From: Escherichia phage EC.W1-9
DNA: 40,616 nucleotides
Reading direction: 5' to 3' (one strand)
Sequence record: PP445227.1
Shown here: positions 1 to 40,616 of the stretch, piece by piece
How positions within the stretch are numbered: position 1 is the first letter of the stretch
How the letters are laid out: each line of letters opens with the position of its first letter
Translations under genes and position numbers: made by a program
The notes under the pieces: model-generated
The model's database searches: none
The model's input: only the letters and a program-made list of their open reading frames with translations
What the model was told of the DNA's origin: nothing

Positions 1-164
1 GACTTAAACGCTACTACACCGGAAAAACATGTAAGCACGGACATGACAGTGAACGCTGGGTTTACAACGGACACTGTGTTGAGTGCACCATGGAATCAAA
101 CCGTCGTATCAGGGCAGAGATTAAGCAGATCATGATTAATTCCTCCCCACAACATTCAAGCTGA
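1..164 (+). CDS. 3' end of a small zinc-ribbon-like protein (5'-truncated at window edge)
   Basis: Open frame with codons starting at nt 3 (…YTGKTCKHGHDSERWVYNGHCVEC…), stop TGA 162-164; CxxH…CxxC spacing; followed by SD-like AGCGGAG and the ATG at 180. Confidence 0.4.
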   Translation, partial: LKRYYTGKTCKHGHDSERWVYNGHCVECTMESNRRIRAEIKQIMINSSPQHSS

Positions 165-179
165 TAGCGGAGATTAATC

Positions 180-995
180 ATGAGCAGACATGCAACAGAT
201 TGGGCCTGGGAGACAGATCCAGGTAGCTCATCATTAAAGCTCATACTGCTCTCGATGGCTGACAGAGCCGATGAATATAACCTCTGCTACCCCAGCATAG
301 AACGCCTCGTTAAAGACACTTGCCTGAATAAAAAAACCGTGCAGGCCGGGCTTATATCGCTCATGAAAATGGGGCTTATTTCAGATACCGGAGAGAGAAA
401 GGGAGCGACAAAAAGAGTGCGGGTTTTCTCTCTTAATATAACCAAAAACGGGAACATTAAAGGCAACCGGGAGGGGGGCAATGAACCCGAAAACGGTAAT
501 GTTACCGAAAACGGGAATATACCCAAAAACGGGATGTTGAATGATCCCAAAAACGGGATGTTGAATGATCCCAAAAACGGGATCCAGAACCAGTCATATA
601 ACCAGTCATTTAACCAAGAGAGGGAGAGCAGGACAAAAAGCGGGGATTCTGTGCCTCATGACCCCGGAGCAAACAACGCCGTGATGAATAACTTTGTTCC
701 TCCTGGTGGGCCAGGGCAATTAGGCAAATTTGTCATGCATGAACAATGGCAGCCATCAGATGACTTTCTTCGGAAAAGCTCATTGCAGGGGATCTACCTG
801 GACAGTCTGCCAACGGCACAGGAACTTGCAGAGTTCAGAATTTACTGGATGGCTGAGGGTAAGGCATACCATCAGGCACAGTGGGAGCAGAAGCTGGCAA
901 GGCGGCTGCAGATTAGCAGACAGAAGCAATCAACATTACCTGATAACAACGTTCCGCACTGGAACAGCCCTGAAGCATGGGAGGATTTCTTGTGA
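180..995 (+). CDS. Replication initiation protein, lambda O-like (N-terminal winged-helix DNA-binding domain, internal iteron-encoded repeats)
   Basis: 271-aa ORF; N-terminus LKLILLSMADRADEYNLCYPSIERL typical of phage replication initiators; middle encodes PKNGMLNDPKNG repeats from DNA iterons; lies directly upstream of a P-like gene. Confidence 0.75.
   Translation: MSRHATDWAWETDPGSSSLKLILLSMADRADEYNLCYPSIERLVKDTCLNKKTVQAGLISLMKMGLISDTGERKGATKRVRVFSLNITKNGNIKGNREGGNEPENGNVTENGNIPKNGMLNDPKNGMLNDPKNGIQNQSYNQSFNQERESRTKSGDSVPHDPGANNAVMNNFVPPGGPGQLGKFVMHEQWQPSDDFLRKSSLQGIYLDSLPTAQELAEFRIYWMAEGKAYHQAQWEQKLARRLQISRQKQSTLPDNNVPHWNSPEAWEDFL
441..615. repeat. Iteron array (candidate replication origin) inside the O-like gene
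   Basis: At least six direct repeats of core AAAACGG(G/T)A at 444, 489, 507, 525, 549, 573 (two exact 24-bp copies CCCAAAAACGGGATGTTGAATGAT), followed by duplicated ACCAGTCAT(A/T)TAAC. Confidence 0.65.
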
Positions 996-1777
996 ACAAC
1001 GTTTTTACCGCGATACAAAACCGTGACGGAGAAGCCCTTTCTCGCATGTCAGGTTATGAGCATCAGTACGTCAACAATGACAATGTGGTGAACATGTCAG
1101 CAGAGAGGCTTGTTGATGCCCTTTTTAAACAGCTGAAACAACTGTTTCCGGCGGCAGTGGTAACCAACCTGAAGACGCCAGAGCAGGAAGTTGCTGCAAA
1201 ACAGCAGTGGATTGCTGCGTTTGCCGAAGGGGGGATCCGAACCCGTGAACAGGTTTCTGCTGGTATGCGCCACGCCCGCGCCAGTGAATCTCCGTTCTGG
1301 CCGTCTCCAGGGCAATTTATCAAGTGGTGCAAAGACAGCAAGATGGTTCTTGGCGTCACCATTGACGATGTGATGGCGGAGTTTCACCGGTACAGCAAGG
1401 AAAAAAGTTTATATCCTGGTGGTCCCGAAAGATTCCCGTGGCGACATCCGGTTATGTACTGGGTCGTATGTGATACCCGCCGTGCAATGTATCAGCGCCA
1501 GCTTAGCGAGATTGAGGTTGAGAAACACGCACGCAGGCTGCTCGATGATTGGGCGAAAAAGGTGGCTTCCGGACAGCAGATACCCGATCCGGTGATCAGC
1601 ATACAGGCAAAGCCAGAGCCCATGAGTACGCCTCCGGACACAGGGAGAGACGTTTACCATCCACCAGGGCGAAGTTTCGGGTGCATGCCTAACGCCGCCA
1701 CCCTTGGGGGAATAACACCGGCGCAGTGGCTGATGGAGGAATACAGGCGGGGAAAGGCGGCAGGATTTATCAAGTAA
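992..1777 (+). CDS. P: Replication protein P-like (DnaB helicase loader)
   Basis: Segment GGIRTREQVSAGMRHARASESPFWPSPGQFIKWCKD closely parallels lambda P (NGITTMEQVNAGMRVARRQNRPFLPSPGQFVAWCRE); GTG at 992 overlaps the O stop (GTGA) with GGAGG 7 nt upstream. The track's ATG at 977 is an alternative start. Confidence 0.8.
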   Translation: MNNVFTAIQNRDGEALSRMSGYEHQYVNNDNVVNMSAERLVDALFKQLKQLFPAAVVTNLKTPEQEVAAKQQWIAAFAEGGIRTREQVSAGMRHARASESPFWPSPGQFIKWCKDSKMVLGVTIDDVMAEFHRYSKEKSLYPGGPERFPWRHPVMYWVVCDTRRAMYQRQLSEIEVEKHARRLLDDWAKKVASGQQIPDPVISIQAKPEPMSTPPDTGRDVYHPPGRSFGCMPNAATLGGITPAQWLMEEYRRGKAAGFIK

Positions 1778-1814
1778 TACCAGCGCGATAGCGCATTTTT
1801 TTACGTCTATATGA

Positions 1815-1829
1815 TTACCTGGAAGGTAA
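1815..1829. promoter_or_regulatory. Palindromic site TTACC-N5-GGTAA (ATTACCtggaaGGTAAT)
   Basis: Perfect inverted repeat in the P/DUF1064 intergenic region. Confidence 0.5.
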
Positions 1830-1876
1830 TAAAATGTTCTAATCTCTATTGATTTCATGTCTTATGTGGTTTTTAA

Positions 1877-1891
1877 TTACCTAAGGGGTAA
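1877..1891. promoter_or_regulatory. Palindromic site TTACC-N5-GGTAA
   Basis: TTACCtaaggGGTAA overlapping the SD region of the gene starting at 1895. Confidence 0.5.
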
Positions 1892-1894
1892 ATC

Positions 1895-2242
1895 ATGAGA
1901 AAACAGATACAGGCTCTTGGTCGACTCAAAACAGGCCAGATGAACAAAACAGAATCTGCGTATTGCCAGCACCTTGAGCTGCGTAAACGTGCAGGGGAAA
2001 TCGCCTGGTATCGATTCGAGGGTATCAAGCTGCGGTTAGCTAATAACACGTTCTATACGCCCGATTTCGCTGTGATGCTCGCCACCGGCGAGATGGAGCT
2101 GCACGAAGTGAAAGGGGGATTCTGGACCGATGACGCCAGAGTGAAAACCAAAGTCGCCGCAGATCAGTATCCGTTCCGAATCATCGGGGTAACGGTTAAA
2201 CCAAAGAAAGCAGGTGGTGGCTGGAACATCGAAGAGTTCTGA
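1895..2242 (+). CDS. DUF1064-family phage protein
   Basis: 115-aa ORF with good SD (AAGGGG); sequence style of the DUF1064 proteins that follow replication genes in lambdoid phages (recalled, not searched). Confidence 0.6.
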   Translation: MRKQIQALGRLKTGQMNKTESAYCQHLELRKRAGEIAWYRFEGIKLRLANNTFYTPDFAVMLATGEMELHEVKGGFWTDDARVKTKVAADQYPFRIIGVTVKPKKAGGGWNIEEF

Positions 2243-2303
2243 ATCGACGATCTATTTAGTTATCAATGTAATCAATAAGTTATGTGGATAAGCGAGGGTA
2301 AAG

Positions 2304-2783
2304 ATGGAAAGTAATATCAAAGGGTTAGTTGCCGCCGGGCATGAGATGGCTTCGGAACTGAAAGCAGAATGTGGTGCCGTTGATATGCGCAGTGTGGCAA
2401 AGCTGATCAGCGATTTGGCAACGCAACTGGAAGTGCAACTGGTGCGTGCTAATGCGCTGGCGGCGGAGAGTGCGGCAATGCATGAAACTATTGAAGCCGT
2501 TCGGAGTGTTGCGGATAACTCCAGTGGAATTGCCGGATGGCATTTGAATGGCGATATCGCTACATGGGAAGAGATTCTTCCTGAAATTAACGATATCGAA
2601 ACTCCAGCCACCGATGCTTTCCTGGCTGAAGTACGTGCGCAGGCGTTTAATGACCTTTGCTCGGCGTTCGTTAAACACGCGAATCTCGCGGGAATGGATG
2701 ATGGTGAGCTAGTGAGGCTTAAATATGCGACGGACGCCCTGCTGCATTGTGCGGAACAGCTTCGCAAAGGAGGCAACCAGTGA
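2304..2783 (+). CDS. Hypothetical protein (nin-region-like)
   Basis: 159-aa ORF, SD GAGGG upstream, same strand as the operon. Confidence 0.55.
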   Translation: MESNIKGLVAAGHEMASELKAECGAVDMRSVAKLISDLATQLEVQLVRANALAAESAAMHETIEAVRSVADNSSGIAGWHLNGDIATWEEILPEINDIETPATDAFLAEVRAQAFNDLCSAFVKHANLAGMDDGELVRLKYATDALLHCAEQLRKGGNQ

Positions 2784-3325
2784 GTGTAACGGTTGAAAAG
2801 ATTGATGTGTTGTCATTCGTTATAACCGGTGCAGAGAGACTAGATCCGGTTCGAGTGATGATTGAAAACTATGAACCTGGAAAGGGAAGAATCACCATCA
2901 CCTGCTACGGAAAAGCGTGGACTGCGGCTTGGTTTGCTATGGGCGGTGATGATGTGCAGACGTTCATTAAGCGAGTCAGCAACGACTATCTAATCGACAA
3001 TTTCGACCCTCAACTGCGAAGCACGGTCGACGATGACAACGATGCAAATCTGCTTTTCGTGAAGTCAGAAATCATAAAGTTACGAAGAGAGAGAGAAATC
3101 GACGCCGTACTGGCTCGCGAAATGTGGTACGAGGCGGAAAACGCCGATGACGTAAAAGAAAGCTGCTGCTGTTTCGGCGTCGGTAACAAACTACTGAATC
3201 TCTTTGGTGATGAGCCGTGGTATGCCAACTGGCCAACGATACCAAACCCGAAATACCAGTATCTGGAACGCGTACTTAATGCAGTGAGAGACGGTCTTAA
3301 GCAAATAGAGAAGGTGGAACCATGA
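2780..3325 (+). CDS. Hypothetical protein
   Basis: GTG at 2780 preceded by AAGGAGG and overlapping the upstream stop; the track ORF begins earlier at 2747. Confidence 0.5.
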   Translation: MSVTVEKIDVLSFVITGAERLDPVRVMIENYEPGKGRITITCYGKAWTAAWFAMGGDDVQTFIKRVSNDYLIDNFDPQLRSTVDDDNDANLLFVKSEIIKLRREREIDAVLAREMWYEAENADDVKESCCCFGVGNKLLNLFGDEPWYANWPTIPNPKYQYLERVLNAVRDGLKQIEKVEP

Positions 3326-3621
3326 CTGTATGTCTTATTGATAAACGTCGACGTGGGCAACAAATACCATCTGTTGAAATGCCGAATCACACATGGTTTT
3401 GCGTACTTGATATCGATGGCATGGATAAGTTTGTTGACACTCGTCATTACTGCGATACCGCAACAGCTACTCCGGCGAAAGCAAAGAAAATGGCTGCTCT
3501 GATAGAAAACTGGACTCCACCTGATGGTTGGTGCAATGGGAATGATCGGGATTGGCATGAAAAAATGAAGGGCTATATCTGCGATTTTTTACGTAAATGC
3601 AACGGATTCAGGGTGATGTGA
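3322..3621 (+). CDS. Hypothetical protein
   Basis: ATG overlaps upstream stop (translational coupling), SD AAGGTGG. Confidence 0.5.
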   Translation: MTVCLIDKRRRGQQIPSVEMPNHTWFCVLDIDGMDKFVDTRHYCDTATATPAKAKKMAALIENWTPPDGWCNGNDRDWHEKMKGYICDFLRKCNGFRVM

Positions 3622-3622
3622 C

Positions 3623-4387
3623 ATGAGCAAGATTGACTATCAGGCACTGCGTGCCAAGGCAGAAAAAGCAACGTGTGGTGTATGGTCGCTCGAATATGGA
3701 GAGAGCCGATTTGATGGTGATGATGCGCTAATTCATCGTGAAGTTGCTGGATATATTCCTATTTGCAGAATTGAAGGAGCGCATCCAGAAAGCGGTTTCG
3801 ATGAAGATTTCCAAATGGAACAGCAGGCCAATGCTGAATTCATCGCCGCAGCCAGTCCATCTACCGTGCTGGCACTGCTGGATGAACGGGAAAGAAACCA
3901 GCAATACATCAAACACCGTGACCAGGAGAACGAGGATATTGCGCTAACGGTAGGGAAGCTGCGTGTTGAGCTTGAGGAAGCAAAATCAAAACTCAACGAG
4001 CAACGCGAGTATTACGAAGGTGTTATCTCGGATGGAAGTAAGCGTATTGCTGAACTGGAGAAAAGCGAAGAGCAACTCATTAACGAGCGTGACCATGCTG
4101 AGTCTGCTTTAGCTGATATGTATTTTGCAGCAACCGGGGATAGGCCTGAGTGGAGTAACTGGTTCGGTTTTTCAGATGCAGTAGATGCCGTAGTTGACAG
4201 AATTGCTGATTTAGAAGCTAAACAGCCATCGCCAGTAGTACCTGAAGGACTGATTAAAGCGGTGCGTTTTTATGAGCAGGTAAAACGTGAGAACCCGCCA
4301 GTCGAAACCGGAGCATGGAAAGACGCTGTTGACTGGGTGCTCAAAGAGGCTTGCCAGGCTGTAAACATTGGCATCAAAGGAGAGTGA
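3623..4387 (+). CDS. Ead/Ea22-like protein
   Basis: 254 aa, acidic coiled-coil centre, sequence style of lambdoid Ead/Ea22 family proteins (recalled). Confidence 0.55.
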   Translation: MSKIDYQALRAKAEKATCGVWSLEYGESRFDGDDALIHREVAGYIPICRIEGAHPESGFDEDFQMEQQANAEFIAAASPSTVLALLDERERNQQYIKHRDQENEDIALTVGKLRVELEEAKSKLNEQREYYEGVISDGSKRIAELEKSEEQLINERDHAESALADMYFAATGDRPEWSNWFGFSDAVDAVVDRIADLEAKQPSPVVPEGLIKAVRFYEQVKRENPPVETGAWKDAVDWVLKEACQAVNIGIKGE

Positions 4388-4388
4388 T

Positions 4389-4904
4389 ATGGCGTTAACA
4401 CACCGCGAACTCTGTCAGATTGCGTACAAGTTCCTTAAGCGCAACGGGTTCAAGGTTTGTTTTCATGACCGCTTTATAGCTGTAACCAGTACCGGAGAAC
4501 AGCCAGATGCTATGGGATTCAGAAATTCAGCATCATGCCTGATAGAGGCGAAGTGTTCTCGTGCTGACTTGTTGGCAGATAGAAAAAAGCGTTTTCGTAA
4601 AAATCCGTCTCTTGGAATGGGCGACTGGCGATTCTTTATTAGTGAGCCAGGAATTATTTCAATTGAGGATTTACCACCTGGCTGGGGATTACTTCACGTT
4701 GTTAACGGAAGAGTACGGAAAGTACATGGGTGGCCCAAGGGTAATTGCTGTTGGGGTAATCCTGACGATAAGCCATTTACTGGAAATAAGCAGGTTGAAT
4801 GCGATTACATGTTATCTGCATTAAGGCGCATGGAGTTGAGAGGGCACCTTAATGAAATATATGACGGTGTAATTGTTAATAAGAAAGAAGGAAACGCAGC
4901 ATGA
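4389..4904 (+). CDS. Putative PD-(D/E)xK-type nuclease
   Basis: ATG at 4389 after AAGGAGAG; motif QPDAMGF…CLIEAK fits the D…E-x-K catalytic spacing. Confidence 0.45.
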   Translation: MALTHRELCQIAYKFLKRNGFKVCFHDRFIAVTSTGEQPDAMGFRNSASCLIEAKCSRADLLADRKKRFRKNPSLGMGDWRFFISEPGIISIEDLPPGWGLLHVVNGRVRKVHGWPKGNCCWGNPDDKPFTGNKQVECDYMLSALRRMELRGHLNEIYDGVIVNKKEGNAA

Positions 4905-5830
4905 TCACTATTACCAAAGAACGCCTGCTGACAATCCAGCAGTGGCGCGAAACATACGGACCTGGTAGCAACGTTGTACTGCCAGCAGAAGAAGCGGAAG
5001 AACTGGCACGAATTGCTCTGGCATCGCTGGAGCAGAATGCACTATCTGGCAACTCTCGGCTTATTCCTGGTGAAGTGTTGTCCGCAATCCGGGAGGTTGC
5101 CAAGATTCGTGCCGATTTCGATGATTTTGACGGTGACAGGCGAGGTATCGGTGATTGTCTGGATGAGGCCGAGCAAGAGCTTATCGTTACCATTAACAAA
5201 TATGCCAGTCAGTTGGCAGCAGAACCGATAGCGACTAATGACGTTCGAGAGCAGCAGACAGCCGTTCCGCCAGTTCCGGAAATACAGGATGATGTCGCGC
5301 AAGCAATTGAAAATCTCAAGCAGAAGTTAGTGGAATGCAATCGCTATAACTACTGCGCAGATGCAGTTAAAGGCGTAGAGGATGCCTGCCACGCTGCCAT
5401 GCTTCATAGTGCCGAACCTGCAAGTAATCATGAAGAGTTGCCGCTTGATTATCTCCAAGGTCAAAAAGATGGTCTTGAATGGGCTGCGCAGCTTGCAGAA
5501 GCAAATCACCCACAAACTGGCGACTGGCTTTACGATGACCCGCTGGAGGTGGCTAAAGCTATCAGAAAAGGTCCTGACATGCCCGAATTCGATGGACCAA
5601 CTCCGGCAACTCCGGATGGTTGGATAAGCTGTAGTGAGCGAATGCCGAACGATAAACAGTATGTTTGGTGTTGGGGTAAGTCTTACGGCTGGACTGAGTG
5701 CGATACCTTCGAAGGGTATTACGATTGGTCGAGAAACAAATGGTGGGCAGTTACTGACGATGGGGAAGAACCGGCATCGAAAGTAACCCACTGGATGCCG
5801 CTACCAGAACCGCCGCAGGAGGTGAAGTGA
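4901..5830 (+). CDS. DUF551-domain phage protein
   Basis: 309 aa; C-terminal DGWISCSERMP…THWMPLPEPP resembles the DUF551 signature (recalled). Confidence 0.55.
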   Translation: MITITKERLLTIQQWRETYGPGSNVVLPAEEAEELARIALASLEQNALSGNSRLIPGEVLSAIREVAKIRADFDDFDGDRRGIGDCLDEAEQELIVTINKYASQLAAEPIATNDVREQQTAVPPVPEIQDDVAQAIENLKQKLVECNRYNYCADAVKGVEDACHAAMLHSAEPASNHEELPLDYLQGQKDGLEWAAQLAEANHPQTGDWLYDDPLEVAKAIRKGPDMPEFDGPTPATPDGWISCSERMPNDKQYVWCWGKSYGWTECDTFEGYYDWSRNKWWAVTDDGEEPASKVTHWMPLPEPPQEVK

Positions 5831-5952
5831 TGAACAAGTGCAACGCTCTGCTTTATGCCATGGTGATTGGTTTCGGCCTGGTTGCTGGTATCCGGGTTTA
5901 TATTACCTGGGAGTCATTAATCAATCTGGCGTGGAGTGCGATTCGTGGCTAA
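5830..5952 (+). CDS. Small hydrophobic protein (40 aa), not in the ORF track
   Basis: ATG overlaps upstream stop (TGATG), GGAGGTGA SD; translation MNKCNALLYAMVIGFGLVAGIRVYITWESLINLAWSAIRG has one predicted TM helix. Confidence 0.45.
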   Translation: MNKCNALLYAMVIGFGLVAGIRVYITWESLINLAWSAIRG

Positions 5953-6247
5953 ATCCCCCGCAGAACGCAAAGCCGCGCAGCGCGCTCGGCAGTCCGCCGC
6001 CGGTGAGCGCAAAATTGAACTGGTGCTGGATAAGCAGGAGCAGGAAATGCTGGCGCGGAACTGCGCCGCCCGGCGCCCTGGTCGCGATCCCTATGAAATG
6101 GCCGAGTACATCGCGCTGCTGATCCGCCAGGATGATGCACGTGTGCGCGGGCGTATAAAATCGATCAGCAGAAACTTTGCGGTAAGTGCGGCGAGAGAGT
6201 TCCCGTTAATTCATGCCCGTGTAATGGTGACTCGCAATGCTGGGTGA
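5936..6247 (+). CDS. Hypothetical basic protein in a locally GC-rich segment
   Basis: 103-aa ORF from GTG; Arg/Ala-rich; start uncertain and overlaps the small ORF. Confidence 0.35.
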   Translation: MRFVAKSPAERKAAQRARQSAAGERKIELVLDKQEQEMLARNCAARRPGRDPYEMAEYIALLIRQDDARVRGRIKSISRNFAVSAAREFPLIHARVMVTRNAG

Positions 6248-6331
6248 CTAAAGGCTGGCATGAAACGAAATTAATAGTGTGACATGTCACGAGTAGATTA
6301 TGCATGATGAATTTGATGGGTTTTGAATACT

Positions 6332-6358
6332 GCCGCCAACTATGGCGGCTTTATTTTG
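6332..6358 (+). terminator. Rho-independent terminator-like hairpin upstream of the terminase genes
   Basis: GCCGCC-aactat-GGCGGC followed by TTTATTTTG. Confidence 0.55.
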
Positions 6359-6368
6359 CATGGTACTA

Positions 6369-6383
6369 TTACCACAACGGTAA
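6369..6383. promoter_or_regulatory. Palindromic site TTACC-N5-GGTAA
   Basis: TTACCacaacGGTAA; a weaker second copy TTACCatggtGGTTA at 6387-6401. Confidence 0.45.
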
Positions 6384-6400
6384 CAATTACCATGGTGGTT

Positions 6401-6997
6401 ATGATGCCTGCTGAACCTAAAACCTATAAACGCAAATCAACGCAATTTAAGCCACTAACCGCAATGCAGGAGGCTTATTGCCAGTCATACATCAAAACGC
6501 CTGAAAACCAGACTCAGGCAGCGATTAACGCAGGATTCTCCCCAAATACAGCGGCAGTTAAAGCCAGTGTCATGATGCGCGATGAACGCATTCAAAAACG
6601 GATTGCCGAGTTGATGGAGGAGCGCAACAAACGAATGCGCGTCAGTGCCGATTACGTTCTCATGCGCCTGGTGGAGATCGACCAGATGGACGTGATTGAT
6701 ATCCTCAATGACGATGGGAGCCTTAAGCCAATCCGCGAGTGGCCGAAAATCTGGCGCACTACGCTTAGTGGCTTTGATCTGTCATCGACCATCATGAACA
6801 TGAACGAGGATTCGATAGAGACAATTCTCAAAAAAATTAAATGGCCTGACAAGGTGAAGAACCTCGAACTGATTGGTAAGCACGTCGACGTCAATGCATT
6901 CAAAGAACGCCTGGATGTTAATGTGAATGTGACAATTGCTGATCGCATAGCGGCAGCCAGGAAGCGACTCAAAGAACGTCAGGATGGTAATCAGTGA
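6401..6997 (+). CDS. Terminase small subunit
   Basis: AYCQSYIKTPENQTQAAINAGFSPNTAAVKAS region typical of phage small terminase; directly upstream of the large terminase. Start taken at the ATG at 6401 rather than the TTG at 6323. Confidence 0.7.
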   Translation: MMPAEPKTYKRKSTQFKPLTAMQEAYCQSYIKTPENQTQAAINAGFSPNTAAVKASVMMRDERIQKRIAELMEERNKRMRVSADYVLMRLVEIDQMDVIDILNDDGSLKPIREWPKIWRTTLSGFDLSSTIMNMNEDSIETILKKIKWPDKVKNLELIGKHVDVNAFKERLDVNVNVTIADRIAAARKRLKERQDGNQ

Positions 6998-8463
6998 CAG
7001 ATACAGCGTTATCTCCTGAAGAGCAGTTGATCGAGGATATTGCAGGGTTCACTCACGATCCGCTTGGCTATGCCCTCTATGCGTTCCCGTGGGGGGAAGA
7101 GGGGACTGAACTGGCACATGCTACCGGCCCACGTCAGTGGCAGGCTGATGCGTTCCGAGAGATACGTGATCACCTGCAGAATCCAGAGACGCGCTATCAG
7201 CCGCTTATGCTGGCACGCGCTTCTGGTCACGGTATTGGTAAATCCGCATTCATCTCAATGCTGATCAACTGGGGCATGTCCACTTGCGAGGATTGTAAGG
7301 TCGTGGTGACCGCCAACACCGACAACCAGCTACGAACGAAGACCTGGCCGGAAATTATCAAGTGGTCGAACCTTGCTATCACGAAAGACTGGTTTACCTG
7401 TACCGCTACTGCGATGTACAGCAATGATCCTGGGCACGACAAGCGGTGGCGAGCTGACGCAATCCCCTGGTCTGAGCACAACACTGAGGCATTCGCCGGA
7501 CTACACAACGAGCGCAAACGCATCATCGTGGTATTCGATGAAGCGTCGAACATTGCGGATCTGGTGTGGGAAGTTGCTGAGGGTGCGCTTACGGACGAAG
7601 ACACTGAGATTATCTGGGTGGCGTTCGGAAACCCTACACGTAATACCGGGCGTTTTCGCGAATGTTTCCGCAAATACAAACACCGCTGGAAAACTGCGCA
7701 GATTGACAGCCGGACGGTGGAAGGTACTAACAAACAGCAGTTGCAGAAATGGGTTGATGACTACGGGGAAGACAGCGACTTCGTTAAAATCCGTGTGCGC
7801 GGCATATTCCCTGATGCATCTGAATTGCAGTTTATCCCTACCGGTCTTACTGATGAGGCAATGAAACGGGTGGTAACCGCTGCGCAGGTTGCACATGCTC
7901 CGGTGATAATCGGCGTTGACCCGGCATACTCCGGAGTTGATGACGCTGTGATATACCTGCGGCAGGGGCTGCACAGTAAGGTGCTGTGGACTGGCAACAA
8001 GACCACTGACGATCTGATAATGGCGAAGCGTATCGCTGACTTTGAAGACCAGTACCAGGCTGACGCAGTGTTCATCGACTTCGGTTACGGAACTGGTCTG
8101 AAGTCAATCGGTGACGGCTGGGGTCGTACATGGCAACTTGTTCCGTTCGGTGGCGCGTCTACTGACCCGCAGATGCTCAACAAGCGTGGGGAGATGTTCA
8201 ACTCATGCAAGACATGGCTGAGGCTGGGCGGGATGCTGGATGACCAGGAAACAGCAGACGACCTGTCGACGGCAGAGTACAAAGTTCGCGTGGACGGTAA
8301 AATCGTTATCGAACCGAAGGAAGATATCAAAGAGCGACTTGGGCGTTCGCCGGGTAAAGGTGATGCGCTGCTGCTAACGTTCGCCTTCCCGGTAGCCAAG
8401 AAAACTAATGACCCACGGCAGCAGCAGGGGAAAGCTATTACTGAGTACGATCCGTTTTCATAA
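6994..8463 (+). CDS. Terminase large subunit
   Basis: 489 aa; Walker A-like ARASGHGIGKSAF; acidic nuclease-type C-terminal half; GTG start overlaps the small-subunit stop. Confidence 0.8.
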   Translation: MTDTALSPEEQLIEDIAGFTHDPLGYALYAFPWGEEGTELAHATGPRQWQADAFREIRDHLQNPETRYQPLMLARASGHGIGKSAFISMLINWGMSTCEDCKVVVTANTDNQLRTKTWPEIIKWSNLAITKDWFTCTATAMYSNDPGHDKRWRADAIPWSEHNTEAFAGLHNERKRIIVVFDEASNIADLVWEVAEGALTDEDTEIIWVAFGNPTRNTGRFRECFRKYKHRWKTAQIDSRTVEGTNKQQLQKWVDDYGEDSDFVKIRVRGIFPDASELQFIPTGLTDEAMKRVVTAAQVAHAPVIIGVDPAYSGVDDAVIYLRQGLHSKVLWTGNKTTDDLIMAKRIADFEDQYQADAVFIDFGYGTGLKSIGDGWGRTWQLVPFGGASTDPQMLNKRGEMFNSCKTWLRLGGMLDDQETADDLSTAEYKVRVDGKIVIEPKEDIKERLGRSPGKGDALLLTFAFPVAKKTNDPRQQQGKAITEYDPFS

Positions 8464-8467
8464 AGTT

Positions 8468-9073
8468 TTAAGCAGCATTGTCTGTGTTGCGATTGTTCCT
8501 TGAGTTAAACTTATTTGCAATTCTGGTATTGGATTTTATTTTTTCTTCTGCAAGTTCTTTTTCAAGCGCCATTATTTTTTCAATAAGGGAATCTCTTTCC
8601 TGCAAAAAAGAATTCAAAGACTCTTGGTGCTTGATTAAATCATTTTTATAGAATTGAATCTCAGACTCAAACTCAACCTTAACTCTGTCGTATGTAATGT
8701 CCCTTTGTGCCTCAAGCTTACGCAATTCTATGGCGTTTTTAACATCCCTGAGGCTTTTGTTGTGTTTGAAGTTATCGATGTTCTGTAGTGGAATTTTTTG
8801 AAACATCACCACTATATTGTTAAACCATGGAACTATTACACACAGCGCGAATGCACATAAAGCTGGATATAAGAGTGAGTGGTACGCATCACTATGGGAA
8901 GATATATAATTTATTTTTTCTTCAATTCCTGACTTACTGAAGAATAAAAATAATAGTGGATTCCAGTTAAAAGAACACCACGAAAACACAAATGCCCCAA
9001 GTGCTGGGTTGCGGACTCTCTCTGACGCTGTGCTAATAGCCGATGATGCGATCTCTTTAAATTGCTCGAACAT
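8468..9073 (-). CDS. Accessory (moron) membrane protein with C-terminal coiled coil
   Basis: 201-aa ORF on the opposite strand to the late operon, visibly AT-rich; two hydrophobic helices then a Lys/Glu-rich heptad region; palindromic site 33 bp upstream. Confidence 0.6.
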   Translation of the reverse strand: MFEQFKEIASSAISTASERVRNPALGAFVFSWCSFNWNPLLFLFFSKSGIEEKINYISSHSDAYHSLLYPALCAFALCVIVPWFNNIVVMFQKIPLQNIDNFKHNKSLRDVKNAIELRKLEAQRDITYDRVKVEFESEIQFYKNDLIKHQESLNSFLQERDSLIEKIMALEKELAEEKIKSNTRIANKFNSRNNRNTDNAA

Positions 9074-9105
9074 GTCTAAACCAGATGTTAAATGTTTTTG
9101 TTATC

Positions 9106-9120
9106 TTACCTTCAAGGTAA
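9106..9120. promoter_or_regulatory. Palindromic site TTACC-N5-GGTAA
   Basis: TTACCttcaaGGTAA upstream of the minus-strand moron gene. Confidence 0.5.
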
Positions 9121-9323
9121 CGTTCAGTCACCAGGCAAAAAAATGCCCGGCGAACCGGGCGAACTGGAAGCAATGAGTTATGCCTTCCGTGGCTGTACTG
9201 GTTTACAGCATGAAGTCATCGCAATGGCGTCCTGCTGTAAAAAGGGCGGTGATAGTCCTTCAAGGGAAACAGTCACCGCCAATCCCCTGGAACTTCTGGC
9301 ATCACGGTCCTTAGGCGTGATTC

Positions 9324-9400
9324 TGGCGTGGCATGCAGGATTCGAACCTGCGACCAACCGCTTAGAAGGCGGTTGCTCTGTCCAACTGAGCTAATGCCAC
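9324..9400 (-). tRNA. tRNA-Arg (anticodon UCU)
   Basis: Reverse complement folds as a cloverleaf: acceptor GTGGCAT/ATGCCAC, D-arm GCTC…GAGC, anticodon stem ACCGC/GCGGT with loop CTTCTAA, T-arm GCAGG-TTCGAAT-CCTGC, discriminator G, encoded CCA; 77 nt. Confidence 0.85.
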
Positions 9401-9729
9401 AACGCTGAGAGCACTGGTTTGGCTCGATATCAGGTAGGGTGGAACAGCCCGCTAATATCCAATGCTCTCATCGTTGTACCCTCGTCTCTTCCGAGGCGTC
9501 ACACCGAATCGCCGGGATGGTGAATCCCCGTGCGCGGAATAAAACCGCTCGACTTGCACATTCCGGCTACCTGGTTCGTTTGCCCGAGCAAGGGAGGGTG
9601 CCCCTTAAACGTATCCAGACCGCTATCGTCGCATGTGCCATACGCCGTACTGCTCAAAATAAAAGCTCACTCCACCTGTTCAATTTAACGACAAGCCAGT
9701 CAGGTTAGTAACCGGAATGAACTCTTTGG

Positions 9730-9744
9730 TTACCTTAAAGGTAA
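9730..9744. promoter_or_regulatory. Palindromic site TTACC-N5-GGTAA
   Basis: TTACCttaaaGGTAAT upstream of the head-gene cluster. Confidence 0.5.
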
Positions 9745-9834
9745 TAATTCGTGCATTAAATGTCAACTGTCTACGATAAATAAATCATATGTGGTTAAAT
9801 TGGTAATAATTTAATTGCGTACGGAGTCATTGAT

Positions 9835-10041
9835 ATGTGCATGGGTAGCTCACCATCAGTGCCTGCAACACCAGAAGTTCAGGCAGCACCACAGGAGCAG
9901 GATGCCGCCGTTGTTGATGCCCGCGACGAAGAAACTCGTCGCCGTCGCGCTGCTGCTGGTCGTAGTTCTACGCTGCTTACCGGTTCTCAGGGCGACACAT
10001 CAACCGCTAATACCAGCGGTAAAACGCTGCTTGGTCAGTAA
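9835..10041 (+). CDS. Small hydrophilic protein
   Basis: 68-aa ORF, GGAG 7 nt upstream of the ATG; low-complexity, Arg/Ala-rich. Confidence 0.45.
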   Translation: MCMGSSPSVPATPEVQAAPQEQDAAVVDARDEETRRRRAAAGRSSTLLTGSQGDTSTANTSGKTLLGQ

Positions 10042-10055
10042 CCGGAGTCATTGAA

Positions 10056-11735
10056 ATGGCGGAAACAACTAAAGAGCGATTGAACAAACAGTTCGCACAA
10101 CTTGAAAGCGAGCGTCAATCGTTCGAGCCGCACTGGCGCGAGTTGAGTGATTACATCAACCCGCGTGGTTCCCGCTTTCTGACTTCTGAGGTCAACCGTA
10201 ACGATCGACGCAATACACGTATTATTGATTCGACCGGGACTATGGCGGCGCGCACTCTCGCCAGCGGCATGATGTCAGGCATCACAAGCCCCGCGCGTCC
10301 GTGGTTTCGCCTGGCTACGCCAGATCCTGAAATGATGGATTATGGCCCTGTTAAGTTGTGGCTTGAGGCGGTGCAGAACCGCATGAACGATATGTTCAAT
10401 AAGTCGAATCTCTATCAGTCTCTGCCGCAGTTATACGGAAGCCTCGGCACATACAGCACTGGTGCAATGGCAGTGCTGGAGGATGACGAGGACATCATTC
10501 GCACAATGCCATTCCCGATAGGCAGTTACTACCTGGCTAACTCACCTCGTGGCAGTGTGGACACCTGTTTTCGCAAGTTCTCTATGACTGTTCGTCAGCT
10601 TGTTCAGGAGTTCGGGCTAAATAACGTCAGCGAATCCGTAAAAAGCATGTGGGAAAGCGGCACCTACGAGAAGTGGATTGAAGTGATGCATTCGGTTTAC
10701 CCGAACATTGACCGCGATGCATCGAAGCTGGATAGCAAGAACAAGCCATTCAAATCGGTTTATTACGAGGTTGGTGGCGATAACGACAAGTTGTTGCGCG
10801 AGTCCGGATTCGATGAGTTTCCAATTATGGCTCCGCGCTGGGAAGTTAACGGCGAAGATGTTTATGGATCATCATGCCCGGGTATGCTGGCGCTTGGACC
10901 TGTTAAGGCATTGCAGCTTCTCCAGAAGCGCAAGTCGCAGTTGATTGATAAAGCCACCAATCCGCCGATGGTTGCTCCGACTTCCCTCAAGAATCAGCGC
11001 GCCTCCCTTCTTCCTGGCGACATCACGTATATCGATCAGATTACTGGTCAGGATGGCTTCAGGCCTGCTTATCTGGTTAACCCCAGTACAGCAGATTTGG
11101 TGGCAGACATTCAGGACACTCGTCAAATCATTAACAGCGCCTACTTCGTCGATCTGTTCATGATGTTGCAGAACATCAATACCCGCTCAATGCCTGTTGA
11201 AGCGGTGATCGAAATGAAAGAAGAAAAGCTTCTGATGTTGGGGCCGGTTCTGGAGCGTCTGAACGACGAATGTCTTAATCCTCTCATTGACCGCGCTTTC
11301 TCGATGATGGTGCGTAAAAACATGCTGCCGCCACCGCCTGACGCGATGGAAGGTATGCCCCTGAAGGTCGAATACATTTCTGTCATGGCTCAGGCGCAGA
11401 AGTCTATCGGCCTGTCCAGTCTGGCGTCCACGGTTAACTTCATTGGTCAACTTGCGCAAGCGAAACCAGAAGCTTTCGACAAACTCAACGTTGATCAGGC
11501 GATCGATGCATTCGCTGATATGTCCGGAGTGTCTCCAACCGTCATTGTTCCGCAGGAACAGGTTGAGCAGGCTCGCCAGCAACGGGCACAGCAACAACAG
11601 CAGCAACAAATGATGGCGATGGGGATGGCGGCGGCACAGGGTGCCAAGACGCTAAGCGAAGCTAAAACTTCGGATCCGAGTGTTTTGTCAGCTATGGCGA
11701 ATGCAGTTAGTGGTCAGGGTGGGCAATCACAATGA
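10056..11735 (+). CDS. Portal (head-to-tail connector), T7 gp8-like
   Basis: 559 aa, follows the terminase; Gln/Met/Ala-rich C-terminal tail (QQQQQQQMMAMGMAAAQGA) parallels the T7 gp8 C-terminus. Confidence 0.75.
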   Translation: MAETTKERLNKQFAQLESERQSFEPHWRELSDYINPRGSRFLTSEVNRNDRRNTRIIDSTGTMAARTLASGMMSGITSPARPWFRLATPDPEMMDYGPVKLWLEAVQNRMNDMFNKSNLYQSLPQLYGSLGTYSTGAMAVLEDDEDIIRTMPFPIGSYYLANSPRGSVDTCFRKFSMTVRQLVQEFGLNNVSESVKSMWESGTYEKWIEVMHSVYPNIDRDASKLDSKNKPFKSVYYEVGGDNDKLLRESGFDEFPIMAPRWEVNGEDVYGSSCPGMLALGPVKALQLLQKRKSQLIDKATNPPMVAPTSLKNQRASLLPGDITYIDQITGQDGFRPAYLVNPSTADLVADIQDTRQIINSAYFVDLFMMLQNINTRSMPVEAVIEMKEEKLLMLGPVLERLNDECLNPLIDRAFSMMVRKNMLPPPPDAMEGMPLKVEYISVMAQAQKSIGLSSLASTVNFIGQLAQAKPEAFDKLNVDQAIDAFADMSGVSPTVIVPQEQVEQARQQRAQQQQQQQMMAMGMAAAQGAKTLSEAKTSDPSVLSAMANAVSGQGGQSQ

Positions 11736-12028
11736 CAGATTACGAAGACGATCAACTGAAAGAAGAAAACGCCCGTAAGCAACGTGACATGGCACAGCGT
11801 GAAATTGATGACATTCGCTTTGTCATGAGCAGTGAACAGGGGCGTCGCGTTGTCTGGTCTGTGCTGGAGAAAGGCCGGGTGTTTTCCGCTATCTCACCGA
11901 TGGACGCTATGGCAATGGCATTTAATGAGGGGCAACGCAATCTGGCGCTGGAACTGTTTCAGCGCGTTATGGCGCATTGCCCTGAACAGTATTTGAAGAT
12001 GGCCAAAGAGGCCAGTGAACAGGAGTGA
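11732..12028 (+). CDS. Hypothetical head-module protein
   Basis: 98 aa; ATGA overlap with the portal stop. Confidence 0.55.
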   Translation: MTDYEDDQLKEENARKQRDMAQREIDDIRFVMSSEQGRRVVWSVLEKGRVFSAISPMDAMAMAFNEGQRNLALELFQRVMAHCPEQYLKMAKEASEQE

Positions 12029-12030
12029 TC

Positions 12031-12726
12031 ATGAATTTATTTGAGCGTTTGCTGTATCGCCGTCTTTGCAATGAGCAACCAGTCGATGGTGGAGCAGCTC
12101 CGGCTGCGTCAGAACCGTCAGCGCCTGCAGGTGATAACCCTGCTCCAGTTGGTGATCCATCACAACAGGAAGGTGATAAGCCACAACCTGTTGCTGATGG
12201 CGATAAACCTGCTGATGACAAAAAGCCTGAAAACGATAAGCAGGATGAAAAAAAGGACGGCGATAAACCAGAGGGTGCGCCTGAGAAGTACGAGTTTCAG
12301 GCTGCCGAAGGCGTAGAGCTGGATACAGAAGCGTTGAAGGAGTTCGAGCCGGTGGCGCGAGAACTTAACCTGACCAACGAGCAAGCGCAAAAGCTGGTTG
12401 ATGCTTATCCGAAAATTCTGGCAGGTGTTCAGCAGCGCCAGGCAGAAGCCTGGCAGAAAACAACCGAGCAGTGGGCTGCGGATGTAAAAGCTGACAAAGA
12501 AATCGGTGGCGACAAGTTGATTTCTAACCTTAGCGCCGCACAGCGTGCGCTTGACCAGTTCGGGACACCTGAACTCAAAGAATATCTGAACACCACCGGG
12601 CTGGGTAATCACCCTGATCTGGTCAAAACGTTCGTGAAAATCGGAAAGGCTATGTCTGAAGATGGCATGGTCACCGGTGGTAATGAAGGCCAGCGTAGTG
12701 CGGCCGAAGTGCTCTATGGCAAATAA
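12031..12726 (+). CDS. Scaffolding protein
   Basis: Highly acidic Pro/Asp/Glu/Lys-rich N-terminus and helical C-terminus, between portal and capsid; ATG at 12031 after AGGAG. Confidence 0.65.
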   Translation: MNLFERLLYRRLCNEQPVDGGAAPAASEPSAPAGDNPAPVGDPSQQEGDKPQPVADGDKPADDKKPENDKQDEKKDGDKPEGAPEKYEFQAAEGVELDTEALKEFEPVARELNLTNEQAQKLVDAYPKILAGVQQRQAEAWQKTTEQWAADVKADKEIGGDKLISNLSAAQRALDQFGTPELKEYLNTTGLGNHPDLVKTFVKIGKAMSEDGMVTGGNEGQRSAAEVLYGK

Positions 12727-12740
12727 GAGAGGAGATAACA

Positions 12741-13727
12741 ATGTCTGTTAAAGGCTTAACTGCGCTAACGCTGGCTGACTGGGGTAAGCGCGTCGATCCA
12801 AATGGGAAAGTCGATAAGATTATCGAGCTTCTCAATCAAACTAACCCAATTCTTCAGGATATGCCTTTTGTTGAAGGAAACCTTCCTACCGGACACCGAA
12901 CCACCATTCGTTCTGGTTTACCTTCTGCTACCTGGCGTTTGCTGAACTATGGCGTACAGCCAAGCAAATCAACCACAGTGCAGGTCACCGATTCCATTGG
13001 CATGCTGGAAACCTATGCTGAAGTCGATAAGTCTCTGGCTGATCTGAACGGTAATACTGCCGAATTCCGTCTGTCTGAAGACCGAGCATTTATTGAAGCG
13101 ATGAATCAGGCGATGGCGCAGACACTGTTTTACGGTGATTCCAGCGTTAACCCTCAGCAGTTTATGGGACTGTCCTCCCGCTATTCCAGCCTGTCTGCGG
13201 GTAATGCTCAGAACATCATTGATGCTGGTGGCACGGGTACAGATAACACTTCAATCTGGTTAGTGGTGTGGGGCGAAAACACCGTGCATGGCATCTTCCC
13301 GAAAGGACAGAAGGCTGGCATTCAGATGGAAGATAAAGGCCAGGTGACACTGGAAGATGCTAAAGGCGGCAAGTACGAAGGTTATCGTACCCATTATAAG
13401 TGGGACAACGGGCTGACATTACGTGACTGGCGCTATGTAGTTCGTATCGCAAACATTGATGTCAGTAATCTTGACGCTCCTTCTACTGCCGCGAATATCG
13501 CAAAACTGATGATTCGTGCCCTTCATCGAATCCCAAATCGTGGGATGGGACGTCCTGTTTTCTACATGAACAGAACCATTAACGAAGTGCTTGACCTGCA
13601 ATCTCTGGAGAAGAGTTCTCTGGCGATCAGCGTGAAAGAGACAGAAGGCGAATGGTGGACAGCACTTCGTGGTGTGCCGATTCGTGAAACTGACGCACTT
13701 CTGGAAACAGAAGCCCGCGTGGTGTAA
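12741..13727 (+). CDS. Major capsid protein
   Basis: 328 aa, strong SD GAGAGGAG, follows the scaffold, stem-loop immediately downstream. Confidence 0.75.
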   Translation: MSVKGLTALTLADWGKRVDPNGKVDKIIELLNQTNPILQDMPFVEGNLPTGHRTTIRSGLPSATWRLLNYGVQPSKSTTVQVTDSIGMLETYAEVDKSLADLNGNTAEFRLSEDRAFIEAMNQAMAQTLFYGDSSVNPQQFMGLSSRYSSLSAGNAQNIIDAGGTGTDNTSIWLVVWGENTVHGIFPKGQKAGIQMEDKGQVTLEDAKGGKYEGYRTHYKWDNGLTLRDWRYVVRIANIDVSNLDAPSTAANIAKLMIRALHRIPNRGMGRPVFYMNRTINEVLDLQSLEKSSLAISVKETEGEWWTALRGVPIRETDALLETEARVV

Positions 13728-13743
13728 CGCCTGTTATTAACCT

Positions 13744-13763
13744 GTGGGCCGCAACAGGCCCAC
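13744..13763 (+). other. Stem-loop downstream of the capsid gene (GTGGGCC-gcaaca-GGCCCAC)
   Basis: 7-bp perfect inverted repeat; no clear U-run, so more likely an attenuator or RNA-stability element. Confidence 0.4.
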
Positions 13764-13778
13764 TAATGGAGAAAGAAG

Positions 13779-14216
13779 ATGATCACCGACAAACTGTTGA
13801 TGTTCTCCGAAGCACAGGCGGTAACTGATACCGCGGCTTCTACTGACGTAATCGATCTCGGTCCAATTGACGGAAACCGTCGCGATATCGGTGTGGGTTA
13901 CCCGCTTGAGTTTTGGGTGCTGGTTAACGAAGCCGCCACGGCAAGTGGTGAGGCAACTGTAAACATCCAGTTGCAGACGAGTGAGAATAACAGCTCATGG
14001 TCCACTATTTATGATAGTGGCGCACTGGCAAAGGCCACCCTGACAGCAGGTAAGCGAGTTGTTTCTGCAAAGGTGCCTGCCGGTGTTCAGCGATATCTGC
14101 GTGTTAACTACTCCGTCGCAACTGGCCCACTAACGGCTGGCAAATTCACTGCGGGTATCAATCTTGATGTTGATGCCAATACGCCGTATCCGATCCGCTC
14201 AAAAGTAACTGGTTAA
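13779..14216 (+). CDS. Hypothetical virion-associated protein (possible decoration protein)
   Basis: 145 aa, Thr/Ala/Gly-rich beta-type composition, immediately after the capsid gene. Confidence 0.45.
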   Translation: MITDKLLMFSEAQAVTDTAASTDVIDLGPIDGNRRDIGVGYPLEFWVLVNEAATASGEATVNIQLQTSENNSSWSTIYDSGALAKATLTAGKRVVSAKVPAGVQRYLRVNYSVATGPLTAGKFTAGINLDVDANTPYPIRSKVTG

Positions 14217-14226
14217 GGTGATATTG

Positions 14227-14562
14227 ATGTCAGGTGAGAAACCAAGATACCGCGTTCTGCGCCTCTCTCATATCCATAACACTCTGTGGCCGGAGGGGGC
14301 AGAAATCGAATACGAAGGTGAGCCTGGTAGCGCACTGGAACCTGTTAACGATGCAGCCAGACAGGCAAAAGCAAAAGTTGCAGGAAAGGTGTCAATGGCA
14401 GCAACCAGCACCAAAATCATCAACGATGTGTCAGATGATGGTGAACTGGATAAGCTCCGTGAAGAGTACGAATTGCTCTTTAACGAGAAGCCACACCATA
14501 ACGCCAAAGCCGAAACGCTCCGCGAGAAGATCGCAGATAAGCGTAAAGAACTGGGCGTGTAA
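14227..14562 (+). CDS. Hypothetical protein
   Basis: ATG at 14227 after AAGGTGA; acidic/basic helical C-terminus. Confidence 0.45.
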   Translation: MSGEKPRYRVLRLSHIHNTLWPEGAEIEYEGEPGSALEPVNDAARQAKAKVAGKVSMAATSTKIINDVSDDGELDKLREEYELLFNEKPHHNAKAETLREKIADKRKELGV

Positions 14563-14580
14563 GCCTCGCGAATCAGACAA

Positions 14581-14601
14581 GGGGCTTCGGCCCCTTTATT
14601 G
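14581..14601 (+). terminator. Hairpin with TTCG tetraloop and short T-run
   Basis: AGGGGC-ttcg-GCCCCT followed by TTATT. Confidence 0.45.
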
Positions 14602-14618
14602 CAGGAGTATAGAAACTT

Positions 14619-15224
14619 ATGGCCTCTGTAGTAGAGATCTGCAATCGTGCGCTGTCCAATATTGGCAACAGCCGCAGTATTAACAGCCTGACGGAAGCCA
14701 GCAAGGAAGCGGGGGAATGTTCGCTGCACTTTGAGGCCTGCCGTGATGCTGTGCTTTCTGATTTTGACTGGAACTTTGCTACCAAACGCGTGGCGCTTGC
14801 AGATACGAGCAATCCACCGCCTGACTGGGAATATGCGTACCAGTACCCGTCCGATTGTCTGCGCATTACTGAAATTATGCTTCCTGGTGTACGCAATCCA
14901 ACAGCAGCAATGCGCGTTCAGTACGAAGTTGGTGCAGACACCAACGGAACAGGAAAGTTGATCTACACAGACCAGCCGCAGGCATGGCTCAAGTATGTAT
15001 CTCGCGTTTCAGATGTGAACATGTTTGATGCCATTTTTATGGAGGCGTTGGCCTGGCGTCTTGCGGCAGCCATTAACATGGCGCTGACTGGGAATGCAGA
15101 CCTCGGTACGTTTGCCCTCAATATGTACAATCGCGTGATTCTTAGTGCTGGCTCGCATAGCCAGAATGAATCACAGGAACCACAGCCACCGGTTGACGAG
15201 TTTACCATTGCGAGGTTGTCCTGA
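14619..15224 (+). CDS. Tail tubular protein A-like (T7 gp11-like adaptor)
   Basis: 201 aa (T7 gp11 is 196); N-terminal ICNRALSNIG…SINSL pattern resembles the gp11 N-terminus; immediately precedes an 823-aa gene. Confidence 0.55.
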   Translation: MASVVEICNRALSNIGNSRSINSLTEASKEAGECSLHFEACRDAVLSDFDWNFATKRVALADTSNPPPDWEYAYQYPSDCLRITEIMLPGVRNPTAAMRVQYEVGADTNGTGKLIYTDQPQAWLKYVSRVSDVNMFDAIFMEALAWRLAAAINMALTGNADLGTFALNMYNRVILSAGSHSQNESQEPQPPVDEFTIARLS

Positions 15225-17695
15225 TGGCTATCAGTTGGATCCAGCCCAGCTTTGCCGGTGGTGAGATTGGACCGTCGTTGTACGGACGTATCGACATGGC
15301 GAAGTACCAGGTGGCATTGCGCAAGTGCGATAACTTTATCGTGCGGCAGTATGGCGGCGTTGAGAATCGACCAGGTACGCGTTTTGTCGGTGCCGCAAAA
15401 TACCCAAATCGGAAATGCCGCCTGATCCCGTTCCAGTTCTCGACGGTTCAGACCTATGCTCTGGAGTTCGGACACCAGTACATGCGCGTTATCAAAGATG
15501 GTGCGTTGGTGCTGAACAGCAGCAATGTTATTTATGAAATTGCCACGCCATATACTGAAGCCGATCTGTTCCGAATTAAATTCACGCAAAGCGCCGACGT
15601 GCTTACGCTGGTTCACCCGGCATACCCGCCGAAAGAGTTGCGCCGCTACGCGCATGACAACTGGCAACTGGTTGATGTGGTAACGAAGAACGGGCCATTT
15701 GAAGATATCAATATTGACGAGTCAGTGACGGTTTATGCCAGCGCCAGCACCGGGACAATTACGTTAACGGCAAGCGCCTCTATTTTTGGCGCGGAGCAGG
15801 TAGGCAAATTGTTCTATCTGGAACAGCCTGCAGTGGATTCAGTGCCGGTATGGGAAACCAGTAAGAGTACGTCGATTGGCGATATTCGCCGTGCAGACAG
15901 TAATTACTATCGCGCCGTTACAGCAGGCAAAACAGGCACTTTGCGCCCTTCGCATACAGAAGGCACATCATGGGATGGCTGGGGCGGCTCCGGTGATGAT
16001 GATACTGGCATTGAGTGGGAGTATCTGCACAGTGGTTTTGGCATTGCCCGTATCACTGCTGTAAACGGCACTACTGCAACTGCCGAGGTGATTTCCTATA
16101 TCCCTTCGCAGGTCGTTGGCGAGGATAATGCCAGCTATAAATGGGCTAAATATGCCTGGAACAGTGTTAATGGTTATCCTGGCACTGTTGTTTATTATCA
16201 ACAACGTCTTTACTTCGCCGCATCGACTGCGTTCCCTCAGACTATCTGGGCCAGCCGTACCGGGGATTATAAGGATTTTGGCAAAAGCAATCCTACGCAG
16301 GATGACGACAGAATTATCTACACCTATGCCGGGCGTCAGGTTAATGAGATCCGCCACCTGATTGATGTTGGTTCGCTGGTGGCGCTGACTTCCGGAGGTG
16401 AGTACGTCATCACCGGCGACCAGAACAAAGTGTTAACCCCATCATCATTTGCATTCAGCTCTCAGGGATCAAATGGCTCAAGCAACGTCCCACCAATTGC
16501 TGTGGCGAATATTGCTCTGTTCGTCCAGGAGAAAGGCAGTGTTGTCCGTGATCTGGCCTACTCATTCGATGTTGACGGCTATCAGGGGAACGACCTTACT
16601 ATCCTTGCCAATCATCTTTTTCAGAAGCACAGCATTGTTGACTGGTGCTTCTCTATTGTCCCTTACTCCAGCGCCTTCTGCATTCGTGATGACGGTAAAT
16701 TACTGGTGATGACCTATTTGCGTGATCAACAGGTTTTTGCATGGGCACCACAGTCCAGTACCGGAAAATATGAAAGCACATGCAGTATCAGCGAAGGCAA
16801 TGAAGATGCGGTGTATTTCGTCATTAACCGAACCGTTAACGGGCAAACAGTGAGATACATCGAGCGACTGTCCAGCCGTTTATTTACCAGCGATGAAGAT
16901 GCTTTCTTTGTTGATTCTGGCCTTAGCTATGATGGAAGAAATACGTCTGACAGAACGATGACCATCACTGGTGGTTCTGGTGAATGGGATTACCGTGCGG
17001 AATATACAATCAGTGTTTCTGGTGGTGCGTACTTCACCAGTAGTGATGTCGGCGCGCAACTACAGTTCCCTTATACCGGAACTGATCCTGATACTGGCGA
17101 TGAAGTGTCAAAAGAATTACGTTGCGACATTATTTCTGTAACCAGCAATACCGCAGTAGTGGTTCGTGCTAACAGGAACGTCCCGCCATCCCTCAGGAAT
17201 GTGGCCACCACGAACTGGCAGATGGCGCGCCGGACATTTGGCGGCTTGTCTCATCTTGAAGGCCAGACCGTAAACATCCTCTCTGATGCGAACGTGGAAC
17301 CACAAAAAGTGGTTTCCGGAGGTGCCGTCACGCTGGAATCACCGGGGGCTGTTGTGCACATCGGCCTGCCAATAACTGCTGAATTCGAAACACTGGATAT
17401 CAACATTAACGGACAGGAAACGCTGCTGGACAAAAAACAGGTGATCCCGTCCGTTACTCTGGTTGTGAATGCCAGTCGCGGCATCTGGGCGACTACGCCC
17501 GGCGGTAAATGGTACGAATATCCACAGCGTGAATTCGAGTTCTACGATGATCCTGTTGATGATGCTACCGGAAAAGTAGAAGTGAAGCTGGACAGTAACT
17601 GGGGCAAAAACGGGCGTGTAAAAATCCGTCAGCTTGACCCGTTGCCGCTGTCTGTTCTTGCCGTTATTCCTCGCCTTACTGTTGGGGGATTCTGA
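15224..17695 (+). CDS. Tail tubular protein B-like (T7 gp12-like nozzle)
   Basis: 823 aa, beta-rich, position and size match gp12; start overlaps upstream stop. Confidence 0.55.
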   Translation: MAISWIQPSFAGGEIGPSLYGRIDMAKYQVALRKCDNFIVRQYGGVENRPGTRFVGAAKYPNRKCRLIPFQFSTVQTYALEFGHQYMRVIKDGALVLNSSNVIYEIATPYTEADLFRIKFTQSADVLTLVHPAYPPKELRRYAHDNWQLVDVVTKNGPFEDINIDESVTVYASASTGTITLTASASIFGAEQVGKLFYLEQPAVDSVPVWETSKSTSIGDIRRADSNYYRAVTAGKTGTLRPSHTEGTSWDGWGGSGDDDTGIEWEYLHSGFGIARITAVNGTTATAEVISYIPSQVVGEDNASYKWAKYAWNSVNGYPGTVVYYQQRLYFAASTAFPQTIWASRTGDYKDFGKSNPTQDDDRIIYTYAGRQVNEIRHLIDVGSLVALTSGGEYVITGDQNKVLTPSSFAFSSQGSNGSSNVPPIAVANIALFVQEKGSVVRDLAYSFDVDGYQGNDLTILANHLFQKHSIVDWCFSIVPYSSAFCIRDDGKLLVMTYLRDQQVFAWAPQSSTGKYESTCSISEGNEDAVYFVINRTVNGQTVRYIERLSSRLFTSDEDAFFVDSGLSYDGRNTSDRTMTITGGSGEWDYRAEYTISVSGGAYFTSSDVGAQLQFPYTGTDPDTGDEVSKELRCDIISVTSNTAVVVRANRNVPPSLRNVATTNWQMARRTFGGLSHLEGQTVNILSDANVEPQKVVSGGAVTLESPGAVVHIGLPITAEFETLDININGQETLLDKKQVIPSVTLVVNASRGIWATTPGGKWYEYPQREFEFYDDPVDDATGKVEVKLDSNWGKNGRVKIRQLDPLPLSVLAVIPRLTVGGF

Positions 17696-18159
17696 TGGTC
17701 GATGTTCAAATTATTCCCGCTACCGAAGAGCATCTTCAGATGATTTTGCCGGATGTTCGTCAGGCTGATATTGACGAACTGTATGCGGTATCGCTGATGA
17801 CTACCGAAGATGCGCTGCGTGTTGGTCTGCGCACTGCGACTATGGCCTGGTCAGGATTTGCGAACGGAGAACTGGTAACCATGTTTGGCGTATCTCCGGC
17901 GTCAATGATCGGTGGCAATGGTACGCCCTGGCTGGTAGGAACCAGCCGTATTGAAAAATATCAGAAGACATTTCTGCGCCACTGCCGCCCTGTATTGCAG
18001 CAGATGCTGGCAGTTTATCCGCGCCTGGAAAACTACGTCGACGAGCGAAACCATGTTGCCAAAGCATGGCTGCACTGGCTTGGATTCAGGCTTGAAGAAG
18101 CCGCGCCTTATGGTGCTCTTGGTCTTAATTTCCACAGATTTCACATGGAGAGAAAATAA
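17695..18159 (+). CDS. Virion protein (gp13 position)
   Basis: 154 aa, translationally coupled within the tail/ejection gene block. Confidence 0.4.
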   Translation: MVDVQIIPATEEHLQMILPDVRQADIDELYAVSLMTTEDALRVGLRTATMAWSGFANGELVTMFGVSPASMIGGNGTPWLVGTSRIEKYQKTFLRHCRPVLQQMLAVYPRLENYVDERNHVAKAWLHWLGFRLEEAAPYGALGLNFHRFHMERK

Positions 18160-18734
18160 TGTGCGATCCGGTTATTGCTGGTGGCGCAATGCTCGCCATG
18201 AGTGGCATTCAGGCATACACCCAGTACCAACAGGGAAAGTATGCCTCGAAGGTTGCAGAAGCGAACGCAGATATAGCCACAGCTCAGGCAAATGATGCAA
18301 TAAACAGAGGTAACGCTGAAGCTGAGCAACGACGCAGAGAGACCCGACAGCGGCTTGGTACACAGGCGGCGACAATGGGGGCTACCGGCGCTGATTTATC
18401 TACAGGTAACGCGCTGGATATATTTGGCGACACTGCCCAGTTTGGCGCTCTTGATTCGCTGACGACGGTGAATAACGCGCAACGCGAGGCTTACGGTTAT
18501 CAGGTTCAGGCTGCCAACTATAAAGCAGAAGCCAGTTCAGCCCGTAAACAGGGGAATGTAGGAGCAGCAACAACATTGCTCACTGCGCCTCTGAAGGCAT
18601 ACGGTGCGTACCAGATGTTTGGTGGGACGTGGAGTCCGTTCTCTAAAGGAAGTACATCTAGTGGTGGGACGCCAATGTTATCTAACTCAGGTTTTATGAA
18701 TTCTGACTCCCGATTCAAAATAGGAGGTTACTGA
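18159..18734 (+). CDS. Internal virion/ejection protein (T7 gp14-like position)
   Basis: 191 aa, Ala/Gln-rich low-complexity, start overlaps upstream stop. Confidence 0.45.
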   Translation: MCDPVIAGGAMLAMSGIQAYTQYQQGKYASKVAEANADIATAQANDAINRGNAEAEQRRRETRQRLGTQAATMGATGADLSTGNALDIFGDTAQFGALDSLTTVNNAQREAYGYQVQAANYKAEASSARKQGNVGAATTLLTAPLKAYGAYQMFGGTWSPFSKGSTSSGGTPMLSNSGFMNSDSRFKIGGY

Positions 18735-21481
18735 TGCCTGTTGTTCCTACTACATCCGGACGTCAGGTGCAAAGTCGTGGTGTGCAAACCGGTGGTTTTC
18801 AGATCTTCGATGTTCCTCAAGCAGATCAGGTGCTGGCGAATGTCGCAGATCAGTATGCGGTGGCATATGGTGAAGCCAGGCAGAAAGCGAATGTTGCTAT
18901 GGCCCAGGAGGCGTTACTGCAATTTAACCAATTTGCAGATGACCAGATTAACAACCCTGAAAGTGGGCTGATTTCTAAACAGGGTAAAAACGCTCTTGGT
19001 CAGAGTGACGCTGTTATGAAAAATATGCAGGAAAGGGCTCAGGCATTATTAGGCTCAATTCCTGAAAGTGAGGAAAGGAATAAATTATCCTTTCAACTCC
19101 AGCAGTCTATGCAGTCTTATTACAATCAGGCACGTCGATATGAAGTTGGGCAGTTTCAGCAATTCCAAGATCAAACGTATTTGTCAGGAAATGCATTGGC
19201 TGTCACTCAGTCTGCGGGGCTATATAGCGATAACCAAGCATTTGTCGATTTAGCCAAGCAGCGATTTGAATCTATTGATCAATACGCTGATGCGCATGGG
19301 CTTCCTGATGAGTGGCGTGTTCAGCAGAAAACTCAGCTCAAGGAACAAATGGGGCAGCAAGCATGGATAGGAAATATCGCTCAAAAATACAACGAGTTTC
19401 TTCAGGTTAATGGAGAGCCAGGGGATCTTGATGGTGTGAGTCGTGCAATATCACATGGTAATTCATTGGATGCTCGTGGTTTACGTAATAATAACCCTGG
19501 TAATATTGAAGCGAGCAAATCTAACCCGTGGGAAGGTCAGATCGGTAGCGATGGACGTTTTGCAACGTTTGCTACCCCTGAGCATGGAATCCGCGCGTTG
19601 GGTAAAAATATGTTGTCTTACCAGCGTCAAGGCTATGACACCGTTAGCGAGATTGTTAATCGCTATGCTCCGGCTAGTGATGGTAATAATACTGATGCTT
19701 ATATTAGGGCATTGTGTGGTGAGCTTGGTGTTGGGGAGAATGATCAGCTTGATATCTCTAACCCAAAGACACTAGCTGCTTTATGTGCTGGGATTATTAA
19801 ACACGAAAATGGCAGTATGCCTTATAGCACCGAACAGCTTGAAACTGGTATCTCGGCAGCCCTTGGTCTAACTAACCTTGATTCACCTAAGCGTTATACA
19901 GGCAATGCGGCATTTGATGCTATGAGCCCTCAAATGCAAATACAGGCATTGAGGCAGGCTAATGAGCTGAGAAATCAGTACCGCCAGCAGTATGCGGACC
20001 AGCTTAGCACCGTAGTTAAAGATGCATATTCAGCCCTTGATGAAGGATTGAAACCTGAGAAGTTACCTTCTGAGGACGATTTTATCCGGGCCAATGGTCC
20101 GCGCATTGGCGCTATGAAGTGGAAGGATATGCAGGCGCAGATACAATATGGAGGTGTCATTGGTGCCGCTAAAGACCTCACTCCAGAAGGACGACAAGAC
20201 ATTCTTGAACGTTTACGTCCACAGGATCCAAACGCTCCTGGATTTGCAGCTAACCAGCAACGCTGGGAGAAAATGCAGGCCAAATTTAAAGAGATGGATA
20301 GGGAGTGGGAGATTCAGCAGGGAAGAAACAGGTTCGTGTCTTCAATGCAAAATAACTTCCCGCTGGACCCGAACGACAAAAACAATCAGGCAGCGGTAGA
20401 CCGTTATTTCGCGCAGGATATCGCGCCTTCGTTTTCCATATCTGATCCGCAGAGCATCAATACACTGGTCACCGTCACAACTAAAAGCGGCATGATACCA
20501 ACTCAGGTTAAAACAATGCTTAACAGTGGAGCAACATCAAGAGATCCTGCGCTGGTTGTCCCGATGGCAAAATTCTACGGTCAGTTATTCGATAATAATC
20601 CGGCGGCAGCGGCAACACTTGATAAAAGTACGATGGCATTTTACGGCAAGGTTTACGATTATTCCCGCGCTGGCGTGCCGGAGGATAAGGCTGTTGATAT
20701 GGCTTACAGCCAGGTGTTCCAACAGGATGACCGAATGAAACAGATGCTTTCCACTGCCATGCGAGACAAAAAATATGTCGCGGCGAGGGCAACTGCTGCA
20801 CAAAATAACGCCAGCAGTCTGACTTCCTTTGGTTCGTGGTCTCCGGATATTACCGATCCAGGAAAATCAAATGCGGCCTATCAGCGAGATTACCAGACAA
20901 TTTACGATGCTAACTTTGTACAGACAGGTGGCGATGCAGAACAGGCTGAGAAAATGACCAATGCCATGATCAGAACCACCTGGGGAGTTTCTACGGTTAA
21001 TGGCAAAGCAGAGGTTATGAAGTATGCACCTGAGGCATTGTACGGAGTAAATAATGGTGCTGGTAACTGGATACAGGGGCAGTGGGAGCAGGAAAAACGC
21101 GAGCTTAAATCAAAATCCTTTGGCGGTCCTCGCAGTGATACGGACTTAATACTTGTTTCTGATGGCCTTACGGCAAGGGATAGGAGTTATGCTGTTATGG
21201 TTTTACAGCCTGACGCAAACGGAGCGATAGAACCGAGAAATTATATTGGAGAAAATGGTCTCCCTGTTCGTTTCAAGCCGGATCAGCTGACATCTCCAAT
21301 GTACAGGCAAACCATTAAGTTCCAGCAACAGCGTGTTGATGAGGCTAGAGTGCGGAGAGAAGGCAATCCGCTGCCGCAGTTCAGCAATAAAGATGGATAT
21401 ACTCCTCCAGATCTGACCAAACCATTCGGTTATGGTTCAGCCAATTACCTTCCGAGCAATATATACGCAGGGGGCAAATAA
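18734..21481 (+). CDS. Internal core/ejection protein (T7 gp15-like position)
   Basis: 915 aa, coupled starts; contains a conserved-looking block ARGLRNNNPGNIEASKSNPWEGQ…GIRALGKNMLSYQRQGYDTVSEIVNRYAP that may be a cell-wall-directed domain. Confidence 0.5.
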   Translation: MPVVPTTSGRQVQSRGVQTGGFQIFDVPQADQVLANVADQYAVAYGEARQKANVAMAQEALLQFNQFADDQINNPESGLISKQGKNALGQSDAVMKNMQERAQALLGSIPESEERNKLSFQLQQSMQSYYNQARRYEVGQFQQFQDQTYLSGNALAVTQSAGLYSDNQAFVDLAKQRFESIDQYADAHGLPDEWRVQQKTQLKEQMGQQAWIGNIAQKYNEFLQVNGEPGDLDGVSRAISHGNSLDARGLRNNNPGNIEASKSNPWEGQIGSDGRFATFATPEHGIRALGKNMLSYQRQGYDTVSEIVNRYAPASDGNNTDAYIRALCGELGVGENDQLDISNPKTLAALCAGIIKHENGSMPYSTEQLETGISAALGLTNLDSPKRYTGNAAFDAMSPQMQIQALRQANELRNQYRQQYADQLSTVVKDAYSALDEGLKPEKLPSEDDFIRANGPRIGAMKWKDMQAQIQYGGVIGAAKDLTPEGRQDILERLRPQDPNAPGFAANQQRWEKMQAKFKEMDREWEIQQGRNRFVSSMQNNFPLDPNDKNNQAAVDRYFAQDIAPSFSISDPQSINTLVTVTTKSGMIPTQVKTMLNSGATSRDPALVVPMAKFYGQLFDNNPAAAATLDKSTMAFYGKVYDYSRAGVPEDKAVDMAYSQVFQQDDRMKQMLSTAMRDKKYVAARATAAQNNASSLTSFGSWSPDITDPGKSNAAYQRDYQTIYDANFVQTGGDAEQAEKMTNAMIRTTWGVSTVNGKAEVMKYAPEALYGVNNGAGNWIQGQWEQEKRELKSKSFGGPRSDTDLILVSDGLTARDRSYAVMVLQPDANGAIEPRNYIGENGLPVRFKPDQLTSPMYRQTIKFQQQRVDEARVRREGNPLPQFSNKDGYTPPDLTKPFGYGSANYLPSNIYAGGK

Positions 21482-24400
21482 TGCCGATATATGAACAGGA
21501 TCCTAAAGAGTTGCTTGGCGAGGATATTCAGCAAATAGCAGCACCTGATGACAGTAATTTCTATATGGAAACACCTTCTTTGCTTTCTGCTGTGAACCCA
21601 TTTACCAGTGATCAACGCGTTCAAAGGTCTAGACAAGCAGCATTTCGTATAGATAACACGCTGGGTAGCTTTATTGCCAGTGCTCCTTTCAGTCAGTTTG
21701 ACAGGGTTGAAGGATATAACCCATTTGATAACGATGCAGCAGATATTAAAGGCTATGAAGATTTTGCAGATTCGTTTATCAACTCCGGTTCGCATGAAGA
21801 AACAATGGCAATTAAACATCGAATCGATCAGCAGAGAGCTGACATGGAATACAATTCAGGCTTGGGATTTGCTGGTACAGTCTCTTCTGTAGCAATGAGA
21901 TTAGCAGATCCATTCAATGCGATTTCTATGTTTATTCCGTTCGGCGCTGTCGTTCGTGGCGGTCGTATTGCAGAAACAGCCGGACGTTTTGCTTTAGCCA
22001 ATGCTGCTGGCAGTGTTGCTTCAGAGGCCGCATTGCAGGCCACTCAGGAAGCTCGCTCACCGATGGAGAGCGTATCGAACGTTGTTGTTGATGCTCTCGT
22101 TGGTGGGATCCTTGGTGCTGGTGCACAGCTACTTGCTGGACCTAGCGCGCGCGAGGCAGTGGTTAACTCAGTAGGTAATCATTTGCGAGGTATGGATTCT
22201 CCTCAAAGCATTGGTGCAGCTCAGGTTTTCAATACCACACTCGATCAGGAACAGCTTGCTGGACTTGGACTTGCTAACAAAACGTTGAGTGTCACTCCTG
22301 CTGGCCGCTTGGCGCAATCACCATCTCTTGTTTCCCGTCAGATTAACCAGCAGCTTGCCGAAAATAACTATTTCTTCGCCAAAAATGATGAGGGGTTGGC
22401 TACGTTTACGGCAGTCGAGACTAAGATTAAGCAATACGACGCCATGCTTTATAAGCAGATGGAAGCTACTCGTGATGCTTACCAGCAGTACAGCAAATCT
22501 GTCAGCGCCCGCGGCGTGAAGAGGATGAACTTTATTGATTTCAATGAAGCTGTTGGCATGGCTATGCGCCGTGGTGATCAGAGTGATATTCCTGAGGTTT
22601 CACAAGCAGCCGCCAGAATCCGCCCCATTTTTGAGACCACAAAAGCCCGTATGCAGGAATTGGGGATCCTTCCTGAGGATATCGATGTCGTGACGGCGAA
22701 GAGTTATCTTCCCCGCATTTATAAGTTCGATAAGATACTTTCCGACCGCACTGAATTCAGAGGGCGAATTGCCAACTGGATACAAGGGATTAGTGCCAAA
22801 GGTGCTGACAAAGCAGGTCAGCGAATTGAAAAGATAAATTCATTGCTAAAAACTGCAGAGGAATCAGCACCGCGCGCTGATGCTCTCGCTAGTGAAATCG
22901 CTGAAGCGGAGAAATGGTCTGGTAAAAAAATTCTACTCATGGAAGAACTGGATAAACGAAATAAGCTTATATCTCAGGAGACTGACACACAGGCGCGTCT
23001 TACAAGAATAGAAAAAGAGTTGGCCGAGACTTCATCAGAAAAACTTCAGGCAAGAATGATGAAAGAAAGCTCTGACCTTAAAACACGCCTTGATGATATA
23101 GCGCAGGCAAAGAGTGAGCTTCCTGTCTATCAGCGCCATATGGAGTTGCTGGATAATCCACGGAAATATCGTTCTGAGCTTCGCCGACTGCAAAAACGGG
23201 CAAATTCAACCACAAGGCTGAATGCAAGCCGCGAGCGAGCACTGAAGCAGATGGAGCCTCTATCCCGAGAGGAAGCAGAGGACGCTGCTGACGAGATCGT
23301 GAATAAAATAATAGGCGCACCTTCCGGGCTTGTACCAGCCGATATTATCCCAGAGAGACTCGTTGGTCGGGCTGGTTTCACTAAAAGCCGAACGCTGCTT
23401 ATTCCTGATGAGCGTATAGAAGATTTTCTTGAATCAGATGTTAACTACATCATGGAAAGTTATCTCCGGCAGGTGGCACCAGAAATTGAGCTGACTGCGC
23501 AGTTTGGCCGTAAAGATATGGGGGAGCAAATCCGTCAGGTTAGTGAGGAATATACCCGGCTAATAAAAGAGGCTAAAACACCTAAACGACGTGCAGCTCT
23601 TGAGAAGCAACGGGAGGCTGATATTAGGGATATTACGGCTATGCGTGACCGACTGCTTGGTACTTACGGCGCACCTCAAGATCCACGCAGTTTCTTTGTT
23701 CGTGCCGGGCGAGTTGCTAGGAATATTAACTTCCTCCGTTTGCTTGGTGGAATGACCGTCTCCGCTGCAACTGATCTGATGCGACCGATGATGCAGCATG
23801 GCCTGAGAAAATCTCTCGGACCAATGGTAAGCATGCTTAAAAATATGGACTCAGTGAAAATTGCAACCAGGGATTTGCGAGAAATGGCAGTTGGGCTTGA
23901 TTATGTCCTGTCTACGCGCACAAAGGCTATAGCGGATCTTACTGACCCCTATAGCCGGAGAAGCGCCGCTGAGCGAGGTCTGAACTGGATGACGCAGAAA
24001 TTCGGTAACTGGACGCTGATGAATCAGTGGAACAGCGCACTTAAATCATGGTCTGGGATGATAGTGCAGTCGAGGATACTTGACGCGGCTCGCCAAGTTT
24101 CTGCTGGTGGCACGCTCTCCAAAAGTGAAATGCGGAAGATGGCACAGGTCGGCATCAATGAAGATGTTCTGCGCCGAATCGGGGAGCAATTCGGGAAGCA
24201 CGGAGAGGATATGGACGGGCTGTTAACCGGGCATAGTCATCTGTGGGATGACCGTTTCGCTAGAGAGATTTTCCAGTCTGCAGTGCTGAAAGATGTAGAC
24301 TCAGTGATTGTAACGCCTGGCGTAGGTGATACACCGCTGTTTTTTAGTAAAGAAGGCTGGAAGATGATCACGCAGTTCAAAACGTTTATCTTCGCACAGC

Positions 24401-24870
24401 ATAACAGGGTGCTAGTATCTGGTATCCAGCAGGGCGATGCTGCATTCTATCTTGGTGCGCTTGGCACGATTGCGCTTGGCTCAATGGTCTATATGATGAA
24501 ACAGAAGTTAAGCGGTCGCGATATCGACTACAGCTGGAATAACCTTGTGAAAGAGGGGATCGACCGGGGCGGAATGCTTGGCTGGCTCTCTGAGCCGCTG
24601 AATACCGTTGAGAACATAAGCGGCGGTAGGTTTGGTCTTGGCGCGATGTTTGGTGCGCCTCCGGTATCAAGGTTTCAGAGTCGTAATGCTATTGGTGCTT
24701 TACTTGGTCCTACCTTTGATCTTGGCGGTGATGCCGCGACGGTTGCAAATGGTGTACTTAACGGAGAATTTGACAGCCAGCAAACCCACGCTGTCCGTAA
24801 AATGCTACCTTTTCAGAATCTGTGGGCGATATCACCATTACTAAATAAAGTTGAAGAGCAGATGAAATAG
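21481..24870 (+). CDS. Large internal core/ejection protein (T7 gp16-like position)
   Basis: 1129 aa, last gene of the ejection block, long coiled-coil centre. Confidence 0.5.
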   Translation: MPIYEQDPKELLGEDIQQIAAPDDSNFYMETPSLLSAVNPFTSDQRVQRSRQAAFRIDNTLGSFIASAPFSQFDRVEGYNPFDNDAADIKGYEDFADSFINSGSHEETMAIKHRIDQQRADMEYNSGLGFAGTVSSVAMRLADPFNAISMFIPFGAVVRGGRIAETAGRFALANAAGSVASEAALQATQEARSPMESVSNVVVDALVGGILGAGAQLLAGPSAREAVVNSVGNHLRGMDSPQSIGAAQVFNTTLDQEQLAGLGLANKTLSVTPAGRLAQSPSLVSRQINQQLAENNYFFAKNDEGLATFTAVETKIKQYDAMLYKQMEATRDAYQQYSKSVSARGVKRMNFIDFNEAVGMAMRRGDQSDIPEVSQAAARIRPIFETTKARMQELGILPEDIDVVTAKSYLPRIYKFDKILSDRTEFRGRIANWIQGISAKGADKAGQRIEKINSLLKTAEESAPRADALASEIAEAEKWSGKKILLMEELDKRNKLISQETDTQARLTRIEKELAETSSEKLQARMMKESSDLKTRLDDIAQAKSELPVYQRHMELLDNPRKYRSELRRLQKRANSTTRLNASRERALKQMEPLSREEAEDAADEIVNKIIGAPSGLVPADIIPERLVGRAGFTKSRTLLIPDERIEDFLESDVNYIMESYLRQVAPEIELTAQFGRKDMGEQIRQVSEEYTRLIKEAKTPKRRAALEKQREADIRDITAMRDRLLGTYGAPQDPRSFFVRAGRVARNINFLRLLGGMTVSAATDLMRPMMQHGLRKSLGPMVSMLKNMDSVKIATRDLREMAVGLDYVLSTRTKAIADLTDPYSRRSAAERGLNWMTQKFGNWTLMNQWNSALKSWSGMIVQSRILDAARQVSAGGTLSKSEMRKMAQVGINEDVLRRIGEQFGKHGEDMDGLLTGHSHLWDDRFAREIFQSAVLKDVDSVIVTPGVGDTPLFFSKEGWKMITQFKTFIFAQHNRVLVSGIQQGDAAFYLGALGTIALGSMVYMMKQKLSGRDIDYSWNNLVKEGIDRGGMLGWLSEPLNTVENISGGRFGLGAMFGAPPVSRFQSRNAIGALLGPTFDLGGDAATVANGVLNGEFDSQQTHAVRKMLPFQNLWAISPLLNKVEEQMK

Positions 24871-24871
24871 G

Positions 24872-25723
24872 ATGAAAAAAATAAATTTGTTTTTTGGCAT
24901 AGTGCTTTCAATAGTCTCTGTAAATCCTACAGCTGCCAGTTCATTGCAATGCAATAAGGATAACTTTGATGCATGCAAAACGTGCGAACAATTATCAAAG
25001 GCTATCGACTTAAAAGAACCTAATCGTGGCGATTACTATAGAGGGGCTTTATGGAATGGGCTTTACGCCTCTTATGTAATTAATTGCCCTGTGGTTGCAG
25101 AGAAGTTACTGAGCCATGGTGCTATACCATCATATGGCGGATATATGGGGTCTATGGGGGCGGTTCTGACAGGAAAATGGCCTCATAACAATGAATCAAT
25201 AAATCTTTCATGGGCAGATTTGCTTATAAAACATGGATTTGATGTTAATAGGCATACGGGGAATTATAAATCAGCTACTGAAGTATGGGCTATAGATAAA
25301 AAACAGATTGAATATAAGTCAGTTTTTGACAAGTTAATTCAATCCAGCGAAGTAAAACCACTCGATCCTTCAAGAAATTTAGAATGGTGTGCGTCTGAAG
25401 GGTATCGCTCAGTTGTCGTTTATTCCCTTAACTCATGTATAGAAAATGCTATAAAACGTTTGGATGACGGTGTTTCTTCAGCGTCTGATATTTCATCAGC
25501 AGCCGTAAATTCCTGTACTAGCGATGTAGAAAATTTCAATAAGCATTTGGCATGCAAAGCAGCTGTTAAAGAAAACTCTGATAAAGAGAGAAGCAACGTT
25601 TACCAGTTATTAACCAGTGATAGTCAAATGAATAAAAATGTTATTGATATGCTGAAGGAAAGAAATATTGAAACGGTTCTTGAATTTAGAGCTGAAAATC
25701 GATCAGCGAAAACTGCACAGTGA
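24872..25723 (+). CDS. Secreted cysteine-rich accessory protein
   Basis: N-terminal signal peptide (MKKINLFFGIVLSIVSVNPTAAS), many Cys, visibly AT-rich; followed by a terminator hairpin. Confidence 0.55.
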   Translation: MKKINLFFGIVLSIVSVNPTAASSLQCNKDNFDACKTCEQLSKAIDLKEPNRGDYYRGALWNGLYASYVINCPVVAEKLLSHGAIPSYGGYMGSMGAVLTGKWPHNNESINLSWADLLIKHGFDVNRHTGNYKSATEVWAIDKKQIEYKSVFDKLIQSSEVKPLDPSRNLEWCASEGYRSVVVYSLNSCIENAIKRLDDGVSSASDISSAAVNSCTSDVENFNKHLACKAAVKENSDKERSNVYQLLTSDSQMNKNVIDMLKERNIETVLEFRAENRSAKTAQ

Positions 25724-25730
25724 TCAAACA

Positions 25731-25755
25731 GGCCGCTTTCGCGGCCTTGTTTTTA
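25731..25755 (+). terminator. Rho-independent terminator (GGCCGC-tttc-GCGGCC + T-run)
   Basis: Hairpin then TTGTTTTTA; identical 16-nt hairpin recurs at 28984. Confidence 0.6.
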
Positions 25756-25914
25756 ACGAATGCCACCGCCGCCAGGGCGGGAATCCGCAGAACGCCCACC
25801 GCAGCGGGAGCCGTCAGCGGCAGTATCGCTGTCGTGCTGACAACGACCGGCAAAGGCCTGAGTTGAAGCTACCAGAGACAACAAAACGAACAGTGCAGCA
25901 AATGCTTTTTTCAT
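25753..25914 (-). CDS. Small secreted peptide (53 aa)
   Basis: Translation MKKAFAALFVLLSLVASTQAFA|GRCQHDSDTAADGSRCGGRSADSRPGGGGIR; signal peptide with an AFA-G cleavage-like site; weak SD. Confidence 0.4.
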   Translation of the reverse strand: MKKAFAALFVLLSLVASTQAFAGRCQHDSDTAADGSRCGGRSADSRPGGGGIR

Positions 25915-25984
25915 TGTGAAATTTCCATCTATAAGCCACCTCAATGTGGCGTCAATGAGTGTAGCACTGACTTTTGTTTCGTCC

Positions 25985-26006
25985 ACAAAAAAGCCCGCAG
26001 CGCGGG
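25985..26006 (-). terminator. Rho-independent terminator for the minus-strand operon
   Basis: On the minus strand GCCCGC-gct-GCGGGC followed by TTTTTTGT. Confidence 0.6.
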
Positions 26007-26007
26007 C

Positions 26008-26556
26008 TTACTTTTCTTCAGGTTTGTTGTCTTCAGATTTCTTCTTGATGCTTGGTTTTTGTCTAAGAACGAAAATACCAGCCACTGCAACAACTGTACC
26101 GATCACTGTGCCAGCTAGAACTTCATGACCTGTTAAACCTAATAATGTTGCACAAGCTACTGTAAAAATAGTTGCACTCAGGCCAAACCACTGCCCACGT
26201 TTATCTCTATTAATAGCCCCGTCAAGTGCCTTTTCCTCCATTTTCTGGCGGTGAGCAAACTCCTTCTCCGTCAGCTGGAAGATGCGTTCGGGGGCATCAG
26301 GTAAAATATCCTGATACCCGCGAAGCAGATAGGGGGGAGGAAGCGGACCCTGAAACGCATGGTGAGCGACAACTATCTCCTGAATTTCAGGGCGATCAAG
26401 AACTCTTGTGAAGGCATCTGGGTGTTGAATGATCTCGTTACTTAGCCCTTCCTCAACTTCCTCGAACTCAGTTTCTTCGTTATCACTTGGTTGCCCAATA
26501 GATTTTTGCATATTTGTCGAAGGACATTCCTTTAGCTTCTGGTTTTCCTCTTGCAT
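26008..26556 (-). CDS. Membrane protein (acidic N-terminal domain, two C-terminal TM helices)
   Basis: 182-aa ORF; C-terminal WFGLSATIFTVACATLLGL…TVIGTVVAVAGIFVL hydrophobic segments; sequence style reminiscent of DUF2335 proteins (recalled, uncertain). Confidence 0.5.
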   Translation of the reverse strand: MQEENQKLKECPSTNMQKSIGQPSDNEETEFEEVEEGLSNEIIQHPDAFTRVLDRPEIQEIVVAHHAFQGPLPPPYLLRGYQDILPDAPERIFQLTEKEFAHRQKMEEKALDGAINRDKRGQWFGLSATIFTVACATLLGLTGHEVLAGTVIGTVVAVAGIFVLRQKPSIKKKSEDNKPEEK

Positions 26557-26809
26557 TTGAGTTTTTCCCTGTCACTATTGCCCATTTTCCGCCAGCAGGC
26601 GCTGCAATTTTTTTTCCGTTCTTTACTATATATTCAGCATAAACACGATTTTCTGACCGTCTGAGATCGTCTCCGACCATATTCATGTCTCTTGATATAA
26701 CTTTGACGACAGAGTCTCGGTTTAAAGCCTTGGCATAGTTGGAGCCAGGAACGATACCCAAAGGGGTGCCAGACTCTATAGCCAGCTCCTTGACATATCT
26801 TCTGCTCAT
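26483..26809 (-). CDS. Hypothetical protein, first gene of a minus-strand accessory operon
   Basis: ATG at 26809 with GAGGT 4 nt upstream; palindromic site in its promoter region. Confidence 0.5.
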   Translation of the reverse strand: MSRRYVKELAIESGTPLGIVPGSNYAKALNRDSVVKVISRDMNMVGDDLRRSENRVYAEYIVKNGKKIAAPAGGKWAIVTGKNSNARGKPEAKGMSFDKYAKIYWATK

Positions 26810-26830
26810 ATGAACCTCAACCAATCGACT

Positions 26831-26845
26831 TTACCAATCGGGTAA
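26831..26845. promoter_or_regulatory. Palindromic site TTACC-N5-GGTAA
   Basis: TTACCaatcgGGTAAT about 22 bp upstream of the 26809 start. Confidence 0.5.
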
Positions 26846-26930
26846 TTTTAAACATGAGTATAATGCTTTTAACTGCAACGAGTGTAAACAATTATTGATA
26901 ATTGTAGGCACATCCCTGTGCCGCCGCCCG

Positions 26931-27623
26931 TCAGAAGAACCCTGCTTTGTCGTTGATGTACTCCGCGTGCGTCTGGATATCACGCAGGCATTTGCTCACA
27001 CCGACGATGTAGCAGAACATGGTGGTCAACTCCGCCGCCGCGCCCGATACGTCGTGCCCGTCTTCCTGTAACTGGTTTAGCAGATTCATCAGCAGTGAGT
27101 TCTCCGTCAGGCCGAGAACACCAGACGGCGAATGAATCAGGCTGCGGTAGCCGGGCTTCAGTGGGGCGCTGTAGGTTTTGTTCTCTACCTTCATTGCCTG
27201 CATCACTGCTGATGCTGTGGCGTTGGCTACCTGGTCGGCAACCATCTTTATGCGTTCTTCCTGCGGGAGCGAGTTTTTAATGTAACTTCCGGTGCGGCGG
27301 ATCTGAGGAAGAACCTCACCTGTAACCCATTCAAGAAATCTGAATGCTCTCGTTCCCTCAGTCATTGCCTCTTTGCAACGCAGAATAAGGATGTAGAGAC
27401 CTGATTCTGAAACGATGGATAGTTCTTGTATTCCACCAGGGGTCTGTATTGAATACAGCCCCTTTTTGTTCCAGCCTTTTTTATCAAGTTTTCTCGCTTG
27501 TGTAACATCAATATTCAAAGCATTGCACACATCTTTGGTGACAAACCAAGGTTCTCCGTCAATCATGAACATACGGATCTGGCAGGATGACTCAAAGGAA
27601 AAGATGGAAGGTTTGGTATTCAT
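26931..27623 (-). CDS. Antirepressor (Bro-N / KilA-N-type N-terminal domain)
   Basis: N-terminus FSFESSCQIRMFMIDGEPWFVTKDVCNALNI…GLYSIQTPGGIQELSIVSESGLYILI matches the Bro-N antirepressor fold pattern; ATG at 27623 after AAAGGTGA. Confidence 0.7.
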   Translation of the reverse strand: MNTKPSIFSFESSCQIRMFMIDGEPWFVTKDVCNALNIDVTQARKLDKKGWNKKGLYSIQTPGGIQELSIVSESGLYILILRCKEAMTEGTRAFRFLEWVTGEVLPQIRRTGSYIKNSLPQEERIKMVADQVANATASAVMQAMKVENKTYSAPLKPGYRSLIHSPSGVLGLTENSLLMNLLNQLQEDGHDVSGAAAELTTMFCYIVGVSKCLRDIQTHAEYINDKAGFF

Positions 27624-27889
27624 AGCGATCACCTTTGTAGTTAGGTTAATCACCACCGCTGAGACCAATCAGATGGTGGTGAACTGTGCAGAGTTGGTCT
27701 TACCGGCTACAAAGGAACCCGGCGCACCTTTCGGTGCCCCCACACAGCCCACCATAGAATAGGTGCGCTTTACACATAAAAAAACCGCTTATGCGGCATA
27801 TGTGCCTCTGTAGTAATCCGGGAGACCAATCCCGGCACTGGATTTTGCCAGTGCCCGATTACTATGGCACAAGAGGAGTGCAATGTAAA

Positions 27890-27904
27890 TTTACCGAAAA
27901 GGTA
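27890..27904. promoter_or_regulatory. Palindromic site TTACC-N5-GGTAA
   Basis: TTACCgaaaaGGTAAT; TATATGGTTTGAT follows about 35 bp downstream. Confidence 0.5.
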
Positions 27905-28066
27905 ATAATAAATGCATAACTCACGTTATTTCAACCCTATATGGTTTGATTTATCCCATTTCAGAAAATACCTGCCTATTTTTTTGCCAGTATGCGTATA
28001 CTTTCGATAGAATGTTTACCCTAGAGGTAGTTGGGGGTGCCCGTGAACACGAAGAGAGCTACAGTA

Positions 28067-28486
28067 ATGCAGCATTTGAGGAAATCAGAAAAAAATAAAG
28101 ACCATGAAATATTGAGTAAGGCCATTGTTCGGGCTTCCAATAATACTGTTATACCTCATGCTGAAGAGTCTGGACAGAAATTTCTTATTCGGTATTTCAC
28201 TGAAAATAGTGCAGTTGAGGAGATTTTAAAACATCAGGGAGGGGAATTTAAATGTGGAAAACTGGCAGATTATGTTCGTCGTGAAACGTCTGAACAAGAA
28301 GTATATTATGCTGATATTAATCATAAGTCAGGTGTGAAAATTGTAATAGGCTATTACACAACTCCCAAAAATGTTATGCATGAGGTCCCAAAGATGTCCG
28401 TCGAGAAATCTCATGCAATCTCGCGCAGGATGTTTGCACGCACTGCCGAAGATATGGCTCAGGAGCTCTACGACGATGCTGAATAA
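28067..28486 (+). CDS. Hypothetical protein, first gene of a two-gene accessory cassette
   Basis: ATG at 28067 after GAAGAGAG; 139 aa; overlaps the next gene by 11 nt. Confidence 0.5.
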   Translation: MQHLRKSEKNKDHEILSKAIVRASNNTVIPHAEESGQKFLIRYFTENSAVEEILKHQGGEFKCGKLADYVRRETSEQEVYYADINHKSGVKIVIGYYTTPKNVMHEVPKMSVEKSHAISRRMFARTAEDMAQELYDDAE

Positions 28487-28982
28487 ATTCCAGGGGTTGG
28501 TTCACCCTGGAATTTTTGGGAAGGACCCTGAGCTAATACCTATCAAAAACGCGTTCATAGATCACTGGCGCTACGGTCATCATAAGGATTTCGGAAAGGA
28601 CACTCTGTTTCGGGATCCACCGAAAGAAATGCTGGAATATCACATACGCCACGTTCACGTAAACATCGGAAACTATACTGACAAGTTTGGTGAGAGCGGT
28701 ACGGAACAATGCTGGAAAAACTGGGCGTCTGGGAAGAAAGACAAGACCACTAACAAGCATAAAAAGATCCCAACCAGTGACGTGTATGTGATTTATCTGG
28801 TCACATCTGAACGCCATGCCTTCCTTCTGGATTATTGGGATGAACCAGCACATAAGACAGTAGAAATTGACGAGCAGAAGCAAAAATTAGTTGTCGAGTG
28901 TGACAGAATTTTGCGGCTGAAAAAGTTAGAATCCATGCCGCGCGATGCTAGTTTGTGGGACCCAGAATTTTACGACTGTTAA
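28476..28982 (+). CDS. Hypothetical protein, possible toxin-like component (weak YafO-like motifs)
   Basis: 168 aa; motifs HVHVN and AFLLDYWDEPAHK resemble YafO-family toxin blocks as recalled from memory; followed by a terminator. Confidence 0.4.
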   Translation: MLNKFQGLVHPGIFGKDPELIPIKNAFIDHWRYGHHKDFGKDTLFRDPPKEMLEYHIRHVHVNIGNYTDKFGESGTEQCWKNWASGKKDKTTNKHKKIPTSDVYVIYLVTSERHAFLLDYWDEPAHKTVEIDEQKQKLVVECDRILRLKKLESMPRDASLWDPEFYDC

Positions 28983-28983
28983 T

Positions 28984-29008
28984 GGCCGCTTTCGCGGCCT
29001 TTTCTTTA
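28984..29008 (+). terminator. Rho-independent terminator (GGCCGC-tttc-GCGGCC + TTTTCTTTA)
   Basis: Same 16-nt hairpin as at 25731. Confidence 0.6.
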
Positions 29009-29263
29009 TGTGGTTTGTTTTCGTAATTGTTCGGCACAATAGTCGAGATGTGTTTGCAGATCCTGCATAGACATCTGTGAGCTGGTGACGTAGTTAATCA
29101 GTGCAGTCAGTTCGGCAAGTGGGCCATCGACATTAAATCCATCCTTATCGAGATCCCGGAGTAATTTCATCAAGTGCGATCCCTCCACCAGTGACCTGAC
29201 GCCTCCCGGCGTGTGAATCCTTTCGGTAAATCCGTCTTCCAGTGGATAGTGATACTGCTGCAT
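29006..29263 (-). CDS. Small protein paralogous to the antirepressor C-terminal domain
   Basis: ERIHTPGGVRSLVEGSHLMKLLRDLDKDGFNVDGPLAELTALINYV aligns by eye with the C-terminus of the 26931-27623 protein; ATG at 29263 after GGAGAAG. Confidence 0.5.
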   Translation of the reverse strand: MQQYHYPLEDGFTERIHTPGGVRSLVEGSHLMKLLRDLDKDGFNVDGPLAELTALINYVTSSQMSMQDLQTHLDYCAEQLRKQTT

Positions 29264-29339
29264 CTTATCTTCTCCATGCAATAACTGTATGTTTATACAG
29301 TAACAAATAATTTGTTTGCTATCCAGCACGTTTTGCAAA

Positions 29340-29354
29340 TTACCCGAAAGGTAA
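29340..29354. promoter_or_regulatory. Palindromic site ATTACC-N5-GGTAAT (perfect)
   Basis: In the divergent intergenic region between the 29263 gene and the tailspike. Confidence 0.55.
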
Positions 29355-29458
29355 TATCTATTGGTATTTATAGTCTTTTTATCCATATATGGTTTTTCAG
29401 GTAATAGAATAACCAGATATGCGGCGCAACGGGTGCTGCGACTATCTGGAGATTTAAC

Positions 29459-31333
29459 ATGACGGTCTCAACCGAAGTTGACCACAACGAATACACCGGT
29501 AACGGCGTTACGACATCGTTTCCGTATACTTTTCGAATTTTCAGAAAATCAGACCTGGTTGTTCAGGTGTCTGATCTGAACGGAAACGTAACAGAATTGG
29601 TCCTGGATACCGGTTATACGGTAACTGGGGCGGGCACTTATAGTGGCGGTTCTGTGGTTCTTCCGTCTCCGCTTGCTACTGGATGGCGAATTACGATAGA
29701 TCGTGTGCTTGATGTAGTGCAGGAGACAGACCTTCGCAATCAGGGAAAATTTTTCCCCGAAGTGCATGAAGATGCCTTTGACTACCTGACGATGCTGATC
29801 CAGCAATGTTTTGGGTGGTTCAGACGTGCATTGATGAAGCCCTCTCTGCTTGCAAAATATTACGATGCAAAGCAAAACAGAATTTCTAACCTTGCAGATC
29901 CATCACTTGAGCAGGATGCTGTAAATAATCGCTCAATGCGTAATTATGTCGATGCTGCAATCGCCGGGGTTGTTGGTGGTTTTGGTTGGTTTATTCAGTA
30001 TGGTTCTGGGGCTGTGTACCGAACGTTCCAGGATAAGATGAGAGACACCATTAGTGTTCGTGATTTTGGTGCAAAAGGAGACGGCATAACAGATGATACT
30101 GTAGCAATTCAAAATGCTATTAATGCAGTACCAGAAGGGGCTATACTTGGATTTTATGGTGGTGAATTTGTTTTTGATAAGGTTGAATTGTTTAAGCCAA
30201 TAACATTAGTTGGTGATGCAACGTTAATTCACAACGGATTTAGAATAAAATCTAGCAGAATCCGATCACTTTTATCTGGCGTTCAGAAATGCAAGGATTA
30301 CTCCGAGTCTTCAAGAGCATTTTATTGCTATGCAAATGAAGACCAAAGAGATTATGACGATATTCAGATTTTATTTAATAGATTTGAAGGTTTCTTTTAC
30401 TCTACGGCATTTGTTGCAAAAAACTATTATTTGGAGAATGACCCTAATTCAAGAATTGTCAAAAACACAAAAGTAATAGGGTGTACATCAGTTGCTCCTG
30501 ATTCTGTAAATGCCGGTCATTTTCAACATATAGGCGTTACAAATGCTGAAACATCACATAACTCAACTTATGGCGGACAAAATGCAACATCATACAACTT
30601 CATTAACCAGAATGGATTTGTAAGGATTATAGGAAATTATGACCATAACAATAGCTATGGTTCATGTGAGCTTGAGAACTCAATGGTGAGTAACTCAGTC
30701 ATATCAGGTAATACGTTTTCGTCATATTTATGGGTGGATGATACAAGTAATGTTACTATTTCTGGAAATACAGTTTCATCAAGGATCAAAGTAACATCGC
30801 AAACTGACGATGTTCATAATATAACCATATCAGCAAATACCACAAAACGGATTACTATAGAGCAATTTGGAGAATCTCCAACAGGTCTGGTATATGGTGC
30901 ATTAATTTCCTGCAACACTATTACTGGCGACAGTGATGGAAGTTCAGACATTTTATGTACGTCACTTGTTACAGGTGAAATTTCATCAAATTATTGTCAT
31001 GGATCAGAAAAAAATATATCAATTGTCCGCCTGGATTCTTCTGATATAACTGTTAGAAATAATAAAGGAAACAAAGGATTACTTACAATAAGTAACGATG
31101 GTGGAAGGATAATTGAATATGGCAATGATTCTATGGTTCTGTCTGGAAGCATAGATAGCAGACATATACATAATTTATTACATCCAGACACATCGTATTT
31201 AGACCTACCGGGGAAATATCTGCACGGAACTAAATATACTGGCAGTATCCCCCCGGTTCCACAGGAATTGTATCACTTCAAATACCATCAGGGGCAAGCC
31301 TTGTTTTCAGGGGTGTTTCTATATGGGTTCTAA
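29459..31333 (+). CDS. Tailspike: T7 gp17-like N-terminal adaptor domain plus right-handed beta-helix (pectate-lyase-like) domain; frame broken near the 3' end
   Basis: N-terminus EYTGNGVTTSFPYTFRIFRKSDLVV resembles the gp17 N-terminal domain; RDFGAKGDGITDDTVAIQNAI is a beta-helix hallmark; the frame ends 26 codons after a C6 run while a second frame continues. Confidence 0.7.
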   Translation: MTVSTEVDHNEYTGNGVTTSFPYTFRIFRKSDLVVQVSDLNGNVTELVLDTGYTVTGAGTYSGGSVVLPSPLATGWRITIDRVLDVVQETDLRNQGKFFPEVHEDAFDYLTMLIQQCFGWFRRALMKPSLLAKYYDAKQNRISNLADPSLEQDAVNNRSMRNYVDAAIAGVVGGFGWFIQYGSGAVYRTFQDKMRDTISVRDFGAKGDGITDDTVAIQNAINAVPEGAILGFYGGEFVFDKVELFKPITLVGDATLIHNGFRIKSSRIRSLLSGVQKCKDYSESSRAFYCYANEDQRDYDDIQILFNRFEGFFYSTAFVAKNYYLENDPNSRIVKNTKVIGCTSVAPDSVNAGHFQHIGVTNAETSHNSTYGGQNATSYNFINQNGFVRIIGNYDHNNSYGSCELENSMVSNSVISGNTFSSYLWVDDTSNVTISGNTVSSRIKVTSQTDDVHNITISANTTKRITIEQFGESPTGLVYGALISCNTITGDSDGSSDILCTSLVTGEISSNYCHGSEKNISIVRLDSSDITVRNNKGNKGLLTISNDGGRIIEYGNDSMVLSGSIDSRHIHNLLHPDTSYLDLPGKYLHGTKYTGSIPPVPQELYHFKYHQGQALFSGVFLYGF

Positions 31334-31587
31334 TTAGAGATGTTAGCAATAACAATATATCGTCATTCAGAATTGATGGTTCATATAGAGTTGTTGGTGG
31401 AAGTGTTGGTCTTAGTTTTGCTGATGCTTATTCGAAACTCGGGGTGGATGCAAACTCTATAACAGTGTCAAACAATAACAGCACTTCTGACAATATCAGC
31501 ATAGCAATTAAAAACACAGATTCATCAAAAACCCTTCAGGTTACTGTTATGCCTGAGGTTTCAAGCAGGTTAGGTATTGAGGAATAG
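31234..31587 (+). pseudogene. Alternative-frame continuation of the tailspike C-terminus
   Basis: Frame with codons at 31234… is open to TAG 31585-31587 and encodes beta-rich …GSTGIVSLQIPSGASLVFRGVSIWV…ISSFRIDGSYRVVGGSVGLSFADAYSKLGVDANSITVSNNNSTSDNISIAIKNTDSSKTLQVTVMPEVSSRLGIEE; the two frames meet at CCCCCC 31249-31254. Confidence 0.5.
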
Positions 31588-31663
31588 CATCATATATAAT
31601 TATTTTAATGTTAATGCCGTCTTCTTGTTGGCGGCTTATTTGTGAAAATGGAATGAGTTATTT

Positions 31664-31963
31664 ATGATGAATATAGATGTTGATATAACACCAATTCTTC
31701 ACGCACTTTGCGCTGTTGTCGCACAAGTTCTGGTCGGTCTTTTTACCGGAAACTGGGCTTACGGTGCGATAGCCGGTTGTACGTTCTTCATTGCGCGTGA
31801 ACACACCCAGGCAGAATATCGCTGGATAGAAAAGTTTGGGAAAGGGAAACGTATCAACATGCCGTGGTGGGGAGGTTTTGATCCGCGCGTATGGGATGTT
31901 GGAAGCCTGTTTGACTTTGTTGTTCCTGTTACTGTTTGTTTTTGTGTTTATTTCTCTATTTGA
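31664..31963 (+). CDS. Small membrane protein
   Basis: 99 aa with two hydrophobic segments; between the tailspike and the lysis cassette. Confidence 0.45.
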   Translation: MMNIDVDITPILHALCAVVAQVLVGLFTGNWAYGAIAGCTFFIAREHTQAEYRWIEKFGKGKRINMPWWGGFDPRVWDVGSLFDFVVPVTVCFCVYFSI

Positions 31964-32185
31964 CTGCTACCGCGCCATTTGATGGTGCGGAATTCAACTA
32001 ATCCTCTATATTTTGAATCATTTCTGTACTGCAATCTCTTCAGAGTTATGTAAAAGGCAAGCCTTATTATCGACATGAAAGGAAGGGGATTGACAATGCA
32101 TGGGTAACAAAAAACCATAAATGGTTTATCATGCGTAATGCCTTTACTATTCAGGAGGTAGTTATGCATATAAACGGTGGAAAAC

Positions 32186-32590
32186 ATGTCAGCTCAACTA
32201 ACCAGTGAAACTTTAAATCAGTGGCTTAGCATGAGTTCTCTGGCGGCGGTGATAGCAGGAGTTCCTCCTGAGGTTGCTTTGGGGGCTTTGGCTGGGGCGG
32301 TAATTTTTGTTACCTCTGCGGTAGAGTATCCTATTCGTCGTCGTGTACTCTTGTCGATGCTTAGCTTTCTCTGCGGCCTTCTTTTTTATAAACCAGCAGC
32401 ATCAATTCTTATCGGCATAGCCAGCCTGATCCCTACCATCACGCAGGACTCTTTTGAAAAAGGGATTGTTTTCTCAGCTGGCGCATTCGTGTCAGCAATT
32501 GTTGCTGTGCGTATTGGTATATGGCTCTATCACCGTTCCGATAATCCACGCGAGTTAATTCCGGGGAGAAAAGACGATGGTAACGCATGA
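32186..32590 (+). CDS. Holin-like membrane protein
   Basis: Three hydrophobic helices, charged C-terminus, first gene of the lysis cassette; ATG at 32186 after GGTGGA. Confidence 0.55.
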   Translation: MSAQLTSETLNQWLSMSSLAAVIAGVPPEVALGALAGAVIFVTSAVEYPIRRRVLLSMLSFLCGLLFYKPAASILIGIASLIPTITQDSFEKGIVFSAGAFVSAIVAVRIGIWLYHRSDNPRELIPGRKDDGNA

Positions 32591-32885
32591 GTTTTTTTTG
32601 CTTATCACCAATGCAGTTATTTGTACTGGCATAGCAATTCGCGTTGTCACATTCCGGCGTAACGGCTCTCAACATCGAAGATGGGGAGGGTGGCTTGCTT
32701 ATTTCCTTATTGTTGCTGCGGCCAGTATTCCTGTTCGTGTCGTCTATGCAATCTGGTTACGCACGCCAATGGCTGTGGATTTATCTGAGGTCATTATCAA
32801 CGCTGTCATGCTTGCCGCGGTTATTAAAACACGCGGTAACGTTGTTCAGATTTTCAAAATATCGAGGTCTAAACATGGAGATTAA
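32577..32885 (+). CDS. Holin/antiholin-like membrane protein
   Basis: 102 aa, three hydrophobic segments, GGGGAGAA SD, overlaps both neighbours. Confidence 0.55.
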
Positions 32886-33504
32886 ACAATTCCAGCGAGC
32901 TGCTGGTATTAGCGAGTCGCTGGCCGCACGCTGGTTCTCGCATATAACTTCTGCGATGAAAGAGTTTGGTATCAGCAAAGCAGAAGATCAGGCAATGTTT
33001 ATTGCTCAGGTCGGGCATGAGTCTGGGGGCTTCACCCGGTTGCAGGAGAATTTCAACTACAGCGTCAGCGGACTGGCTAACTTTGTTCGGGCTGGGCGTC
33101 TCACTCAGGGACAGGCCAACGCATTGGGGCGACGCGCAGGCGAACCACCATTGCCACTTGAGCGCCAGAGAGCGATTGCCAATCTGGTGTACAGCAAACG
33201 CATGGGGAACAATGCCCCCGGCGATGGCTGGAATTACCGTGGCCGCGGACTTATCCAGATTACCGGTTTGAATAACTATCGTGATTGCGGAAACGGCCTG
33301 AAAGTGGACCTGCTGGAGAATCCTGAACTGTTGGCGCAGGACGAATACGCGGCTCGTAGCGCGGCGTGGTTCTTCTCCAGCAAAGGTTGCATGAAGTATA
33401 CCGGCGATATTGCACGTGTAACTCTGATTATCAATGGTGGCAGGAATGGCATCGACGACCGGCGCGCGCGGTACGTCACTGCCAGTAAGGTGCTGGCTGT
33501 ATGA
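32875..33504 (+). CDS. Endolysin, glycoside hydrolase family 19-like
   Basis: [10 protein letters not shown]…[12 protein letters not shown] pattern typical of GH19 phage endolysins; ATG at 32875 chosen over the upstream track start. Confidence 0.7.
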
Positions 33505-33983
33505 TCTGGTCATTCGTAAAAGCATACCGTAAACAGTTGATTATCATGGCGGTGCTTGCTGTTCTGGTCATATCAGGAGTTGTTGCCTGGAATGTGCACG
33601 GCAGTCGTCAGTACGACGCTGGGTATGCACAGGCGAAAGAAGACCGCAAAACAGAAGATGAGAGAGTTCGTCAGCACTACGAACAGGAGAAATCGATCAA
33701 TGAACGTGAAGCGCAGCAGAGGATCGACCAGGCGCGCAATGATGCTCTTGATGCTGCCGCTCGCGCTGGCCGGTTGCAGCAACAGCTCGTTGCCATCCGT
33801 GAGCAGCTCAGGCACTATAACGCCATTGTCGGCGCTGGGTCGTCAGCCGCAGACACCGGAGTTTTGCTTGCCGACGTGTTCAGCAAATCTCTCGAGAGAA
33901 ATAGACAACTGGCAGAGTATGCTGACCGGGCAGCCGAAGCCGGAAGAGTCTGCGAAAAACAGTACGACACCCTGACCAGATAG
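33501..33983 (+). CDS. i-spanin (Rz-like)
   Basis: N-terminal TM helix then Gln/Arg/Glu-rich coiled coil; ATGA overlap with the endolysin stop. Confidence 0.7.
33739..33975 (+). CDS. o-spanin (Rz1-like lipoprotein) embedded in the +1 frame of the i-spanin gene
   Basis: [17 protein letters not shown]… lipobox LAGC, Pro-rich mature part, wholly nested in the Rz-like gene. Confidence 0.65.
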   Translation: MMLLMLPLALAGCSNSSLPSVSSSGTITPLSALGRQPQTPEFCLPTCSANLSREIDNWQSMLTGQPKPEESAKNSTTP

Positions 33984-34155
33984 CATGGCATTTTTCATGG
34001 TACTGATTTCCGGTGACGGTATATAAAACGGTACGAGAAAAATTCATATTTGGAAAAATGTTATCACTCAATTGGTTATGGTATCCGTAAATAATTGAGT
34101 GGGAATGATTAACAGCTAACTCATAGCAAATCATTCCTATTCAGATGCCAACTCA

Positions 34156-34187
34156 ACCCTCTGTTTTTGCAGAGGGTTTTTGTTTTT
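34156..34187 (+). terminator. Rho-independent terminator after the lysis genes
   Basis: ACCCTCTG-tttttg-CAGAGGGT followed by TTTTTGTTTTT. Confidence 0.65.
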
Positions 34188-34243
34188 ATGTATTCATTTC
34201 TATTCACTCTACACCATATTTTTCGGCGGTACAGGTGACGGTA

Positions 34244-34258
34244 TTACCTTAAAGGTAT
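34244..34258. promoter_or_regulatory. Palindromic site TTACC-N5-GGTAt (imperfect)
   Basis: ATTACCttaaaGGTATA upstream of the integrase. Confidence 0.4.
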
Positions 34259-34300
34259 ACTCTCATACCGTCATGAAAATGGTTTCTATACGGGTGAATT

Positions 34301-35551
34301 GTGCTTACCGATACAAAATTAAAAAACCTCAAGCCGCAGGACAAACTGTACAAGGTCTCCGATCGTGACGGGCTGTATGTAGCTGTGCTTACGTCAGGCA
34401 CGGTCTCATTTCGTTATGACTACCGTATCAACGGTCGCCGCGAAACACTGGTAATCGGGCAGTATGGGCGTGACGGTATCAGCCTGGCAGAAGCGCGGGA
34501 AGAACTGATTGCTGCAAAGAAGCTGCTTAAAGCAGGCCAGTCACCGGCTGCGGCTAAACGTGACGGTATCAAAAAGATTCGTGGTGCCGAAACGTTTGCG
34601 GTACATACCGACAGTTATATGAAACACGTCATCCTGGCTGAAAGTACCCGCGCAATGAAGCAGGCAGTGATCGACCGTGACATACTTCCGGTTCTTGGCA
34701 ACAAAATGATGGCTGAAATTACCACATCGATGGTTCGTGATTTGTGTGACCGGATTGTCGAACGCGGTGGCCGGGCAACAGCAGTGCAGGCCAGGGAGAT
34801 CATCAGCAGCGTATACCGTCACGCCAATGACCGTGGTCATGGTTTGTTTAATCCTGCGGCTGACATTAAGCCTTCGTCTATCGCCATATTTAAACCACGA
34901 GAGCGAACACTGACACCAGAAGAAATTGGCCTGTTCTTCCGCACGTTGGATGCCATTGGTGCTATGGGCACTATGAAAATGGCTTTAAAACTGGTGCTTA
35001 TCACTATGGTTCGTAAGGGCGAATTCACCAATGCAACGTGGGATGAAATAGATTTTAAAAAATGGACATGGACAATTCCTTCAGACCGCATGAAGGGAAG
35101 CCGGGCGCATGTTATTTACCTGCCTAAACAGGCTCAGGATATATTGGTCGGGTTGCAGATGTGCGCTGGTGGAAGTGAATATCTGGTTCCTGGTCGTTAC
35201 AATTTCCGGAAGCCATTATCTAATGCCGCGCTGAACTCTCTGATCGACAGAACGGTGAAAATAATAAATGAAGATGGTGAGCATATTCAGGATTTCACCG
35301 TACACGATATGCGCCGTACAGCCAGTACGTTGTTGCATGAGGCTGGTTATCCTTCAGACTGGATTGAAAAGGCTCTGGCACATGAGCAGAAAGGTGTGCG
35401 CGCCGTATATAACAAAGCGGAATACGCCAGACAGCGCGCCTACATGTTGCAGCAGTGGGCCGATATGATAGATTCCTGGATTAACGGGGAGCATACGGAT
35501 CTGATTCCGTTCTCCCCGTCGAAGTTTGAGAAGTGGATGGCGAGGGAATAA
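34301..35551 (+). CDS. int: Tyrosine integrase
   Basis: N-terminus (M)LTDTKLKNLKP…DGLYVAV typical of the DUF4102-type integrase arm domain; C-terminal catalytic region with HDMRRT and AHEQ…VRAVYNKAEY (Tyr) signatures. Confidence 0.85.
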   Translation: MLTDTKLKNLKPQDKLYKVSDRDGLYVAVLTSGTVSFRYDYRINGRRETLVIGQYGRDGISLAEAREELIAAKKLLKAGQSPAAAKRDGIKKIRGAETFAVHTDSYMKHVILAESTRAMKQAVIDRDILPVLGNKMMAEITTSMVRDLCDRIVERGGRATAVQAREIISSVYRHANDRGHGLFNPAADIKPSSIAIFKPRERTLTPEEIGLFFRTLDAIGAMGTMKMALKLVLITMVRKGEFTNATWDEIDFKKWTWTIPSDRMKGSRAHVIYLPKQAQDILVGLQMCAGGSEYLVPGRYNFRKPLSNAALNSLIDRTVKIINEDGEHIQDFTVHDMRRTASTLLHEAGYPSDWIEKALAHEQKGVRAVYNKAEYARQRAYMLQQWADMIDSWINGEHTDLIPFSPSKFEKWMARE

Positions 35552-35554
35552 CGT

Positions 35555-35749
35555 TTAATTATTCTGCTGATTTTCTTCCATCTCGGCTTCTGCTGCCAGT
35601 GATTCAATTTTATCTGTGAATATTGCTGACAGTGTTGCAAATTCAGCATCAGTGACAGCGGGAATTGGAACAAACCTGATCCCGCTGTGTGCAAGCATGT
35701 TTGCAGTTTCAAGGCATTTCCTTAAATCTGCTGGTGATGCCCTGTTCAT
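35555..35749 (-). CDS. Small hypothetical protein, last gene of the leftward operon
   Basis: ATGA overlap with the methyltransferase stop; 64 aa. Confidence 0.45.
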   Translation of the reverse strand: MNRASPADLRKCLETANMLAHSGIRFVPIPAVTDAEFATLSAIFTDKIESLAAEAEMEENQQNN

Positions 35750-36396
35750 GCTGCACGCTCCCGCCCCTGGTTGTCTGTTGGTGACAGCGGAGCATTGCTG
35801 AATGCATTTGTTAATCTGGCAATATCCAACGCGTATCCAGGGTGTAGTTGCACTGCCGGGTCTTCGCACTGATTACCCCAAACATCGAAACCATGAGACG
35901 ACTGGCGGGCGAACAGTTCAATGCGAGAAACATCGCCTAACAATTGCACAAGTTTTTCACGAACGATATCTGGTTTTCTTGAATGCTCAAGCCGCGGTGC
36001 GGTAAATGACTGAACGATCCCTGCATTAATGCGCGTAGGTAGTTTTCCCTTTACTGCAAACAGGCAATCTTCACTATTGGCGCGAGTCATGTGACCCATA
36101 CCCATAACCAGTTTATCTGGTTGTCGACTACCACATTTTATCCACGTGAATCCCTTCATGGTCATCAGACGGAATCCCCAGGCCTCAACAACTTTTAGTG
36201 CTTCGAGTGGTTGTGTTGGCACCCACCACATGGCCAACAGACAGTTTTCATCGGCCAAATCCCACACAGGAAGGCGGCAGATATCCAGCACACTCATAAC
36301 CGGATATTTAAAACCGGCACCGCGATTACCATCTGCGGCTTTGTCCCGGTATACCCAGGGTGGATCTGCATAGATTAGTGTGTATTTCTTAGTCAT
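35746..36396 (-). CDS. MT-A70-family DNA N6-adenine methyltransferase
   Basis: Catalytic DPPW motif (LIYADPPWVY); ATG at 36396 after GGGGTGG. Confidence 0.75.
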   Translation of the reverse strand: MTKKYTLIYADPPWVYRDKAADGNRGAGFKYPVMSVLDICRLPVWDLADENCLLAMWWVPTQPLEALKVVEAWGFRLMTMKGFTWIKCGSRQPDKLVMGMGHMTRANSEDCLFAVKGKLPTRINAGIVQSFTAPRLEHSRKPDIVREKLVQLLGDVSRIELFARQSSHGFDVWGNQCEDPAVQLHPGYALDIARLTNAFSNAPLSPTDNQGRERAA

Positions 36397-36640
36397 AAAC
36401 CACCCCACAACATCCTATGCCGCTATAGTCGCCACGGCGAAGGCCGTTACCTTTTGTGATACATTGGTCCCTGCGAACCGCGATCCTTGCACGCTCAACA
36501 TCACCAGAAGCAACATCCATACACTGAAGCCAAAGGTGAGCGGCAATGCGGAACTGCCCTTTTTTCTCTCTTTCAATCGCGCGTTTTTCGATCTCTATCG
36601 CCGCAGGAGTAACGGCGACAATCTTTGACGGACTGCGCAT
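36389..36640 (-). CDS. Hypothetical small protein
   Basis: Start taken at the ATG at 36640 (AAGGT upstream); overlaps the methyltransferase start by 8 nt. Confidence 0.4.
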   Translation of the reverse strand: MRSPSKIVAVTPAAIEIEKRAIEREKKGQFRIAAHLWLQCMDVASGDVERARIAVRRDQCITKGNGLRRGDYSGIGCCGVVYD

Positions 36641-36797
36641 TGAAACCTTGTTCATGTGATATTTTTCAAGTCGGCTTAACTTTCTCACTTAATCCAACCC
36701 TCTCTGAAAATTAATGCCAGCAGATAAAGCCATGCTGAAACAGAGGCCAGGAATAAGTACCATCCTGACCATTTGCTCCAGTGCCTTAGCAGCACAC

Positions 36798-37046
36798 TCA
36801 TGCCGCGTTGCTCACGGGACGATATACACGTTGCTGAACAGGAGGTTTTTTACCCTGGAACTCTGCCGGGCTTGCTGCCTGACGTTCATCAAGCCAACGC
36901 TCAACTTCATCACGGTTCCATGCGCAGCGTTTATCGGTGATATACCAGCGTTTAGGAAATTCCCCTGCGCGCTCCATACGGTCGATAGTGCTCCATGACA
37001 GTGGAACCACCGCCAGGAGTTCCTTCTTACCTAATGCACCTTTCAT
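36798..37046 (-). CDS. AlpA/Xis-like small DNA-binding protein
   Basis: KKELLAVVPLSWSTIDRMERAGEFPKRWYI matches the AlpA-type HTH pattern; GAGAGG SD. Confidence 0.65.
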   Translation of the reverse strand: MKGALGKKELLAVVPLSWSTIDRMERAGEFPKRWYITDKRCAWNRDEVERWLDERQAASPAEFQGKKPPVQQRVYRPVSNAA

Positions 37047-37095
37047 AAATACCTCTCTTGGTTGCAGTGCGGCGCGCGTGGCGCCGCGGTGGTGG

Positions 37096-38037
37096 TTACA
37101 TAGATGTTTCGTTTAATTCTTCCCGACGAACGCTGTAAACGTCGGTGGCTTTTGCCAGCAGTTCGTCATCATCTGAAAGTTTTTGTGCAATGTATTTGTA
37201 AGCCTTATCCAGTTCGGAGACAGTGCTGTAATTCATCGCTGCGCTGGTAAAGGCCATCAGCATTTCTTCTGGATCACGGCTGTCCGATTTACGCGTTTGC
37301 TCATCAGGCTTTTTCGCTGGTTTAGCGTTGATCAGACTGTTCATTCCCGCAGCAGTGGTCGTTTGCGGAGTAATGTCTCGCTCAACGCGCGGTGCCGTTT
37401 CCTGTAATTCGTCTGGGGTGTAGACGCCCATGATTACGTCAGGACAGTGCAGGCGAGACCAGCGTTTTGTCGCAAGGTATGCGAGTTGTTGTTTCGGATC
37501 ACTGGCCCAAAGTGTGGAGTTTCTTACCTGTGCTTGAGACAGCATTAACTCAAGCACTCGAGGTTGATCCTCGCCCTTCATGGTTGCCCATACGCGAACA
37601 CCGCAGCCTTCTTCGTCTTTTAGAGTCCAGCCTGGTGCGATATATGGATTGCCGTTTTTGGATGTTTTCTCAACAAACTTACCGATCACGCGTTCCCACG
37701 GCCCGAACCACTCGTAGTTGATGCGATCTTTTGTTGGCGACATCGTTGAGATAACTGCGTTTACTAATTGGGCTTCATAACCTAGCGTGCCGTTCACAAC
37801 ATGGGTTTTCTGAGCCACGGCAAACGGGTTCATTCCCCACTGCGCAGCCTGCATTGCCACGGCCATGCAATCAGCTGGTTTCCCGGCGAGGTGCGCCGGT
37901 ACCGTTACGCGGCTTTGCGCCATTACCTCGGCGAATTTCATCAGTTGGTTCAAGCCGTCTGGGCTGAAAATAGTTGCAGCAGTTCCAGCGATTGCTGTGT
38001 CTACTGGTGCGTTGATGTTTGCGATGTCGTTGCTCAT
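37096..38037 (-). CDS. recT: RecT-family single-strand annealing protein
   Basis: RecT-like length and sequence pattern; ATG at 38037 overlaps the upstream exonuclease stop (ATGA). Confidence 0.7.
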   Translation of the reverse strand: MSNDIANINAPVDTAIAGTAATIFSPDGLNQLMKFAEVMAQSRVTVPAHLAGKPADCMAVAMQAAQWGMNPFAVAQKTHVVNGTLGYEAQLVNAVISTMSPTKDRINYEWFGPWERVIGKFVEKTSKNGNPYIAPGWTLKDEEGCGVRVWATMKGEDQPRVLELMLSQAQVRNSTLWASDPKQQLAYLATKRWSRLHCPDVIMGVYTPDELQETAPRVERDITPQTTTAAGMNSLINAKPAKKPDEQTRKSDSRDPEEMLMAFTSAAMNYSTVSELDKAYKYIAQKLSDDDELLAKATDVYSVRREELNETSM

Positions 38038-38855
38038 ATGTACATATCCTGTTTGCGTGCCCACTCAGGGCGTTTAATGATTTCCACACCGCCCCATTCA
38101 TCATTGATGCGGCATTCGTGATAGGTATTCAGATCCCGGCGGAACAGAGCGTGCCCGGCATCGACATCCTGCGCATCCAGCTCGAACACGCGTACCGGAT
38201 ACCGACCACAATCAATGCTTTCGCTCACGGCAAGAAAGAAAAAACCATGCGGCTGACCAGTAACCCTCATTGCGCCTTCGCGGTACATTGCGTCCTGCAC
38301 GTGGTAGCGGAATTCCTCGATGTGGCGTGCAAAACGGTCCATATCTGCAACCTTTTTCACGTCGACGATCACGTTGTGCTCGTTCAGCCATTTGTCTGGA
38401 CGAATTCGGCACAACTCCCCCGTCTCTTCATCGTTCCAGTACATTGATGCTTCGCAGTAACCAGGTGCTTCCAGCATCCAGCGTGCCGCCGGGTGAGCCA
38501 TTGCGCTATCACGCATCAGCTCCAGTTTCCGCCACTGCTCGGCATCAAGTACCGTAATCCCCATATCCGCCACATCACGAAGAAATTCCTCTTCGTCAGC
38601 TTTACCTTGTTTCGTCCGACGATCGAATTTCGGTGAAACAATGAAGCGTTTGTCGAACTCTCCAGGCTCCAGAAGCAGACAGTGCAATGCGGTTCCCATA
38701 TCCAGTGCAGACTTTTTCTCTTCGTCTTCTGGTGCTGCCTGAACCCATTTAAGAAGCGCCGGATTCTTGGCAACCATGTCCAGTTGCGACTTACTCACGC
38801 CGTCACCGGCGTGGTAGTCTTCGTTGCTGATGTCGAAATAAATTCCCGGTTTCAT
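38034..38855 (-). CDS. RecE-like 5'-3' exonuclease (PD-(D/E)xK, exonuclease VIII C-terminal domain type)
   Basis: N-terminus GIYFDISNEDYHAGDGVSKSQLD and later D…E-x-K motifs resemble the RecE nuclease domain; paired with RecT. Confidence 0.65.
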   Translation of the reverse strand: MKPGIYFDISNEDYHAGDGVSKSQLDMVAKNPALLKWVQAAPEDEEKKSALDMGTALHCLLLEPGEFDKRFIVSPKFDRRTKQGKADEEEFLRDVADMGITVLDAEQWRKLELMRDSAMAHPAARWMLEAPGYCEASMYWNDEETGELCRIRPDKWLNEHNVIVDVKKVADMDRFARHIEEFRYHVQDAMYREGAMRVTGQPHGFFFLAVSESIDCGRYPVRVFELDAQDVDAGHALFRRDLNTYHECRINDEWGGVEIIKRPEWARKQDMYI

Positions 38856-39151
38856 GCCGCGTCCCTCTGTCCATCAAGCTGATCCGCCAGATCCCAGCGG
38901 GCGATAATTGCCATTGCCTCTCGCCGATAGGCATCCATCAGTTCTTCGAACTCAGGGCTGTCTTTAGCAGCCTCCAGTACTTCCTGGCGAACGCCTTTAA
39001 CTGTTACAACGTCGAAAGTTGATGCCAGTTGATGAAGCCGGATACTCTCAATCAGTTCAACTTGTCGGTCATATAGCTGTTCTGACAGACGGTAGTCCTT
39101 GTCGAATGCCAGCATGATTTTTTGAAGATTTTTCTGCTGATTAACGTTCAT
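38852..39151 (-). CDS. Hypothetical protein
   Basis: ATG at 39151 preceded by GGGAGGG; overlaps the RecE start (ATGA). Confidence 0.5.
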   Translation of the reverse strand: MNVNQQKNLQKIMLAFDKDYRLSEQLYDRQVELIESIRLHQLASTFDVVTVKGVRQEVLEAAKDSPEFEELMDAYRREAMAIIARWDLADQLDGQRDAA

Positions 39152-39153
39152 TA

Positions 39154-39306
39154 TCAGCCCTCCCATATCTCGTTATCGTTGGCCACATCGCGAGCTTCTT
39201 TGCTGACGAAAGCCCACTTAATGCCTTCCTGTAAGGTGCGGAACTTCCAGCTCATGAATCCGCATGCAGTAACGCAGTACCAACCGTTGATGATTTTCCA
39301 CTGCAT
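39154..39306 (-). CDS. Small Cys/Trp-rich protein (50 aa), first gene of the leftward operon; not in the ORF track
   Basis: Translation MQWKIINGWYCVTACGFMSWKFRTLQEGIKWAFVSKEARDVANDNEIWEG; SD GAGGTAA upstream; stop 2 nt before the next gene's SD-ATG. Confidence 0.45.
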   Translation of the reverse strand: MQWKIINGWYCVTACGFMSWKFRTLQEGIKWAFVSKEARDVANDNEIWEG

Positions 39307-39325
39307 AACTTGTTACCTCGGTCTG

Positions 39326-39340
39326 TTACCGTTGAGGTAA
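39326..39340. promoter_or_regulatory. Palindromic site TTACC-N5-GGTAA
   Basis: TTACCgttgaGGTAAT 20 bp upstream of the leftward operon's first gene; an extra TTACC half-site at 39313. Confidence 0.5.
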
Positions 39341-39387
39341 TAATTATGCGTATATGGTTTGATGTCAATAGATATGAGTTAAAAAAA

Positions 39388-39402
39388 TTACCCGTTAGGT
39401 AA
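39388..39402. promoter_or_regulatory. Palindromic site ATTACC-N5-GGTAAT (perfect)
   Basis: Second site in the same control region. Confidence 0.5.
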
Positions 39403-39414
39403 TCGAATAGGCAA

Positions 39415-39438
39415 TAAAAAAGCCGCCATAAGGCGGCT
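39415..39438 (-). terminator. Rho-independent terminator after the repressor-like gene
   Basis: On the minus strand GCCGCC-ttat-GGCGGC followed by TTTTTT. Confidence 0.65.
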
Positions 39439-39459
39439 TACTTACTGAAAAATATGGTT

Positions 39460-40044
39460 TTATTGTTTGTTTTTTTCGTTCTGGTTGATGACAAATTCAA
39501 TGTAACTTTCGATCTTTGCTTTCTCGGTTTCGGGTAACAATGCGTAGCGCGAGCGATCATAGTTGATGGTCGCAGGGTCGTGCGGGTGAATCAGTAATTC
39601 ATAGCCGTGACGCCCGAATGCGGATGCAACATTCTCCAGGGTGGAAATGGAAACGCTGACCTCATTGTTTAACAGGCGGCTGATTGTCACCTGGGCTACG
39701 CCGGATGCGCGGTGAAGTTTTCCCTGTGTTGAAAGGTCGCGGCTTTCGCTCATCCAGCGTTCCAGGTTGTGAGCCGCCAGCTGGCCAATGTCGCTTGGGC
39801 CGACAGGCTGAAAACCTTCCTGAGAAAGCGAGCGATCGATATCAAGCCAGTTACGGGGTTTATTGGCGGCAGCTTCAATTTTTCGCGCAACCTGATCGCC
39901 GATAACCTTCTTACCAAGAGCCCAGCGGTTTACCAGATTTGCCTGAGTTCCAAGTTTTTCAGCCATCCGCGTCTGAACACCATTGAATTCACGGTCGATC
40001 AAGTCGTTGAGATTTTGCCTGCGGACGTCCTGGATACTTTTCAT
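39460..40044 (-). CDS. Repressor-like DNA-binding protein with two HTH-like segments
   Basis: 194 aa; segments LGTQANLVNRWALGKKVIGDQVARKIE and SGVAQVTISRLLNNEVSVSISTLENVASAFG look like XRE-type HTH units; divergent from a Cro-like gene across a triple-site region; no S24 peptidase motif noticed. Confidence 0.5.
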   Translation of the reverse strand: MKSIQDVRRQNLNDLIDREFNGVQTRMAEKLGTQANLVNRWALGKKVIGDQVARKIEAAANKPRNWLDIDRSLSQEGFQPVGPSDIGQLAAHNLERWMSESRDLSTQGKLHRASGVAQVTISRLLNNEVSVSISTLENVASAFGRHGYELLIHPHDPATINYDRSRYALLPETEKAKIESYIEFVINQNEKNKQ

Positions 40045-40098
40045 TTTCTGGAAAATCGCCTCATATATGAATCAGTAGATGATTCAATTTAAAGCAAT

Positions 40099-40113
40099 AT
40101 TACCCAACAGGTA
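40099..40113. promoter_or_regulatory. Operator-like site 1 of the divergent control region (ATTACCcaacaGGTAAA)
   Basis: TTACC-N5-GGTAA between the repressor-like and Cro-like genes. Confidence 0.55.
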
Positions 40114-40115
40114 AA

Positions 40116-40130
40116 TGCACCTCATGGGTA
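40116..40130. promoter_or_regulatory. Operator-like site 2 (GCACCtcatgGGTAA, imperfect)
   Basis: Centre 17 bp from site 1. Confidence 0.35.
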
Positions 40131-40146
40131 ACTATCCTTGATTTTT

Positions 40147-40161
40147 GTTACCTTATGGGTG
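40147..40161. promoter_or_regulatory. Operator-like site 3 (TTACCttatgGGTGA, imperfect)
   Basis: Centre 31 bp from site 2; triplet arrangement. Confidence 0.45.
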
Positions 40162-40198
40162 AATATTTATTATCTGAAATAAATATCAGGCAATAGCT

Positions 40199-40429
40199 AT
40201 GAGCGATAACGGACATTTCGATTTCAAAAAGCACTGGCTTGCACTTACTCCGGATGAGCGTGAAGCCTTCGCACAGGAAGCCGGAACGACGAGTCACTAT
40301 ATCCAGACTCACTTAACAGGTAAGCGCAAAATGCCAGGTAAAGTATTGATGAATGGGCTTTTTAAAGCCTGTAAAACAAGACAATGGCTGCGCTCAAAAG
40401 CAGAACTGGCATACTTCTTCTACTCATGA
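40199..40429 (+). CDS. Cro-like small DNA-binding protein
   Basis: 76 aa, transcribed divergently from the repressor-like gene, followed by a terminator; possible HTH in FAQEAGTTSHYIQTHLTGKR. Confidence 0.45.
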   Translation: MSDNGHFDFKKHWLALTPDEREAFAQEAGTTSHYIQTHLTGKRKMPGKVLMNGLFKACKTRQWLRSKAELAYFFYS

Positions 40430-40461
40430 TATCCAGCTACAACCCTCTGTAGACCGCCACC

Positions 40462-40483
40462 CGGCGGTCTTTTCATATCTATT
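40462..40483 (+). terminator. Rho-independent terminator downstream of the Cro-like gene
   Basis: GACCGCC-accc-GGCGGTC followed by TTTT. Confidence 0.6.
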
Positions 40484-40484
40484 C

Positions 40485-40499
40485 GTACCTCAAAGGTAA
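40485..40499. promoter_or_regulatory. Palindromic site gTACC-N5-GGTAAT (imperfect)
   Basis: Directly after the terminator; AACCAAATATGGTT follows. Confidence 0.4.
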
Positions 40500-40579
40500 T
40501 AAAAAACCAAATATGGTTGATATTTTTTTTGTGTCAGCACAAAATGACCGTAATCCCAATACTAATAACAGGGCTTACC

Positions 40580-40616
40580 ATGGAAATCATTACACGTATT
40601 GATGCCGCAAAGCGCG
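40580..40616 (+). CDS. 5' end of a gene truncated by the window edge (MEIITRIDAAKR…)
   Basis: ATG at 40580; the frame runs off the window and is in phase with the partial ORF at nt 1-164 if the sequence is circular. Confidence 0.4.
   Translation, partial: MEIITRIDAAKR

Follow-up and report, generated by a model that had tools for sequence, protein, structure and literature searches.

Does the leftward early operon of Escherichia phage EC.W1-9 open with a host-interference peptide of the Kil/CIII type, and does its MT-A70 methyltransferase act against restriction? An original prediction had raised both possibilities. We analysed the whole 40,616-nt stretch of PP445227.1 (hereafter, the window). 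We think it rather likely that the locus is a derepressible pL operon with an early 50-aa protein that is not of the Kil/CIII type and an MT-A70 enzyme made in the lytic phase.

Operon layout and control region

By its sequence, the interval is identified as the repressor-controlled, pL-type early-left operon of a phiV10/epsilon15-type temperate podophage (Uetakevirus). This early gene block is well known, belongs to a common type of E. coli temperate phage and is already described in published records. Positions 35500–39460 share 98.5% nucleotide identity with phiV10 and 99.7% with YDC107_2, where all genes are annotated, and gene order and control region are as in phiV10 (NC_007804, PhiV10p32–p39) and epsilon15 (gp29–gp37). 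Because the block is known, the 50-aa protein is unrelated to Kil/CIII and the MT-A70 enzyme is close to a studied Stx-phage enzyme, the finding is largely ordinary. The features are as follows.

39460–40044, minus strand: cI-like repressor with two HTH domains, controlling the operon (structure 5d50, of the SPC32H repressor, is cited in the epsilon15 note)
39420–39439, minus strand: intrinsic terminator of the repressor gene, an 8-bp stem with 6 GC pairs, then a T-run; terminator annotated in phiV10
39387–39403, no strand: distal operator palindrome ATTACCCGTTAGGTAAT, exact ATTACC-N5-GGTAAT, upstream of the -35 hexamer
39340–39368, minus strand: pL-type, sigma-70-like promoter, TTGACA-17-AATTAT, 10/12 consensus matches, between the two operators
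39325–39341, no strand: proximal operator palindrome, 1 mismatch, overlapping the -10 hexamer and transcript start
39154–39306, minus strand: 50-aa orphan early protein, ATG ORF (PhiV10p39 / epsilon15 gp37; phrog_898, E 1.9e-38)
38852–39151, minus strand: 99-aa acidic protein (PhiV10p38 / epsilon15 gp36; phrog_856), directly upstream of the exonuclease in the loci examined
38034–38855, minus strand: RecE-C-terminal-like PD-(D/E)XK exonuclease (DUF3799, E 9.5e-23; phrog_412, exonuclease VIII)
37096–38037, minus strand: RecT single-strand annealing protein (PF03837, E 2.2e-44), its ATG overlapping the exonuclease stop (ATGA)
37069–37087, minus strand: GC-rich 7-bp hairpin without a U-tract, in the recT–alpA gap, the operon's sole intergenic gap
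36798–37046, minus strand: AlpA-family excisionase/regulator (PF05930; phrog_66, excisionase and transcriptional regulator)
36685–36801, minus strand: 38-aa peptide rich in Trp, with one transmembrane helix (phrog_17484, a membrane protein in the host-takeover category; annotated in phiV10)
36389–36688, minus strand: PerC/ANR-like small regulator (PF06069, E 6e-7; ANR below cut-off; phrog_868)
35746–36396, minus strand: 216-aa orphan N6-adenine methyltransferase of the MT-A70 family (class beta), carrying DPPW and orthologous to M.EcoPA8orf6770P and M.EcoGV
35555–35749, minus strand: DUF1382 protein, last operon gene (PF07131, E 5e-30), convergent with the integrase gene
34301–35551, plus strand: P4-type tyrosine integrase, context, convergent with the operon

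The nine genes encode, in order, the 50-aa and 99-aa proteins, RecE-like exonuclease, RecT, AlpA/Xis, the 38-aa membrane peptide, the PerC-like protein, MT-A70 and DUF1382. They are translationally coupled by 2-nt gaps or 4–8-nt start/stop overlaps, with one 49-nt gap. Homology (Pfam, PHROGs, NCBIfam) identified a recombination pair (RecE-like exonuclease with RecT), an excisionase of AlpA type, a regulator resembling PerC and an orphan MT-A70 methyltransferase. The proposed leftward operon was borne out, with its minus-strand genes behind a repressor-controlled promoter. It does not end with the methyltransferase, as had been claimed; the DUF1382 gene follows on the 3' side with an ATGA overlap and therefore forms the operon end. 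In the phiV10 record an extra A in an A-run joins the exonuclease and RecT frames, which are annotated as a single CDS, whereas the window holds two genes; epsilon15 differs from the window in its YqaJ-type exonuclease and shorter methylase tail.

The terminator (39439–39420) divides the repressor transcript from pL, and the promoter lies downstream of it. The ATTACC-N5-GGTAAT pattern occurs at 18 sites in the window versus 1.2 expected, and the counterparts of the two operators are annotated as repressor-binding in the epsilon15 record. A consensus scan of the minus strand from 35400 to 39400 returned the promoter at 39368–39340 as the sole promoter-like site; both the promoter scan and the terminator scan rest on plain consensus matching, and their totals show no enrichment against shuffled sequence (5 promoter-like sites versus 6.4 expected). 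From this anatomy we infer that, with the cI-like repressor off both ATTACC-N5-GGTAAT operators, RNA polymerase would start at 39368–39340 and a single message of about 3.75 kb would span the nine genes.

The first gene and its relation to Kil and CIII

The prediction of a small, tightly coupled first ORF after the leftward control region (39154–39306) held. It is a 50-aa ATG ORF on the minus strand, the first after the pL promoter, with a GAGG Shine-Dalgarno about 9 nt upstream. Its TGA is followed after 2 nt by the ATG of the 99-aa gene (39151), whose GGAGGG Shine-Dalgarno sits within the final codons of the 50-aa ORF. Its description as Cys/Trp-rich was right for tryptophan (5/50) and weak for cysteine (2/50, both replaced in distant family members).

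This ORF is a genuine protein gene under strong purifying selection on its amino-acid sequence. Compared with four relatives, its first 25 codons show a pS of 0.49–0.76 and a pN of 0.016–0.073, and the 25 N-terminal residues are aromatic and almost invariant. At the protein level, identity is 100% with PhiV10p39 and 79% with epsilon15 gp37, and the gene is kept in 35 phage records and in 559/5426 complete E. coli genomes. The family (phrog_898) is a narrow orphan, this member having no Pfam match even at E ≤ 10, and it always comes first after the repressor, whether in Klebsiella prophages, epsilon15, Tyrion, BUCT554 or a distant IMG/VR lineage. We regard it as highly improbable that the ORF is non-functional as a protein, either as a coupling leader ORF or as the shadow of an antisense ORF (39122–39340, plus strand). 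Its stop codon invariably touches or overlaps the following start, also where another gene comes next, and the antisense ORF is annotated in YDC107_2 and Tyrion. However, the synonymous/non-synonymous ratio shows selection on the minus-strand amino-acid frame, relatives with 34–46% identity retain the aromatic and glycine pattern, and stop codons break the antisense frame in the distant lineage L011.

With a diverse alignment, AlphaFold2 predicted a beta-beta-beta-alpha-alpha protein (pLDDT 73.9), in which a three-stranded sheet packs on two short helices; confidence is moderate, and a first run on a shallower alignment had instead produced an all-helical, low-confidence model. Foldseek found no significant neighbours of the model (E ≥ 0.66). 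Its insignificant matches were to small domains of beta-sheet plus helix: HicB-N/UPF0150 (TTHA1013, 1wv8), YegP/UPF0339, DUF2188 and matrin-type zinc fingers. The protein lacks zinc ligands, its cysteines not being conserved and a His pair being absent.

The slot itself resembles that of lambda, where cIII, kil and gam occupy the span between pL and the recombination genes, and where CIII (54 aa) and Kil (47 aa) are likewise small and early and lie between a repressor-controlled pL and those genes. The 50-aa ORF stands between pL and exonuclease/RecT and is small, early-expressed and strongly conserved. These points would fit a Kil/CIII-type peptide that interferes with the host by inhibiting cell division or FtsH, combined with a methyltransferase shielding phage DNA from restriction, but we judge this combined reading unlikely. 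BLASTP comparison with lambda Kil and CIII gave nothing up to an E value of 100, and the two hhalign probabilities were 0.6% and 0.2%. The secondary structures are also predicted to differ: the core of CIII is helical, and the three beta-strands and two short helices modelled here are unlike it, the N-terminus being predicted as beta-rich rather than as a helical hairpin or amphipathic helix. Moreover, Pfam and PHROGs revealed no CII-like partner in the cro and PhiV10p42-equivalent ORFs, and N, the first pL gene of lambda, lacks a counterpart in the window. The position had been read correctly, but the link is positional only: judged from sequence and profile comparisons, the 50-aa protein is not homologous to Kil or CIII.

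Could the 50-aa and 99-aa proteins instead be accessory factors of RecE/RecT, for example a Gam analogue blocking RecBCD? The pair directly precedes the exonuclease whether that enzyme is of the DUF3799 family, as in the window and in BUCT554, or of the YqaJ family, as in the Klebsiella prophages and in some E. coli genomes. A distant 99-aa homologue in L011 also lies upstream of, and abuts, the exonuclease, and the operon has no recognisable Gam. We nevertheless find this quite unlikely. The 99-aa family is not Gam-like (hhalign probability 2% against lambda Gam), and some E. coli prophages carry a MarR-family gene after the pair rather than an exonuclease. In L011 a 348-aa gene splits the two, and the 50-aa gene thus stays with the promoter rather than with the recombinase. 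Our best guess is that the 50-aa protein is a soluble early factor that would bind a protein or nucleic-acid partner, of either host or phage, right after derepression.

The MT-A70 methyltransferase

The predicted MT-A70 gene was confirmed in the operon (PF05063, 79.6 bits versus a cut-off of 23.9). Translation most likely begins at the ATG at 36396, the start annotated in phiV10, which gives 216 aa, rather than at the GTG at 36408. The DPPW motif is intact (residues 11–14), and the protein aligns with Tetrahymena MTA1 and METTL3. The enzyme shares 83% identity over 187 aa (residues 1–187) with M.EcoPA8orf6770P (phage PA8 gp5), its closest characterised relative, and this enzyme and M.EcoGV of Stx prophages have an identical DPPW, the PA8-type loop at residues 86–98 and a DUF1382 gene that follows. 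The last ~29 residues of the Stx-phage enzymes are, however, unrelated to those here. Their gene lies in a lambdoid Stx phage, downstream of the partner PNB-2 (143 aa), whereas the window has its gene in a podophage pL operon, with a PerC-like gene in the place of PNB-2.

The substrate of this family is disputed, with GATC DNA for M.EcoGV in vivo set against a 16S rRNA preference of the PA8 holoenzyme. M.EcoGV is listed as a GATC-specific DNA methylase in a REBASE-derived table (PMC6602927), and Gong et al. (PMC10810198) cite Fang et al. 2012 for its specificity. Purified M.EcoPA8orf6770P showed near-background methylation of dam- DNA in vitro (PMC10810198), and in complex with PNB-2 it reportedly methylates 16S rRNA and modulates prophage induction (Gong et al. 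2023, PMC10810198).

It is doubtful that the MT-A70 enzyme acts on rRNA to tune induction as in PA8, with another specificity subunit such as the PerC-like protein. Besides the overall identity, the PA8-type loop is present here and differs in epsilon15, Tyrion, BUCT554 and a Klebsiella prophage. Class beta enzymes act as homo- or heterodimers (PMC7544214), the end of the PerC-like gene and the methylase start share 8 nt, and Tyrion has a 75-aa winged-HTH protein in the same slot. Against this, the window holds no homologue of PNB-1 or PNB-2, the C-terminal tail, suggested to matter for the PNB-2 holoenzyme, differs, and the source paper did not identify which rRNA base is modified (PMC10810198). 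In addition, the gene 5' of the methylase varies among phages (PerC, DUF1317, winged-HTH, a 35-aa ORF, a 219-aa ORF), which argues against a fixed partner.

Since PNB-2 is absent, the enzyme most likely carries out N6-adenine methylation of replicating phage DNA, either Dam-like (GATC) or of low specificity. Another partner, such as the coupled PerC-like protein, could turn it towards RNA. Within the operon, the consensus scan of the minus strand gave no promoter-like site, so the enzyme is probably made only in lytic growth. As for anti-restriction, the orphan methylase has no restriction enzyme encoded beside it, and its relatives are tabulated as GATC methylases. However, GATC methylation would duplicate that of host Dam in E. 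coli, and the PA8 relative is near background on DNA and reportedly acts on rRNA with PNB-2. Anti-restriction is thus a possible, candidate function.

Small proteins and the recT–alpA gap

For four small proteins (50 aa, 99 aa, the 38-aa membrane peptide and DUF1382), homology was uninformative as to function. The recT–alpA hairpin has a folding energy of -17.3 kcal/mol, which is not significant (z -1.26); its counterpart is annotated as a pausing stem-loop in the epsilon15 record. At the far end of the operon, the DUF1382 gene belongs to the same family as lambda orf63.

The operon is that of a phiV10/epsilon15-type phage

Over 35500-39460 the window aligns at full coverage with both Escherichia phage YDC107_2 (99.7% identity) and phiV10 (98.5%), and every gene in this segment is already annotated in the phiV10 record. 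The remainder of the window matches replication and structural genes of phiV10/epsilon15-type phages. Because the operon and the rest both match this same phage group, we assign the window, on sequence grounds, as the whole genome of a temperate podophage of phiV10/epsilon15 type (Uetakevirus). Its sequence is circularly permuted, with the ends falling between cro and the replication genes. We conclude that the operon was known before, as the early-left operon annotated in phages of this type, and that the observation re-discovers it. The original observation holds in part, and so does its interpretation, the latter only as regards position and family. The phage also carries a tRNA-Arg (anticodon TCT) at 9324-9400, minus strand.

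Among 5426 complete E. coli genomes, 559 contain the segment with the operator and the 50-aa and 99-aa genes. The cassette of PerC-like gene, MT-A70 gene and DUF1382 gene is present in 539, in each of these at ≥95% identity. The 50-aa gene occurs in about 10% of the complete genomes; it and the 99-aa gene come first in the early transcript of a prophage module carried by roughly one-tenth of them. The residual interest of the locus lies in these two uncharacterised early genes and in the substrate of the MT-A70 family. Two database proteins are natural deletion-fusions that begin with residues 1 to ~17 of the 50-aa protein. In P0089 this stretch continues in frame into the C-terminus of the 99-aa protein, and in P0091, likewise in frame, into the C-terminal tail of the MT-A70 enzyme, which indicates that some prophages have lost part or all of the intervening operon.

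Control region and layout of the operon

The control region of the leftward operon contains the following elements:

39439-39420, minus strand: intrinsic terminator, the first element after the repressor gene
39387-39403: perfect palindrome ATTACCCGTTAGGTAAT, between terminator and promoter
39368-39340, minus strand: promoter TTGACA-17-AATTAT, matching the consensus at 10 of 12 positions
39325-39341: second palindrome, overlapping the -10 hexamer
After the second palindrome, minus strand: GAGG Shine-Dalgarno sequence, then the ATG of the 50-aa ORF

The 50-aa ORF was found at 39154-39306 on the minus strand, as had been claimed. Its stop codon is followed, after 2 nt, by the start codon (ATG) of the 99-aa gene; the ribosome-binding site for this start, GGAGGG, sits within the 50-aa ORF. 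The remaining junctions of the operon are start/stop overlaps of 4-8 nt, with the sole exception of a 49-nt gap between recT and alpA. A hairpin in this gap was considered as a terminator and rejected, since it has no U-tract and is no more stable than shuffled sequences. The 2-nt junction, the ribosome-binding site inside the small ORF and the overlapping junctions elsewhere, together with the order of promoter and operators, bear out the original prediction of a tightly coupled first gene in a leftward operon. The operon had also been said to end with the MT-A70 gene, but its last gene encodes DUF1382 (35555-35749) and overlaps the methylase stop codon.

Palindromes of the form ATTACC-N5-GGTAAT (≤2 mismatches) occur 18 times in the window, against 1.2 expected, and their counterparts in epsilon15 carry a repressor-binding annotation. 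Many of them are remote from the immunity region, and several form pairs (for example 1814-1830, 1876-1892, 6368-6402, 9729-9745, 29339-29355, 34243-34259 and 40099-40115). Through such scattered palindromes the repressor may control promoters beyond pL and pR. One repressor-operator-like palindrome (27890-27906) adjoins two small RNAs on the minus strand, a C4 antisense RNA (27672-27759; Rfam, 78.6 bits) and, beside it, an isrK-type sRNA (27778-27854; Rfam, 74.7 bits). The region 27672-27906 looks like a P1/P7-style antisense-RNA control of an antirepressor, i.e., a second immunity region.

The 50-aa ORF is a gene of a small family

Four lines of evidence lead us to conclude that the 50-aa ORF is a gene. 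Its first 25 codons were compared with those of epsilon15, Tyrion, BUCT554 and one Klebsiella prophage; over this stretch, synonymous differences amounted to 0.49-0.76 per site and non-synonymous differences to 0.016-0.073, so what selection has preserved is the peptide, rather than a DNA signal overlapping it. In some records an ORF on the opposite strand is annotated instead. We rejected it as a real gene: in a distant IMG/VR lineage (L011) the frame is interrupted by stop codons, which identifies it as a shadow ORF.

The protein matches PHROG 898 over its full length (E = 1.9e-38, positions 1-50 of 50), and this was its sole family match; the member from L011 matches PHROG 898 too. Searches of Pfam at E ≤ 10 (all 20 family members), NCBIfam, PADLOC and PDB sequence profiles returned nothing for the 50-aa or the 99-aa protein. 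The family is small, with 28 clusters in a word-indexed search and 19 when 1.84 billion representatives were searched exhaustively with an HMM; a scan of viral contigs with P0085, a distant relative, found none. Residues W3, G8, Y10, T13, G16, S19, F22, W31 and F33 are kept in more distant members (34-57% identity). The original description of the ORF as Cys-rich was overstated, as it has only two cysteines and both are lost in these distant relatives; their replacement there rules out a zinc-finger or disulfide role.

In every lineage examined, the 50-aa gene directly follows the cI-like repressor gene. In enterobacterial phages the next gene encodes the 99-aa protein. In the distant IMG/VR lineage its place is taken by a gene for a 348-aa protein, but a remote homologue of the 99-aa protein is still found directly upstream of the exonuclease. 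From these contexts, the 50-aa gene goes with the promoter/immunity region, and the 99-aa gene with the recombination module.

Function of the 50-aa and 99-aa proteins

A Kil/CIII-type peptide had been proposed from the place of the 50-aa gene in the operon. The position agrees with that of lambdoid Kil/CIII-type peptides, but no similarity in sequence or profile accompanies it: BLASTP returned nothing at E ≤ 100 against either lambda protein, and hhalign gave probabilities of 0.2% for the FtsZ inhibitor Kil and 0.6% for the FtsH inhibitor CIII. We therefore rejected homology of the family to Kil or CIII, and a role of this type would be an analogy drawn from position only. As for a CII-type activator that a CIII could protect, the cro and PhiV10p42-equivalent ORFs had no CII family match in Pfam or PHROGs, searches that a divergent CII might escape. 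A Gam-like nature of the 99-aa protein was likewise rejected, the family having no Pfam match and an hhalign probability of 2.2% against the RecBCD inhibitor lambda Gam.

Our best guess is that the 50-aa protein is a partner-binding early effector. AlphaFold2 run with close homologues only gave a single helix at a pLDDT of 59.8, which was uninformative, and the prediction was redone with a more diverse alignment. As modelled, the protein has an ultra-conserved aromatic beta-beta-beta-alpha-alpha mini-domain, and it could be a new type of early effector. Its target might be a host or phage component (e.g., RecBCD, the repressor or a protease), and its way of acting might be unrelated to that of Kil, CIII or Gam. 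We consider it rather unlikely, taking the two ideas jointly, that the 50-aa protein is a new early effector type and the MT-A70 enzyme a modular one with interchangeable partners.

Partner and substrate of the MT-A70 methyltransferase

The product of the gene at 35746-36396 (minus strand, 216 aa) matches PF05063 with 79.6 bits (cut-off 23.9) over profile positions 1-172 of 172. The catalytic motif IV, DPPW, lies at residues 11-14, is invariant in six of six aligned orthologues and lines up with the same motif in Tetrahymena MTA1. The claim of an MT-A70 gene thus held, and we place the enzyme, by motif and profile, in the class beta N6-adenine methyltransferase family. By sequence, the solved structures closest to it are those of human METTL3 and of MTA1, a DNA methyltransferase of Tetrahymena.

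The enzyme shares 83% identity with gp5 of the Stx phage PA8 (M.EcoPA8orf6770P) over residues 1-187 (187 aa; E = 7e-124), and is its orthologue. The alignment ends at residue 187: the ~27 C-terminal residues of PA8 type are absent, and the tail belongs instead to the Tyrion/BUCT554 type. At residues 86-98 the enzyme has the PA8-type loop, whereas epsilon15, Tyrion, BUCT554 and the Klebsiella prophage have another loop in common. The methylase thus looks like a mosaic of a PA8-type loop and a Tyrion/BUCT554-type tail, and the loop may serve in target recognition.

The PA8 enzyme has been studied biochemically by Gong, Chakraborty and Koudelka (PMC10810198). By their report, the purified enzyme acted on dam- DNA at a level near background; with PNB-2, the product of the upstream gene, it formed a 1:1 complex whose preferred substrate was 16S rRNA. 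The authors suggested that the C-terminal tail may matter for holoenzyme formation with PNB-2, and found that the methylase gene increases spontaneous prophage induction. Their paper and a methylome study (PMC6602927) both record that a close relative, M.EcoGV, is catalogued as a GATC methylase from in vivo over-expression. The substrate of the family is disputed, with in vivo GATC DNA methylation on one side and 16S rRNA methylation with a partner on the other.

Related phages have differing small genes in the slot upstream of the methylase. Here it holds a PerC-like gene that overlaps the methylase start by 8 nt and has no similarity to PNB-2. By tblastn, PNB-2 was found nowhere in the window, and no PNB-1 partner was found in it either. 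In Klebsiella prophages L004-L007 (9224-9883), a 219-aa protein with no Pfam match is encoded directly upstream of a shorter MT-A70; these prophages are integrated adjoining guaA.

We consider Dam-like or low-specificity DNA adenine methylation to be the most likely activity of this enzyme. RNA methylation through another partner is a serious rival. The frequency of GATC was uninformative as a pointer to specificity, its under-representation in the genome being mild (149 sites, observed/expected 0.77). Methylation at GATC would duplicate the activity of host Dam. The substrate (GATC DNA or rRNA) could be set by interchangeable small partners encoded just upstream, for which PNB-2, a winged-HTH protein and the PerC-like protein could be candidates. 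The window phage is a natural variant without PNB-2, and its comparison with the Stx-phage enzyme would bear on whether small neighbouring proteins set the substrate.

The anti-restriction function proposed earlier for the methylase is possible but conjectural. Its neighbours are the PerC-like and DUF1382 genes, with no restriction endonuclease adjacent, and PADLOC matched the methylase only. No promoter-like site was found inside the operon, which suggests that MT-A70 is expressed only during lytic growth.

Other genes of the operon

The small PerC/ANR-like regulator (36389-36688, minus strand) is translationally coupled to MT-A70. In EHEC and EPEC, PerC homologues carried by prophages (Pch) serve as activators of the LEE virulence island, which makes the PerC-like gene a candidate host-regulation factor. 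A 38-aa peptide (36685-36801, minus strand) has one transmembrane helix and five Trp among its 38 residues, and is listed in PHROGs as a membrane protein of the moron/host-takeover category. For a Kil-like membrane-acting peptide it is no worse a candidate than the 50-aa ORF.

In the window and in YDC107_2, the exonuclease and recT genes are separate with an ATGA overlap, whereas the phiV10 record has a fused CDS. Comparison of the A-run (window 38034-38060; phiV10 locus L001, 5030-5060) showed that this "RecE-RecT fusion" (PhiV10p37) arises from one extra A located 20 nt ahead of the stop codon of the exonuclease gene.

Follow-up and report, generated by a model that had tools for sequence, protein, structure and literature searches.

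The lysogeny control region of a phiV10-type Escherichia phage compared with the Rep/Ant switch of SPC32H

Described switches and the place of this locus

The closest described system is the Rep/Ant switch of the Salmonella phage SPC32H (Uetakevirus), which was reportedly characterized by Kim and Ryu (2013, J Virol) and Kim et al. (2016, PNAS) and to which the structures PDB 5D50 and 5D4Z belong; in the earlier of these studies, SPC32H Rep was reportedly not cleaved during the SOS response. Phages P1 and P7 have a tripartite immunity in which the C1 repressor has many dispersed operators and immI consists of the c4 antisense RNA, icd and ant. The P1 operators are asymmetric 17-mers. The CI/Cro switch of lambda offers a third comparison.

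The window (the whole stretch of DNA analysed, 40,616 nt) is an entire, circularly permuted Uetakevirus phage genome, and the region studied here, 39460-40429, is the lysogeny control (immunity) region of an E. coli phage of an ordinary phiV10/epsilon15 type (Uetakevirus). The DNA of the immunity region is 98–99% identical to that of phiV10, PAS61 and YDC107_2. For phiV10 and vB_EcoP_ZX5, both of the Uetakevirus phiV10 species, the figure is 98%, with no material difference inside 39460-40429, and Rep is 100% identical to phiV10 p40, to ZX5 ORF21 and to the repressors of at least 10 further phage records. The initial annotation had taken this region for an immunity region in which operators separate a repressor gene from a divergent Cro-like gene. 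That reading is supported: both open reading frames of the divergent pair (194 aa and 76 aa) lie exactly where they had been placed, and no gene was found with a better claim than rep to be the true repressor. The switch system is thus already known and not new, the repressor having been studied in near-identical phages (phiV10/ZX5), the mechanism described structurally from SPC32H and the genome-wide sites entered in the epsilon15 record. The phiV10 record already carries a remark on "two helix-turn-helix motifs" for the repressor, along with both terminators. Outside the immunity region, ant adjoins the isrK/C4/Bro-N module in phiV10, whereas here about 1.4 kb of extra DNA lies between them. 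A defence-system search (PADLOC) gave no match for seven accessory ORFs, among them those specific to the window that lie between the tail genes and ant.

We consider it very probable that this immunity region of a phiV10-type Uetakevirus operates as an SPC32H-type Rep/Ant switch. The two phages share a Rep homologous over its full length, an Ant about 90% identical, a LexA box upstream of an ant gene that is divergent from the tail-fibre/tailspike gene, and ATTACC-N5-GGTAAT sites, three in number and 17 and 30–31 bp apart, between rep and a small HTH gene. They differ in that Rep is only about 42% identical overall, with the divergence mostly in the linker and the C-terminal half, and in that SPC32H is without the Bro-N/Ant fusion behind isrK and C4 RNAs that is present here.

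The likeness to lambda lies in the map order (OL/PL, repressor gene, three operators, PR, cro-like gene) and in PR and the presumed repressor promoter each lying under an operator. In contrast to lambda, Rep belongs to a family unrelated to CI and has no S24 self-cleavage domain, operators lie scattered in the late regions as well, and no N or Q homologue was detected by Pfam in the early operons; the SPC32H homologue of Rep, moreover, binds DNA as a tetramer (PMC9638917). The arrangement of one repressor with many genome-wide operators before separate transcription units resembles P1/P7 as commonly described, as does an antirepressor gene behind a C4-family RNA and an operator-bearing promoter. 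The operators here are palindromic, however, and Rep is of HTH_3/YdaS type by Pfam, so that this is a likeness of working and not of family membership.

Table 1. Features of the immunity region and of related control elements in the window, in map order
Feature	Position	Strand	Description
Two perfect operators	1815-1829 and 1877-1891		In the gap that separates replication gene P from the operon after it
Two dispersed operators	6369-6401		Right after a terminator and right before the small-terminase gene; epsilon15 equivalent 12-27 annotated as repressor site
Further operator-type site	9106-9120		Dispersed
Dispersed operator	9730-9744		Upstream of portal-gene cluster; epsilon15 equivalent 2931-2947 annotated
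Second antirepressor	26931-27623	-	Fusion of Bro-N with an Ant-like domain at the C-terminus; same type as phiV10 p23 ("anti-immunity")
C4 antisense RNA	27672-27759	-	Rfam RF01695, 78.6 bits (gathering 45)
isrK sRNA	27778-27854	-	Rfam, 74.7 bits (gathering 50)
Leftward promoter	27891-27934	-	TTGAAA-18-TATTAT, 10/12 matches; upstream of isrK, C4 and Bro-N/Ant
ant	29006-29263	-	85-aa SPC32H-type antirepressor; PHROG 450
Predicted LexA box	29283-29302		AACTGTATGTTTATACAGTA; near-consensus, with the ant start codon about 20 bp downstream
Perfect operator	29340-29354		Divergent region between ant and tail-fibre gene
One-mismatch operator-type site	34244-34258		Upstream of integrase gene; 15 bp identical in SPC32H
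OL/PL region	39326-39402		Two perfect operators (39326-39340, 39388-39402) around a leftward promoter, beyond the rep terminator
PL	39368-39363 and 39345-39340	-	TTGACA, 17 bp, AATTAT; 10/12 matches; conserved in five phages
Intrinsic terminator after rep	39412-39439	-	Also annotated in phiV10 record
rep	39460-40044	-	194-aa prophage repressor; ORF list, Pfam, homology to SPC32H Rep
Domains of Rep			N-terminal HTH (DNA-binding), middle HTH_3-like, C-terminal (tetramerisation/Ant-binding); probable roles by homology to SPC32H Rep as described in PMC9986798
rep promoter (PRM-like), weak, putative	40086-40114	-	-35 TTACCT (40114-40109), 17 bp, -10 TAAATT (40091-40086)
Operator nearest rep	40100-40114		TTACCCAACAGGTAA; perfect TTACC-N5-GGTAA, 0 mismatches; half-sites invariant in five phages
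Middle operator	40117-40131		GCACCTCATGGGTAA; GCACC-N5-GGTAA, 2 mismatches; perfect in epsilon15 and SPC32H
PR	40138-40173	+	Rightward promoter of the Cro-like gene, with candidate hexamers
Operator over PR core	40148-40162		TTACCTTATGGGTGA; TTACC-N5-GGTGA, 1 mismatch; motif scan, five-phage alignment
Cro-like gene	40199-40429	+	76-aa five-helix HTH protein; first gene from PR
Intrinsic terminator after Cro-like gene	40451-40480	+	Also annotated in phiV10 record
Operator and conserved promoter	40485-40545	+	Operator 40485-40499 (1 mismatch); promoter TTGATA-17-CAAAAT (40517-40545)

Rep, the antirepressors and the small divergent gene

Rep is a prophage repressor without an autocleavage domain, as established by homology or published experiment. 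With phmmer, its residues 1-190 align with residues 2-197 of SPC32H Rep (PDB 5d50_A, E=4e-42). The lack of an S24 domain, which had been claimed from the letters, was borne out by the domain search that had been proposed as a check: a Pfam scan at E≤1 returned HTH families alone (HTH_3 in two stretches, the best at 106-147, and a YdaS-type HTH at 21-61) and no match to Peptidase_S24, and the C-terminal half aligns to residues 92-198 of SPC32H Rep and not to an S24 domain. The further claim of a tandem HTH protein stands in part, since two HTH-like segments are present by sequence but the second (106-147) falls in the dimerising, not the DNA-binding, part of SPC32H Rep. According to PMC9986798, SPC32H Rep has a DBD-MDD-CAD architecture with an N-terminal DNA-binding domain, and residues 92-198 form the dimerisation and the tetramerisation/Ant-binding domains; PMC9638917 describes the tetramer binding DNA and Ant splitting it into dimers. 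In ZX5, overexpression of ORF21 left zero free phage and lowered endolysin and holin transcripts by 99.97–99.99%, and the ZX5 lysogen is inducible by mitomycin C (PMC9782041). In the BP9 record, the repressor is entered as a "VapI antidote"; a toxin-antitoxin reading was rejected, with no toxin partner found and clear homology to Rep.

Since Rep is non-autocleaving, SOS control must be indirect, as had been proposed earlier. Support for such indirect control comes from the same genome, where the predicted LexA box is followed by an SPC32H-type ant. The ant product matches the anti-repressor protein of PDB 5d50_E (E=1.3e-47), and the box is the one match to the LexA 20-mer consensus at ≤3 mismatches in the whole window, with 0 expected. 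A predicted LexA box is also kept upstream of ant in SPC32H, epsilon15 and phiV10, making four phages with this one; in SPC32N, mutation of the box reportedly goes with clear plaques or high spontaneous induction. A DNA-damaging microcin raised the induction of phiV10-species prophages 21- to 47-fold. We propose that DNA damage would remove LexA from the box at the ant promoter, that Ant would then be made and that, as in SPC32H, it would bind the C-terminal domains of Rep and convert the DNA-binding tetramer into dimers, with release of the DNA.

The second antirepressor has a Pfam Bro-N domain, a match of its residues 164-240 to 5d50_E (E=1e-13) and an assignment to PHROG 130 ("anti-repressor Ant"). 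The C4 and isrK genes lie immediately upstream of its ATG at 27623, the same pair being found in phiV10, and the -10 of their leftward promoter abuts a perfect operator at 27891-27905. A predicted C4-family RNA gene directly upstream of an antirepressor gene suggests an arrangement of the P1 immI type. The repressor and the Bro-N anti-repressor of ZX5 have both been tried by overexpression (PMC9782041). Placed behind a promoter presumably controlled by Rep and behind isrK/C4, the Bro-N/Ant protein may reinforce the switch.

The Cro-like gene corresponds to phiV10 p41, epsilon15 gp39 and SPC32H_042, with conserved synteny, and it adjoins rep in all Uetakeviruses examined. Its 76-aa product (gp41 below) belongs to PHROG 35 ("transcriptional repressor", E=6e-13), and no Pfam family passes for it. 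The AlphaFold model (pLDDT 84.7) has five helices; against the PDB, Foldseek puts the YdaS N-terminal domain first (TM 0.65, probability 0.95), followed by the DNA-binding domains of 434 repressor and P22 c2, with E-values that are not significant (≥0.4), as is usual for so small a domain. The assignment of an XRE/Cro-type fold thus follows from consistent top matches and a TM of about 0.65 and not from significant E-values. In prophages of the Rac/CP-933P type, YdaS comes from the first gene on the side divergent from the repressor and is held to be the equivalent of Cro. Similarity of gp41 to the N-terminal domain of Rep is weak (27% over 41 residues).

Position and modelled structure suggest that gp41, made from PR, acts like Cro at the rep/Cro-like intergenic region. 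It might instead be a CII-like or accessory regulator, activating for example the establishment transcription of rep, with lytic commitment coming wholly from the antirepressors. The missing Pfam assignment, the one-gene unit closed by a terminator and the presence of two antirepressors, which could make a Cro dispensable, would suit such a role. We nevertheless regard it as unlikely, because gp41 is a single-domain HTH protein of 76 aa encoded in the Cro position, first in PR and divergent from the repressor, because YdaS is its best structural match and PHROG 35 its family, and because the gene is conserved beside rep in the Uetakeviruses examined.

Operators beside rep and across the genome

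The three ATTACC-type sites that had been seen between rep and the Cro-like gene were recovered at centres 40107, 40124 and 40155, with the spacings of 17 and 31 bp that had been given. In the five-phage alignment of this intergenic region, the spacers differ and the half-sites are invariant. The rightmost site sits between a conserved TTGATT block (40138-40143, common to all five phages; conserved TTGATTTTT) and the -10 region of PR, for which the best hexamer pair by scan is TTGTTA (40145-40150), 17 bp, TATTAT (40168-40173), with 9/12 matches. The leftmost overlaps the -35 and spacer of a putative rep promoter that was read from the sequence below the scan threshold and whose geometry is kept in epsilon15 and SPC32H. 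In reverse of lambda, the best-matching operator of the gap is the one nearest rep and not the one at PR.

The count of three holds for this gap only, as about 17–18 sites are present genome-wide, including those at 39326/39388 and 40485. At ≤1 mismatch, TTACC-N5-GGTAA has 17 matches in the genome against 0.61 expected, a number reached by 0 of 100 shuffles, and 16 of the 17 are intergenic (P=6e-16). It is also the top 5-N5-5 palindrome genome-wide, with 11 perfect copies compared to ≤2 for any other. Seven such sites are labelled "protein_bind: repressor" in the epsilon15 GenBank record, among them the counterparts of the OL sites, and the same motif occurs at syntenic positions in epsilon15, SPC32H, Klebsiella phage BUCT711 and one Serratia prophage. 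The sites at 1815 and 1877, for example, have syntenic partners in epsilon15 (35907/35969, one annotated) and in the other three. Operators overlap or abut promoter hexamers at PL, where the -10 abuts 39326-39340, at PR and at 27905-27934; the 9730-9744 operator abuts the -10 of a leftward promoter-like site aimed at tRNA-Arg. About 25 bp separate the 40485 operator from the downstream -35 of the conserved promoter that serves the replication-gene operon starting at 40580. Since the two do not overlap, simple occlusion fails to explain repression there.

From the letters of these sites, Rep probably recognises 15–17 bp ATTACC-N5-GGTAAT palindromes, and the dispersed sites would be assigned to it by annotation and by the co-conservation of motif and recognition helix. 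The helix, N-L-[VI]-[NS]-R-W, is nearly invariant among homologues of 42–100% identity, with N36, R40 and W41 invariant. In a search for covariation of helix and motif, no Rep homologue with another recognition helix was found, down to 42% identity, among phages, in a 5.8-billion-protein search or in the Serratia prophage, and all homologue genomes checked carry one same operator motif.

It could be argued that the dispersed palindromes are not Rep's, or not only Rep's, and that they serve gp41 or regulators encoded in the left operon (PerC-like or AlpA-like), or act as promoter elements of lytic timing. Several of them (40485 and 29340, for instance) lie clear of any obvious core promoter; many precede TAAT/TAAAAT, and their conservation could then partly be that of -10-like sequence; and gp41 is itself an HTH protein with weak similarity to the N-terminal domain of Rep. 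The same motif, however, builds the classic three-site OR and two-site OL arrays beside rep, the sites are entered as those of the repressor by the authors of the epsilon15 record, and motif and Rep helix persist together in elements ranging from E. coli to Serratia even though the remainder of Rep falls to 42% identity. We find this alternative quite improbable; sharing of operators by a repressor and its Cro is normal and would be compatible with the Rep/Ant reading.

Terminators, insulated units and wider significance

A terminator after rep had been claimed at 39415-39438 and matches the hairpin at 39420-39439, where 6 of the 8 bp in the stem are GC pairs and a U-run is present (dG -18.7 kcal/mol; z -4.4). 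The one after the Cro-like gene is likewise present, but its claimed position (40462-40483) is about 10 bp too far right of the hairpin at 40451-40470 (tail to ~40480; dG -15.0, z -6.2). The two terminators had been taken to imply either antitermination or tight insulation. Beyond the terminator of the Cro-like gene comes a conserved promoter that has an operator of its own, which favours insulated transcription units, and a Pfam search of 20 proteins (ORFs ≥50 aa), including 16 encoded in the right and left early operons, gave no N-/Q-type antiterminator family; antitermination was rejected as the favoured reading, although an antiterminator of a novel kind is conceivable.

It is extremely improbable that this is a lambda-type CI/Cro switch, with RecA-stimulated self-cleavage of the repressor and delayed-early genes reached by antitermination through the flanking terminators: the OL/PL-to-cro layout and the terminators after both genes resemble one, but Rep has no S24 domain by Pfam and is a full-length homologue of SPC32H Rep and not of CI, the early-operon proteins include no N/Q-type family by Pfam, a conserved promoter bearing its own operator lies beyond the Cro-like terminator, and ant lies behind a predicted LexA box in the same genome.

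In the Rep/Ant reading, Rep would silence the prophage promoter by promoter and not through an antitermination cascade. With one operator over the PR core and another over the likely rep promoter, Rep would also regulate itself; two more operators bracket PL, and about a dozen others lie before most of the remaining transcription units. The two terminators, after rep and after the Cro-like gene, would keep these units insulated.

A broader joint reading is possible, if doubtful: operator specificity would be frozen group-wide, immunity and induction specificity would be set by the C-terminal domain of Rep together with the antirepressor, and a second antirepressor gated by C4/isrK would act as a lock. 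The frozen-specificity part draws on the same helix and motif being present in elements from E. coli, Salmonella, Klebsiella, Enterobacter and Serratia with Rep identity down to 42%. If true, immunity specificity would not be set at the operator, unlike in lambdoid phages, and the Rep-repressed second antirepressor of phiV10-type phages would form a positive-feedback lock that could partly replace Cro. Operator specificity seems frozen across Enterobacterales hosts, which raises an evolutionary question of modest weight. Phages of the phiV10 type serve as E. coli O157 reporter and engineering chassis, and a complete map of the Rep operators and the LexA box, together with both antirepressor modules, shows engineers which promoters are silenced in the lysogen and what to remove for an obligately lytic derivative.

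A further motif, ATRTGGTT, has 9 copies in the window compared to 3.3 expected, a borderline excess that 2 of 100 shuffles reached. No single explanation covers all copies; some are part of an AACC-N6-GGTT near-palindrome, and the copy at 40511 overlaps the -35 of the conserved promoter downstream of the Cro-like gene.

Repressor and its DNA reading

Tests on the identical ZX5 protein and on homologues in SPC32H and epsilon15 establish Rep, the product of rep, as the prophage repressor. Rep is 100% identical to phiV10 p40, ZX5 ORF21 and homologues in at least 10 other phage records. Overexpression of ZX5 ORF21 yielded no free phage and lowered endolysin and holin transcripts by 99.97-99.99% (PMC9782041). 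Rep aligns end to end with the SPC32H repressor of solved structure (5d50_A, E=4e-42), to which the epsilon15 record, by HHpred, also ties the experimentally named repressor gp38.

The initial annotation described two HTH-like segments without an obvious LexA/S24 autocleavage signature, and Pfam agrees: it finds two HTH_3 stretches plus an N-terminal YdaS-type HTH, whereas S24 peptidase gave no match. The phiV10 GenBank record gives p40 the note 'two helix-turn-helix motifs'. Rep has no self-cleavage domain. The term tandem HTH is apt at the sequence level but would not extend to DNA reading: by homology with SPC32H Rep, DNA would be read solely by the N-terminal HTH, because the second HTH_3-like segment (106-147) lies within the 92-198 part of SPC32H Rep. 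Secondary accounts of Kim et al. 2016 give the order of that protein as an N-terminal DNA-binding, a middle dimerisation and a C-terminal tetramerisation domain, the last of which also binds the antirepressor (PMC9986798), and describe the DNA-bound form as a tetramer and the dimer as a poor binder (PMC9638917).

Immunity region and dispersed operator-type sites

The divergent pair of rep and the Cro-like gene is present as initially described, with three operator-like TTACC-N5-GGTAA palindromes between the genes at centre spacings of 17 and 31 bp. An alignment of this region from five phages shows variation in spacers and flanks and none in the half-sites. Of the intergenic operators the rep-proximal one matches best, the reverse of the situation in lambda; it appears to cover both the -35 and the spacer of a promoter-like pair (TTACCT-17-TAAATT) that is weak but conserved, so that rep autoregulation would result. 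At the rightward promoter PR, the operator seems to lie inside the core promoter. The terminators claimed after both genes are real and already annotated in the phiV10 GenBank record, though the second had been placed about 10 bp too far right.

Coordinates of features of the immunity switch and neighboring elements
Feature	Position	Strand	Detail
rep ORF	39460-40044	-	194 aa
Cro-like ORF	40199-40429	+	76 aa
Operator nearest rep	40100-40114		perfect
Middle operator	40117-40131		two mismatches
Third intergenic operator	40148-40162		one mismatch
Terminator after rep	39420-39439	-	dG -18.7 kcal/mol, z -4.4
Terminator after Cro-like gene	40451-40470	+	dG -15.0, z -6.2
Rep-type operator starts	1815, 1877, 6369, 6387, 9106, 9730, 26831, 27891, 28016, 29340, 32310, 34244, 39326, 39388, 40100, 40148, 40485		plus weaker 40117
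LexA box	29283-29302		AACTGTATGTTTATACAGTA
ant ORF	29006-29263	-	85 aa
Bro-N/Ant gene	26931-27623	-	second antirepressor
C4 and isrK RNAs	27672-27854	-	78.6 and 74.7 bits
Promoter of isrK/C4/Bro-N module	27891-27934
ATRTGGTT motif	1864, 9789, 27939, 29387, 39352, 39452, 40511	+

Pfam gave no match for the Cro-like protein. It falls in PHROG 35 ('transcriptional repressor'), is conserved in enterobacterial prophages (61-97% identity), where it always adjoins rep, and is weakly similar to the Rep N-terminal domain. Its predicted structure is a five-helix HTH (pLDDT 84.7) that best matches the YdaS N-terminal domain of prophage CP-933P (TM 0.65), with the DNA-binding domains of 434 repressor and P22 c2 as other best matches. 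A Cro-like role is our best guess, and a reasonably likely one from sequence and model.

The initial annotation stopped at the three intergenic operators, but the same palindrome, with up to one mismatch, occurs at 17 positions in the window (0.61 expected), plus the weaker 40117 site, and its abundance is therefore not chance. When all 5-N5-5 palindromes were counted without bias, TTACC reached 11 perfect copies and every other word at most two. Sixteen of the 17 sites lie wholly within the non-coding 9.4% of the genome (P=6e-16); the exception, 32310, has one mismatch, is inside a gene and may be a chance match. Just past the rep terminator, two perfect sites flank a strong leftward promoter (TTGACA-17-AATTAT, 10/12 matches) whose -10 abuts an operator; this arrangement is the OL/PL equivalent, and the epsilon15 counterparts of its sites are annotated as repressor sites. 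Site 40485 follows the terminator of the Cro-like gene and lies ahead of the promoter for the replication genes (TTGATA-17-CAAAAT), which is conserved across all five phages. Because this putative operator is upstream of the -35, occlusion does not explain repression there, and tetramer looping is possible. Further sites stand ahead of the genes for the small terminase and the integrase, the portal cluster and the operon that comes after replication gene P, and in the divergent region between ant and the tail-fibre gene.

Counterparts of these sites stand at syntenic positions in epsilon15, SPC32H, Klebsiella phage BUCT711 and a Serratia ficaria prophage. The epsilon15 record already gives seven sites of this kind the label 'protein_bind: repressor', so a dispersed network has been noted in the group before. 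Both the Rep recognition helix (N-L-V/I-N/S-R-W) and TTACC-N5-GGTAA are unchanged in elements of E. coli, Salmonella, Klebsiella, Enterobacter and Serratia, with Rep identity down to 42%, and no Rep homologue recovered had an altered recognition helix. Operator specificity seems frozen across hosts, perhaps because a dozen or more operators must change jointly, and cross-immunity among these phages may follow from it.

Rep tetramers would occupy the palindromes, with the operator within the PR core and abutting the -10 at the leftward promoter PL and at 27905-27934. Nearly every transcription unit has its own candidate operator and many end in a terminator, which suggests that the prophage is probably silenced unit by unit. 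The initial annotation had offered antitermination or tight insulation; the latter is preferred because Pfam scans of 20 proteins, 16 of them from the early operons, found no N- or Q-like protein.

A second motif, ATRTGGTT, has nine copies (3.3 expected; nine reached in 2 of 100 shuffles), eight of them on the plus strand; seven have a Rep-type operator 19-57 bp to their left. Three copies lie within an AACC-N6-GGTT (or ATCC-N6-GGTT) near-palindrome, and those at 40511 and 29387 within blocks conserved in epsilon15 and SPC32H. Predicted IHF sites adjoin some repressor sites in the epsilon15 record.

Two antirepressor modules

The view that SOS control must be indirect is borne out by a LexA box and an SPC32H-type ant in the window. 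The near-consensus box is the genome's only one (0 expected by chance) and lies about 20 bp upstream of an ORF matching the SPC32H antirepressor chain of 5D50 (E=1.3e-47). Conservation upstream of ant extends to SPC32H, epsilon15 and phiV10 and takes in a perfect Rep-type operator and a TTGCA -35-like block as well as the LexA box. In SPC32H, Kim and Ryu reportedly found in 2013 that Rep stays uncleaved during the SOS response and that ant is under LexA repression, and a LexA-box point mutation (phage SPC32N) is said to give constitutive Ant. The indirect mechanism is thus already described: upon DNA damage, LexA cleavage would allow Ant to be made, and Ant would strip Rep off DNA. Mitomycin C induces the ZX5 lysogen (PMC9782041), and a DNA-damaging microcin induces phiV10-species prophages 21- to 47-fold.

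The second antirepressor gene encodes a Bro-N domain fused to an Ant-like C-terminal domain. Directly upstream are the genes for the isrK sRNA and C4 antisense RNA, both Rfam-significant, and the module is preceded by a good promoter with its -10 directly next to a perfect Rep-type operator. All three genes also occur in phiV10, and the layout is absent from epsilon15, SPC32H and BUCT711. It resembles the P1/P7 immI region, which comprises a C1-controlled promoter, c4 RNA and ant. Overexpression of the ZX5 Bro-N anti-repressor reduced lysogeny (PMC9782041).

Some 1.4 kb (27960-29000) separate ant from this module, whereas the two are adjacent in phiV10. On its plus strand this stretch holds the ORFs 28031-28486 (PHROG 9503) and 28371-28982 (PHROG 1651), both PHROGs of unknown function, which had no Pfam or PADLOC match and are preceded by a 10/12 promoter followed immediately by the one-mismatch Rep-type operator 28016.

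Genome identity and minor features

The 1.3 kb around the immunity region is 98-99% identical to YDC107_2, PAS61, phiV10, O157 typing phages 9 and 10 and others, and 77% identical to Enterobacter phage Tyrion; the remainder of the window matches the same phages. PAS61 positions 7020/7021 correspond to the junction of the window's last and first base, which indicates that the window holds a complete genome in circularly permuted form, by sequence that of an epsilon15/phiV10-type podophage of the genus Uetakevirus. An ORF from 40580 (phiV10 p42 homologue) crosses the window end and resumes at base 1. The initial observation holds up and the core of its interpretation is supported, but the element has been described before: it is identical or near-identical to that of phiV10 and ZX5, and SPC32H explains the mechanism.

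Between the terminase and portal clusters lies a tRNA-Arg (anticodon TCT; 9324-9400, minus strand), with a leftward promoter-like site upstream (9773-9744) whose -10 abuts Rep-type operator 9730. After the tail and internal-protein genes, a 283-aa ORF (24872-25723, plus strand; PHROG 6118, unknown function) with a signal-peptide-like N-terminus gave no PADLOC match and is a possible lysogenic-conversion or moron gene. Within the DnaT-like replication gene, the terminator scan flagged a 20-nt hairpin-like sequence that is directly duplicated (530-573, minus strand; TGGGATCATTCAACATCCCG then TTTTTGGG, copies 24 bp apart) and could represent iteron-like origin repeats.
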